This document shows positions 1-45,312 of a stretch of DNA of 45,312 nt, one piece after another. Every line of letters starts with the position of its first letter. Position 1 is the first letter of the stretch. Source of the stretch: Candidatus Micrarchaeota archaeon (GTDB taxonomy: Archaea; Micrarchaeota; Micrarchaeia; Micrarchaeales; CABMGC01); NCBI GenBank assembly GCA_021812185.1, contig JAKAON010000003.1, positions 1-45,312 on the forward strand, read 5' to 3'. The notes under the pieces were generated by a model. The model was not told the DNA's origin and did not search any database. It was given only the letters and a program-made list of their open reading frames with translations. The position numbers and the translations under genes are program-made.

Positions 1-57
1 GTGGTATGTGCTGCCTGCATATGCCAGAAGTGTATCTGAAGTGCTATGCGCGCGGAC

Positions 58-801
58 TTAGCTCTCCATGTATGGCGCGAGATAATACGTTATCTCTGCA
101 TCGTGGATTTTGTAGCTGAGTTTTAGTGGGTCATCGCTCTTTAATGAGAGGTCTATCTCGCTCCCCACAGGGCATCCCTTCACTATGTTTTCCAGATATT
201 CCAAATTGAACACGGCCTGGGCGTTCTTTGCGGCGTCTATCTTCTTTATGACTTTGCCATCTTCCTCGTAAGACCCTTCCAGTTCTCCGGAGTCGCCATA
301 TGCGCTTGCTATGAATTGGTTCTTTGCTGCCTTGAATGAAATGTATGAGGACATCTGGGCAGCGTCCTTTATTATGTTCTTCATAGGCTCTGACATAACT
401 TCTGCATGAACGTCGAATGAGATTGTAGGTTCCTTGTCAGCATTCTTCCTTATGTCTATCAAAGGTATCTTGTACTTCCTCTTTCCGCTGTCGCTTGAGA
501 ATTCCAGGCTTAGCTTGTTGTCCGAATCTTTCATGACAAGCGCTTCGTTAGGCCTTGTCCTTTGCATTATCTTGCTAAGATTTGATAGATTGAGGCCTAT
601 TGAAACAGGATCTGAAACGGTGAATTTGGAGAATGCTTTGCTCGGTATATTGAATGATACCATGCTTATTCCTGAAGGGTCCATCGCCCTTAAGCTTATG
701 CCCTCCTTTGAAATGTTAAATGATCCTTCCTCTACGAGACTTACTATGGCTTCTAAGCAGTCTCTCCAATACTCTGCGCTGTCTAGTTTTATTTCGAACA
801 T
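58..801 (-). CDS. pcn: DNA polymerase sliding clamp PCNA
   Basis: 247 aa; LRAMDPSGISMV and C-terminal YYLAP motifs typical of PCNA. Confidence 0.96.
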   Translation of the reverse strand: MFEIKLDSAEYWRDCLEAIVSLVEEGSFNISKEGISLRAMDPSGISMVSFNIPSKAFSKFTVSDPVSIGLNLSNLSKIMQRTRPNEALVMKDSDNKLSLEFSSDSGKRKYKIPLIDIRKNADKEPTISFDVHAEVMSEPMKNIIKDAAQMSSYISFKAAKNQFIASAYGDSGELEGSYEEDGKVIKKIDAAKNAQAVFNLEYLENIVKGCPVGSEIDLSLKSDDPLKLSYKIHDAEITYYLAPYMES

Positions 802-890
802 ATTAACACCTGAAAGATAGTAAGTATTGGTTGGTAATATTATTATAAATATCTCTAGTGAGGAAGCTAGATACCCGCTCTTGTGATTGA

Positions 891-1700
891 TTGATAGGGC
901 TCATTTACTCGGAAAATGACACAGTTTCAAAAGCCGCTGGAGAGCATATATTGCAGGAGCATGAAAGTGAGATCGATGAATGGAAGGGATTTGAGAGGAT
1001 AGGGGAGATGGTGCTGTGCAAGTCGAAAACGGATCTCCTGCATTGCGAGTACCTTGATGGATTTGGATTTGATTCATTACTGATTGTGAGCAGGCACAAG
1101 AGCGAGAAAGGGGTTGTCTCATTCACTGCGCATTCAACGGGAAATTGGACCAATAGGGCTGACTTTGGCGGCATGCCCATGAAGCTGTCGATTGCCGAGC
1201 CGCTTGGGATGAGGGAATTCTTGCTTGGCATGACAAGAGAGCGCAATGAAGGGATTGATGTCATTTACGAGGCTACGCACCATGGGCCGCTTCTGAAAAC
1301 GCCATCATGCTTTCTTGAATTTGGAGGTCCAACATCAGTTATGGGAAATTCGCAAAGATCCGCGCTTCTTGGCAGGATCGCATTTGATTGCGCAATGAAA
1401 TTAGCAGAAAAACATGCGGAGATAGGGAAAGTTGCGATAGGCATAGGTGGCACGCACTATGCAAATAAGTTCACTAGGCTAGCTGTTGAGAAGGAGTACG
1501 CGTTCTCGCACATAATGCCAAAGCATGCAATAATAAATAAAGGACCATTTGAGAATATTAGCATGATAGAGGCTGCGGTAGATTGCTCTGGGATACCTCC
1601 AGAATGCGCAGTGATAGACTGGAAGAGCATGAACTCGGAATTGAGGGGAGATATTATAAAGAAACTTGACGATATTGGTTTGGATTATGAGAGAATTTAA
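891..1700 (+). CDS. dtdA: Archaeal D-aminoacyl-tRNA deacylase (DTD2)
   Basis: SRHKS, FTAHSTGN, YEATHHGP, IGGTHY and IDWKS motifs; TTG start. Confidence 0.9.
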   Translation: MIGLIYSENDTVSKAAGEHILQEHESEIDEWKGFERIGEMVLCKSKTDLLHCEYLDGFGFDSLLIVSRHKSEKGVVSFTAHSTGNWTNRADFGGMPMKLSIAEPLGMREFLLGMTRERNEGIDVIYEATHHGPLLKTPSCFLEFGGPTSVMGNSQRSALLGRIAFDCAMKLAEKHAEIGKVAIGIGGTHYANKFTRLAVEKEYAFSHIMPKHAIINKGPFENISMIEAAVDCSGIPPECAVIDWKSMNSELRGDIIKKLDDIGLDYERI

Positions 1701-3675
1701 GCCTGTTTTATACTTAGCTTTGATCATTCTGATTGGTTTGACCAGCATATCGAATGCGCAGTACTGGTTCCAATTCGGAGTAAGGGCAGGACAGAGCGCT
1801 TCAGACAACAACGGGGCAAGCGTGTGGATACAGACAATTACTCCGCAAAACAATATCACTATCGGATCGCTTGGTTTTTGGACTGGAGAGACGCTTGCCG
1901 ATGGATCTTTTGTGCAGATAGGATACGTTATGGAGAACCAGACAGGCAATTATCCAACATACTGCAATGCAACTGGATGCAGCCAAAACAATCTCTTTAA
2001 CAGGGGCGATGCAGAGTGGTTCTATGAATATTTCACAACTTCAGGGCCGTGCGAGAACCAGTTCTGCGGTGCCATAGGAAGTCCTGGATCCGTTGGGAGG
2101 AGCGGGACATACAACAACTACTCCTTTTTCTCAGTGGGAAATAATTGGTATTTCAAGGTAAACGACAAAATAGTTGGGGAGGTAGGGCTTAATACTGGAA
2201 GGTCGGGGGCAAATCTCCCGGTCGCATTTGGAGAGGTTGCGAATGCGAGCACTAACACCCAGAACGTAAGCGATGTCGGATTTTACAATTTCACTTTCTA
2301 CAAATCAAACCAATGGATGCAAGTAGATAAGGGCTTTTCTTACATAGGATATGGAGTTGGGAGCCAGAGCGCTCTCCCAAACAGATACGGAGTAGCCGAA
2401 GTAGGCAATTTGACAAATTACTTCAAGGTAGGATCTGGGATAAATCAGTTGATCAATAACACCGAGTTGTGGAACGTAGGGTATTCCCTTACTATAAACT
2501 CGCCATACGGCAAGCTCAATAATACCCAGATGTACAATGCGTATTCCAGCGTTTTTATAGACAGCCCTAGCACGATTTTGCTTTCAAGCACCTCGCGTGC
2601 TATATTTTACAAGTGGATAGGGACAGGAGGGAGCGGGGCGTATAGCGGGTATTCCAATTATTCCACAGTGCTGATGAACGGCAACATAAAAGAGACTGTT
2701 CAATGGACCACTCAGTACCAACTCAATATATCCGGTAACTACTCTTCTGATGTCAAGGGGCAGGGGTGGTATGATTCGGGAAGCAATGCAACATATTCTG
2801 TCATTGCTCCAGTAATTAATTTGACAAATGGGCAGAGGGAAATTTTCACAGGATGGAGCAACGGGAATATGAACCTGAGCGGCAATGTTGTCGTAGAAGG
2901 TCCGATAGATATACATCCGATATGGAAGACAGAATATTACGTCAATGCGACATCGAGTTTCAGCAAGATATTAGGAAGCGGATGGTATCCGAAAGGCTCG
3001 TATGCGCAGTTGAGTGTGCAAAACACCACAGTGTATTCGGGTATAGGGGAGAGGCATGTTTTCAGCAATTGGAGCAGCGGAGTCGACCTGAGCACGCAGC
3101 AAGTGCAGGTGAATGGCCCGATTTATGAAACTGCGAACTTTATGCAGCAGTACCTGGTTAACCTCCAAGCCCAAAATGCATATGGTAAGAACATAGATAT
3201 CAATAAGTTCGTGATAGGGAACAAAACGACAAATGGAACAGTATTCCTTGATTCTGGAAGGAAGTACATCCTGAATTCTGCATATTACAAAGGCGTGGAG
3301 ATGATTACAAATATACCTATATTTGCAAATTCCACTGCCATAATTAATGTGAAGATGCCTGTTTATAACGAGACCATAAGAACAAAGGACATGCTATTCC
3401 AGTTTCCCGTAAATGCCCTTGTTAGCGTGACATTTGCAAACACCACAGAAGGCAGATTTTACAGCGGACCAAATGGCACGCTCACGCTATACAACATTCC
3501 TTATGGATACTTGAACGGCACAGTGGAATTGTTTGCAAGCCAGAGGATTTATGCGCAATCTGGGTCGAATATTAGCGTATCAGTGTTATCAGTTGCGGAT
3601 TTTGTTGTTATTTTAATTGTATTCATGGCAATATTAGCATATGCAGCAAGAAGATTGCTGCGTGGTAAAAAATAG
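1687..3675 (+). CDS. Secreted, membrane-anchored surface protein; putative glutamic-peptidase-like N-domain plus beta-sandwich repeats
   Basis: Signal peptide from ATG 1687, many NxS/T sequons, FxxW and GxGWY repeats, C-terminal TM helix with basic tail. Confidence 0.7.
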   Translation: MREFKPVLYLALIILIGLTSISNAQYWFQFGVRAGQSASDNNGASVWIQTITPQNNITIGSLGFWTGETLADGSFVQIGYVMENQTGNYPTYCNATGCSQNNLFNRGDAEWFYEYFTTSGPCENQFCGAIGSPGSVGRSGTYNNYSFFSVGNNWYFKVNDKIVGEVGLNTGRSGANLPVAFGEVANASTNTQNVSDVGFYNFTFYKSNQWMQVDKGFSYIGYGVGSQSALPNRYGVAEVGNLTNYFKVGSGINQLINNTELWNVGYSLTINSPYGKLNNTQMYNAYSSVFIDSPSTILLSSTSRAIFYKWIGTGGSGAYSGYSNYSTVLMNGNIKETVQWTTQYQLNISGNYSSDVKGQGWYDSGSNATYSVIAPVINLTNGQREIFTGWSNGNMNLSGNVVVEGPIDIHPIWKTEYYVNATSSFSKILGSGWYPKGSYAQLSVQNTTVYSGIGERHVFSNWSSGVDLSTQQVQVNGPIYETANFMQQYLVNLQAQNAYGKNIDINKFVIGNKTTNGTVFLDSGRKYILNSAYYKGVEMITNIPIFANSTAIINVKMPVYNETIRTKDMLFQFPVNALVSVTFANTTEGRFYSGPNGTLTLYNIPYGYLNGTVELFASQRIYAQSGSNISVSVLSVADFVVILIVFMAILAYAARRLLRGKK

Positions 3676-3683
3676 GTGTATTG

Positions 3684-4205
3684 ATGAAAGTTGCGATAAT
3701 AGTGCCTCCGAAGAACTTTTCAGATGAGACATTGTCCAAGTTGTTGCTTGTCCTGCACAAATGGAACATAGATGTAACATTATCTAGCTACACGACATCG
3801 CAGTGCATAGGATTGCACGGGGCGATATACACTCCGGACGTGAACACGGCAAAGCTCAACCCTTTAGATTATAGTGCGCTGCTGCTGGTGGATGGACCTG
3901 GAGTAGATTCGTATAGATTGCAGGATTTTAAACCTTTGATCGACCTGACAAAACTATTCATAAAGGAAAACAAGATAATTGGGGCTTTTGGAAATTCTGT
4001 CAAGATATTTATACGCGCAAACGGTTTCACTCCTGGTAAGATATCTGCGCAGGAAAGCGCAGAGGTGCGGTCTTTTGCAGCTACTTCCAGATATGTAGTT
4101 ACAGATAAGGGCGTTGAAGTTTACAAAAACCTAATAACAGCGACGAATAGCGGGAATGCTATAGAGTTGGCTAATGAGTTGCTCGTGAAACTTGGAGTGA
4201 AGTAG
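3684..4205 (+). CDS. DJ-1/PfpI family protein (nucleophile Cys appears absent)
   Basis: KVAIIVPPKNFSDE, YSALLLVDGPG, KIIGAF and NLITA motifs. Confidence 0.85.
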   Translation: MKVAIIVPPKNFSDETLSKLLLVLHKWNIDVTLSSYTTSQCIGLHGAIYTPDVNTAKLNPLDYSALLLVDGPGVDSYRLQDFKPLIDLTKLFIKENKIIGAFGNSVKIFIRANGFTPGKISAQESAEVRSFAATSRYVVTDKGVEVYKNLITATNSGNAIELANELLVKLGVK

Positions 4206-4512
4206 TTTTTTTGTAGAAAATCTTGTTTTGCGATCCGCACTTCTTGCACGTGTATATTACGCAGCTCTTGGAGCTTGCAACAGTTACATTCGAATTTACT
4301 CCAGGTATCTGAAATTCCCCGCACTTCTTGCACACCCTTATTTTGAGTTTCTTTGGAATGCTGACTTTGTAGTGTCTGCTTAGCTCTTTTGCTATTTTTA
4401 TGTACTTGTTGCTTAATTTGGTTTCATTTTTTTTGGACGATTCTTCGGCAAGGCTGAAGAGCTTGGCTATGCGTTCGGATGCAATGCCTAGGATGAACTT
4501 GCTTTTGGCCAT
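4171..4512 (-). CDS. rnp4: Ribonuclease P protein component 4 (Rpp21)
   Basis: IASERIAKLFSLA helix plus two CKKC Zn knuckles. Confidence 0.9.
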   Translation of the reverse strand: MAKSKFILGIASERIAKLFSLAEESSKKNETKLSNKYIKIAKELSRHYKVSIPKKLKIRVCKKCGEFQIPGVNSNVTVASSKSCVIYTCKKCGSQNKIFYKKTTSLQVSRATH

Positions 4513-4517
4513 TTATT

Positions 4518-5009
4518 TCATTCTTTTATGATTATTTTGTTGTCCAGTACTTGCGTATTTGACTTGTCGAGGTAAAATTCAGCATCGAATATTTGTCCGG
4601 AAAGCATGATATTTATCCAGTATTTGTCATCAGGAAACATTTTTTCGTATGGGAGTTTGGATATGTCGAACCATTTTACTTCGCCTTCTTCGCTCGACCT
4701 TGGATTGCCATCGAAGTCCCTTGTTGAAAAAAGGTAGTTTAGTATTGTAAGGTCCTTTGTACCGTTCATGTAAAACTTTAGTGTTCCGTGATATGTCATG
4801 CTATTTACTCTAAGTCCGGTCTCTTCGTATACTTCCCTTATGGCATTTTGCTCCGGAGTCTCATCCCCCTCTATCTTGCCCCCTGGGCCGTTCCACTTGC
4901 CCTTGCTTATGCTGCGGGATCCGAATTTCAGGAGGATTTGGTTTCCCTTTAGGATATGACATATTGTAGTTCGTATAGTCATTGTACTCCTTGATGTTTT
5001 ATACGGCAT
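4518..5009 (-). CDS. NUDIX hydrolase, 8-oxo-dGTPase/MTH1-like
   Basis: Nudix box GGKIEGDETPEQNAIREVYEETG; KWNG and LPYEKMFPDD motifs. Confidence 0.9.
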   Translation of the reverse strand: MPYKTSRSTMTIRTTICHILKGNQILLKFGSRSISKGKWNGPGGKIEGDETPEQNAIREVYEETGLRVNSMTYHGTLKFYMNGTKDLTILNYLFSTRDFDGNPRSSEEGEVKWFDISKLPYEKMFPDDKYWINIMLSGQIFDAEFYLDKSNTQVLDNKIIIKE

Positions 5010-5055
5010 ACTTTGGTTGTTGATTTGTGCAATAAACCCTGATTTTTAATTACAA

Positions 5056-5160
5056 TGGGCCCGGTGAGATTTGAACTCACGACATCTGGCTGTCCTATCT
5101 GGAGATTCTTGAAAACCAGATTATAAGACCAGCGCTCTGACCAGGCTGAGCTACGAGCCC
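5056..5160 (-). tRNA. tRNA-Ile(UAU) with 30-nt intron at 37/38 (5092-5121)
   Basis: Acceptor stem GGGCTCG/CGGGCCC, anticodon loop CT-TAT-A^A, T arm GTGAG-TTCAAAT-CTCAC; BHB motif with bulges TAA and ACA around helix CTTA/TAGG. Confidence 0.92.
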
Positions 5161-5236
5161 CTGTTATTATTGCATGCCTTTAAGCTTTTATAGATAATGA
5201 GGCTTAAATTATTATCTATTTGTCAAAAGGATTTGC

Positions 5237-6544
5237 ATGGACTTAGGAGAGGGTTTAAGGAAGGCAATCGCCAAGCTTAGGGGAGCAACGATTATAGACA
5301 CCAAGACGATAAAAGAATTCAACAAGGAGCTCCAGAAGGTGCTCATAAGCTCCGATGTCGAAGTTAGCCTTGTACTTGCCTTGACTAAAAAGATAGAGGA
5401 TAGCGTATTGCATAAGGACCTGCCGCACGGGATCAGCCCGAGAGATTATGTTATAGACTTGTTATACGAGCAATTGGTCGGGTTGATGGGAGGCAGCTAC
5501 TCTCCTAGCATGCAGCCGAAAAGAATACTGCTCCTTGGGATATATGGATCTGGAAAGACCACAACCGCAGCAAAGATAGCCAAATATTATCAGGATAGGG
5601 GACTTAGCAGCGCACTTATATGCTGCGATACTGCAAGGCCCGCAGCCTATGAGCAACTTGAGACTTTGGCAAAACAGGCAAATGTGACGTTCTTCGGGAT
5701 AAAGGGAGAGAAGGACGTGGGGAGGATATTGCGCGAAGCCGACGTTGCACTCAAAGGAAAAAAAGTTGTCATATGCGATTCTAGCGGCAGAAGCGGGCTT
5801 GATGAAGAGCTGATCAGCGAACTTAAGATAATATCTAAGAGCTTCAAGCCTGATGAGAAGATGCTTGTGATAAACGCGGATATAGGTCAGGTAGCTGCAA
5901 AGCAAGCGCGTGAATTTGACAATGCTATAAAGATAAATGGAGTTATCGTAACAAAACTTGACGGTTCAGGCAGGGGAGGAGGGGCATTAAGTGCGGTAAA
6001 TGCGGCTAACGTAAACATAACATTCATAGGTAATGGGGAAAGGCTCAATGCAATAGAACTTTACGACTCGAAAAAATTTGTTGGTAGATTATTGGGAATG
6101 CCAGACCTAGAGAGCCTGATAGAGAGAGTAAACCAGGCAGTGAGCGAGTCCGGAGTGAGCAAGGAGGATATTTCTGCAATGAACGAGCTCACATTTGAGA
6201 CTTTCTACGCCCAGCTCAAGACGATGTCGAACATGGGCCCGATGAAGAATATGTTGGGCATGCTAGGAGTCTCTGATGCACCTAAGGACATCGTAGAAAA
6301 GAGCGAAGAAAAAATGAAAAAGTATAAGGTAATAATAGGGTCTATGACCAAGCAGGAGAGAAAAGACGGAAGTTTGCTTAAAGAGAGTGGTAGGGTGAAC
6401 AGGATAGCTAAGGGTAGCGGAACAAGTGAAAAAGACGTGAGAGAACTGCTTGCCGACTTTAATAAGATGAAAAAGATGATGGACAAGTTCCAAAATGACA
6501 GGGATTTCAAGAGGAGGTTGTCAAAATTTATGCCAGGAGCTTAA
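5237..6544 (+). CDS. srp54: Signal recognition particle protein SRP54
   Basis: GSGKTTT, DTARPAA, DSSGR, TKLDG motifs; M domain with RIAKGSG. Confidence 0.97.
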   Translation: MDLGEGLRKAIAKLRGATIIDTKTIKEFNKELQKVLISSDVEVSLVLALTKKIEDSVLHKDLPHGISPRDYVIDLLYEQLVGLMGGSYSPSMQPKRILLLGIYGSGKTTTAAKIAKYYQDRGLSSALICCDTARPAAYEQLETLAKQANVTFFGIKGEKDVGRILREADVALKGKKVVICDSSGRSGLDEELISELKIISKSFKPDEKMLVINADIGQVAAKQAREFDNAIKINGVIVTKLDGSGRGGGALSAVNAANVNITFIGNGERLNAIELYDSKKFVGRLLGMPDLESLIERVNQAVSESGVSKEDISAMNELTFETFYAQLKTMSNMGPMKNMLGMLGVSDAPKDIVEKSEEKMKKYKVIIGSMTKQERKDGSLLKESGRVNRIAKGSGTSEKDVRELLADFNKMKKMMDKFQNDRDFKRRLSKFMPGA

Positions 6545-6627
6545 AATAATGAGAGAGATAGATTACAATCAAGGTTATTAAATTAAAAAAACAAAATACA
6601 TACATTCTCTACTTTCGGAAATAAACT

Positions 6628-6675
6628 TTATCTCTTCTTTGCCTTCTTTCCCTTTGCTTTCTTTGCTTTTGCCAT
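6628..6675 (-). CDS. Putative 15-aa Lys-rich micropeptide MAKAKKAKGKKAKKR
   Basis: ATG..TAA in the srp54-drg gap; AAGTGA RBS-like element, TTTAAATA boxes upstream, T-tract downstream. Confidence 0.5.
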   Translation of the reverse strand: MAKAKKAKGKKAKKR

Positions 6676-6789
6676 TTTATTCACTTTAGCAATATTTAAA
6701 AAGTTAATGAATTAACATATTTAAATACGTTATTCAATGGGTTGTATAACAATAAAAAAGTTATACTTAGATAAAAATTGGGATTTTAG

Positions 6790-7884
6790 ATGGAAGATGC
6801 ACTTAATAGCAAGTTGGAGGATCTGAAGAAACAATATTCCAAAACGAAGTATAACAAAGCCACAAACAAGTATCTTGGTTTGTTGAGAGCAAAAATGGCT
6901 ACGATAAGGAAGCAGATAAGCAGCAAGAAAAGAAAGAAGGGACTTGGATTTGCGGTTAAGAAGACAGGAGATGCAACAATAGCGCTTGTCGGATTCCCTA
7001 ATGCAGGAAAATCATCGACGCTTAATTTGCTTACAGGAGTAGAATCCAAGGTTGCAGATTATGCATTTACTACTCTGGAAGTGATACCAGGCATGCTGAA
7101 CTTGAAAGGGGCAAAGATACAGGTCCTCGACACCCCTGGGCTTATAGAAGGTGCGCATATAGGGAAGGGAGAAGGCAATAAGATTGCTAGCGCGATACGA
7201 GTTGTTGACCTTATACTGTTCATCGTTGACATAACTGATTATGAAAAGCTTTTTTATTTGATCGACGAACTTTCGGCTCTCGGTATAGATTTTAACGATA
7301 AACCCGCGAAAGTTAAAGTGGACGAGACAGAGAGGGGAGGAGTAAGGATAATTAGAAATGGCAAAGTGGCTCCGCCAGATGGCAGCATAATCGAAGTTAT
7401 GAAAGGCGTTGGATTAGTTAATGCCAACGTATTTATATTCGGAAACTGCACGCTCGATGATATACTTGATGCCATTTCCGAAGATAAAATCAGGATACCA
7501 AGCATTGTTGCACTTAATAAAATAGATTTGAATGCGAATTTCAAAAAAGTTAAAGAGTCTTTGGAAGTGCGGACTAAAATGAAAGTCATACCGATAAGCG
7601 TCAAGACAAGTTACGGAATTGAATCTTTGAAAGACACCATGTTTAGCAGTTTAGGCCTTGTCAGGGTATTTCTTAAGGAAAAGGGGCAGAGGGCTGACTT
7701 TGAGAAACCGTTAGTTGTGAAAAATGGGAGCACCGTACTAGATGTTGCTAAAAGAGTGCATGCAGATTTGGCAAAGGAGGTTAGATTTGCATATGTCACA
7801 GGATCGAGCGTACGTTTCTTAAACCAAAGAGTAGGTTTAGACCACGTGGTCCAAGACGAGGATGTTGTCACATTTGTATCTTAA
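6790..7884 (+). CDS. DRG/Rbg family OBG GTPase with TGS domain
   Basis: GFPNAGKS, YAFTT, DTPG, NKID motifs; C-terminal TGS (QRVGLDHVVQDEDVV). Confidence 0.95.
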   Translation: MEDALNSKLEDLKKQYSKTKYNKATNKYLGLLRAKMATIRKQISSKKRKKGLGFAVKKTGDATIALVGFPNAGKSSTLNLLTGVESKVADYAFTTLEVIPGMLNLKGAKIQVLDTPGLIEGAHIGKGEGNKIASAIRVVDLILFIVDITDYEKLFYLIDELSALGIDFNDKPAKVKVDETERGGVRIIRNGKVAPPDGSIIEVMKGVGLVNANVFIFGNCTLDDILDAISEDKIRIPSIVALNKIDLNANFKKVKESLEVRTKMKVIPISVKTSYGIESLKDTMFSSLGLVRVFLKEKGQRADFEKPLVVKNGSTVLDVAKRVHADLAKEVRFAYVTGSSVRFLNQRVGLDHVVQDEDVVTFVS

Positions 7885-8028
7885 TGTTTTGATGGATTTT
7901 CCTTTGTGGCTGCGTAGAGATGTAATATTGCAACCTATATAAAATTTAAAGATTGAAAGATATTATAGTATTACAAACCGCTAATTAAGGATAAATAACT
8001 TAATTTGCAATAATATCTGTAATAATCA

Positions 8029-8541
8029 ATGATGTTCATGGCGATAAAGTACTGGGAATTTGAAGATGCCCCTATGAAAGAGAAGCTTAAGAGCCCGAAC
8101 GTTAGGGAGTTGGCAAAGATATATTTTGAGAATGAAACAAAGGCATACAGGTTCTCTAGAGCGCTAATTGAAGTAAAAAATATGGGAAACCTTCGTCTGA
8201 GGGATTGCAGCAAAGACCTTCCAATAGCCACATGGAAGAGGTATCTGGATTTCGGAGTGAGCGTAGGGATACTAAAACATGAAAATAATGAATATTCATT
8301 CACAGACAGGTATTCAAAGCCTTTGAAGAATATGTCAGTTTATATAAAAACATGGATCGAAGTCAAGGGCAAGGATGACGTTGATGTGCTTTTTGCCACG
8401 GCTAGGACCAAGAAACAGCAGAAGAGAGGGGGTAAAAAAGGATCTGCGCTTCAAACAGATATCGAATATAAGATAGTGCCTTCAAAGGACGAAAGTACAG
8501 ATGCGAATGGAACAGATACGGACAACGTACTTGCTTCTTAG
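8029..8541 (+). CDS. Hypothetical protein, possible winged-helix DNA-binding domain
   Basis: 170-aa ORF; IATWKRYLDFGVSVGILKHENNEYSFT resembles a recognition helix plus wing. Confidence 0.55.
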   Translation: MMFMAIKYWEFEDAPMKEKLKSPNVRELAKIYFENETKAYRFSRALIEVKNMGNLRLRDCSKDLPIATWKRYLDFGVSVGILKHENNEYSFTDRYSKPLKNMSVYIKTWIEVKGKDDVDVLFATARTKKQQKRGGKKGSALQTDIEYKIVPSKDESTDANGTDTDNVLAS

Positions 8542-9896
8542 CTTTCTGATTTGCGCACGCGCGGGCCTTGTGGGGAATCTTCCACTGTAAATCCTAATGA
8601 TTTTATCTTGGCTCTTAATTTATCTGCGCCTTCCCAATCATTTGTGCGCCTTGCTCCTTCTCTTTTATCAACTAGTTGTTTTATTTCAACTGGGATATCT
8701 GAAGCTTCATGCTCCAAAACATCGAATATGGAATTGAACTCGAGAAGGAAATTTCTTGAATGCATACCTGGACCCCCATTTGCATTTTGTTCCCTTATGT
8801 GATCGAAGAGTGCGGCAAGGGCATTTGGCGTATTGAAATCGTCATCTATAGATAAGAAAAACTGTTTGCGTAATTTTTCAACTGCGATCTTTTCATTTGG
8901 ATCGTCGCGGGTTTTGCTTGAATTATAAAAGAATTCATTTATACGTTTTAGGGAGTTGGAAGCCTGTTCCAGCGAGTTATCTGAATAGTCGATAGATGAA
9001 CGGTAGTGGGAGCTGAGGAAGAAGTACCTCAAAACTTTGTAATCATAAACAGCAAGCGCTTCCTGTATTGTCTTGAAGTTGCCTTTACTCTTCGACATTT
9101 TCTCAGAGTTTATATTGAGAAAGCCGGAGTGCATCCAATATTTGACAAAAGGTGTTTTGCCGGAAGCCGCTTCCATTTGGGCTATTTCGGCTTCGTGGTG
9201 TGGAAAGATGAGGTCAAATCCACCAGCGTGTATATCATATTGCTGACCGAACTCAGACTCTGTTATTGCAGTATCTTCTATGTGCCATCCAGGCCTGCCA
9301 GGGCCTAATTCAGTATCCCAAAATGGCTCTTTGTCTTTCTTGAATTTCCAAAGGCAGAAATCATTCCAGCCCTTCTTTTCTGATGATTCGTCTATTCGGG
9401 ATATTGCATCCTCCTTCTTGATTTCCACCCTTCCGGAGAGCTTGCCATAATCCTTGAATTTTGATACTTCGAAGTATATTCCATCGCTTATCTTGTATGC
9501 GAATCCCTTTTCTATAAGCGTTTTTATCTGTTTCACTATTTGGGGTATGTAGTCGGTTGCCCTTGCATATTTAGTTACGGAGTTGATATGGAGGGATGCC
9601 ATGCTTTCTAAGTATACCTTCTCGAATTTCTGTGAAAGCTCGCGCCATTCTACATTGCCCTGCTCTGCGCGCCTGATTATTTTGTCGTCTATGTCTGTAA
9701 TATTCTGCAGGTAGTATACTTCGTAACCTAGATGGCGCAAATAGCGTACGATAAGATCAAATTGAGTATATGTTTTTGCGTGCCCAAGATGGGGCGAATC
9801 GTATACAGTTATGCCGCATGCAAAGAAGTTTACTTTATTTCCAGATATTGGTCTAAACTCTTCCTTTTTCCTTGATATTGTATTGTATATTTGCAC
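8538..9896 (-). CDS. cysS: Cysteine--tRNA ligase
   Basis: CGITVYD, HLGH, GRPGWHIE, FPHHEAE and KMSKS motifs. Confidence 0.97.
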   Translation of the reverse strand: MQIYNTISRKKEEFRPISGNKVNFFACGITVYDSPHLGHAKTYTQFDLIVRYLRHLGYEVYYLQNITDIDDKIIRRAEQGNVEWRELSQKFEKVYLESMASLHINSVTKYARATDYIPQIVKQIKTLIEKGFAYKISDGIYFEVSKFKDYGKLSGRVEIKKEDAISRIDESSEKKGWNDFCLWKFKKDKEPFWDTELGPGRPGWHIEDTAITESEFGQQYDIHAGGFDLIFPHHEAEIAQMEAASGKTPFVKYWMHSGFLNINSEKMSKSKGNFKTIQEALAVYDYKVLRYFFLSSHYRSSIDYSDNSLEQASNSLKRINEFFYNSSKTRDDPNEKIAVEKLRKQFFLSIDDDFNTPNALAALFDHIREQNANGGPGMHSRNFLLEFNSIFDVLEHEASDIPVEIKQLVDKREGARRTNDWEGADKLRAKIKSLGFTVEDSPQGPRVRKSES

Positions 9897-9911
9897 GCGA
9901 CCACGTTTGCG

Positions 9912-10685
9912 CTACTGATTGAGGGTAGCATTTACCACTACCCCTTGAGTCGTAGAAGGTGTGCTGCCTTGGTAAAAGTTGCTCACTGCTATATACTGCA
10001 GTCTGTTCTGCAGCGACCCTAGTACACCTGAAACGACTCTAACACTTATGTTTTGGCAAAGGTAAGATGCTATAGGGATGCTTACATTTTCGAAAATACT
10101 GGATTGGTTTTGATTTGAGTTAATATACGTATTGAATTGGTAAGAGGCGTATACGGTGTTTTTGTGAATTATTTCTACATACAATTGCTGGTTTTGTGGA
10201 GATATTATTTTGAAGTTTAGGTATGGTTCCACAGCTTGGAAGGAATCGGATGTTAGATTTCCAGGATACTTTGAGAAACCTGGTTCGTACGTGGTTGCAA
10301 AGTAACCTCCTTGCGCTCCAGTCCATGGGGATCCGTAATAGGAATTGTTTTGGTTGAGCTGAGATACATTAGCAGGCACCGAGCCGAACCCGAGGCCGGT
10401 CACATTCCACCCAAAATAGGTGCCTGTGCCAAAATTCCCATTGGTTATAGCAGCATAAGGTTGCCCAGAAAGGCAGCTTGTTGTTAATATGGATGTTGTG
10501 GAGCTCTTTGAAGTCACAGATGACGTTGCATTCGAACTTGCAGAATTTGATGGTATGGTGGTTGCTTTGGACGTCGTGGTTAGTGAGAATATAGGAGTTG
10601 GCGATTGTATTAGGTATATTAGCAGTACAACTGCGATTATAGCCATCGCAAACATCAGGATTAGTTTTATTTGATTTCCGGCCAT
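9912..10685 (-). CDS. Membrane-anchored surface protein with Ser/Thr linker and putative carbohydrate-binding beta-sandwich
   Basis: N-terminal TM helix, S/T-rich stalk, NGNFGTGTYFGW motif. Confidence 0.65.
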   Translation of the reverse strand: MAGNQIKLILMFAMAIIAVVLLIYLIQSPTPIFSLTTTSKATTIPSNSASSNATSSVTSKSSTTSILTTSCLSGQPYAAITNGNFGTGTYFGWNVTGLGFGSVPANVSQLNQNNSYYGSPWTGAQGGYFATTYEPGFSKYPGNLTSDSFQAVEPYLNFKIISPQNQQLYVEIIHKNTVYASYQFNTYINSNQNQSSIFENVSIPIASYLCQNISVRVVSGVLGSLQNRLQYIAVSNFYQGSTPSTTQGVVVNATLNQ

Positions 10686-10808
10686 GCAAAACTCTCTTTA
10701 TTTCATACGCTTTTAAAATACGCTAGATAATTAAATGAGCCATCATGAATATAAATATTTAGATTTATATCAGTCTAGTCAATAAGTATTTGTCAATTTG
10801 GTGTTTCA

Positions 10809-10922
10809 TTGGGAAGCATACCTAGAAAATGGAAGAAAAAAGGCCGCATGCGCTGGAAATGGGTAAAGAAGAAAAGGAAGAGGATAAAGAGAGCCCAGAA
10901 GAGAAGAGTAGGAGAGCTCTAA
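10809..10922 (+). CDS. rpl41e: Ribosomal protein eL41/eS32 (not in ORF track)
   Basis: TTG start after GGTGT; translates to [37 protein letters not shown], matching the archaeal [14 protein letters not shown] signature. Confidence 0.9.
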
Positions 10923-11521
10923 CTAGTTGTTAGAGTCCTTATTTTGTATCTTCCTCTCTTTTCTATTTCTTTTAGTTTCAAGAGAGTTAGCCTAGCTTTT
11001 GCCTCTGATGCATAGCCTGAGAGGAATTTGCTAAATTGGGCACTTGATATAGCTCGCTTCATGAGCAATAGGTCCATAGCCTTCTCTTCCAAGCTTATAG
11101 TTACCTCTGAAAGGCCAAAGTCTATAGCAAAGACGTCATTCCCGCACAGCATTATGTTGGCAGGAGTAAAATCGCCATGTACGATGTTGATATTGTGCAA
11201 TTTTGCTAACAACGAACCGGATTTTGATAGAGTGCGCGCTGTTATTTTGGCGTCTTTCATCAATTTGCCGTTTATCATTTCCATGCATATTGTGAACTTG
11301 CTTACTGCAACCAGTTTCGGGACCATTATTCCCGCAGCAGTTGCCTTGACCATTATTTTGGCCTCTCTTTTTGTTCTAGATTTCCTTATTTTCTGGTCCA
11401 GATTCTGTATTCTATAACTTTTAGGCTCTCTTACCTTGAATAGAAGCTTTTTACCTAGAATTTGGTGTGAATATATTTTTGCTTCTGCTCCTTCGCTAAA
11501 TAGTTGCATTTTATCACTCAA
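10919..11521 (-). CDS. bud32: KEOPS kinase Bud32
   Basis: GAEA, RTKREAK, HGDFT, IDFGL and RGRY motifs. Confidence 0.95.
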
Positions 11522-12492
11522 TATACTACAGCCAAATCTGTCCTAAACTTCTGATCGATTGTGCATTTTGATAATTTCGTGTCGTGACCTTTAGAAAGCT
11601 CTCGTTCACCGACAAATGCGATCATTGCGCCGTTGTCGGCATTGTACTGATCAGGCGCGTATCCGAATTTTGCCTTATGCTCTTTTGCTACGCTTCCAAG
11701 CATATCTTTCAGCATGGAACTCTGTGCTACCCCGCCGCATACGCACAGTTCGCTGCTGTTTGTCATAAGCAACGCCCGTTCAGTAGCTTCGCATATCATG
11801 GAAAAGGCATTCTCTTGTATGGAAAAGCATAAGTCTTGTATTTTTTCTTTTCCTATGAGCGAAGTAGCCTTAGTAAGGAGGCCTGTGAATGCAAAATCCA
11901 TGCCTTTGACAGTGTATGGAAGCTCTATGTACTTCCCTTCATTTGCGATTTTCGCTACTGTAGACCCCCATGCGGGATTGAGCTTTGCCGATCTTGCAAA
12001 GTTATCGAGCATGTTTCCCACTCCTATGTCAAACGTTTCGCCTAAAACGTAATATTTATTGGTTTTATTTTTTCTCATCTTTAATATCTGTGAATTTCCC
12101 CCGCTTACATACAGTACCAACGGATCTTTTTGTTTTGCAAAATGCTTTGCTATCTCTATATGGGCTATTGAATGGTTTACTGTAGTTATCTTAAGACCTA
12201 ATTCTTTTGCAATTGTCTTTGCCGCAAGTTGTCCAACCTGGAGGCATGGGCCTATCCCAGGACCTTTTGTATAGCATACACCTTCCAATTCGTCAATAGA
12301 GATATTTGCAGATAAAAGAGCTTTGGAGATAACTTCATTTACGTGATCCATATGATAATTTGCAACATCCCCTGGTATCATCCCTTTCGTGGTTATGTTG
12401 TACATTGATTTTTCGTTTGCAAGTATAACTCCGTTGTCCACTATACCTACACCGAACGTGTGCGCACTGCTCTCTATCCCGATTACTATCAT
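11518..12492 (-). CDS. kae1: tRNA t6A N6-threonylcarbamoyltransferase Kae1
   Basis: GIESSAHT, GPG, HSIAH, YVSGGNSQ and DNGAMIA motifs; start set to MIVIG. Confidence 0.96.
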   Translation of the reverse strand: MIVIGIESSAHTFGVGIVDNGVILANEKSMYNITTKGMIPGDVANYHMDHVNEVISKALLSANISIDELEGVCYTKGPGIGPCLQVGQLAAKTIAKELGLKITTVNHSIAHIEIAKHFAKQKDPLVLYVSGGNSQILKMRKNKTNKYYVLGETFDIGVGNMLDNFARSAKLNPAWGSTVAKIANEGKYIELPYTVKGMDFAFTGLLTKATSLIGKEKIQDLCFSIQENAFSMICEATERALLMTNSSELCVCGGVAQSSMLKDMLGSVAKEHKAKFGYAPDQYNADNGAMIAFVGERELSKGHDTKLSKCTIDQKFRTDLAVVY

Positions 12493-12595
12493 GCTTGATG
12501 CCTTTAATAGATAACAGATTGTGATTTCACATATAAAAATAGTTCTGAATAACACCAACAAAATGTCTATTAATTTGCAGGTATATTTTTATGTG

Positions 12596-13060
12596 ATGGA
12601 GCTAAACGAATCTTCACTTATAGAAAGGGAGATAACAATACGTAATCTGAGGCTTACTAAGGAGGTATTAGAAACAAAAAGATCCATTGTTAGATGGCTT
12701 GCACTGTCCCTTGGAATAATAAATCCCGGGGAATCGAGGCTTAGTGCCGTTGCCATATTAGATGCGCTTATATATTTCCAATTCATAAAAAAATCAGATC
12801 CAAACATTGATGAACTAACTCAATATATAAACAAGAATTGGGAGGAAATAAACGAGAAGACGCTTAGATATCATTTGTTGCGAATGAAAAAGATGGGATA
12901 TGTTGAGAATAGCAAGGGTGTTTTTTCCTTAAAACCTCCGTCTATTGGAGATAAATATGATTATGAAGCTTGGTCAAAGGCTTTATTTGAAGAGGATTAT
13001 AAACAAGTATCCCGAAAGGTTGGCGAGGCTTTAAAGGAATTGAAGAATAGAACACAGTGA
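12596..13060 (+). CDS. Hypothetical protein with winged helix-turn-helix
   Basis: NEKTLRYHLLRMKKMGYVE wHTH-like motif; start at MELNESS inferred. Confidence 0.7.
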   Translation: MELNESSLIEREITIRNLRLTKEVLETKRSIVRWLALSLGIINPGESRLSAVAILDALIYFQFIKKSDPNIDELTQYINKNWEEINEKTLRYHLLRMKKMGYVENSKGVFSLKPPSIGDKYDYEAWSKALFEEDYKQVSRKVGEALKELKNRTQ

Positions 13061-13064
13061 TCGA

Positions 13065-14708
13065 ATGGAAAAAGTTGATTATCTAATAGGTTTAATTGCA
13101 ATAATAGTCATAGCTGCAGGAATATATTTCGGAGTGTTTTATTCATCCCCGATGAGCGTGCAGGTTCGATTCCTCAATGGCACAAACATCAGTCGCAGCG
13201 TATATCCTTACCAAAATGTTGCTTTGCCTATAGCAATTACCAATACGGGAAGCGGGAGCATAACCAGCATGAATGTTGAGATAGATGTAAACGGACAGTT
13301 ATCTAGCTATTATAAAGTTACATTGCCCCAATCCAAAGAAGCTGTTTTGAACTACAACTTTACACCGACATACCCAGGGTATTATAATATCACTGCCACT
13401 GTGGATCCAGGACATCTTTACAATATAGTCAATAGGCAGAATGCACAAAAGACGTTTGATGTTTATGTTGCAGTTCCGGGAAAGGACCAACCTTACACCA
13501 TTTTGCCTAAAGGCAACTATACTGCAAGAGGAGCAATATATGCAACTGCGATAGGTATGGATTTTGCTGGATATTTGATGAACAATTATAGCATAAGCTT
13601 GGATAAATCAAACCAGTTTACTGGTTTTGATAAAATATTCATACCACTTTTCAACGTAGCTAATAATTACATAAAATCCGTCTCGGTAGAATACGCAAAC
13701 TATTCAAACGGATCTTATGCATATTCTGTGTGGTTCAACAGCTACTTGTCAGATAACATAATAAATACCGCATTACAAGGATACCAGGCAGGCCATAAGA
13801 ACTCAGTTAAGATTAGTTATGAAATGATGGATGGATCCAATGTAACAGTGGCCGATTTTGGCAACGAATCCACATTGTGCAGTTGGTATGCGGATGGGTG
13901 GATGAAGAACCTGATGTACCACGGAAAATTGGGATGCTATGGAGTGCTTCTTAATGAGACACCTAACGGAACATCAGCGATAAACCAGTACCATCTAAGC
14001 AATAAAGTGCTGGAGAAGGCTAACCTTACGGAAATTGCTAACTTCACTTACCAAAGCGGAAATGAATTCAGCTATGGCCAGATTTTATACGATGGGAGGG
14101 AAGTGGTGCTGCCCATCCTGTCAAACAAACCAGGAAGCGAAGTTTGCTACGGACTTATAAATTACATAAATAATACAGATTACTGCAGTTATTACGTGCC
14201 TGGAAAACAGTCGATATACAGTAATACTTCAATAATTAACACTTATCTCAACACTAAGCAGTATAACATAAGCCTCTTTGCTGTTGTGAATAGTTCGCAG
14301 GTCCTTAGCTCTCTTCCGACAAGCTTTGGAATCTTGGACGGATATAATATGTCGAATAAATCAGTAAATTTTGTTTCTGGACTTACAAACACGTGCAAAT
14401 TAGGGAATGGTATTTCATGTGATAATGTAACATTTGCAAATAGTGTCATAGGTTTTGACTTGCTTTCAAACAAAACAATGAATTTGAACGGCATATCATG
14501 CTTCCAAAATCCTCCGGGAAAGATTACGCCTTTGAACCTTACAGTGTACAAGAACACATCTGTTCACGTAAATGCGGAATGCTACAATGGTATTTCGCCG
14601 ATTGGGGGAGTTCCCCTTAATCTTGGGTTGGGATTGAATTTGAATTATACGGTAGCAAACCAAATAAGTTCGATAAAAGGCACAGCATACATAGTTGGCC
14701 TAAGTTAG
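13065..14708 (+). CDS. CARDB-domain surface glycoprotein
   Basis: N-terminal TM helix; ITNTGSG..PGYYNITATVDP CARDB-like Ig fold; many sequons; paired Cys. Confidence 0.75.
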   Translation: MEKVDYLIGLIAIIVIAAGIYFGVFYSSPMSVQVRFLNGTNISRSVYPYQNVALPIAITNTGSGSITSMNVEIDVNGQLSSYYKVTLPQSKEAVLNYNFTPTYPGYYNITATVDPGHLYNIVNRQNAQKTFDVYVAVPGKDQPYTILPKGNYTARGAIYATAIGMDFAGYLMNNYSISLDKSNQFTGFDKIFIPLFNVANNYIKSVSVEYANYSNGSYAYSVWFNSYLSDNIINTALQGYQAGHKNSVKISYEMMDGSNVTVADFGNESTLCSWYADGWMKNLMYHGKLGCYGVLLNETPNGTSAINQYHLSNKVLEKANLTEIANFTYQSGNEFSYGQILYDGREVVLPILSNKPGSEVCYGLINYINNTDYCSYYVPGKQSIYSNTSIINTYLNTKQYNISLFAVVNSSQVLSSLPTSFGILDGYNMSNKSVNFVSGLTNTCKLGNGISCDNVTFANSVIGFDLLSNKTMNLNGISCFQNPPGKITPLNLTVYKNTSVHVNAECYNGISPIGGVPLNLGLGLNLNYTVANQISSIKGTAYIVGLS

Positions 14709-14712
14709 CCAA

Positions 14713-17493
14713 GTGGTTTGGTTGGATAAGACATACCGTCTATTTTTAGAGATGTACACTGAGTTTACATCAATACAAAAAGTGGCAATACCGATAATCG
14801 AAAGCGGAGAGAACTGCCTGATAATAGCACCGACAGGAGGAGGTAAGACGGAAGCGGCGCTTCTTCCCATACTAAACAAATTATCAAAAGGGCAGAAGAA
14901 TGGCATACGCGCGATATATATCACCCCTTTAAGGGCCTTGAATAGAGACCTGATAAAAAGGCTTGAGAGGATATGCGGAGATATAGACGTTAGCATATCA
15001 GTGAGGCATGGCGATACTAAACAAACTGAAAGGAGAAAGCAGGCTATCAATCCACCGCAAGTATTGATAACTACTCCAGAGAGCATGCAAAGCATCTTGA
15101 TAAATAAGAGCCTTAGAGCTTCATTGAAAAATATACAGGCAGTGATAGTAGATGAACTTCATGAGCTTTACCATAATAAGAGAGGTGCGCAGCTCGCCGT
15201 TGCTTTGGAAAGGCTTGTAGAGCATGCTGGAGAATTTCAGAGGATAGGCATAAGTGCTACTGTTAGCAACCCAGAAGCTACTGCAGGGTTTTTGTTTTCG
15301 GAAAGAAAAAGAAAGATAGCAGACGTTTCTGAGCTTAAAAAGTTGGATATACATATAATATCTCCGAAGAACCCTAAGAGAGAGCATATTGAATTACAGA
15401 ATGCTTTTGACTTGAATAAAAAATCGATAGCAAGAATAGAATCCATAGCAGATATTGTAAGACATGGTCATTCGACATTGATATTCGCAAATACGCGCCA
15501 GATAGTAGAATCGCTTGGTAACAAGCTGATATATTTCGACAACTATGAGCATTTTGGACCCATAGCAGTACATCATGGGTCATTGAATCAAGAGGAAAGA
15601 GTTTCTGTAGAGAATAAATTCAAGGAAGGCGAGATAAAAAGCATAATAGCTACGAGCTCTCTAGAGCTCGGAATAGATATAGGGAGTATAGACCAGGTTA
15701 TACAATATAATTCCCCTAGGCAGGCAACAAGGCTTGTGCAGCGAATAGGAAGGTCCGGGCATAAAGAGGGAAGGGCAGCAAGTGGAACAATAATTGTAGG
15801 CAGTGCACTTGATGCGCTGGAAGCCATTGCCATATCGGAATCTGCGGCTAAAGGATTATACGAACCTCAAGAAATAGAAGAAAAGCCCTACGATGTAATG
15901 ATAAATCAAATATGCAGCATGATAATAGAATACGGGACATTGAGCATAGATACTGTTTTTAGGGTTTTGAAAAGGTCTTACACATACAGAAATATGTCTA
16001 TGGAAGAGTTAGAAAGAATAGTGCTCTTTGGCAAGGACCAGCACATATTGAATGAAAAAGACAGGTCGCTAAAAATCGGATCACGCACTTTGAAGTATTA
16101 TTATAATAATATAAGTCTGATAGCAGATAAAAATTACTTTAAAGTGAAGAATACAGTTACTAATAGGGTAATATCCAATCTCGACGAGAATTTTGTTTCT
16201 AATTATATTGATATAGGTACGGTGTTTATAACAAAAGGCCTGCAATGGCGTGCTATAAGCATAGAAGAAGACGTGATATATGTAGAGCCTAGTTTAGAAC
16301 TTGAAGCAGCCATACCAGATTGGGAAGGGGAGGATATACCTGTTTCTTTCGACATAGCCCAAGCGGCTTTTGATATATTCAGCAGCGGCAAGTATAGCAA
16401 TTCCACAGGTTATGCAGACATGGATACGATAGACTCCCTAAACGAGATGATGGCGAGCCAAAGTAAGTTTAGAATGCCCCAAAGAGATATTCTTCTGATC
16501 GAGGAGCAGGATAATTATATAGTGATATTTGCGCCTTTCGGTAAAAAAGCAAATGAAGCACTTAGTAAAATTATATTATCAGTAGTGATATCTTCTACAA
16601 ATCAAGAATATCTTTTAAGAGCCACGCCTTATGCAATAATAATAGAATTGGGATATACCAATAAGAGATTGGATATACTTTCGATCATCAAGAGTTTGGA
16701 AAAAGTAGATGTGGCTAATTTCGTTAGTAACAGCGTATCATTGCGAAATTCGGAAGTTTTTAGATATAGGTTCTTGCAAATATCGAAAGCTTTCGGCGTG
16801 CTTGAAAAGAAGGCAGTAACTACTAAAAGCGTCTCGACAAGACTTGTTGATTTTTACAAAGATTCTCCGATATTTGATGAGACAGTCAGGGACCTTTTGA
16901 AGAATTATCTTGATTTTAATAAAGCTGCGGAAATTATAGGCAAGATTAAGAAAAATACTTTGAAAATTGGTGTTGTTTACTCTGATTGTTCGCCGTTTGC
17001 AGATGAATTGCTAAGATCGGCGTATAAATATAGGGAGCTGTTTGCGCCGATAGGCGAGAATAGCGAGGAGGTAGATCAGTTTCTGGACGGGATAATGAAG
17101 AAAAATGTTGACATTTATTGCACTTTTTGCAGTTACAGGAAAAGATACCGCCTTTCTGATTTTGAACCTAATGCACCCATAAAGTGCGAAAATTGCAAAA
17201 GCAGGATGGTTACCATTTTGAAGGATAAATACGAAGATGTCTTAAGGAAAAACAGCGAGGGCAAGAGATTAACTAAAGTTGAAGTAAATACATACAGGGA
17301 GATATTGAAAATAGTTGGATTGATAGAGGCATATGGACCTAGGGCCATCATAGCATTATCCTCATACGGAGTAGGTCCAGAAACGGCATCCAGGTTGCTT
17401 AGGATGCTAAGAACTGATGAAAGGGCGTTCGTTGTTGATATCATAAATGCGCAGAAAAATTTCGTGAAATACAAAAGATTCTGGAAAAGTTGA
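14713..17493 (+). CDS. lhr: Lhr-family SF2 helicase with C-terminal Zn finger
   Basis: APTGGGKT, DELH, SAT, SSLELGIDIG, QRIGRSGH, IPDWEGE; CTFC..CENC and YGVGPETASR. Confidence 0.93.
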   Translation: MVWLDKTYRLFLEMYTEFTSIQKVAIPIIESGENCLIIAPTGGGKTEAALLPILNKLSKGQKNGIRAIYITPLRALNRDLIKRLERICGDIDVSISVRHGDTKQTERRKQAINPPQVLITTPESMQSILINKSLRASLKNIQAVIVDELHELYHNKRGAQLAVALERLVEHAGEFQRIGISATVSNPEATAGFLFSERKRKIADVSELKKLDIHIISPKNPKREHIELQNAFDLNKKSIARIESIADIVRHGHSTLIFANTRQIVESLGNKLIYFDNYEHFGPIAVHHGSLNQEERVSVENKFKEGEIKSIIATSSLELGIDIGSIDQVIQYNSPRQATRLVQRIGRSGHKEGRAASGTIIVGSALDALEAIAISESAAKGLYEPQEIEEKPYDVMINQICSMIIEYGTLSIDTVFRVLKRSYTYRNMSMEELERIVLFGKDQHILNEKDRSLKIGSRTLKYYYNNISLIADKNYFKVKNTVTNRVISNLDENFVSNYIDIGTVFITKGLQWRAISIEEDVIYVEPSLELEAAIPDWEGEDIPVSFDIAQAAFDIFSSGKYSNSTGYADMDTIDSLNEMMASQSKFRMPQRDILLIEEQDNYIVIFAPFGKKANEALSKIILSVVISSTNQEYLLRATPYAIIIELGYTNKRLDILSIIKSLEKVDVANFVSNSVSLRNSEVFRYRFLQISKAFGVLEKKAVTTKSVSTRLVDFYKDSPIFDETVRDLLKNYLDFNKAAEIIGKIKKNTLKIGVVYSDCSPFADELLRSAYKYRELFAPIGENSEEVDQFLDGIMKKNVDIYCTFCSYRKRYRLSDFEPNAPIKCENCKSRMVTILKDKYEDVLRKNSEGKRLTKVEVNTYREILKIVGLIEAYGPRAIIALSSYGVGPETASRLLRMLRTDERAFVVDIINAQKNFVKYKRFWKS

Positions 17494-17573
17494 ATTACTT
17501 TTCGTATGATTGTTTTTACAGCTTGTAGAATAGATTTAAAAAATAGTAGAGTTTCATTAGTTATGGGGGTTAA

Positions 17574-18845
17574 TTGACAGAACGAGTCCAGGGGATCAAT
17601 ACACGCGTAGAAATACTTGAGAATGGGTTAACTGTAGCTTTAATACACGACCCGTTATCGAAAGTTGTTGCGACTTGCATAGGGATCAAGTACGGTTCGG
17701 TATACGAACCGTCTGATAAAAATGGGATTGCACATAGGCTCGAGCATTTGCTTTTTAAAGGAACTCCGGAGAGGACTGATTTTGAGATATGGAAAACGCT
17801 TAGGAAGTATGGAATAAATGATGATGCAGAGACAGGCATGGAGGACACCAGATATTACTTTGATACGGAAAGAATGTATTTCTCTAAAACATTTTCGGTA
17901 CTTTCAGACATGATAAGGAATGCGTCCATTCCAGAAGATGCGGTAGCAGCTGAGGAAAGAGTGGTAGATATAGAGAAGTTAACCTGGGAACAGAGGATTG
18001 GAGACACTGCCAGTGAACAACTATTGGATATCATGTTTGAAGGAACGCCGATAAAAACAGTTATAGGTACTGAGGAAAGCTTAGGCAGCATCACCAGGAA
18101 TGATCTTGTAGAGGCTTATAAAAATTATTACACTCCAGATAATTCCATAGTTATAGTATGCGGACCTCTGAGGCAAAGTGACGCACTTAGAGTTGTGAAG
18201 AATAATTTAGGTGATTGGACAGGAACCGCAAACACTGCTAATGTTACTCCAATATTTAACATACAACGAGAGAATAGGGAGTTTGTTGTAAATAGCGCTG
18301 ATGCGAAGATGCCTATGTTTAGAATAGGGTTTGAAACATTACCAGTATCGCTTTCTAAGAGTAAAAAAGAACATATGGCCTTGGAGATACTCAAAAATGA
18401 GATTATGTTCAGAATCCAGGATAACCTAAGGCTTGGAGATAATAATGGAATGGTTTATCACCCAGTTGTAGAGAATATGTATGGAAAATACTTTGGCTTG
18501 TTTTCAATAGCTTTAGATACGCATCCAAAAGCAGAGTTGGAAAAAGTTAGGGAACTCCTATTCAAGGAAATACGAAGGACATTTGAAGGAAAGATAAAGA
18601 AGAGTGAGTTAGTAGAGGCTAGGGACTGGCTTACTGTTAGAAAATATCTCAGGCAAGAAAATGATCACCCTATAGATATCGTTTACAATAGCTGCAATCA
18701 TTATATCGCAACAGGATCTCCAAGGTACACCGAGGAATTCGTAAAAGGAGTTAAAAATATTTCTCCAGAGTATATGATGGATGTGGCTTATAGATTCCTT
18801 AATCCAGATAAGGCAGTTACATTGACCATATTACCGGTAAAGTAG
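17574..18845 (+). CDS. M16 (pitrilysin-like) Zn peptidase
   Basis: LENGL, inverted Zn motif HRLEH, YYTPDN. Confidence 0.92.
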   Translation: MTERVQGINTRVEILENGLTVALIHDPLSKVVATCIGIKYGSVYEPSDKNGIAHRLEHLLFKGTPERTDFEIWKTLRKYGINDDAETGMEDTRYYFDTERMYFSKTFSVLSDMIRNASIPEDAVAAEERVVDIEKLTWEQRIGDTASEQLLDIMFEGTPIKTVIGTEESLGSITRNDLVEAYKNYYTPDNSIVIVCGPLRQSDALRVVKNNLGDWTGTANTANVTPIFNIQRENREFVVNSADAKMPMFRIGFETLPVSLSKSKKEHMALEILKNEIMFRIQDNLRLGDNNGMVYHPVVENMYGKYFGLFSIALDTHPKAELEKVRELLFKEIRRTFEGKIKKSELVEARDWLTVRKYLRQENDHPIDIVYNSCNHYIATGSPRYTEEFVKGVKNISPEYMMDVAYRFLNPDKAVTLTILPVK

Positions 18846-18892
18846 CGTTTAGTTATATTTTGATATTTCTGATTTTACTGTTTTGTTTTGAG

Positions 18893-18967
18893 CGGGCCCG
18901 GTGGGATTTGAACCCACGACCTACTGGTTAAGAGCCAGTCACTCTGACCAAACTGAGTTACGAGCCC
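18893..18967 (-). tRNA. tRNA-Lys(CUU)
   Basis: Cloverleaf; anticodon arm ACTGG-CTCTTAA-CCAGT; T arm GTGGG-TTCAAAT-CCCAC. Confidence 0.95.
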
Positions 18968-19065
18968 AAAAGTACATTAAATATTAGTCCTAAAATCTAA
19001 AAAACAGCGCTACACGTGCCCTTTTTGACATTTTTGTTTTACGTCTATAAATTAATAAGTTTATG

Positions 19066-19097
19066 TTTTTGACAAGCTTTTCAAAAAGGTTTATAGT
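19066..19097 (+). promoter_or_regulatory. gyrB promoter (BRE-TATA) with overlapping inverted repeat
   Basis: AAAAAGG-TTTATA; TTTTTGA-N8-TCAAAAA. Confidence 0.45.
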
Positions 19098-19141
19098 TAT
19101 TAAATACACAGTAATTTTGACTAATTATTTCACTGATATTT

Positions 19142-21058
19142 ATGGATGGTTTAAAAGATGCGGAAGAGTACAACGCATCGAAAATCATAGTGCTTGAAGG
19201 CCCCCAGGGGATAAGGAAGAGGCCTGCAATGTATATAGGTTCGACAGGATCCTATGGGGTGCTCCATTTACTCTACGAGGCTTTTGACAATGCGGTTGAT
19301 GAAGGCATTGCAGGCTACTGTAAAAATATAACAGTACACCTGACAAGCACAGATACCGGAGATGTTGCGGAAGTAACAGACGATGGAAGAGGGATACCAG
19401 TAGACATAATGCCAAAGCAAAACAAGCCGGCTTTAGAAGTAATAATGACTTCTTTGCATTCTGGAGGAAAATTCAACAACGACGCTTACAAGACATCTGG
19501 AGGGCTTCACGGGGTTGGTTTGACAGTAATAAATGCGCTTTCAGAGAATACAGAGGTAACGGTAAAAAAGAACGGATTTTTGTACAAACAAACCTTCAGC
19601 AAAGGCGCAGTTACATCGGAACTTGAAAGGATAGGTGAAACTACAGAGCACGGAACAACAATAAAATTCAAGCCGGATCCTGAAATATTCAACGTCTGCT
19701 CTTTCGAATCATCATCGATAAAAGACAGGATGAAATACACTAGTTTTTTGAACAAGGGACTGCGGCTTAAATTCATAGATGATAGATTTGGGACTCATGA
19801 AGAAGTCGATTATTATTCAGACAAGGGAATTATAGATTATCTAGAATACCTGAACCTAGAAAAAACCACCATAACTGAAAAAATGTATATGAAAAAGGAA
19901 GTTGAAGGGACAATTGTTGAAATAGCGCTGCAATACAATGCCACTTACGATGAGCGCCTCTCGTCTTTTGTAAATAATATACAGACAATGGAAGGAGGAG
20001 CGCACGTAATAGGTTTCCATTCTGCACTTACACGCGCAATACTTAATTACACTGGAAAGGGGAGGAATGATAAAAAAGATATTAAACCGACTGGGGAGGA
20101 TGTTAGAGAGGGACTTACAGTAATTATAAATATACTTATGCAAAATCCAGAGTTTGAAGGGCAAACCAAGGAAAAACTAGGAAGCACTAAAATAAAGAGC
20201 ATTGTTGAGACGGCAGCATACGCCTGGCTATCTAGATATCTTGAAGAACATCCTTCAGATGCGCGTGCGATATGGGACAAAGTAACCAATGCAGCTATGG
20301 CGAGAGAGAGTGCACGTAAGGCAAAGGAACTTGTGAGGAGAAAAAACGCTTTTGAAACTACAATATTGCCAGGAAAACTTTCTGATTGCACTGAAGAGGA
20401 TCCGGAAAGAGCGGAGATGTTTCTTGTTGAAGGACAGAGCGCAGGTGGATCAAGTAAGCAAGCAAGGGATAAAAAATATCAAGCCATACTACCGTTAAGA
20501 GGAAAAATATTGAATGTCGAAAAAGCCAATGATGACAAAATATTCCAAAATGAGGAAATAAGGAACATGATAACTGCGATAGGCGCAGGGGTAAGGGAGA
20601 GTTTTGATCCTGATAAGGTCAGATACAAAAAAATTATAATAATGAGCGATGCTGACGTTGACGGAAGCCATATTGCAACATTGATACTCACTTTCTTTTA
20701 CAGATTCATGAAGAAGGCTATAGAAAGAGGCTACATATATGTCGCACTCCCGCCACTTTACAAGGTCACTAAAGGTAAAGAGATAAGATATGCATATAAC
20801 GACGCTGAATTGGAAAATTTGATAAAGGAATTAGGCAACAAAGTCGGAATCCAAAGATACAAGGGTCTTGGAGAGATGAATCCCGAACAACTTTGGGAAA
20901 CTACAATGGACCCTGCAAGGAGGGTGCTCAAGAGAGTAAACATAAAGGATGCTGAAAGGGTCGAAAAACTCTTTGTTGTACTTATGGGGGTGAATGTTGC
21001 AGATAGAAAGAGGTTCTTGGAAGAGCATTCACATGAAGTGAAGTTCCTAGATATATAG
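19142..21058 (+). CDS. gyrB: DNA gyrase subunit B
   Basis: IRKRPAMYIG, GGLHGVG, EGQSAGG, PLRGKILN, DADVDG and QRYKGLGEM motifs. Confidence 0.96.
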   Translation: MDGLKDAEEYNASKIIVLEGPQGIRKRPAMYIGSTGSYGVLHLLYEAFDNAVDEGIAGYCKNITVHLTSTDTGDVAEVTDDGRGIPVDIMPKQNKPALEVIMTSLHSGGKFNNDAYKTSGGLHGVGLTVINALSENTEVTVKKNGFLYKQTFSKGAVTSELERIGETTEHGTTIKFKPDPEIFNVCSFESSSIKDRMKYTSFLNKGLRLKFIDDRFGTHEEVDYYSDKGIIDYLEYLNLEKTTITEKMYMKKEVEGTIVEIALQYNATYDERLSSFVNNIQTMEGGAHVIGFHSALTRAILNYTGKGRNDKKDIKPTGEDVREGLTVIINILMQNPEFEGQTKEKLGSTKIKSIVETAAYAWLSRYLEEHPSDARAIWDKVTNAAMARESARKAKELVRRKNAFETTILPGKLSDCTEEDPERAEMFLVEGQSAGGSSKQARDKKYQAILPLRGKILNVEKANDDKIFQNEEIRNMITAIGAGVRESFDPDKVRYKKIIIMSDADVDGSHIATLILTFFYRFMKKAIERGYIYVALPPLYKVTKGKEIRYAYNDAELENLIKELGNKVGIQRYKGLGEMNPEQLWETTMDPARRVLKRVNIKDAERVEKLFVVLMGVNVADRKRFLEEHSHEVKFLDI

Positions 21059-21066
21059 TTGGTTTG

Positions 21067-23502
21067 ATGGACAAGATATTCGAGACACCATTGGAAGAAG
21101 AACTTCAGACCAGTTATGTTGATTATGCAATGAGTGTCATTATTGGAAGGGCTATCCCAGATGCGAGGGACGGACTTAAACCCGTCCAAAGAAGGATATT
21201 ATACGGGATGTATAATCTTAGCAATACGCACGACCAGCCTACGAAAAAGAGTGCAAGGATAGTTGGAGAAGTTATGGGTAAATTGCACCCTCACGGAGAT
21301 ATGGCGATATATGATGCACTTGTGAGGATGGCACAGCCTTTCTCCCTCAACCACACTTTTGTAGAAGGACAGGGAAATTTCGGTTCTGTAGATGGAGATC
21401 CACCTGCACATATGAGATACACTGAAGTGCGCCTTACCAAGATAGCCGAAAACATGTTGGATGACCTTGAAAAAGACACTGTAAATTTCCTGCCTAATTT
21501 TGACAATACAGAAAAGGAACCAGCTATACTTCCGGCAATGATACCTAATTTATTAGTGAATGGGGCTTCGGGGATAGCAGTCGGTGTAGCAACCAGCATG
21601 CCACCGCATAATTTAGGGGAAGTGTGTGACGGGATAATAAAGATGTTAGAAAATGGAGACGTCACATCTGATGAAATGACAAACATCATCAAAGGGCCAG
21701 ATTTCCCGACAGGAGGCACTGTGATGATGTCCACCAACGCATATAATGGATATAAATATGGCAGGGGACAGGTCACGATAAAAGCTACAATAGAAGTAGA
21801 TGCTAAAAAGAATAGATTGACAATTACAGAGATACCTTACAACTCCAACAAATCCTCAATAATTGAAAATATAGCGCAATTAGTCAGGGATAAAAAATTA
21901 GTTGGGATATCTGATTTGCGTGATGAGAGCGACAAAGAAGGCATATCGATAGTTGTAGATCTTAAGAAGGACGTAAATCCAGACAGTGTTATAAATGGAC
22001 TTTATAAGCACACTCAGCTTGAAGTTACGTTCCCAATAATAAATCTTGCAGTGGTCGGAAATAATCTAAGGACTTTCAACGTCCTTCAATTACTTAAGAC
22101 ATTTCTTGATCATAGGAGAGACGTTATAAGGAAAAGGAGCACGTTCGAACTTAATGTTGCGAAAGATAGGCTTCATATCGTAGAAGGATTGCGTATAACG
22201 ATAGATAAAATAGAGGAAGTAGTAAAGCTCATTAGGAATAGCGATGAGGCAAAGGGCGCAAGAGAGGCGTTGATGAGAACATATACGCTTAGTGAAAAGC
22301 AAGCGAATGCAATACTGGACATGAAGCTTTCCAAACTCACCCATCTTGAGGCAGAAACGCTTGATAAAGAAGGTTTGGAACTTAAAACCAAGATAATACA
22401 CTTTACAGGGATATTACAAGACCCGAAGAAAGTAGATGATATAATAAAAGTAGAAACACTTGCGATAAAGAAAGCGTACGCAAGGGATAGAGTAACAAAA
22501 ATCATTAAAGGCGAGGACAGCGAAGATATTCTGGAAGAAGATATGATAAGCAATGAAATGGAGACCATAATACTTACGAGTTTAGGATACGTAAAAAGAC
22601 TTGATCCAAGCAATTATAAGGAACAGGGCAGGGGCGGAAGGGGAGTTATAGTAATCAATCTTAAAGAGAAGGATTTTGTAAAACAGATACTTACTGGATT
22701 CACCAAAGATTATTTGATATGTATATCTGACAAGGGGCAGGCATACTGGCTGAAAATATACAAGATACCTGAAGGGAGCAGATACGCAGAAGGGAAGGCG
22801 ATAGTTAACCTACTCGACATAAAAGATGAAAAAATAATAACGCTTTTTGGAATAAAAGATTTCCAGCACTCGCAGCTATTATTCATGACTAAGAAAGGGC
22901 TTATAAAGAAAGTGCACGCGAGCTTGTTTTCCAAGCCGAGATCAAATGGTATACGTGCAATAACCATAAACAAAGACGACGAGGTAGTGAATGCCACCAC
23001 TTACACTAACGACAAATATGTGCTGATATTTACCAAGAAAGGCAAGGCGATAAAATTCGAGGAATCTGACCTTAGATTCATAGGTAGGACGGCAATGGGA
23101 GTACGCGGAATAAGGTTGAAAAACGGAGATGTCGCAGAAGGAATAATAGCGGGAGATAATGCAGGGTATGTGCTCACGGTTACTGAAAGAGGATTTGGAA
23201 AGCTTACAGATATAGGCAAATATAGGTTGCAAAGGAGAGGAGGCGGAGGTATAATAAACGTAAAAATAAGCGATAAAACAGGGGATGTTGCAAAAGTTTT
23301 GTTCATACCTGGAGGGAGTTTGGAGAATAAGAACGCTGTTCTTGTAAATTCGCAAGGTGTTGCTATAACCATACCCCTTAACTCAGTTAGGATAACAGGA
23401 AGGGCTGCAAAAGGAGTACATCTTATGAAGCTTGAATCAGGGGCCAGAATAGTTGATGTGAGGATTATAGACAAATTAGATGCAGCAGAACATGTTTTGT
23501 AG
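21067..23502 (+). CDS. gyrA: DNA gyrase subunit A
   Basis: DGLKPVQRR, HPHGD, MRYT catalytic Tyr, GyrA box QGRGGRG and pinwheel repeats. Confidence 0.96.
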   Translation: MDKIFETPLEEELQTSYVDYAMSVIIGRAIPDARDGLKPVQRRILYGMYNLSNTHDQPTKKSARIVGEVMGKLHPHGDMAIYDALVRMAQPFSLNHTFVEGQGNFGSVDGDPPAHMRYTEVRLTKIAENMLDDLEKDTVNFLPNFDNTEKEPAILPAMIPNLLVNGASGIAVGVATSMPPHNLGEVCDGIIKMLENGDVTSDEMTNIIKGPDFPTGGTVMMSTNAYNGYKYGRGQVTIKATIEVDAKKNRLTITEIPYNSNKSSIIENIAQLVRDKKLVGISDLRDESDKEGISIVVDLKKDVNPDSVINGLYKHTQLEVTFPIINLAVVGNNLRTFNVLQLLKTFLDHRRDVIRKRSTFELNVAKDRLHIVEGLRITIDKIEEVVKLIRNSDEAKGAREALMRTYTLSEKQANAILDMKLSKLTHLEAETLDKEGLELKTKIIHFTGILQDPKKVDDIIKVETLAIKKAYARDRVTKIIKGEDSEDILEEDMISNEMETIILTSLGYVKRLDPSNYKEQGRGGRGVIVINLKEKDFVKQILTGFTKDYLICISDKGQAYWLKIYKIPEGSRYAEGKAIVNLLDIKDEKIITLFGIKDFQHSQLLFMTKKGLIKKVHASLFSKPRSNGIRAITINKDDEVVNATTYTNDKYVLIFTKKGKAIKFEESDLRFIGRTAMGVRGIRLKNGDVAEGIIAGDNAGYVLTVTERGFGKLTDIGKYRLQRRGGGGIINVKISDKTGDVAKVLFIPGGSLENKNAVLVNSQGVAITIPLNSVRITGRAAKGVHLMKLESGARIVDVRIIDKLDAAEHVL

Positions 23503-23595
23503 ATGTGACGGATATTTGTGTTATTTAATAGATGAATTGGCAGATAGGTATATATTCAATGGAAGTGTAATTTGACTATGGGTAAGGCGGTAAAT

Positions 23596-24345
23596 ATGGC
23601 ATCAAAAAAACATACTAATAAATCACCACAGAAGATGAAATTAAAGAGTGGATCGAAGAGCGCAAAGCCAAAAAGAGCATTCAAGCCAAACCTTAAAGTA
23701 AGCAAACAAGTTAAAAAAACACACGCACCGAAGGCCAGCACATCAACTAAGATTGCTGCAATGACACATAAAAAAATAAAAAATATCCAGGTAAAAACAT
23801 CTGTGAAAAAGGCAGATAAGCCAAGAAAGTCAAAAAAGAACGATGTTTCTCTAAAAATATTGACCCCAGAGATGGTAGAATCTCTTAAGAAAGATGTGGT
23901 TTTTACAGAATATGTGAATGGTAAGATAGGAAAAAGGGCAAACGAGATAATACTTTCCCTTGCATCGCCAATGACAGATGAAGCACTTGCAGAAAAATTA
24001 GAAATGAAAATAAATGATACCCGAAGAGTATTGAATATGTTAAATACGGACGGTGTGGCGAGATACATAGTCAATAAGAACAATAAAGGGTGGCTGACTT
24101 TCAAATGGTATATAGACGAAGAGAACCTAAAGAAAATGAGGGGGGAGATCGTCATAAAAGCCGTAACGAACAACACCATACTTCCAGATAATTGCAATGA
24201 TTTTTATATCTGCACAAAATGCTATGACAAGGCAAAATTAGTGTATCCGTTCGAAGTAGGATATGAGATGAACTTTAAGTGTGGAGAATGTGGTTCTTTC
24301 TTTGCAAGAAAAAGTAAAGAAGATATAGAAAGTATGTTGTTTTGA
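23596..24345 (+). CDS. tfe: Transcription factor E (TFE alpha) with Lys-rich N-terminal extension
   Basis: TDEALAEKLEMKINDTRRVLNML wHTH, GWLTFKW, Zn ribbon CTKC..FKCGECG; start uncertain (23572/23578/23596). Confidence 0.85.
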   Translation: MASKKHTNKSPQKMKLKSGSKSAKPKRAFKPNLKVSKQVKKTHAPKASTSTKIAAMTHKKIKNIQVKTSVKKADKPRKSKKNDVSLKILTPEMVESLKKDVVFTEYVNGKIGKRANEIILSLASPMTDEALAEKLEMKINDTRRVLNMLNTDGVARYIVNKNNKGWLTFKWYIDEENLKKMRGEIVIKAVTNNTILPDNCNDFYICTKCYDKAKLVYPFEVGYEMNFKCGECGSFFARKSKEDIESMLF

Positions 24346-24409
24346 TGATTTGAATATTGTTTTTTATTCAATAACCATTTTATTTGTTCTTATTCTAATA
24401 CACAAATAC

Positions 24410-24484
24410 AGCGAGGTAGGGTAGCCTGGAGTGCCCGCCGGGCTCATAACCCGGAGATCGGAGGTCCAAATCCTCCTCTCGCTA
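24410..24484 (+). tRNA. Initiator tRNA-Met(CAU)
   Basis: A1-U72 pair, anticodon arm CCGGG-CTCATAA-CCCGG with three consecutive G-C pairs. Confidence 0.93.
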
Positions 24485-24515
24485 TTCTTATTATAAAAAT
24501 TCAAAACAACCTTCC

Positions 24516-24628
24516 ACAGTACATTTCCACTATTATTTTTCAAAATCAGCGTTTTTGATATAACACTGTTATAAAAGTTATATTTTTATATATTATATAT
24601 AAGAGCAAGAATAGTGGAACTGTAGTGT
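24516..24628. repeat. 19-bp inverted repeat (17/19) flanking an AT-rich spacer; candidate replication origin or terminus element
   Basis: ACAGTACATTTCCACTATT (24516-24534) versus AATAGTGGAACTGTAGTGT (24610-24628). Confidence 0.6.
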
Positions 24629-24743
24629 CCTTTGTCTTTTTGTCGACTATTTTTTGTTTTTTTAAAAATGTTTTTAAAAGTAAACGTATTTCGAGACAAC
24701 CCTTATTAATCTTGCTTTACAATTATTGTTTAAGGTGTTGTGG

Positions 24744-25235
24744 ATGTCTGATTCTGTGAATTTTGATTTGTTATTCGACGTTTTCCAAGAAGAGAAAAAG
24801 AAAGGAGACATCCAGCCTCTTGCAAAAGACTTTTATATAGACGCGCTAGAATATATTAAGAAGCTAGAACAGGGCGGAAACGGATCTGTAGAGACAATAA
24901 AAAAAATAGAGAATTTCAAAAAGCTTCTCGTAGGTCTCAAGGAAAGGAGAAGGCAAAAGTTGCTTATATATTTGGCATACAACAAATCTCTCCCGGAAAA
25001 GATACCATTCGACGATGAGCAACTCTACATAAAATTGAAAAACACACTAAATGAGCAAAATTCAGGAGAGATAAAACTGTTGAAACTCAAAATAAATTCA
25101 GATATACCTCAAATAATAACGCCAAACGGAAGTAAACTCGGGCCTTTTAACCAGAACCAGATAATAGAAGTAAACAATCATGTTGATCTGGAATTTTTGA
25201 TAAACAATAAAGTTGGAGAAATAATACAAGTGTGA
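24744..25235 (+). CDS. DNA replication complex GINS protein (Gins51-like)
   Basis: EKKKGDIQPLAKDFY, RRQKL and C-terminal B-domain (GSKLGPF); conserved position upstream of rpl44e. Confidence 0.8.
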   Translation: MSDSVNFDLLFDVFQEEKKKGDIQPLAKDFYIDALEYIKKLEQGGNGSVETIKKIENFKKLLVGLKERRRQKLLIYLAYNKSLPEKIPFDDEQLYIKLKNTLNEQNSGEIKLLKLKINSDIPQIITPNGSKLGPFNQNQIIEVNNHVDLEFLINNKVGEIIQV

Positions 25236-25239
25236 TGAA

Positions 25240-25521
25240 ATGAAATTGAAAAAAGAGATAATGACATACTGCAAGACATGCAACAAACATACTAAGCACA
25301 ATGCCAATAACTATTCAAAAAAACCCGAAAGATGGATGAATGTGGGTAAAAGAAGGCACGAGCGCGCAATTAAGGGATACGTAGGAAGCGTAGAACCTAA
25401 AGTCCACCCAAAGAAACTAGGTAAAAAACAAAAAGCAATACTCACGTGCACTGTGTGCAAAAAGTCATCTGAAAGAGTATTTGGGAGGAGAACAAAGAAG
25501 AAAATAGAAATAAAGCGCTGA
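25240..25521 (+). CDS. rpl44e: Ribosomal protein eL42 (L44e)
   Basis: TYCKTCNKHTKH and LTCTVCKK Zn finger; basic. Confidence 0.95.
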   Translation: MKLKKEIMTYCKTCNKHTKHNANNYSKKPERWMNVGKRRHERAIKGYVGSVEPKVHPKKLGKKQKAILTCTVCKKSSERVFGRRTKKKIEIKR

Positions 25522-25526
25522 TCTTA

Positions 25527-26297
25527 ATGATAATTAAAAAAAATCTCCCTTCTAATGGAGAGCTAGTCTTCATAAAAATAAAAAAAGTCACGCATTTTGG
25601 CGCATATTGCGAACTCCCAGAGTACAATAACATGGATGTATACCTTCCAATAAGGGAGGTAGCTTCAGGCTGGATAAAGAACATACACGAATTCATAAAA
25701 GACGGCCAAAAAGACGTAGCCAAAGTAACATTCGTAGATTCTGTAAAAAACGCCATAGACATATCTCTTAAGAAAGTGCGTGCTAAAGAGAAGAAAGACA
25801 AAATAAATCAATTCAACCTTGAAAATAGGGCCGAAGGCTTCTTTAAGCAGGCAATAACGGCTTCCCATTCAGAAGGCAAGGAAGAGGAGATAAAATCAAT
25901 ACTATCCAAAAAATACACCAATTACTCGGATATAATAGATGACGTTGCAGACAAGAAGGAAACGCTCAAAGACCTTGGGCTTGAAAACGCTTTCTTGGAA
26001 GCGTTTTTGGACATAATAAGCAAAAATGTCAAGCCTAAAGTGTACATGGTGTCATACATCGCGCAGTTCCAGACATACGACACCAAATCAGGCATCCAAA
26101 TCATAAAAAAAGTTTTCGATGAGATCCAGAAGCTCGGTGTAAAAATAACATATCTTGGGGCTCCAAACTACTCGTTAATATCTGAAGATTCAAGCTATCC
26201 TAAGGCGGAAGATAGGATAAAGAAAGCACAGATCATAATGGAGAAATATGTAAAATCCAATACGGGCACTTTCGCTCTTAAAAAAGAAAAGGATTAA
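25527..26297 (+). CDS. eif2a: Translation initiation factor aIF2 alpha
   Basis: S1 domain (GAYCELPEY, EVASGWIKNI, IDISLKKV); YLGAPNY. Confidence 0.95.
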   Translation: MIIKKNLPSNGELVFIKIKKVTHFGAYCELPEYNNMDVYLPIREVASGWIKNIHEFIKDGQKDVAKVTFVDSVKNAIDISLKKVRAKEKKDKINQFNLENRAEGFFKQAITASHSEGKEEEIKSILSKKYTNYSDIIDDVADKKETLKDLGLENAFLEAFLDIISKNVKPKVYMVSYIAQFQTYDTKSGIQIIKKVFDEIQKLGVKITYLGAPNYSLISEDSSYPKAEDRIKKAQIIMEKYVKSNTGTFALKKEKD

Positions 26298-26299
26298 AG

Positions 26300-27073
26300 A
26301 TGGAAAAATCAGTAATTTATCACAACAAAAAGCTAAAATTCAAGGATCCTATATTGATTGTCGGTCTCCCAGGGATCGGGAATGTAGGAAGCCTTGTAGG
26401 GCAGCATCTCAAATCAGAGTTAAAGGCAAAGAAATTTGCAACACTCTATTCCCCTCATTTTCCACACCAGGTCATAATGCTACCAAGCGGGAAAATACGC
26501 ATTGTGAACAACAGGTTTTACCATGTACCTATGTCAAAAGGCAAGAAACTTAAAAACGACATAATAATACTTGTGGGAGATTTCCAGGCGATGACTTCAG
26601 AGGGCCAATACGAGATCAATGATAAGATCGTGAGGTTCTTCAAGAAGTTGGGAGGTAAGACGATATACACCATAGGTGGGTATAACACATCGAAGAACTA
26701 CATACAAAATCCAAAGGTTTTCGGTGTTGCCACAAACCAGAAAGTAATAAACAAGCTAAAAACCAAAGGGATAATATTCGGGCAGGCAGCAGGGATGATA
26801 TTCGGATCTGCAGGATTGATAGTCGCGTTTGCAAAGAAGCATGGAATGGATGCGGCATGCATTATGGGAGAAACAGGGTTTTTGGACATAGACGCCAATT
26901 CCGCAAAAGCTGTACTTGAAGTACTGACAAAATTACTTGACATAGAAGTAAACCTGGATGACATCGACAACATAAGGAAAGAGACGAACAAGATGCTTAA
27001 AACACTTGAAGAAGCGTCCAAGAACCCGGAAATGGCGGGTGGCGCTAAGGAGAACTTTACATATATACGATAG
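26300..27073 (+). CDS. PAC2 family proteasome assembly chaperone
   Basis: GLPGIGNVG, YSPHFPHQV, IYTIGGY and CIMGET motifs. Confidence 0.92.
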   Translation: MEKSVIYHNKKLKFKDPILIVGLPGIGNVGSLVGQHLKSELKAKKFATLYSPHFPHQVIMLPSGKIRIVNNRFYHVPMSKGKKLKNDIIILVGDFQAMTSEGQYEINDKIVRFFKKLGGKTIYTIGGYNTSKNYIQNPKVFGVATNQKVINKLKTKGIIFGQAAGMIFGSAGLIVAFAKKHGMDAACIMGETGFLDIDANSAKAVLEVLTKLLDIEVNLDDIDNIRKETNKMLKTLEEASKNPEMAGGAKENFTYIR

Positions 27074-27143
27074 TCCAATTTGGCAATACGCCATATCCTG
27101 GCAATGTTTTTAAAATTTAGGCAGTTAGATTATTATCTAAAAT

Positions 27144-27216
27144 GCGCTTGTAGTCTAGCCTGGTAGGACTTTGCCTTCCCAAGGCAAAAGCCCGGGTTCA
27201 AATCCCGGCGGGCGCA
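27144..27216 (+). tRNA. tRNA-Gly(CCC)
   Basis: Acceptor stem GCGCTTG/CGGGCGC; anticodon arm TTGCC-TTCCCAA-GGCAA. Confidence 0.94.
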
Positions 27217-27228
27217 CATTTTCAAGCA

Positions 27229-27924
27229 TCATATATGGATAAGGACGAGCATACATAGCAGGCACCCTGCCAATCCTCCCATCAAGTTAGATGTGAATTT
27301 ATTGCCTACTCCCTTCTCCTCGAAATATCCAAACACAGAATCAACGAGCGTGCCCACTAGTCCGGATATGATAACTATCGTCATATAAAATGGGTAATTC
27401 CCATAGCCAACTAGCATAAGGCTTATCAAAGCTGCCCCTACCACACCTGCAAGCACGCCCATCAATGTAACTCCCCCAGACACTCCTATTTTAGATGGTT
27501 TTAGCGTGAGGAGCGTAATAGGCCTAGATCTGCCAAGGACACCGAGCTCGCTGCCGAACTTATCCGCAGCTACGGCTGCCACGCTTGCCACATAAGACAC
27601 AACGAGTATGGCAGGAGATATGAAGTGGCTGCCTTGATCAAATGCGTATAAAGCAACAACAACTAGAGGTATTAGCCCGTTAGCCACGACATTGCGCCAT
27701 CCACGCGCCTCCTGGTATAATTTTAGCTTCATTTTCCTTTCCTTGCCTGTTACTGTGACGATGGTTGATATCACAAGGAACCAGATCATCCCGGCAAGGA
27801 AGAATATACCCATGCTCCCTCCCAAATAGAGCAGCAGTGCGCCCAAGCAAACAGCAAATACTATTCCAAGTCTATCTAACGTAAGCAAAGCATCACTTTG
27901 TTCCAATTTTATGAAAACTTCCAC
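27229..27924 (-). CDS. DUF92/TMEM19 membrane protein
   Basis: RGWRNVVANG, ADKFGSELG, GVSGGVT and DSVFG motifs. Confidence 0.9.
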   Translation of the reverse strand: MEVFIKLEQSDALLTLDRLGIVFAVCLGALLLYLGGSMGIFFLAGMIWFLVISTIVTVTGKERKMKLKLYQEARGWRNVVANGLIPLVVVALYAFDQGSHFISPAILVVSYVASVAAVAADKFGSELGVLGRSRPITLLTLKPSKIGVSGGVTLMGVLAGVVGAALISLMLVGYGNYPFYMTIVIISGLVGTLVDSVFGYFEEKGVGNKFTSNLMGGLAGCLLCMLVLIHI

Positions 27925-27982
27925 TAATAACGAGGTTTTTTAAATATGGTCAAATTAAGTATTATTACGAATTCTCTACTGT

Positions 27983-28040
27983 AGGAAGAGTTAAAAAAAC
28001 TGGTCGCCTTGCCAGCACATTCGTGTGCTGGTCTCTTCCT
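27983..28040. ncRNA. Candidate structured RNA element
   Basis: Outer stem AGGAAGAG/CTCTTCCT enclosing hairpin CCAGCACA-TTCG-TGTGCTGG. Confidence 0.4.
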
Positions 28041-28062
28041 TATATTATATAATATTACTATT

Positions 28063-28088
28063 AATCCAAAGATTCAATCCAAAGATTC
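28063..28088 (+). repeat. Perfect tandem 13-mer (AATCCAAAGATTC)x2 upstream of radA
   Basis: Read directly at 28063-28075 and 28076-28088. Confidence 0.85.
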
Positions 28089-28178
28089 TGTCATATTTTA
28101 CCATTACCTAATCATTTACTTTGTTTGAAAGGGTTTATATTTATTCTATCCCATAATAATACAACGGGGTTTCTATTT

Positions 28179-29132
28179 ATGGCAAAAGAAAAATCAACAG
28201 CCAAGGAGCTAGAGGACTTGCCAGGAATAGGTCCTGCTTCAGCAGAAAAGCTCAAAGCTGCAGGGTATGACACTATAGACAAGATAGCAGCTTCAGCCTA
28301 CAGCGTGTTATCCGAAGTTGCAGGAATAAATGCAGAAGCGGCTAAGAAGGCAATAGAGGCTGCAAGGCAGGCAACAACCATAAGCTTCGAATCCGGGGAA
28401 TCAATACTTGAAAGGAGGAAGTCCATAGGCAAGATAAGCACTGGCTCAAAGGAGCTCAATGCCATGCTCGGGGGAGGGGTGGAGACAAATGGCATACTTG
28501 AGGCATACGGAAAGTTTGCTTCAGGGAAGTCCCAATTAGGATTTCAGCTTTCTGTAAATGCCCATCTTCCTGTAGGCAAGGGCGGGCTTGCCGGGGCGGT
28601 GCTATTCTTAGACACCGAAGGCACATTCAGGCCTGAGAGGATAGAGTCCATAGCAAAGGCATCGGGCCTAGACCCAAAGAAGGTGCTTGAGGAGATGTTC
28701 GTAGTCAGGTGCTCAACAACAGAGCAGCAAATACTAACCATAGAGCGCGCAGACAAGCTGATACGCGAGAACAACATAAAACTCATAGTGATAGATTCCC
28801 TGATATCATTATTCAGGTCTGAGTTCATAGGGAGGGGAGCCCTTGGCGAAAGGCAGCAGAAACTCAATTCACATATCCACAAACTACAGCAACTAGCCGA
28901 TAACTACAATTTGGTCATATACATAACTAACCAGGTCATGGATAACCCGGGAATCCTATTTGGCGATCCAACCACTCCTGTCGGAGGCAACATAATAGCC
29001 CATGCGGCAACAACAAGGCTATACATGAGGAAGAGCAAGGAGGATAAGAGAATAGTGAGGTTGGTAGACTCTCCCGGCCTGCCCGAAGGGGAGTGCGTCA
29101 TAAAAATAACTCCTGACGGGATAAGGGACTAG
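28179..29132 (+). CDS. radA: DNA repair and recombination protein RadA
   Basis: N-terminal HhH LEDLPGIG, GKFASGKSQ, DTEGTFRPER, RQQKL; start set to MAKEK. Confidence 0.97.
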   Translation: MAKEKSTAKELEDLPGIGPASAEKLKAAGYDTIDKIAASAYSVLSEVAGINAEAAKKAIEAARQATTISFESGESILERRKSIGKISTGSKELNAMLGGGVETNGILEAYGKFASGKSQLGFQLSVNAHLPVGKGGLAGAVLFLDTEGTFRPERIESIAKASGLDPKKVLEEMFVVRCSTTEQQILTIERADKLIRENNIKLIVIDSLISLFRSEFIGRGALGERQQKLNSHIHKLQQLADNYNLVIYITNQVMDNPGILFGDPTTPVGGNIIAHAATTRLYMRKSKEDKRIVRLVDSPGLPEGECVIKITPDGIRD

Positions 29133-29139
29133 TGTTTCG

Positions 29140-29904
29140 ATGCTCCTCTTAATAGGCCTTGGCCTTGATACCAAAGACATATCTGTCAGGGCCCTTGAGG
29201 AAATAGAGACATCTGACGTACTCATGCTAGACCCTTATACGAACATAATATCAGACCAATACATAGAGTACCTGGAAAAAAGTTCAAAAAAGAAGATAAT
29301 AAAGCTAAGCAGGTCTGATCTTGAGGAAAACGTGCCCATGACGATTGGCCAGGCAAAAACGAAGAAGATAGCAATACTTGTCTCTGGGGACCCGATGATC
29401 GCAACAACGCACCAAATAATCATAGACCACGCTGCAAATAACTCTATACCTTATAAGATAATCCACTCATCATCGATATTGACTGCAGCGATAGGCGAAT
29501 CAGGCCTCATACCATACAAATTCGGCCAGACCACCACCATACCTTTTTGGACCGACAAATACAAGCCGATATCATTCCTAGACACCATATATAGGAACAT
29601 CGAATGCAATTACCACACCATAGTCCTGCTAGATTACAATTACCTAAAGAAAGAAGGCCTCAAGCTCGAAGCCGCGCTAAGGCAGCTCATGATTGCCGAA
29701 AGCGAAAGGAAGACTGGATGCATAAGCCAAGAAACCAAGATATTCGTGCTTGGCGACGTAGGCAAGGAAAGCCAAGTCATAAAATATTCAAAGATATCAG
29801 AAATGCCAAAAAACGAGCCGCTGTTCGAAGGCAAGATACTTACATTGATCATACCCGCAAAGCTTGCAGTCTCCGAAGAGGACCATGTATCTATATTTCA
29901 CTAA
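29140..29904 (+). CDS. dph5: Diphthine synthase
   Basis: MLLLIGLGL, GDPMIATTH, YKFGQTTTIPF and HTIVLLD motifs. Confidence 0.95.
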   Translation: MLLLIGLGLDTKDISVRALEEIETSDVLMLDPYTNIISDQYIEYLEKSSKKKIIKLSRSDLEENVPMTIGQAKTKKIAILVSGDPMIATTHQIIIDHAANNSIPYKIIHSSSILTAAIGESGLIPYKFGQTTTIPFWTDKYKPISFLDTIYRNIECNYHTIVLLDYNYLKKEGLKLEAALRQLMIAESERKTGCISQETKIFVLGDVGKESQVIKYSKISEMPKNEPLFEGKILTLIIPAKLAVSEEDHVSIFH

Positions 29905-29970
29905 CCTGCGCTATGATGTCAGGTATAAAAAGAATGCACTGTAATATAGAAATGCTAGACGTGTATTTTG

Positions 29971-30369
29971 ATGAACGACGAACATAGTACGAAAATTGAT
30001 GTCGGTGCCGACATAGTTCCAGAAAAATTCAAGGCACTGCAATTCAACGAGGCCGAGCTCCATCTCCATGTAGAAAGCAAGGACAACAATATGCACTGGA
30101 TAGAATGCGCAGTAGAGGTGCAATCTCCAATGTCCCTTGCTCCGGACAAGCGCGTCCCTATAGGAAGGACACTGATAGGCATATTCCGTGACGGTGTAAA
30201 GAGGGAGAAGAGGGTCAAGGTATTCACAGGCAGTGACGCCATGCCAAATACGTACAAGATAAAACTTACCTTCTACATATACGACGAGGACGGAGCAATA
30301 GAAGACAGGCGGGAGATACTAAAAGAAGTAGAATGCAAGAACGTAGATCTAAATGCCAAAGTATTATAA
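29971..30369 (+). CDS. Hypothetical protein (beta-rich)
   Basis: Co-oriented ORF within operon; no recognised motif. Confidence 0.7.
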   Translation: MNDEHSTKIDVGADIVPEKFKALQFNEAELHLHVESKDNNMHWIECAVEVQSPMSLAPDKRVPIGRTLIGIFRDGVKREKRVKVFTGSDAMPNTYKIKLTFYIYDEDGAIEDRREILKEVECKNVDLNAKVL

Positions 30370-30577
30370 GATATCAGACTCAAAAGACATATTATACATA
30401 ACTATCGACGACAGCGGTGCTGTAATAATAAAGGACAAGTCGGGCAAGAAAGTCTTCCTTTCAAGATATCAGGCAAAGCTCATGAAGATAGGCATAGAAG
30501 ATCTCGCAAAGGATCTATTCAAAAATGTAAACTCCTCGGATGTCCATGTGGAAGAGCTCCAAAGCATGGAAGATTGA
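30353..30577 (+). CDS. Hypothetical protein
   Basis: 74-aa ORF overlapping the upstream gene in operon arrangement. Confidence 0.7.
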   Translation: MPKYYKISDSKDILYITIDDSGAVIIKDKSGKKVFLSRYQAKLMKIGIEDLAKDLFKNVNSSDVHVEELQSMED

Positions 30578-30598
30578 AATTATGATTCAGGTGTAACA

Positions 30599-30964
30599 AT
30601 GGAAAACCCAAAGAACCCACAGCAATTAAACGAGAACGAAATAGAGGGCATGATAAAAGACTACCAGACTGTCCAGGCACAGATGCGCAACCTTGCGATG
30701 CAGGTGGACCAGTATCAGGCACAAAGATCCGAAGTCGAAAACGCAAAGATCGAGCTAGACAAGGCCTCAGGAAAGATATACGCTACTGTAGGCGGTATAA
30801 TGGTAGAGACTGACAAGCCTTCGGCTCTCAAGAACGTTCAAGAAAAGATAGAGATACTCGAAATCAGGCTTCAAGCCTCGACAAAGCAATACAACGATCT
30901 CAAGTCAAGGGAGAAGACGTTAAGGGACAAGCTCACCGAACTATCAAAACAGCAACCGAAGTGA
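30599..30964 (+). CDS. pfdB: Prefoldin subunit beta
   Basis: Coiled coils flanking KIYATVGGIMVE beta-hairpin. Confidence 0.92.
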   Translation: MENPKNPQQLNENEIEGMIKDYQTVQAQMRNLAMQVDQYQAQRSEVENAKIELDKASGKIYATVGGIMVETDKPSALKNVQEKIEILEIRLQASTKQYNDLKSREKTLRDKLTELSKQQPK

Positions 30965-31965
30965 ACCAAGTGCTCAAAAAAATTAGCCTTGCTGGCCTTG
31001 CAAGCTACCTTAGGTCGAATCGCGAAAACACATTCACTATAACTTTCCACTCGATTGGGGATAGGGACGGGGTAAGCTCTGCAATAGCTCTCTCCAAATA
31101 TCTTAAGAATTCAACTGTGACTACCCCAGATTCAATAACGAGACACGCAAAACAGATGCTGAAGGATTCAGGATATTCCAAAGACATCCAGCCAGATTCG
31201 AATTACAACAGCAACGTGCTTGTAATAATGGACACCAATAATTTTGAATCTCTCGGGAGGATGAAAAATGCTGCCATGAGCTTCAAAGGCGACGTACTGT
31301 TCATAGATCATCATTTTCTTCCTGCAAACCAAAACACGAAAGGCACGATATTCAATAATGAAGCGTACAATTCGACAGCAAGCATAATATACGACCTATT
31401 CAAGGAACTTGGCTTCAAGCCAACTGTTCAAATTGCAAGGCTGCTAATAAGCGGGATATCTTCGGATTCGGCAAATTTCCAAAATGTCACTTCGACAACC
31501 TTCAGGCAACTTTCCGAACTTCTCGATATATGCAACGCAAACTACAACGAAGTCGTCTCTTACATACACGACGAAATACCTACAGATAGCAGATACGGGC
31601 TAATAAAAGACATGTTCGCAAGCAATATCGAGATTGTCGGAGATTACATACTGATATACGGGAGGTGCAAAATGCATGCAAGCCTTGTTGCAGACCAAGC
31701 AATAAAAATAGGCGCTGATGCATCGCTATTTTGGAACGTTGAAAAAAGCGAGATATCATCATCTGCGAGGCTGAGGTCGCCACTTGACATAAAACTGAAG
31801 ATTCATTTGGGCAAGATAATGGAAAGCAATGCCAAATACATAGATGGGAACGGAGGGGGTCATCCATGCGCAGCGGGAGCGTACGGCCCTTTAAAGAACA
31901 AGACTGATTATTTTATAGGGATGGTTCTTGAAGAGATAAAGAATAAATTGAAGAACAGAGGTTAA
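30961..31965 (+). CDS. DHH/DHHA1 family phosphoesterase
   Basis: HSIGDRDG, IDHH and GGGHPCAAG motifs. Confidence 0.92.
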   Translation: MNQVLKKISLAGLASYLRSNRENTFTITFHSIGDRDGVSSAIALSKYLKNSTVTTPDSITRHAKQMLKDSGYSKDIQPDSNYNSNVLVIMDTNNFESLGRMKNAAMSFKGDVLFIDHHFLPANQNTKGTIFNNEAYNSTASIIYDLFKELGFKPTVQIARLLISGISSDSANFQNVTSTTFRQLSELLDICNANYNEVVSYIHDEIPTDSRYGLIKDMFASNIEIVGDYILIYGRCKMHASLVADQAIKIGADASLFWNVEKSEISSSARLRSPLDIKLKIHLGKIMESNAKYIDGNGGGHPCAAGAYGPLKNKTDYFIGMVLEEIKNKLKNRG

Positions 31966-31970
31966 ATATC

Positions 31971-33182
31971 ATGAAAGTGGCAATCGTCTCAGACCTGCAC
32001 CTAGGCTACGAGCGTTTTTACGATGATGCATACACCCAGGCATCAGAGGCACTCACAAAAGCATCTGAAATAGCAGATGCGATAATAATACCTGGAGACA
32101 TATTTGATTTCAGGTCCCCAAAACCTGATGTTATTGCCCAAGGCCTAAACATATTCAGGCAACTCAAAGACAAAATGTGGGAAGCGAGGATAACAAAATA
32201 CTCTGGACAGGGAAGGATATTTACTGATATACCTGTGATAGCAATACCTGGGACTCACGAACGCAGAGCGCAGGATAGCGAGAACGCCGTTGAAATAATG
32301 AATCTTGCAGGATTCCTTGCAAACGGGAGCGAAGCCACAATAGAAATATCAAAGGGCGCCGAGAAGATATCTGTCTCTTCTCTTGGCGGTGTTTCCGAAG
32401 AGCGCGTCAAGGATATGCTCAAGGAGTATTCTTTTAGCCCGGTGCCTGGCCAATTCAGCATATTCATGCTTCATCAGTCAATATACGAGCTTCTCCCCTT
32501 CAGCGACGAGTTCATTTGCTATGATGATTTGCCAAAGGGATTTGACCTATACGTAAGCGGTCATATACACAGCAAGGTGATCGCAAAAGTCCACGGGAAA
32601 CCATTCCTAATACCTGGAAGCACTGTGCTAACACAATTAAAGGACGGGGAACAGGAGCCAAAGGGCTTTTTCGTATTCGACACCCAAACTAACGAATATA
32701 AGTTTCATGAAATATCATCAAGAAAATTCATGGTGGAAAGAATAGACATATCTGACAAAGACCCATCACAGATCAAGATGGAAGTTGTCGAAAAATTGGC
32801 AAAGGCCACAAAATCAAAAGTCCAAAACAAGCCAATAATACGCATAGTCCTGGAGGGCAGATCTAATGAAAGCACAAAACAGATATCAATGGAAATTAGC
32901 GAGATAATAAAAAACGAGACAAATGCAGTTGTCGAATTAAGCAAGGGCAACGTCGAAAACTACGAAATGGAATCAAATATAGAATCACTAAGGCAAAAAT
33001 CAATAGAAAATCTCTCAATCAAAGACTACGGCATGGTACTATTCTTGGAAAGGCTAAAGGATAACAATTACAAGCTTGGAGTAAGCGCAAGCGAACTCTT
33101 CGATATGCTAACTGCTGATACAAATAAGGAAAAGGTCATCAAAAAAGCTACGGATATTGTGCTAGAATCAACCCCTCCTTAG
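31971..33182 (+). CDS. mre11: DNA double-strand break repair nuclease Mre11
   Basis: SDLHLG, GDIFD, IPGTHE, GHIH and PGS metallophosphoesterase motifs. Confidence 0.88.
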   Translation: MKVAIVSDLHLGYERFYDDAYTQASEALTKASEIADAIIIPGDIFDFRSPKPDVIAQGLNIFRQLKDKMWEARITKYSGQGRIFTDIPVIAIPGTHERRAQDSENAVEIMNLAGFLANGSEATIEISKGAEKISVSSLGGVSEERVKDMLKEYSFSPVPGQFSIFMLHQSIYELLPFSDEFICYDDLPKGFDLYVSGHIHSKVIAKVHGKPFLIPGSTVLTQLKDGEQEPKGFFVFDTQTNEYKFHEISSRKFMVERIDISDKDPSQIKMEVVEKLAKATKSKVQNKPIIRIVLEGRSNESTKQISMEISEIIKNETNAVVELSKGNVENYEMESNIESLRQKSIENLSIKDYGMVLFLERLKDNNYKLGVSASELFDMLTADTNKEKVIKKATDIVLESTPP

Positions 33183-33577
33183 GATCTCAATAAAGCTGCG
33201 TAAACCAGCGTGTGCCCGCCGAATTTTTCTGGGGTCATAAGCACTTCTGGGACTCCATTTATCTTAATTTTCTCCATAACCTCTCTTATCAATGCACCTG
33301 TTTTTTGGCTACTTGGATCGGCAATGCCTGAATTATCAAACCTTCTAGCGTGCACGTAACACCCCAAAGCATCCCACAAGAACATCTTCTCCTGGTCAAA
33401 GTTACCAATCCTGGCTACTCTCTGCGCGTTCTTTTCGAAAATATCCCCTGCTGCAATAAAATCTTCGTAAGCTTTGTTGTCCCTAAGAGCAATACCGAGC
33501 CCTTCCATCAAAAGCGTACGTATTATCAAGTCGTTTGTGACAGCCACCGGCTGGTTATCCTCAAATATAAATTCCAT
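33179..33577 (-). CDS. Hypothetical protein (paralog B)
   Basis: Shares AGxIFExN, LWDALxCY and FGGH with the neighbouring gene. Confidence 0.75.
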   Translation of the reverse strand: MEFIFEDNQPVAVTNDLIIRTLLMEGLGIALRDNKAYEDFIAAGDIFEKNAQRVARIGNFDQEKMFLWDALGCYVHARRFDNSGIADPSSQKTGALIREVMEKIKINGVPEVLMTPEKFGGHTLVYAALLRS

Positions 33578-33639
33578 ACATCAATTTTGATTTCCAAGTA
33601 TAATAATATAACTATGAATTCATTTATAAAAAACGACGA

Positions 33640-34035
33640 CTAATCTTTTCTTAAGATCTGCATCACTTCATCATGCCCCCCGAACACCGCAGTAGAAATT
33701 GGCATCATGTCGTCCCCGGAGTATGCTTTCAACTTATTCCACACCCGCTCCATATCCATGGTGGTTTTCAGAATGTTGCCGCGGTCGTTATTCCTATGTG
33801 CTATTATATTCGCCTTTCCATAGCAGGCAAGCGCATCCCACAGCATTAATATCTGTTCGCTCGGATCCCCAGTTATTTTTGTCGCCCTGACTCCATTTTC
33901 TTCAAAAATTTTTCCTGCATCCATGAAGTCTACGCACTCTTTATGTCCGCCAAGCAATTTCCTAGACGCATCAGAGAATAAGGTCTGAAAAATAAATCTT
34001 TTATCTATCTTAAGTTGGTCAGGATTAAATTCCAT
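33640..34035 (-). CDS. Hypothetical protein (paralog A)
   Basis: Shares AGxIFExN, LWDALxCY and FGGH with the neighbouring gene. Confidence 0.75.
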   Translation of the reverse strand: MEFNPDQLKIDKRFIFQTLFSDASRKLLGGHKECVDFMDAGKIFEENGVRATKITGDPSEQILMLWDALACYGKANIIAHRNNDRGNILKTTMDMERVWNKLKAYSGDDMMPISTAVFGGHDEVMQILRKD

Positions 34036-34097
34036 GATATACTTTCGAAACTACGATTTAAGAAGATTTTCTACGAAACAACCATCATCGGTTCCTA

Positions 34098-35492
34098 TCA
34101 TTCTTTGCCATTGTCTTTGAGGTATCGCGAATGCTCTAAAAGTTTCGCGAACGATTTCGCCACAGCAGCAGGGGAATCATAAACAGGTATCCCAGAATTC
34201 TCCATCATCATCTTATGCACAGAAGTGTAATCTGCCCCCGGGCTTAGTGCGGCTATAGGTATATCGGTGATGTTTTTGTAGTGTATCAGCGTAGATACGA
34301 CTTTAGAATCGGCTCCCGGGGTCTGGAAGAGCACTATGGCAATTATCATATCCACATTAGGGTCTTTTGATATAGCCTGCAACGCAGTTTCGTATCTCTT
34401 GTCATCGGCATCTCCTACAAGATCAAGCGGGTTTCTCACAGCTACTATTACGGGTAGGTTCTTTCTAAGATTCTCAAGTGTTGTTTTGTCAAATTCAGCT
34501 AGCGTCAGGTTGTTTAAGAATATTTCATCAGTTTCCAAGACGCCTGCTCCTCCTCCGTTCGTCACTATTGCAACTCTATTGCCCTTGGGCATATGCTCTG
34601 TGGAAAATGCCTTTGCATAGTTCAAAAGGTCGCTTAGGTCGTCTGCTACTATAAATCCGAACTGCCTAAAAACTGCTTGATATGCTGCAAAGCTTCCTGA
34701 TAGCGATGCAGTATGGGAATGCACTGCGCTCGCGCTCTGTTCGGTTACGCCACCTTTTAAAACTATAACTGGCTTCTTCTTTGTTACCTCCTTCCCGATT
34801 TCTATAAATTCCTTACCTCTTTTCACTCCCTCTATGTACATTATGATTACTTTTGTATCTTCGTCATCTCCAAGATACTTAAGAATGTCAACTTCATCAA
34901 CAACAGCGGCATTTCCATACGATATGAATTTCGAAAGCCCAAATCCCTCTTTTGCTATCAAATCAAGCACGGTACTGCCAACTGCACCGCTTTGCGATAC
35001 AAAACTAACACTTCCTATCTTTGGTTTGCTCAGTTTGTATGTAGGTAAAAATAAAGTATCCACTCTAGACCTCGGATCCATTACCCCAAGGCAGTTTGGC
35101 CCAAGCATCGCAATGCCATATTTTGTTGCTATGCTTATTATTTTGTCTTGCAAATCCGCCCTTCCCATCTCTGCAAATCCGCCACTCACAACTATTACGC
35201 TCTTCACATGCGCCTTGCCGCATTCCTCAAGTACTTTCGGCACGATCTCTGCAGGAACTGCTATAACTGCAAGATCTACGCCATCCTTTATGTTAAGTAC
35301 GCTCTTGTACACTTTCAATCCCAGTATTGCATCCTCCTTTGTGTTGACAGGATACAATTTTCCTGGAAAACCGGCATCAATGTAATTTTGCAATATCACA
35401 TGTCCAACTTTGTTTGGCGAAGAAGAGGCTCCTATTATAGCTACGCTCCTAGGGTTTAGCATGTATTTGAGGTCAAATCTTTTTTTGTACAT
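34098..35492 (-). CDS. acdA: Acetate--CoA ligase (ADP-forming) alpha subunit
   Basis: SVAIIGAS, GPNCLG, SQSGA, SHTASL phospho-His and NPLDL motifs. Confidence 0.93.
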   Translation of the reverse strand: MYKKRFDLKYMLNPRSVAIIGASSSPNKVGHVILQNYIDAGFPGKLYPVNTKEDAILGLKVYKSVLNIKDGVDLAVIAVPAEIVPKVLEECGKAHVKSVIVVSGGFAEMGRADLQDKIISIATKYGIAMLGPNCLGVMDPRSRVDTLFLPTYKLSKPKIGSVSFVSQSGAVGSTVLDLIAKEGFGLSKFISYGNAAVVDEVDILKYLGDDEDTKVIIMYIEGVKRGKEFIEIGKEVTKKKPVIVLKGGVTEQSASAVHSHTASLSGSFAAYQAVFRQFGFIVADDLSDLLNYAKAFSTEHMPKGNRVAIVTNGGGAGVLETDEIFLNNLTLAEFDKTTLENLRKNLPVIVAVRNPLDLVGDADDKRYETALQAISKDPNVDMIIAIVLFQTPGADSKVVSTLIHYKNITDIPIAALSPGADYTSVHKMMMENSGIPVYDSPAAVAKSFAKLLEHSRYLKDNGKE

Positions 35493-35498
35493 ACCTTC

Positions 35499-36122
35499 TC
35501 ACTTTAGGATCCTGATGTCCACCACGTCGTAACCATTCTCCCTTATTATTACTGGGTTTAAATCAAGTTCAGAAATGTCATTTTCTTGAACAAGCTTCGC
35601 AACTTTCAAAATCAATCCAACTATCATATCCCTGCTCTTCCCCCCATGCGTTATTACGTCTCTTGATTTGAGCTGGTCTACCATATCCTGCGCATCTTGC
35701 CTTGTTATTGGGCATATCCTAAGCGACGTGTCCTTAAAAGACTCAACATATATCCCCCCAAGGCCTATAAGCACCATCTTCCCGAACTGCTGGTCTATAT
35801 TGCTCCCGATTATTACCTCTATCCCTCCAAAAGACATTTCCTGTGCAACTATTTTGTACGGTTTAAGCTCCTTGCCCTTATTTACAAGGTCACCAAAGGC
35901 GCTCCTAATGTGCTTCTCATCAAATAAACCAACCTTAACCAAACCCGCTTTTGATTTATGTAGCGCCTTGCTAGACAGCAGCTTTAGGACAATGTTTTTT
36001 TCACCAGCAAATTTGATTGCCTCCTCAGGAGTAGATACGTATGAGCTTCTTATGCTTTTGATCCCATATTTCTCAAGCAACACGCTTGCTTTGATGTAAT
36101 CCAAAAGCTCCATCAACTTCAC
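35499..36122 (-). CDS. acdB: Acetate--CoA ligase (ADP-forming) beta subunit (ATP-grasp)
   Basis: HKSKAGLV, GLGGIYVE and ELDLNP motifs. Confidence 0.92.
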   Translation of the reverse strand: MKLMELLDYIKASVLLEKYGIKSIRSSYVSTPEEAIKFAGEKNIVLKLLSSKALHKSKAGLVKVGLFDEKHIRSAFGDLVNKGKELKPYKIVAQEMSFGGIEVIIGSNIDQQFGKMVLIGLGGIYVESFKDTSLRICPITRQDAQDMVDQLKSRDVITHGGKSRDMIVGLILKVAKLVQENDISELDLNPVIIRENGYDVVDIRILK

Positions 36123-36778
36123 TATATTATGTGCTTGAGGTAAAGTCCCACTATTATCAATGCTATTATTAAGACCTCAATTACAATTACGCCTGTCAAC
36201 GGCATTTTGTTCTTCGGTGGGTCTATAGGATCTTGCACTGCAGGTCCACTTTGGCTCTTTGCAGCATCTGCGCTGGCAGGTGCATCTTGCGGTTTTGCAG
36301 CATCTGCGCTTGCCTGCGCTGGTTCTGACTTAACCTTCAAATATCCTGCTTCAGTGAGACTTATCTCTGCAAGGCCGTTCTTCAGTTCGTAGACCAGCAA
36401 TCCAGTCTTATTTAATTTGTATATCCTAAGTGCAAGGTCTTTTGGCCTAAGATTTAGGCTATTGCTCATCTCCTTTGGCTCCCTCTTGCCTCCTGATAAT
36501 TGATTTAGTATGTTGTTGTCTAGCACATCCATAGGTTCCATGGACTTGCTCTCTGCCTCGGCAATGAGTTCTTTCCCCAGGTCTGTTACTGTTATGGTAT
36601 TAGGTCCAGGGTAGCTTGATTTGAATTCTACAAGGCCTTTCTGCTTCATCGTTCCAGCGATATTTGCTGCCTCAAAGAAGCTTGCATTGATCTGCCCTCC
36701 GAATTTATCCAATATAGCCTCTGGAGTTATCTTAATAAGACATGCAAGGTCAACAAAATTCGGTTCTTCATCTACCAT
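36122..36778 (-). CDS. Tail-anchored protein with two wHTH-like domains
   Basis: QKGLVE..TVTDLGKE and KTGLLV..SLTEAG motifs; Ala/Pro linker; C-terminal TM helix. Confidence 0.7.
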   Translation of the reverse strand: MVDEEPNFVDLACLIKITPEAILDKFGGQINASFFEAANIAGTMKQKGLVEFKSSYPGPNTITVTDLGKELIAEAESKSMEPMDVLDNNILNQLSGGKREPKEMSNSLNLRPKDLALRIYKLNKTGLLVYELKNGLAEISLTEAGYLKVKSEPAQASADAAKPQDAPASADAAKSQSGPAVQDPIDPPKNKMPLTGVIVIEVLIIALIIVGLYLKHII

Positions 36779-36876
36779 AATAATACCTGTAGTTCTAATC
36801 TATTCCTATCTAAATAACTAAAAATATTCTTTTGGGAAAGAATATATACTTGTAACAAACAATAAGTCTGATATTC

Positions 36877-38130
36877 TTGAACATTGAATTTCTTGGAGGC
36901 GCGAGCGAAGTAGGCAGGTCAGCAATATTCCTCAAAGACGAAAAAAATATACTTCTTGATTACGGGCTTAAGATAGACAACAAAAAAGCACAGCATCCAA
37001 TGCCTGCCCATAATGTAGATGCCTACATAATAAGCCATGCGCACCTTGACCACTGCGGATTCTCTCCGGCTCTTTATATGCAGAATTCACCAGTATCGTT
37101 CGGCACCGAGCCTACTATAGAAATAGCAAATATACTGATAGAAGACGCGATGAAGATAGCCAAGGCAGAGCACATGCCTCAAAAATACTTCAAGAGGCAG
37201 GTTTCAGCGTTCCAGAGGAAGTTTGTCGCCCTAAAATATCATGAAACCTCTCATTACGCCGGATACAACCTTACGCTACACGACGCCGGTCACATACCTG
37301 GGGCAGCGATAACGTGCCTAGAAAAATACAACACCGGAAAAAGGGTGGTGTATACTGGAGACTTCAAACTTTCACCACAAACAATGCATAAAGGTGCAGA
37401 AGTGGTAAAAAGCGATATCCTTATAATAGAATCCACATACGCAAACAGGAACCATCCTGATAGGAATTCACTGATAGAAAAATTCGCCCATGAAGTAAAG
37501 GAAGTAGTCGACAATGGTGGCACAGCCCTCATACCTTCTTTCGCTGTTGGAAGGGCCCAAGAGCTTCTAATGATCCTTGAAAAACATGGACTTATGGAAA
37601 ATACCTACCTTGATGGTATGGCAACAAAAGTTACCAAAGTGGTAATGAACAATCTCAAGTACATAAGGAACCAGGACGTAATAGAAAGCGCAATGAAAAA
37701 GGCGCATGTGGTTACTGGGCAAAAAGAAAGGACAAATGCCCTGAGGGGATCAAGCATAGTTGTCACAACGGCGGGCATGGTCGAAGGAGGACCAATAGTG
37801 AACTACATCCCTAGGGCAAACAGGCATTCAAAAATATTCCTAACGGGATACCAGGTAGAAGGGACCAACGGAAGCAAGCTGCTTGCAGGCAAGCCAATAA
37901 CTGTGGACAATAGAAAGATACACATAAACATACCTGTGGCATTCTACGATTTTTCTGCCCACTCAGGCAAAGACGACCTTTACAAGTACGTCAAAGAGAG
38001 CGACCCTGAGACAATAATATGCGTTCACGGCGACAAGGAAAACACAAATTCCTTTGCAAACACCCTAAAAGAGATGGGGTACGATGCCCACTCCCCTAAA
38101 GTCGGAGACAAACTAAAAGTAGACTTCTAA
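36877..38130 (+). CDS. MBL-fold beta-CASP ribonuclease (aCPSF2-like, no KH domains)
   Basis: EVGRS, SHAHLDHCG, AGHIPG, YTGD, ESTY, FSAH and VHG motifs. Confidence 0.93.
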   Translation: MNIEFLGGASEVGRSAIFLKDEKNILLDYGLKIDNKKAQHPMPAHNVDAYIISHAHLDHCGFSPALYMQNSPVSFGTEPTIEIANILIEDAMKIAKAEHMPQKYFKRQVSAFQRKFVALKYHETSHYAGYNLTLHDAGHIPGAAITCLEKYNTGKRVVYTGDFKLSPQTMHKGAEVVKSDILIIESTYANRNHPDRNSLIEKFAHEVKEVVDNGGTALIPSFAVGRAQELLMILEKHGLMENTYLDGMATKVTKVVMNNLKYIRNQDVIESAMKKAHVVTGQKERTNALRGSSIVVTTAGMVEGGPIVNYIPRANRHSKIFLTGYQVEGTNGSKLLAGKPITVDNRKIHINIPVAFYDFSAHSGKDDLYKYVKESDPETIICVHGDKENTNSFANTLKEMGYDAHSPKVGDKLKVDF

Positions 38131-38211
38131 AAATTTTTGTTGCGGCATGCGGCAAACAGGCACAGCTATACCGTGCAACTAATAAATAAAAAGAGATTCA
38201 AAAATAAAAAA

Positions 38212-38565
38212 TCAGGCTTCATCGCTGAAGTTGTCTTCATATTCTGGCTCTGAAGATGCAGAAGATCCAGAACCCTTCTCAACGACTTCCAACTTCCCGA
38301 ATTTTCCTGTAGAAAGCTGAGGCGTGCCTCTGAACTCGCTTACATATCCTCCGGTTATCTTGACTTTGTCCCCGACGTCCACTGTGTCTATATCCTTACC
38401 CCACAAAGACAGAGTTATTCTTCCAGAATCGTCTTTCAACGTGACATTTGCCACGTTGACTCTCTTTCCGAATTTTGTAACTACCTCTCTAGGTTCAGAT
38501 TTCTCCGCAACTACTGCTTCAATATTAACATTCGTCGCTCCCGCTTTCAATTCGTTTATATTCAT
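38212..38565 (-). CDS. ssb: Single-OB-fold single-stranded DNA-binding protein
   Basis: DDSGRITLSLW, GYVSEFRG OB fold plus acidic tail. Confidence 0.9.
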   Translation of the reverse strand: MNINELKAGATNVNIEAVVAEKSEPREVVTKFGKRVNVANVTLKDDSGRITLSLWGKDIDTVDVGDKVKITGGYVSEFRGTPQLSTGKFGKLEVVEKGSGSSASSEPEYEDNFSDEA

Positions 38566-38658
38566 AAAATCACCAAACGATATACAGAATTAGCTTATAA
38601 TTAATTATATTAACCTTTCCCAATAATAGAAGCTCAAAACAAAACCGCTGTGCGTACC

Positions 38659-39222
38659 ATGATTATTTTAGACGAATTTAAACAGATGCTCAATATAATG
38701 CTAAAACCATCTTCAGCAACATCGTCCAAGACAAACTTCGCAAAATCGTCAATATTCTACTACAAAGCTACTGCAATACCTTTTGTTTTGTTGCTCGCAT
38801 TCACTTTCTTCATACACAACCAGATAACCCAATCCATAGACATGCTATTTGAAATCCTGATATGGCTGATAATCCCCCTGTTTGCCCTTTTCGAAACAGC
38901 TGTGTTTCAGCTTTCTGGTAAAAACTTCTTTTCATCATTCAAACACGGATCTATCAACACTTTTCACAGCGTGCTGCTATCAAATTCCGCAATAATCCTC
39001 GTTTTGTGGATATGCGTACTGTACCCTCCCATCGCACCTATCTTGCTAGGGCTAGCAATTTTGTGGGCATTCATAATTTTGGTAACGTCCCTGTCGGTTA
39101 ATCAAGGAGCTACGAGAACCGAGGCATTCATTGCTGTGGTGGTAGGATATTTACTAATGTACCTTATCATAAATGCAATTGCAATAATATTGGTCGGCCA
39201 AATCCCTCCGCCTGCCGCTTAA
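38659..39222 (+). CDS. Yip1-like multi-pass membrane protein
   Basis: About five hydrophobic helices, ML-KP N-terminal motif. Confidence 0.6.
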   Translation: MIILDEFKQMLNIMLKPSSATSSKTNFAKSSIFYYKATAIPFVLLLAFTFFIHNQITQSIDMLFEILIWLIIPLFALFETAVFQLSGKNFFSSFKHGSINTFHSVLLSNSAIILVLWICVLYPPIAPILLGLAILWAFIILVTSLSVNQGATRTEAFIAVVVGYLLMYLIINAIAIILVGQIPPPAA

Positions 39223-39231
39223 TTTGCAAAA

Positions 39232-40392
39232 TCAGAAACTCTCAAGAAGGTTTATCATCTCCTTTTCCACCTTCCTAAGTTTATTTATCTCAACATACTC
39301 GTTTGCCTGGTGGATGCTAAAGTTCTGCGCCCCATACGCAACTGAAGGTATATTTGCTTGTGAAAAGAAAGTCCCGTCAAATCCCCCAAAACTAACATGT
39401 ATTTTTTTCTCTTTTACCGATTTCCTAATGCGCTTCAATATATCCGAGTCCATGTCTGTTATGTAACTCTCATGCGTCGAATCCATTTTTATCGATGCAT
39501 CTATTTTCTCCTCCTTTTTTAGTTTTTCAAAATAATTAATCAGCATTATCTGGAAATCGCGTACCTTAGTCCCTGGAGGGGATCTTAGGTCGAATTTTAT
39601 CTCCACCTTCCCAGGTATCAAGTTTGGTGCTACCCCTCCATTTATCATTGTAATATTGAACCTGCCCTTCACCTGGCCATCCATCTCTCCAGGGTACTTG
39701 CATTTGTATTTAGAAACGACATCATCAAACTTCTTAAGCTTTAACAAGAATCTAAGTGATTTTTCAACCGCGTTTACTCCAAGGAAAGGCATGCCTGCGT
39801 GGTGTTCAACTCCCTTTATGACTATGGTGCCTCCGCTTACGCCGCTCGATCCGGTCACTATGCAATCCTCTACGTCAAGCACCACTGCATAATCTGCACG
39901 TATCATCTTCCTGTGCTTTTCTAAGACCCAAGCCAATCCGTATTTTGATCCGATCTCTTCGTCGCATGTGAATACAAGTTCTACGTTGGCTGTGGGTTTT
40001 GCGTTTTCAGCAGCAAAAAGAGATACGGCAATGCCTGATTTGTCGTCGCTTGCTCCCCTGCCATACATCCTATTTCCCACTCTTGTTAGCTTGAATGGGT
40101 CTCTTTTCCAATCCGTCCTATCTACTGGTACGACGTCATAGTGGGCATTTAGGGCTATGGTCTTTTCAGCACCAAAATCCAACCTCCCTATGACATTTGG
40201 CCTAGATTTCCCATCCGGTGCCTTTGCATATATTACATCTACTTTGCCTCCGATGTTCTCAATCTTCTCCTTGAGCAGCGATGCCATTTCATCATAATTA
40301 GACGACTTCGAAGCATCAGTGTCTATCCCTACTAGTTCCCCAAGCAATCTAAGGTCCAAATCAACATCCATATTCGCACTTCGAAGCGACAC
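39232..40392 (-). CDS. M20 family metallopeptidase (ArgE/DapE-like)
   Basis: NAHYDVVP, GRGASDDK, DEE and IHQANE motifs. Confidence 0.93.
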   Translation of the reverse strand: MSLRSANMDVDLDLRLLGELVGIDTDASKSSNYDEMASLLKEKIENIGGKVDVIYAKAPDGKSRPNVIGRLDFGAEKTIALNAHYDVVPVDRTDWKRDPFKLTRVGNRMYGRGASDDKSGIAVSLFAAENAKPTANVELVFTCDEEIGSKYGLAWVLEKHRKMIRADYAVVLDVEDCIVTGSSGVSGGTIVIKGVEHHAGMPFLGVNAVEKSLRFLLKLKKFDDVVSKYKCKYPGEMDGQVKGRFNITMINGGVAPNLIPGKVEIKFDLRSPPGTKVRDFQIMLINYFEKLKKEEKIDASIKMDSTHESYITDMDSDILKRIRKSVKEKKIHVSFGGFDGTFFSQANIPSVAYGAQNFSIHQANEYVEINKLRKVEKEMINLLESF

Positions 40393-40471
40393 GCACCATT
40401 GCGCATGTCAACAACATTAAATATTATATCATAAAGAATATATAGCGCGAAGATTTTGAAATTGTGATATA

Positions 40472-41317
40472 ATGGCTTCAGAGATACTCAGGCGTGAACA
40501 AACTGACAAATCAACTACGCAGCCCCAGCTCGAGCAGGGGATGCACCCATCATTTCTGAATGTTTTGATACAGAAAAAATCAATAAAAGAGAAAACAGCC
40601 GGGATTAAGCATCGCATTGGAGTGTACAGCGCAAAAGGAGGGGTGGGAAAGACCACTGTTGCTGTTAACTTGGCATATGCCCTAAGCGAAATGGGTCTCT
40701 CTGTAGGTCTGCTTGACGCAGATATAGACTGCCCAAATGTAACGTTCTTCATGGGAATAAACACGGTAATACCCCAAGATTACCCTCTCAAGCCTGTGGT
40801 TAAAGACGGCATAAAGGTTATGTCAACTGCCTTATTCATCGAAGACAAGGAAAAGCCAATAATGTGGAGAGGCCCGATGAAAGGCAAAATGCTAAGGGAA
40901 TTTTTCGAGAATACCTCCTGGGGAGACCTAGATTATATAATAATTGATCTGCCCCCTGGGACCAGCGATACCCCCCTCTCGCTAATGCAGTTACTGGATC
41001 TTGACGGGATACTTCTCGTGACAACTCCTCAGTCAATAGCCGCAAAGAACGCAATACGATCCGGATACATGGCAAAAAGGATGAACATACATCTCTTCGG
41101 CGTCGTGGAAACAATGTCTGGGAACAGCCCTGCTGGCGCACTTCACGTATCTAAGGTCCTCAATACAGACCTTCTGGGAACCATAAAATATGATGAAAAG
41201 TTCAACGAGTGCAGCGATATCGGCAAAGTGCCCTTCCTAACAGAGAAGCATATCCACGATGCATTCGAAGATATAGCCAAGAAATTGTCATCTTTAGGTA
41301 AAAAAACAAGCTCATAA
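40472..41317 (+). CDS. Mrp/NBP35 family P-loop ATPase
   Basis: KGGVGKT, DADID, IMWRGPM and IDLPPGTSD motifs. Confidence 0.92.
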   Translation: MASEILRREQTDKSTTQPQLEQGMHPSFLNVLIQKKSIKEKTAGIKHRIGVYSAKGGVGKTTVAVNLAYALSEMGLSVGLLDADIDCPNVTFFMGINTVIPQDYPLKPVVKDGIKVMSTALFIEDKEKPIMWRGPMKGKMLREFFENTSWGDLDYIIIDLPPGTSDTPLSLMQLLDLDGILLVTTPQSIAAKNAIRSGYMAKRMNIHLFGVVETMSGNSPAGALHVSKVLNTDLLGTIKYDEKFNECSDIGKVPFLTEKHIHDAFEDIAKKLSSLGKKTSS

Positions 41318-41379
41318 AGTCTCTCGGTAAATCAAAAATTTATATACTTTACTGGATTAACCACTATGCGGGGATTATT

Positions 41380-42597
41380 ATGAAAGAACCATTCTCAGAT
41401 TTGCTCAAGGAATCCTCGATATTCAAGAACAGGGCCGCGCTATCTCCTAATTTTATACCCGAGCATCTTCTATTCAGGGACAAGCAAATAGATTCCATAG
41501 TCAAGGTTCTCACACCATCCCTCAAGGGAGACAAGGGAAGGAACCTATTCATTTACGGAAAGACGGGTACAGGGAAGACATCATGTATGAGATATGTTCT
41601 TGACAAGGTAAAGAACATCTCAACTGTAAGGGCAAAAATATCATACATAAACTGCAGGCTTCATAATTCAAGGTACCGTGTCCTAAATAAAATATTGTCT
41701 GATCATCTTCCTGCTTACGCCAAGCACGGCTACGGCACAGTGGACATATACGGCAAGATAATAAACTGGATAGAAGAGGATACAAAGATACTTGTGGTGG
41801 TTCTTGACGAAATAGATATGGTCACCGACCTCGACGACCTAATATACACGCTCACGCGCGCTAACAACGACATGAAATCCGGAGGCATAGTGATAGCCGG
41901 AATCTGCAACAATATATCATTCAAGGACAAGCTCGATCCAAGAAGCCTATCATCCCTATACGAGGCAGAATTGGTATTCCCTCCGTATAATTCAAACGAA
42001 CTCTCAGAAATACTCAAGCAGCGCGCCGAACTGGGATTCAAGAAGGATGTAATAGAGCCGCAGGCAATAAATCTCGCAGCTGCAATATCTGCAAAAGACA
42101 GCGGAGATGCCAGGCTTGCTCTCAAAATGCTCTCAAATGCCGGAGAACTCGCCGAGGAAAAGGGAGAAAAGAAGATAACTATAGAGGATGTACGCGATGC
42201 TTCTAAAAACGCAGAAGAGGAAATAGCGTACGAGTTGGTAAGTACGTTGCCTGAACATCAGCGCCTCATAGTATATGCAATAGCCATGCTCACAATACAG
42301 GGAAGCAGGTACAAGAAACTTGTACAAGGCGAAGACACATACCTATTCAGCGGCGAGGTATACGACAAATATGTGGCAATAATAAATTCATTGAAAAAGG
42401 ATCCAAAGAGCTCAAGGTGGTATAGAAAGTACATAACTGATTTAGAGATGCAGGGCCTCGTGGCGACGTACGAATCCGGAAAGGGGATACGTGGACATAC
42501 CAAGCTCATAAAACTGCTGTATCCTCCAGCAAAAATAAGGAATACCATAGAAAAAGGGCTGTTCAACGAATCTGAAGCCGAAGTCAAGACAACATGA
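41380..42597 (+). CDS. cdc6: Orc1/Cdc6 replication initiator
   Basis: GKTGTGKT, LDEID, FPPY, GDAR; C-terminal wHTH with GIRGHT. Confidence 0.96.
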   Translation: MKEPFSDLLKESSIFKNRAALSPNFIPEHLLFRDKQIDSIVKVLTPSLKGDKGRNLFIYGKTGTGKTSCMRYVLDKVKNISTVRAKISYINCRLHNSRYRVLNKILSDHLPAYAKHGYGTVDIYGKIINWIEEDTKILVVVLDEIDMVTDLDDLIYTLTRANNDMKSGGIVIAGICNNISFKDKLDPRSLSSLYEAELVFPPYNSNELSEILKQRAELGFKKDVIEPQAINLAAAISAKDSGDARLALKMLSNAGELAEEKGEKKITIEDVRDASKNAEEEIAYELVSTLPEHQRLIVYAIAMLTIQGSRYKKLVQGEDTYLFSGEVYDKYVAIINSLKKDPKSSRWYRKYITDLEMQGLVATYESGKGIRGHTKLIKLLYPPAKIRNTIEKGLFNESEAEVKTT

Positions 42598-42601
42598 TGA
42601 T

Positions 42602-43117
42602 ATGCAGTACTGCGACTACATAAGGGATGTCAATGCCGCTGACTCCAAGCTTGCGAAGTTGCTTGGCTTCCAAAAAATGCTTACTTCTCTAGATGGCATA
42701 TCGATAGTCGCAAGCCCTCAAACAATAGGCACGCACGAAAATAAGGTCATACTTGAAGGCAATTGCGCATACATAATGAAGCATGTAAATGACAGGCGTG
42801 TTGTAGGTATAATTATAGACGACTTCGAGGCAGATAAGAATTTGATAGAGCATGCACGCCACAAGGAGAAGGCACTTATAATAAATGCAGGAAAACTCAC
42901 AAATTCAAGCGACAGTTATAGGGCGAGAAACATAATTCGAGCAAGGGAGCTGGTAAAGAACGCATTGCACTACAAAATAAAAATTTCAATAGCATCGACA
43001 GCAAGGACCGCAAATGAAGTGCTATCCGCTGGGCAGCTGATAGAAGTGGCACAGATGCTCGGCGCAAGCCAAGTGCAGGGAAAGAAAATGCTCACAATAT
43101 TAGGTGATTTGCTATGA
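42602..43117 (+). CDS. rnp3: Ribonuclease P protein component 3 (Rpp30), divergent
   Basis: C-terminal ISIASTARTANEVLS..AQMLG pattern; adjacent to pop5. Confidence 0.65.
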   Translation: MQYCDYIRDVNAADSKLAKLLGFQKMLTSLDGISIVASPQTIGTHENKVILEGNCAYIMKHVNDRRVVGIIIDDFEADKNLIEHARHKEKALIINAGKLTNSSDSYRARNIIRARELVKNALHYKIKISIASTARTANEVLSAGQLIEVAQMLGASQVQGKKMLTILGDLL

Positions 43118-43434
43118 TAATGAGGCGCAAGTCTAGATACATATTGGTAAGGTCCACACGCCCTCTAGATATAGAAGTGAGGGATCGGGAATATCAATTC
43201 CTAAAGGAAGTGGAAAGATTCATGGGCATAGGCGCATACTGCGCGTCTCATCCTAAAATAGCAAATAAAGCAGGAAGCAACATGTTCATAGTAAAGGTGA
43301 ACCGCGGAAGCGAGTGCAGCTTTGCACTTGCAACATCTTTCATAAAACGTATCGCAGACATGGATATTGGATTCCAAACAGTAAAAACATCCGGAAGCAT
43401 ATCGCAGTTGAAACGGCTCGCCGCAAAGAGCTAA
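43114..43434 (+). CDS. rnp2: Ribonuclease P protein component 2 (Pop5)
   Basis: RRKSRYI, IVKVNR and TSGSI motifs. Confidence 0.85.
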   Translation: MIMRRKSRYILVRSTRPLDIEVRDREYQFLKEVERFMGIGAYCASHPKIANKAGSNMFIVKVNRGSECSFALATSFIKRIADMDIGFQTVKTSGSISQLKRLAAKS

Positions 43435-43504
43435 AAGTTACGCATGGGCGTTTTGGGAAATTCCAAAATAGCAAGCATTAATATCAGGCATCCCAAATAA
43501 TATC

Positions 43505-45025
43505 ATGCAAAACGTATCAAAGGAACATACCTATCTAACCAAATCCCGCTACGTAAATGGCCTGAACTGCGCAAAGGAGATATGGCTGATGTTTAATGAC
43601 CCAAAGTCCCTGCCCAAAATAGACCAAGCTACACAAAATAGGTTTGATGAAGGGCACAAAGTAGGGGAACTTGCAAAACTCCTCTTCCCAACTGGAATAG
43701 AAATAACAAAAATATCGCCTAAAGATAATGACAAAATTTCAAGAGAGCTATTAAAAGAAAGAAGGCCTCTGTTCGAAGCCGGATTCATACATAGCGACGG
43801 TAAATGCTATGCCCGCGCAGACATCCTGGTGCCGTCGGGAAAATCAGAATGGGACATAATAGAGGTCAAGAGCGCCGCTTCAGTAAAGGAATACTACCTA
43901 GATGATATATCGTTCCAGAAATACTGCTATGAAGGCGCAGGCCTGAAGATTAGGAAATCTTTCGTTTTCTATGTAAATAAGGAATACGTAAAGGACGGCG
44001 ACATAAATCCGCAGGATTTTTTCATGAGGGGGGAAGTAACCGAAAGCATCGATGCAAAAGTCCCAAAGGTACATGAAAACGTTATAAAATTATTAAAAAT
44101 AACAAAGCTCAAGGAATGCCCTGAATTTACGCGGGGTGAAAACTACCACGACGATCCACACGGCGTCCATGAAAACGACAGGTTCTGGAAAGAGAATCCG
44201 GATTCTGACATTTTAGATATGTATAGGGGAGGAAAGAAGGCCGCAGAACTATTCGATTTTGGAATTATCAAGATAAAAGACATACCTGAAGATTACGAGT
44301 TAAACGAAAAACAGATTATACAAAAGATGGCGCATTCAAGCGCAGGCACTCATACAAATATCAAGGAGTTAAATACTTTCATAAAGCGCATAAACTATCC
44401 GATTTACTTCATGGATTTCGAAAGTTACGCAACCGCTATCCCATTATATGACGGGCTTAGACCATACCAGCAAATACCTTTCCAATTTTCTGTCCATGTG
44501 CTAAAAAATAAAGGCCAAAAACCGACCCATATCTCTTTCCTTGCAAAAGGATCCAAAGACCCAAGAGCAAAGTTCATAGCAGAACTAAAGAAGGCCATCG
44601 GTACAAAAGGCAGTATTTTAGTATATAACCAAAGTTTCGAACAATCCATTTTAGAAAAGCTCGTACAGCACTCTCCGAAGTACAAAAAGTGGGTTGCGTC
44701 AATTATACCCAGACTGGTAGACCTCCTTGTCCCATTTAGGAATTTCCATTATTACCACCCTCATCAGAAAGGCAGCGTTTCACTAAAGCACGTTCTGCCA
44801 GCGCTTACTGGTATGACATACGGAGATCTTCCAATAAACAACGGGTCCCAGGCCTCTTTATCATACTTATTCATAACCCACGGGGCGTATCTAGGTAAGC
44901 ATGCAACTAAAAAAGAGATGAGGGAGATAAGAAACGACCTGGAGAAGTACTGCGGCCAAGACACGGAAGGCATGGTAAGAATATTGGATAAATTAGAGGG
45001 CATATGCCAAGGCAGCCAAGATTAA
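43505..45025 (+). CDS. DUF2779-type protein: PD-(D/E)xK nuclease fused to DEDD/RNase H-like exonuclease
   Basis: RADIL..IIEVKS..FQKYCY; FMDFES, VYNQSFE and YCGQDT. Confidence 0.85.
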   Translation: MQNVSKEHTYLTKSRYVNGLNCAKEIWLMFNDPKSLPKIDQATQNRFDEGHKVGELAKLLFPTGIEITKISPKDNDKISRELLKERRPLFEAGFIHSDGKCYARADILVPSGKSEWDIIEVKSAASVKEYYLDDISFQKYCYEGAGLKIRKSFVFYVNKEYVKDGDINPQDFFMRGEVTESIDAKVPKVHENVIKLLKITKLKECPEFTRGENYHDDPHGVHENDRFWKENPDSDILDMYRGGKKAAELFDFGIIKIKDIPEDYELNEKQIIQKMAHSSAGTHTNIKELNTFIKRINYPIYFMDFESYATAIPLYDGLRPYQQIPFQFSVHVLKNKGQKPTHISFLAKGSKDPRAKFIAELKKAIGTKGSILVYNQSFEQSILEKLVQHSPKYKKWVASIIPRLVDLLVPFRNFHYYHPHQKGSVSLKHVLPALTGMTYGDLPINNGSQASLSYLFITHGAYLGKHATKKEMREIRNDLEKYCGQDTEGMVRILDKLEGICQGSQD

Positions 45026-45138
45026 TGGCAATATGTGGCCAAAAGGAAAATCCACCAAAAGCTATATAAGTTTACTATAAATATACTATATTGTCTTAAT
45101 TCTCCAATCTAAATTGGGCTAATCATTAAGGTGAAATT

Positions 45139-45312
45139 ATGTATCCAAACGTTCAAGCATACGACAGAGGGGTCATGTTCAATCCTGACGGAAGGCTATT
45201 CCAGGTGGAATACGCAAAGGAAGCAGTGAGGAAGGGCGCAACGTCTCTCGGGATGGTAGTAAAGGACGGGGTAGTATTCGTGGCCCACAAAAATCTCACA
45301 GAGCAGATCGGA
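45139..45312 (+). CDS. psmA: Proteasome subunit alpha (5' part only, truncated by window end)
   Basis: MYPNVQAYDRGVMFNPDGRLFQVEYAKEAVRKG; AGGTGA RBS. Confidence 0.95.
   Translation, partial: MYPNVQAYDRGVMFNPDGRLFQVEYAKEAVRKGATSLGMVVKDGVVFVAHKNLTEQIG

Follow-up and report, generated by a model that had tools for sequence, protein, structure and literature searches.

In the genome of a Candidatus Micrarchaeota archaeon, the gap between a tRNA-Met gene and a GINS-like gene holds two inverted copies of a short sequence around AT-rich DNA, which raises the question whether replication of the chromosome starts here, ends here, or whether the site has another role altogether. In this study, we analyzed the locus in the contig that carries it (C70), a stretch of 45,312 nt that is referred to as the window throughout and belongs to an assembly (G000) of 921 kb in 78 contigs with a completeness of 88.5%. 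Public sequencing runs that contain this DNA are labeled as mine-drainage metagenomes. An initial annotation of the window had proposed an unwinding element between inverted boxes of the Orc1/Cdc6 type, at a position unlinked to cdc6, and had left the choice between an origin and a terminus. The core of this proposal was supported as a prediction by conservation among relatives, by the partial likeness of the boxes to ORB elements, by independence from neighboring genes and by a position on a symmetry axis of chromosomal rearrangements. Positions 24513 to 24631 probably represent a chromosomal replication origin, which we predict to be a minimal module of the type ORB/DUE/ORB (Table 1).

Table 1. 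Features of the module and its surroundings, with positions counted from the first letter of the window
Feature	Position	Strand	Evidence and remarks
gyrB	19142-21058	+	Pfam, NCBIfam; upstream neighbor, transcribed towards the module
gyrA	21064-23502	+	Pfam, NCBIfam; upstream neighbor, transcribed towards the module
tfe	23572-24345	+	Pfam, NCBIfam; upstream neighbor, transcribed towards the module
tRNA-Met (anticodon CAT)	24410-24484	+	ARAGORN; Rfam tRNA, 55.8 bits; 3' end faces the module
Left box, tRNA-proximal, ORB-like	24513-24534	+	core TTCCACTATT at 24525-24534; outer part TCCACAGTACAT without the C/G tract of relatives; weaker-type "other" arm
Spacer	24535-24609		75 bp, 81% A+T; contains the AT-rich string quoted in the initial annotation; presumed site of DNA unwinding (DUE) and of helicase loading
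Central palindrome TATAACAcTGTTATA	24559-24573		inside the spacer, near-central
TATA-like alternating A/T run TTATATTTTTATATATTATATATAA	24578-24602		adjoins the right box; marks the asymmetric "TATA arm"
Right box, gins-proximal, ORB-like	24610-24631	-	core AATAGTGGAA at 24610-24619; outer part CTGTAGTGTCCT; strong-type arm
Extra 112 bp, module to gins start	24632-24743	+	T/A-rich stretch at ~24648-24686
Predicted distant GINS-subunit homolog	24744-25235	+	first of the run gins, L44e, eIF2-alpha, PAC2
orc1/cdc6	41380-42597	+	Pfam Cdc6_lid and Cdc6_C; TIGR02928, 337.8 bits; 17 kb from the module

The arm ACAGTACATTTCCACTATT (24516-24534) and its inverted copy (24610-24628) are complementary at 17 of 19 positions, and a repeat search extended the arms to 22 nt with 86% complementarity. 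As initially annotated, they enclose an AT-rich spacer of exactly 75 bp, the A+T content of which is exceeded by only 21 of the 45,238 intervals of this length in the contig. Inverted repeats of at least 17/19 with a spacer of 40 to 120 were found once in the surrounding 10 kb and in none of 30 first-order Markov random sequences. A genome-wide motif search, which the initial annotation had named as a check, returned the two arms as sole occurrences in the 921-kb assembly when the 19-mer arm was used with up to three mismatches. A repeat family or MITE was ruled out, since the arms have no further copies in the genome. Two further sites, TACACTTCCATT on the minus strand at 23558-23569 as a related third box and an extra TTCCAC at 24512, had been counted in initially. 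Both are present, but with -0.7 and -9.7 bits in a box matrix from relatives, compared to 20.5 and 22.9 bits for the arms, they are chance matches. Furthermore, contigs of four of the 16 public runs with this DNA, among which no RNA run is listed, were aligned to the locus, and a contig from another study spans positions 24455-25580 with zero differences. A diverged relative in these contigs carries a canonical box directly behind its tRNA-Met gene. No strand-change joint was seen in the contigs of the four runs, a type of data in which neither depth gradients nor rare inversions would be visible and which does not bear on initiation or phase variation.

The module lies in a gap of 259 bp within the gene order gyrB, gyrA, tfe, tRNA-Met(CAT), gap, gins-like open reading frame (ORF), L44e, eIF2-alpha and PAC2. 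Gyrase genes nearby and an unlinked cdc6 gene about 17 kb away had been annotated correctly. The tRNA gene, absent from the initial annotation, is separated from the left arm by 28 nt and looks like an initiator tRNA by its A1:U72 ends and GGG/CCC anticodon stem, inspected by eye and judged by rules that we take to mark initiators. The orc1/cdc6 gene is present as a single copy in the assembly (one tblastn match genome-wide), and its product presumably acts as the initiator at the boxes. Since only 62 bp of intergenic DNA upstream and 4 bp downstream flank this gene, an origin would not fit next to it. The distance between cdc6 and the module is 17 kb in G000, 146 kb in the relative G017 and 95 kb in the relative G039.

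The ORF at 24744-25235 had been taken for GINS. It gave no Pfam match, and the NCBIfam model Gins23 matched with an E value of 1e-7 and 32 bits, well under the cut-off of 120 bits. A profile built from 23 homologs of the ORF (A1) matched the PDB GINS chains 9moj_C (3.1e-6), 3anw_A (3.4e-4) and 7yil_A (5.7e-3), and the same profile reached PSF2 chains at an E value of ~0.4. As judged from these profile matches, the gene product is a predicted distant GINS homolog. The initial claim of an adjacent GINS gene is weakly supported by these matches.

We analyzed whether the module exists in other genomes and used ORF 24744 to fetch the locus from 40 relatives, with a match in 37 of 41 genomes including G000. 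The order tfe, tRNA-Met, gap, ORF and L44e was recurrent, and tRNA-Met was called in 24 of the 29 relatives' loci. Between the tRNA-Met and the gins-like gene, an inverted pair with up to three mismatches to two 10-mer cores and a spacer of 71 to 92 bp was present in 24 of 30 loci of this first sample; five more (L012, L022, L029, L024 and L026) carry a diverged but recognizable pair, and L016 is the sole locus among the 30 with no inverted pair. A second sample comprised 80 loci from one-genome-per-species contigs, of which 76 were usable and 4 had too little upstream DNA. Here, the pair was found in 69 of the 76 usable loci, with a spacer of 72 to 82 bp in 65 of these 69 (mode 74) and a tRNA-Met gene upstream of the module in 55 of them. 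The two samples overlap in species and together hold 73 to 77 distinct modules after removal of duplicates; the A+T content of the spacer is 76% on average (73 modules).

Of 151 genomes sampled from the order, 98 contained a strict pattern (TTCCRSTAWT, 50 to 120 bases, AWTASYGGAA, no mismatches), with one occurrence in 96 and two in 2 of them, compared to 2 of 151 genomes for a reversed-pattern control. The tally includes G038 and G081, two genomes flagged as unpublished that both match; without them, it amounts to 96 of 149. In a class-wide sample of genomes that are at least 85% complete, the strict pattern occurred in 84 of 301 genomes (again with G038 and G081 included), and the breakdown gave 36 of 49 for the own family, 40 of 69 for the sister family and 7 of 182 elsewhere. 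One match at the class level, in G305, lacks the outer tract and seems to be due to chance. A box matrix built without G000 ranked the two arms of G000 first (right, 22.9 bits) and second (left, 20.5 bits) in the whole assembly, with the next match at 17.7 bits. In G039, which is outside the training set, the top two matrix matches form a pair just upstream of gins, about 155 bp apart. Boxes of at least 14 bits numbered two in 65 of 80 loci, one in 11, none in 4 and three or more in none. The intergenic regions between tfe and gins of relatives, named initially as a place to look for the motif, hold it conserved, in single copy and in the same place across the order. The module is kept through this order of the Micrarchaeota and is recognizable in other orders. 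A link to mobile elements was considered as well and rejected: 37 viral stretches match the bare core, none of them has the outer tract, and their spacers of 43 to 72% A+T mark them as chance matches.

The conserved layout consists of a box, about 74 bp of AT-rich DNA and an inverted box. The consensus of the box is ACCCCACAnTTCCACTATT, or (A)ACACCCYACAnTTCCACTATT as derived from the matrix, and AATAGTGGAAnTGTGGGGT on the other strand. The module is asymmetric, with a strong arm of the form ...TTCCACTATT-CG-(N~8)-TTATATAATATA and another arm that has ATTT after the core and a more variable outer side. The arm with CG is also the arm with the TATA-like run in 52 of 54 informative modules, and in G000 this is the gins-proximal one. 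The outer tract is either CCC or GGG. Opposite types on the two arms (C/G or G/C) were found in 21 of 77 modules, so that the inverted repeat does not extend into the tract in every case. In G000, both outer tracts are decayed (ACAGT and ACACT for ACCCY), and the G-string of the right box reads GTAGTGT, compared to GTGGGGT in the consensus. The near-central palindrome of the spacer may be bound by an accessory protein. A TAAC-N3-GTTA palindrome occurs in 2 of 73 modules versus 0.4 expected in shuffled spacers, and other orders have a GTAAC-N4-GTTAC palindrome in the middle of the spacer. By eye, similar palindromes are seen in some genera among the strict-pattern genomes of the order.

Archaeal origins are described as being marked by an AT-rich unwinding element between inverted ORBs, which often terminate in a G-string (PMC4010727, PMC3528665, Ori-Finder-Arch preprint). 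The euryarchaeal ORB consensus is given as GTTCCAGTGGAAAC-AAA----GGGGG, and the Micrarchaeota consensus AATAGTGGAAnTGTGGGGT shares AGTGGAA and the 3' G-string with it (PMC1868953). For the mini-ORB of Pyrococcus, for which TTCCAGTGGAACT is an example, TTCC and GAA are said to be invariant; the Micrarchaeota box keeps one of these two motifs, GAA on the aligned strand being TTCC on the other (PMC1904270). The layout of the module corresponds to the pattern ORB(-)/DUE/ORB(+) given for archaeal origins (Ori-Finder-Arch preprint). The oriC of Pyrococcus, oriC1 of Sulfolobus and oriC1 of Haloferax and Haloarcula share with the module the layout ORB/DUE/ORB and replication genes nearby. Compared to these origins, the Micrarchaeota module has two boxes only, no cluster of mini-ORBs, and a gap tightly fixed at ~74 bp. 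Its box keeps one half of the ORB dyad, with AAT in place of TTC, and the G tract, which is CCC or GGG, lies 4 nt from GGAA. Furthermore, cdc6 is 17 to 146 kb off, and the conserved neighbor is the initiator-type tRNA-Met gene.

Adjacency to an initiator gene, the usual criterion for calling archaeal origins, is thus a feature that this module lacks. Such adjacency is described as usual and not as universal (Ori-Finder-Arch preprint, doi 10.64898/2026.08.15.744077). The same source describes the oriC of Hyperthermus butylicus as likewise being of the form ORB(-)/DUE/ORB(+) with no adjacent initiator gene; this organism belongs to a different phylum, and the likeness concerns the described layout, not the sequences of the boxes. 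Against an origin stand the direction of gyrB, gyrA, tfe and tRNA-Met, which run towards the module and therefore head-on to a leftward fork, and the loss from both G000 boxes of the G/C tract that relatives have.

If the module is an origin, it could work as follows. The single Orc1/Cdc6 would occupy both boxes, oppositely oriented on the two sides, and contact the conserved GTGGAA core through its winged-helix domain and the flanking G/C tract through the initiator-specific motif of its AAA+ domain. Two bound initiators would bracket ~74 bp of easily melted DNA, where two MCM rings may be loaded head to head, and the TATA-like run by the stronger box would be the likeliest point of first melting. 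We infer Cdc6 binding, melting, MCM loading and initiation at the module from the sequence and its comparison with relatives. In yeast ARS elements, two inverted ORC sites some tens of base pairs apart bracket the place where the double hexamer is loaded; this is an analogy of mechanism only, and we do not claim that the DNA elements are homologous. ORB-like elements have been described in ARS1 (PMC3089459). The same paper describes few base-specific contacts for Orc1, the winged helix holding the box while the AAA+ motif deforms the neighboring minor groove. Because so few contacts are base specific, we infer that the G/C tract could work in either polarity.

Among the other readings, we regard it as unlikely that the module marks the opposite end of the replication axis, i.e., that it is a terminus-associated, chromosome-resolution or segregation site read by a dedicated protein other than Cdc6. 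We next turned to the position of the module on the chromosome. In the complete genome G017 (852,977 bp), replication-type skew was absent from raw GC and AT profiles and from strand-corrected profiles of the third codon position, with no V-shape, and the module does not coincide with a switch in gene-strand bias. Replication-type skew was likewise lacking in the first 340 kb of G039. In all three genomes (this contig, G017 and G039), the skew tracks the coding strand straight through the module, and these genomes seem to carry no replication skew signal, which makes skew uninformative in either direction.

Chromosomal rearrangements are symmetric about the origin-terminus axis in many prokaryotes. 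We scanned for such symmetry in three large genomes of three genera, namely G017 and the large contigs, not closed, of G047 and G042. Reciprocal best hits (350, 304 and 321 pairs) were used to correlate, by rank, the distances of genes from the pivot in the two genomes for all pairs of pivots on a 10-kb grid. For G047/G042, the best pivot was at 390/260 kb and the modules at 386.7/253.0 kb, and 1 of 5694 grid cells scored above the module pivot. For G047/G017, the respective positions were 400/570 kb and 386.7/566.8 kb, with 5 of 6278 cells above the module pivot, and for G042/G017 they were 270/540 kb (or its antipode) and 253/567 kb, with 59 of 6708 cells above. The best pivots were thereby within 4 to 27 kb of the modules in the three genome pairs. 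In G042/G017, 27 inverted genes located on the other side of the module line up as an anti-diagonal, and its crossing point with the diagonal is 6.3 kb away from the module.

The symmetry signal leans on genes within 40 to 80 kb of the module. When genes within 40 kb were dropped, 140 of 6708 (G042/G017), 487 of 6278 (G047/G017) and 2 of 5694 cells (G047/G042) scored higher, and when genes within 80 kb were dropped, 257, 471 and 350 cells did so, respectively. Orientation with respect to the axis is conserved in only 63%, 56% and 53% of the ortholog pairs. An earlier scan with a fixed tolerance of 25 kb had placed the module 128th of 700 and was replaced by the scale-free rank correlation. The module lies on the symmetry axis of the rearrangements, and this test is blind to the difference between origin and terminus.

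The symmetry therefore fits a terminus equally well. In the same direction point the convergent genes around the module in one other order, the upstream genes of G000 that run towards it, and a cumulative GC skew that is near a local maximum, not a minimum, around the module in the contig and in G017, in profiles that are noisy. This skew, however, follows the coding strand, and the corrected analysis has no replication component. The boxes carry the ORB core and the G-string in the layout ORB/DUE/ORB, as described for archaeal origins, and genes such as its neighbors (gyrase, tfe, GINS, ribosomal and initiation-factor genes) are typical of the vicinity of origins. Archaeal dif is a single 28-bp element with short arms and a 6-bp center, an architecture unlike two 22-bp boxes 75 bp apart. 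The terminus option of the initial annotation is hence accommodated by the symmetry test and gained no positive support beyond it, and an origin remains our preferred reading.

Since the module adjoins a GINS-like gene, the box pair could also be an operator, bound by a transcription factor and controlling the run of gins, L44e and eIF2-alpha from a promoter in the AT-rich spacer. In most relatives, the module fills the whole gap between the tRNA gene and gins, and the gins match starts 15 to 86 nt after the right box. A gins promoter must therefore overlap the module in most relatives, where the module may have a part in gins transcription, and the spacer does contain a TATA-like run. In G000, the gins match starts 124 nt after the right core, and a further 112 bp lie between module and gene, which probably represent the promoter region of the gins-like gene itself. 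The fixed gap of 72 to 82 bp between the half-sites would be unusual for an operator, and with one box pair per genome there is no regulon.

The orientation of the module and its surroundings in other orders also bear on this explanation. Of 73 distinct modules, 55 face the tRNA gene and 18 face gins, and a minimum of 11 orientation flips is needed on the GINS protein tree, which is a rough guide only, as the protein is short. In another order, a PRC-barrel gene and a tRNA-Met gene both have their 3' ends next to a pair that carries G-strings, and no promoter is needed there because the two genes are convergent. In a third group, the pair follows an ECF-S or FtsX gene and stands ahead of unrelated genes. 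Within ~4 kb of these loci of other orders, no matches to cdc6 or gins were found. This context independence speaks for an autonomous element and against a dedicated gins operator, which we consider very unlikely. Cdc6 bound at an origin could modulate gins transcription as a side effect, and such an effect would be compatible with the origin reading. In conclusion, two strong boxes per genome, in either orientation, next to unrelated genes in other orders and at the axis of roughly symmetric rearrangements in three relatives, point to an autonomous chromosomal element.

It is extremely unlikely that the repeat acts through its structure, as an RNA hairpin in a tRNA-gins cotranscript or as a DNA cruciform: while the 22-nt arms are 86% complementary and agree, by eye, at one freely variable position flanking the core in about half of the genomes, which is above random, the other half is mismatched there (by eye), the 10-nt cores are invariant and do not covary, the opposite polarity of the outer G/C tract in 21 of 77 modules breaks the complementarity, the module stands in either orientation relative to transcription, and Rfam at E ≤ 1 returned nothing besides the tRNA in positions 23000-26000.

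In a literature search, we found no paper that describes a replication origin in Micrarchaeota, and the supplementary ORB-motif tables of origin-prediction papers (Ori-Finder-Arch) could already list the motif. Prediction pipelines are described as ranking intergenic regions adjacent to the initiator gene first (Ori-Finder-Arch preprint), and for this reason they could pass over the module. As a broader and tentative idea, which we hold to be possible rather than probable, Micrarchaeota and perhaps other DPANN may use one stripped-down origin, composed of two inverted half-ORB boxes ~74 bp apart (approximately the size of a double MCM ring) that would be read largely by shape, with a tract free in polarity. 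Unlinked to cdc6, beside the initiator tRNA-Met gene and flipping freely, such an origin might hold the gins promoter inside it in most of the order, so that occupancy by the initiator would gate the run of GINS and translation genes and couple licensing to the supply of the helicase activator.

The features that set the module apart are its restriction to two boxes, the fixed gap of ~74 bp and the polarity-tolerant G/C tract, and the gap and the tract amount to predictions on spacing and on shape readout. If the module is an origin, its ~120 bp would be a natural substrate for MCM loading by two inverted Orc1/Cdc6 proteins. It would also provide a simple landmark by which the many fragmented genomes of this phylum could be oriented and closed, and by which growth rates in acid-mine and sediment communities could be estimated from read depth.

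The tRNA-Met gene adjoining the module carries an A1:U72 end pair and an anticodon stem closed by three G:C pairs, features that mark initiator tRNAs in archaea. Among the genes conserved around the module (tfe, initiator tRNA, GINS, L44e and eIF2-alpha), replication, transcription and translation initiation genes are mixed.

Upstream of the module in L011, the locus of the complete relative G017, ARAGORN called no tRNA-Met; both halves of the same tRNA were seen there by eye, with an insert of ~75-100 nt after the anticodon loop that is presumably a tRNA intron. At the equivalent position of another relative's locus (L030), an 89-nt 'tRNA-Asp' was called, which may be a similar case.

The TFE-alpha homologue encoded by tfe has a strongly lysine-rich N-terminal extension of ~100 residues (read from the DNA, 23597 onward) that looks like a basic tail, and its Pfam TFIIE_alpha match begins at residue 113. 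Farther from the module, an ATPase gene lies only 62 bp upstream of cdc6. Its product is of the Mrp/NUBPL P-loop type and is no partition ParA.

Two relatives, G044 and G054, each contain two copies of the module, one of which lies <500 bases from a contig end in either genome. The doubling could reflect a second origin, a bin that mixes strains or a duplication made by the assembly.

Features in the window and in relatives
Feature	Position	Location or sequence	Match
Lhr-like or ligase-associated DEXH helicase, 926 residues	14713-17493	7 kb upstream of module	NCBIfam PRK13767, E 2e-133, under its cut-off
tfe 5' part with extension	23572-23900		
tRNA-Met	24410-24484		
Palindrome	24559-24573	TATAACAcTGTTATA, close to spacer middle	
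Mrp/NUBPL-type P-loop ATPase	40472-41317	directly upstream of cdc6	Pfam ParA family PF10609, E 4e-67
tRNA-Met halves, L011	about 130-350		
Module copies, G044	C30:405-496; C31:126224-126316		
Module copies, G054	C4:168-261; C9:47182-47275		
Palindrome, L171-L173	mid-spacer	TGTAAC(C/T)AT(A/G)GTTACA	

Palindromes occur in mid-spacer both in the window and in three genomes of other orders, and these motifs suggest that a putative second DNA-binding factor acts at some modules.
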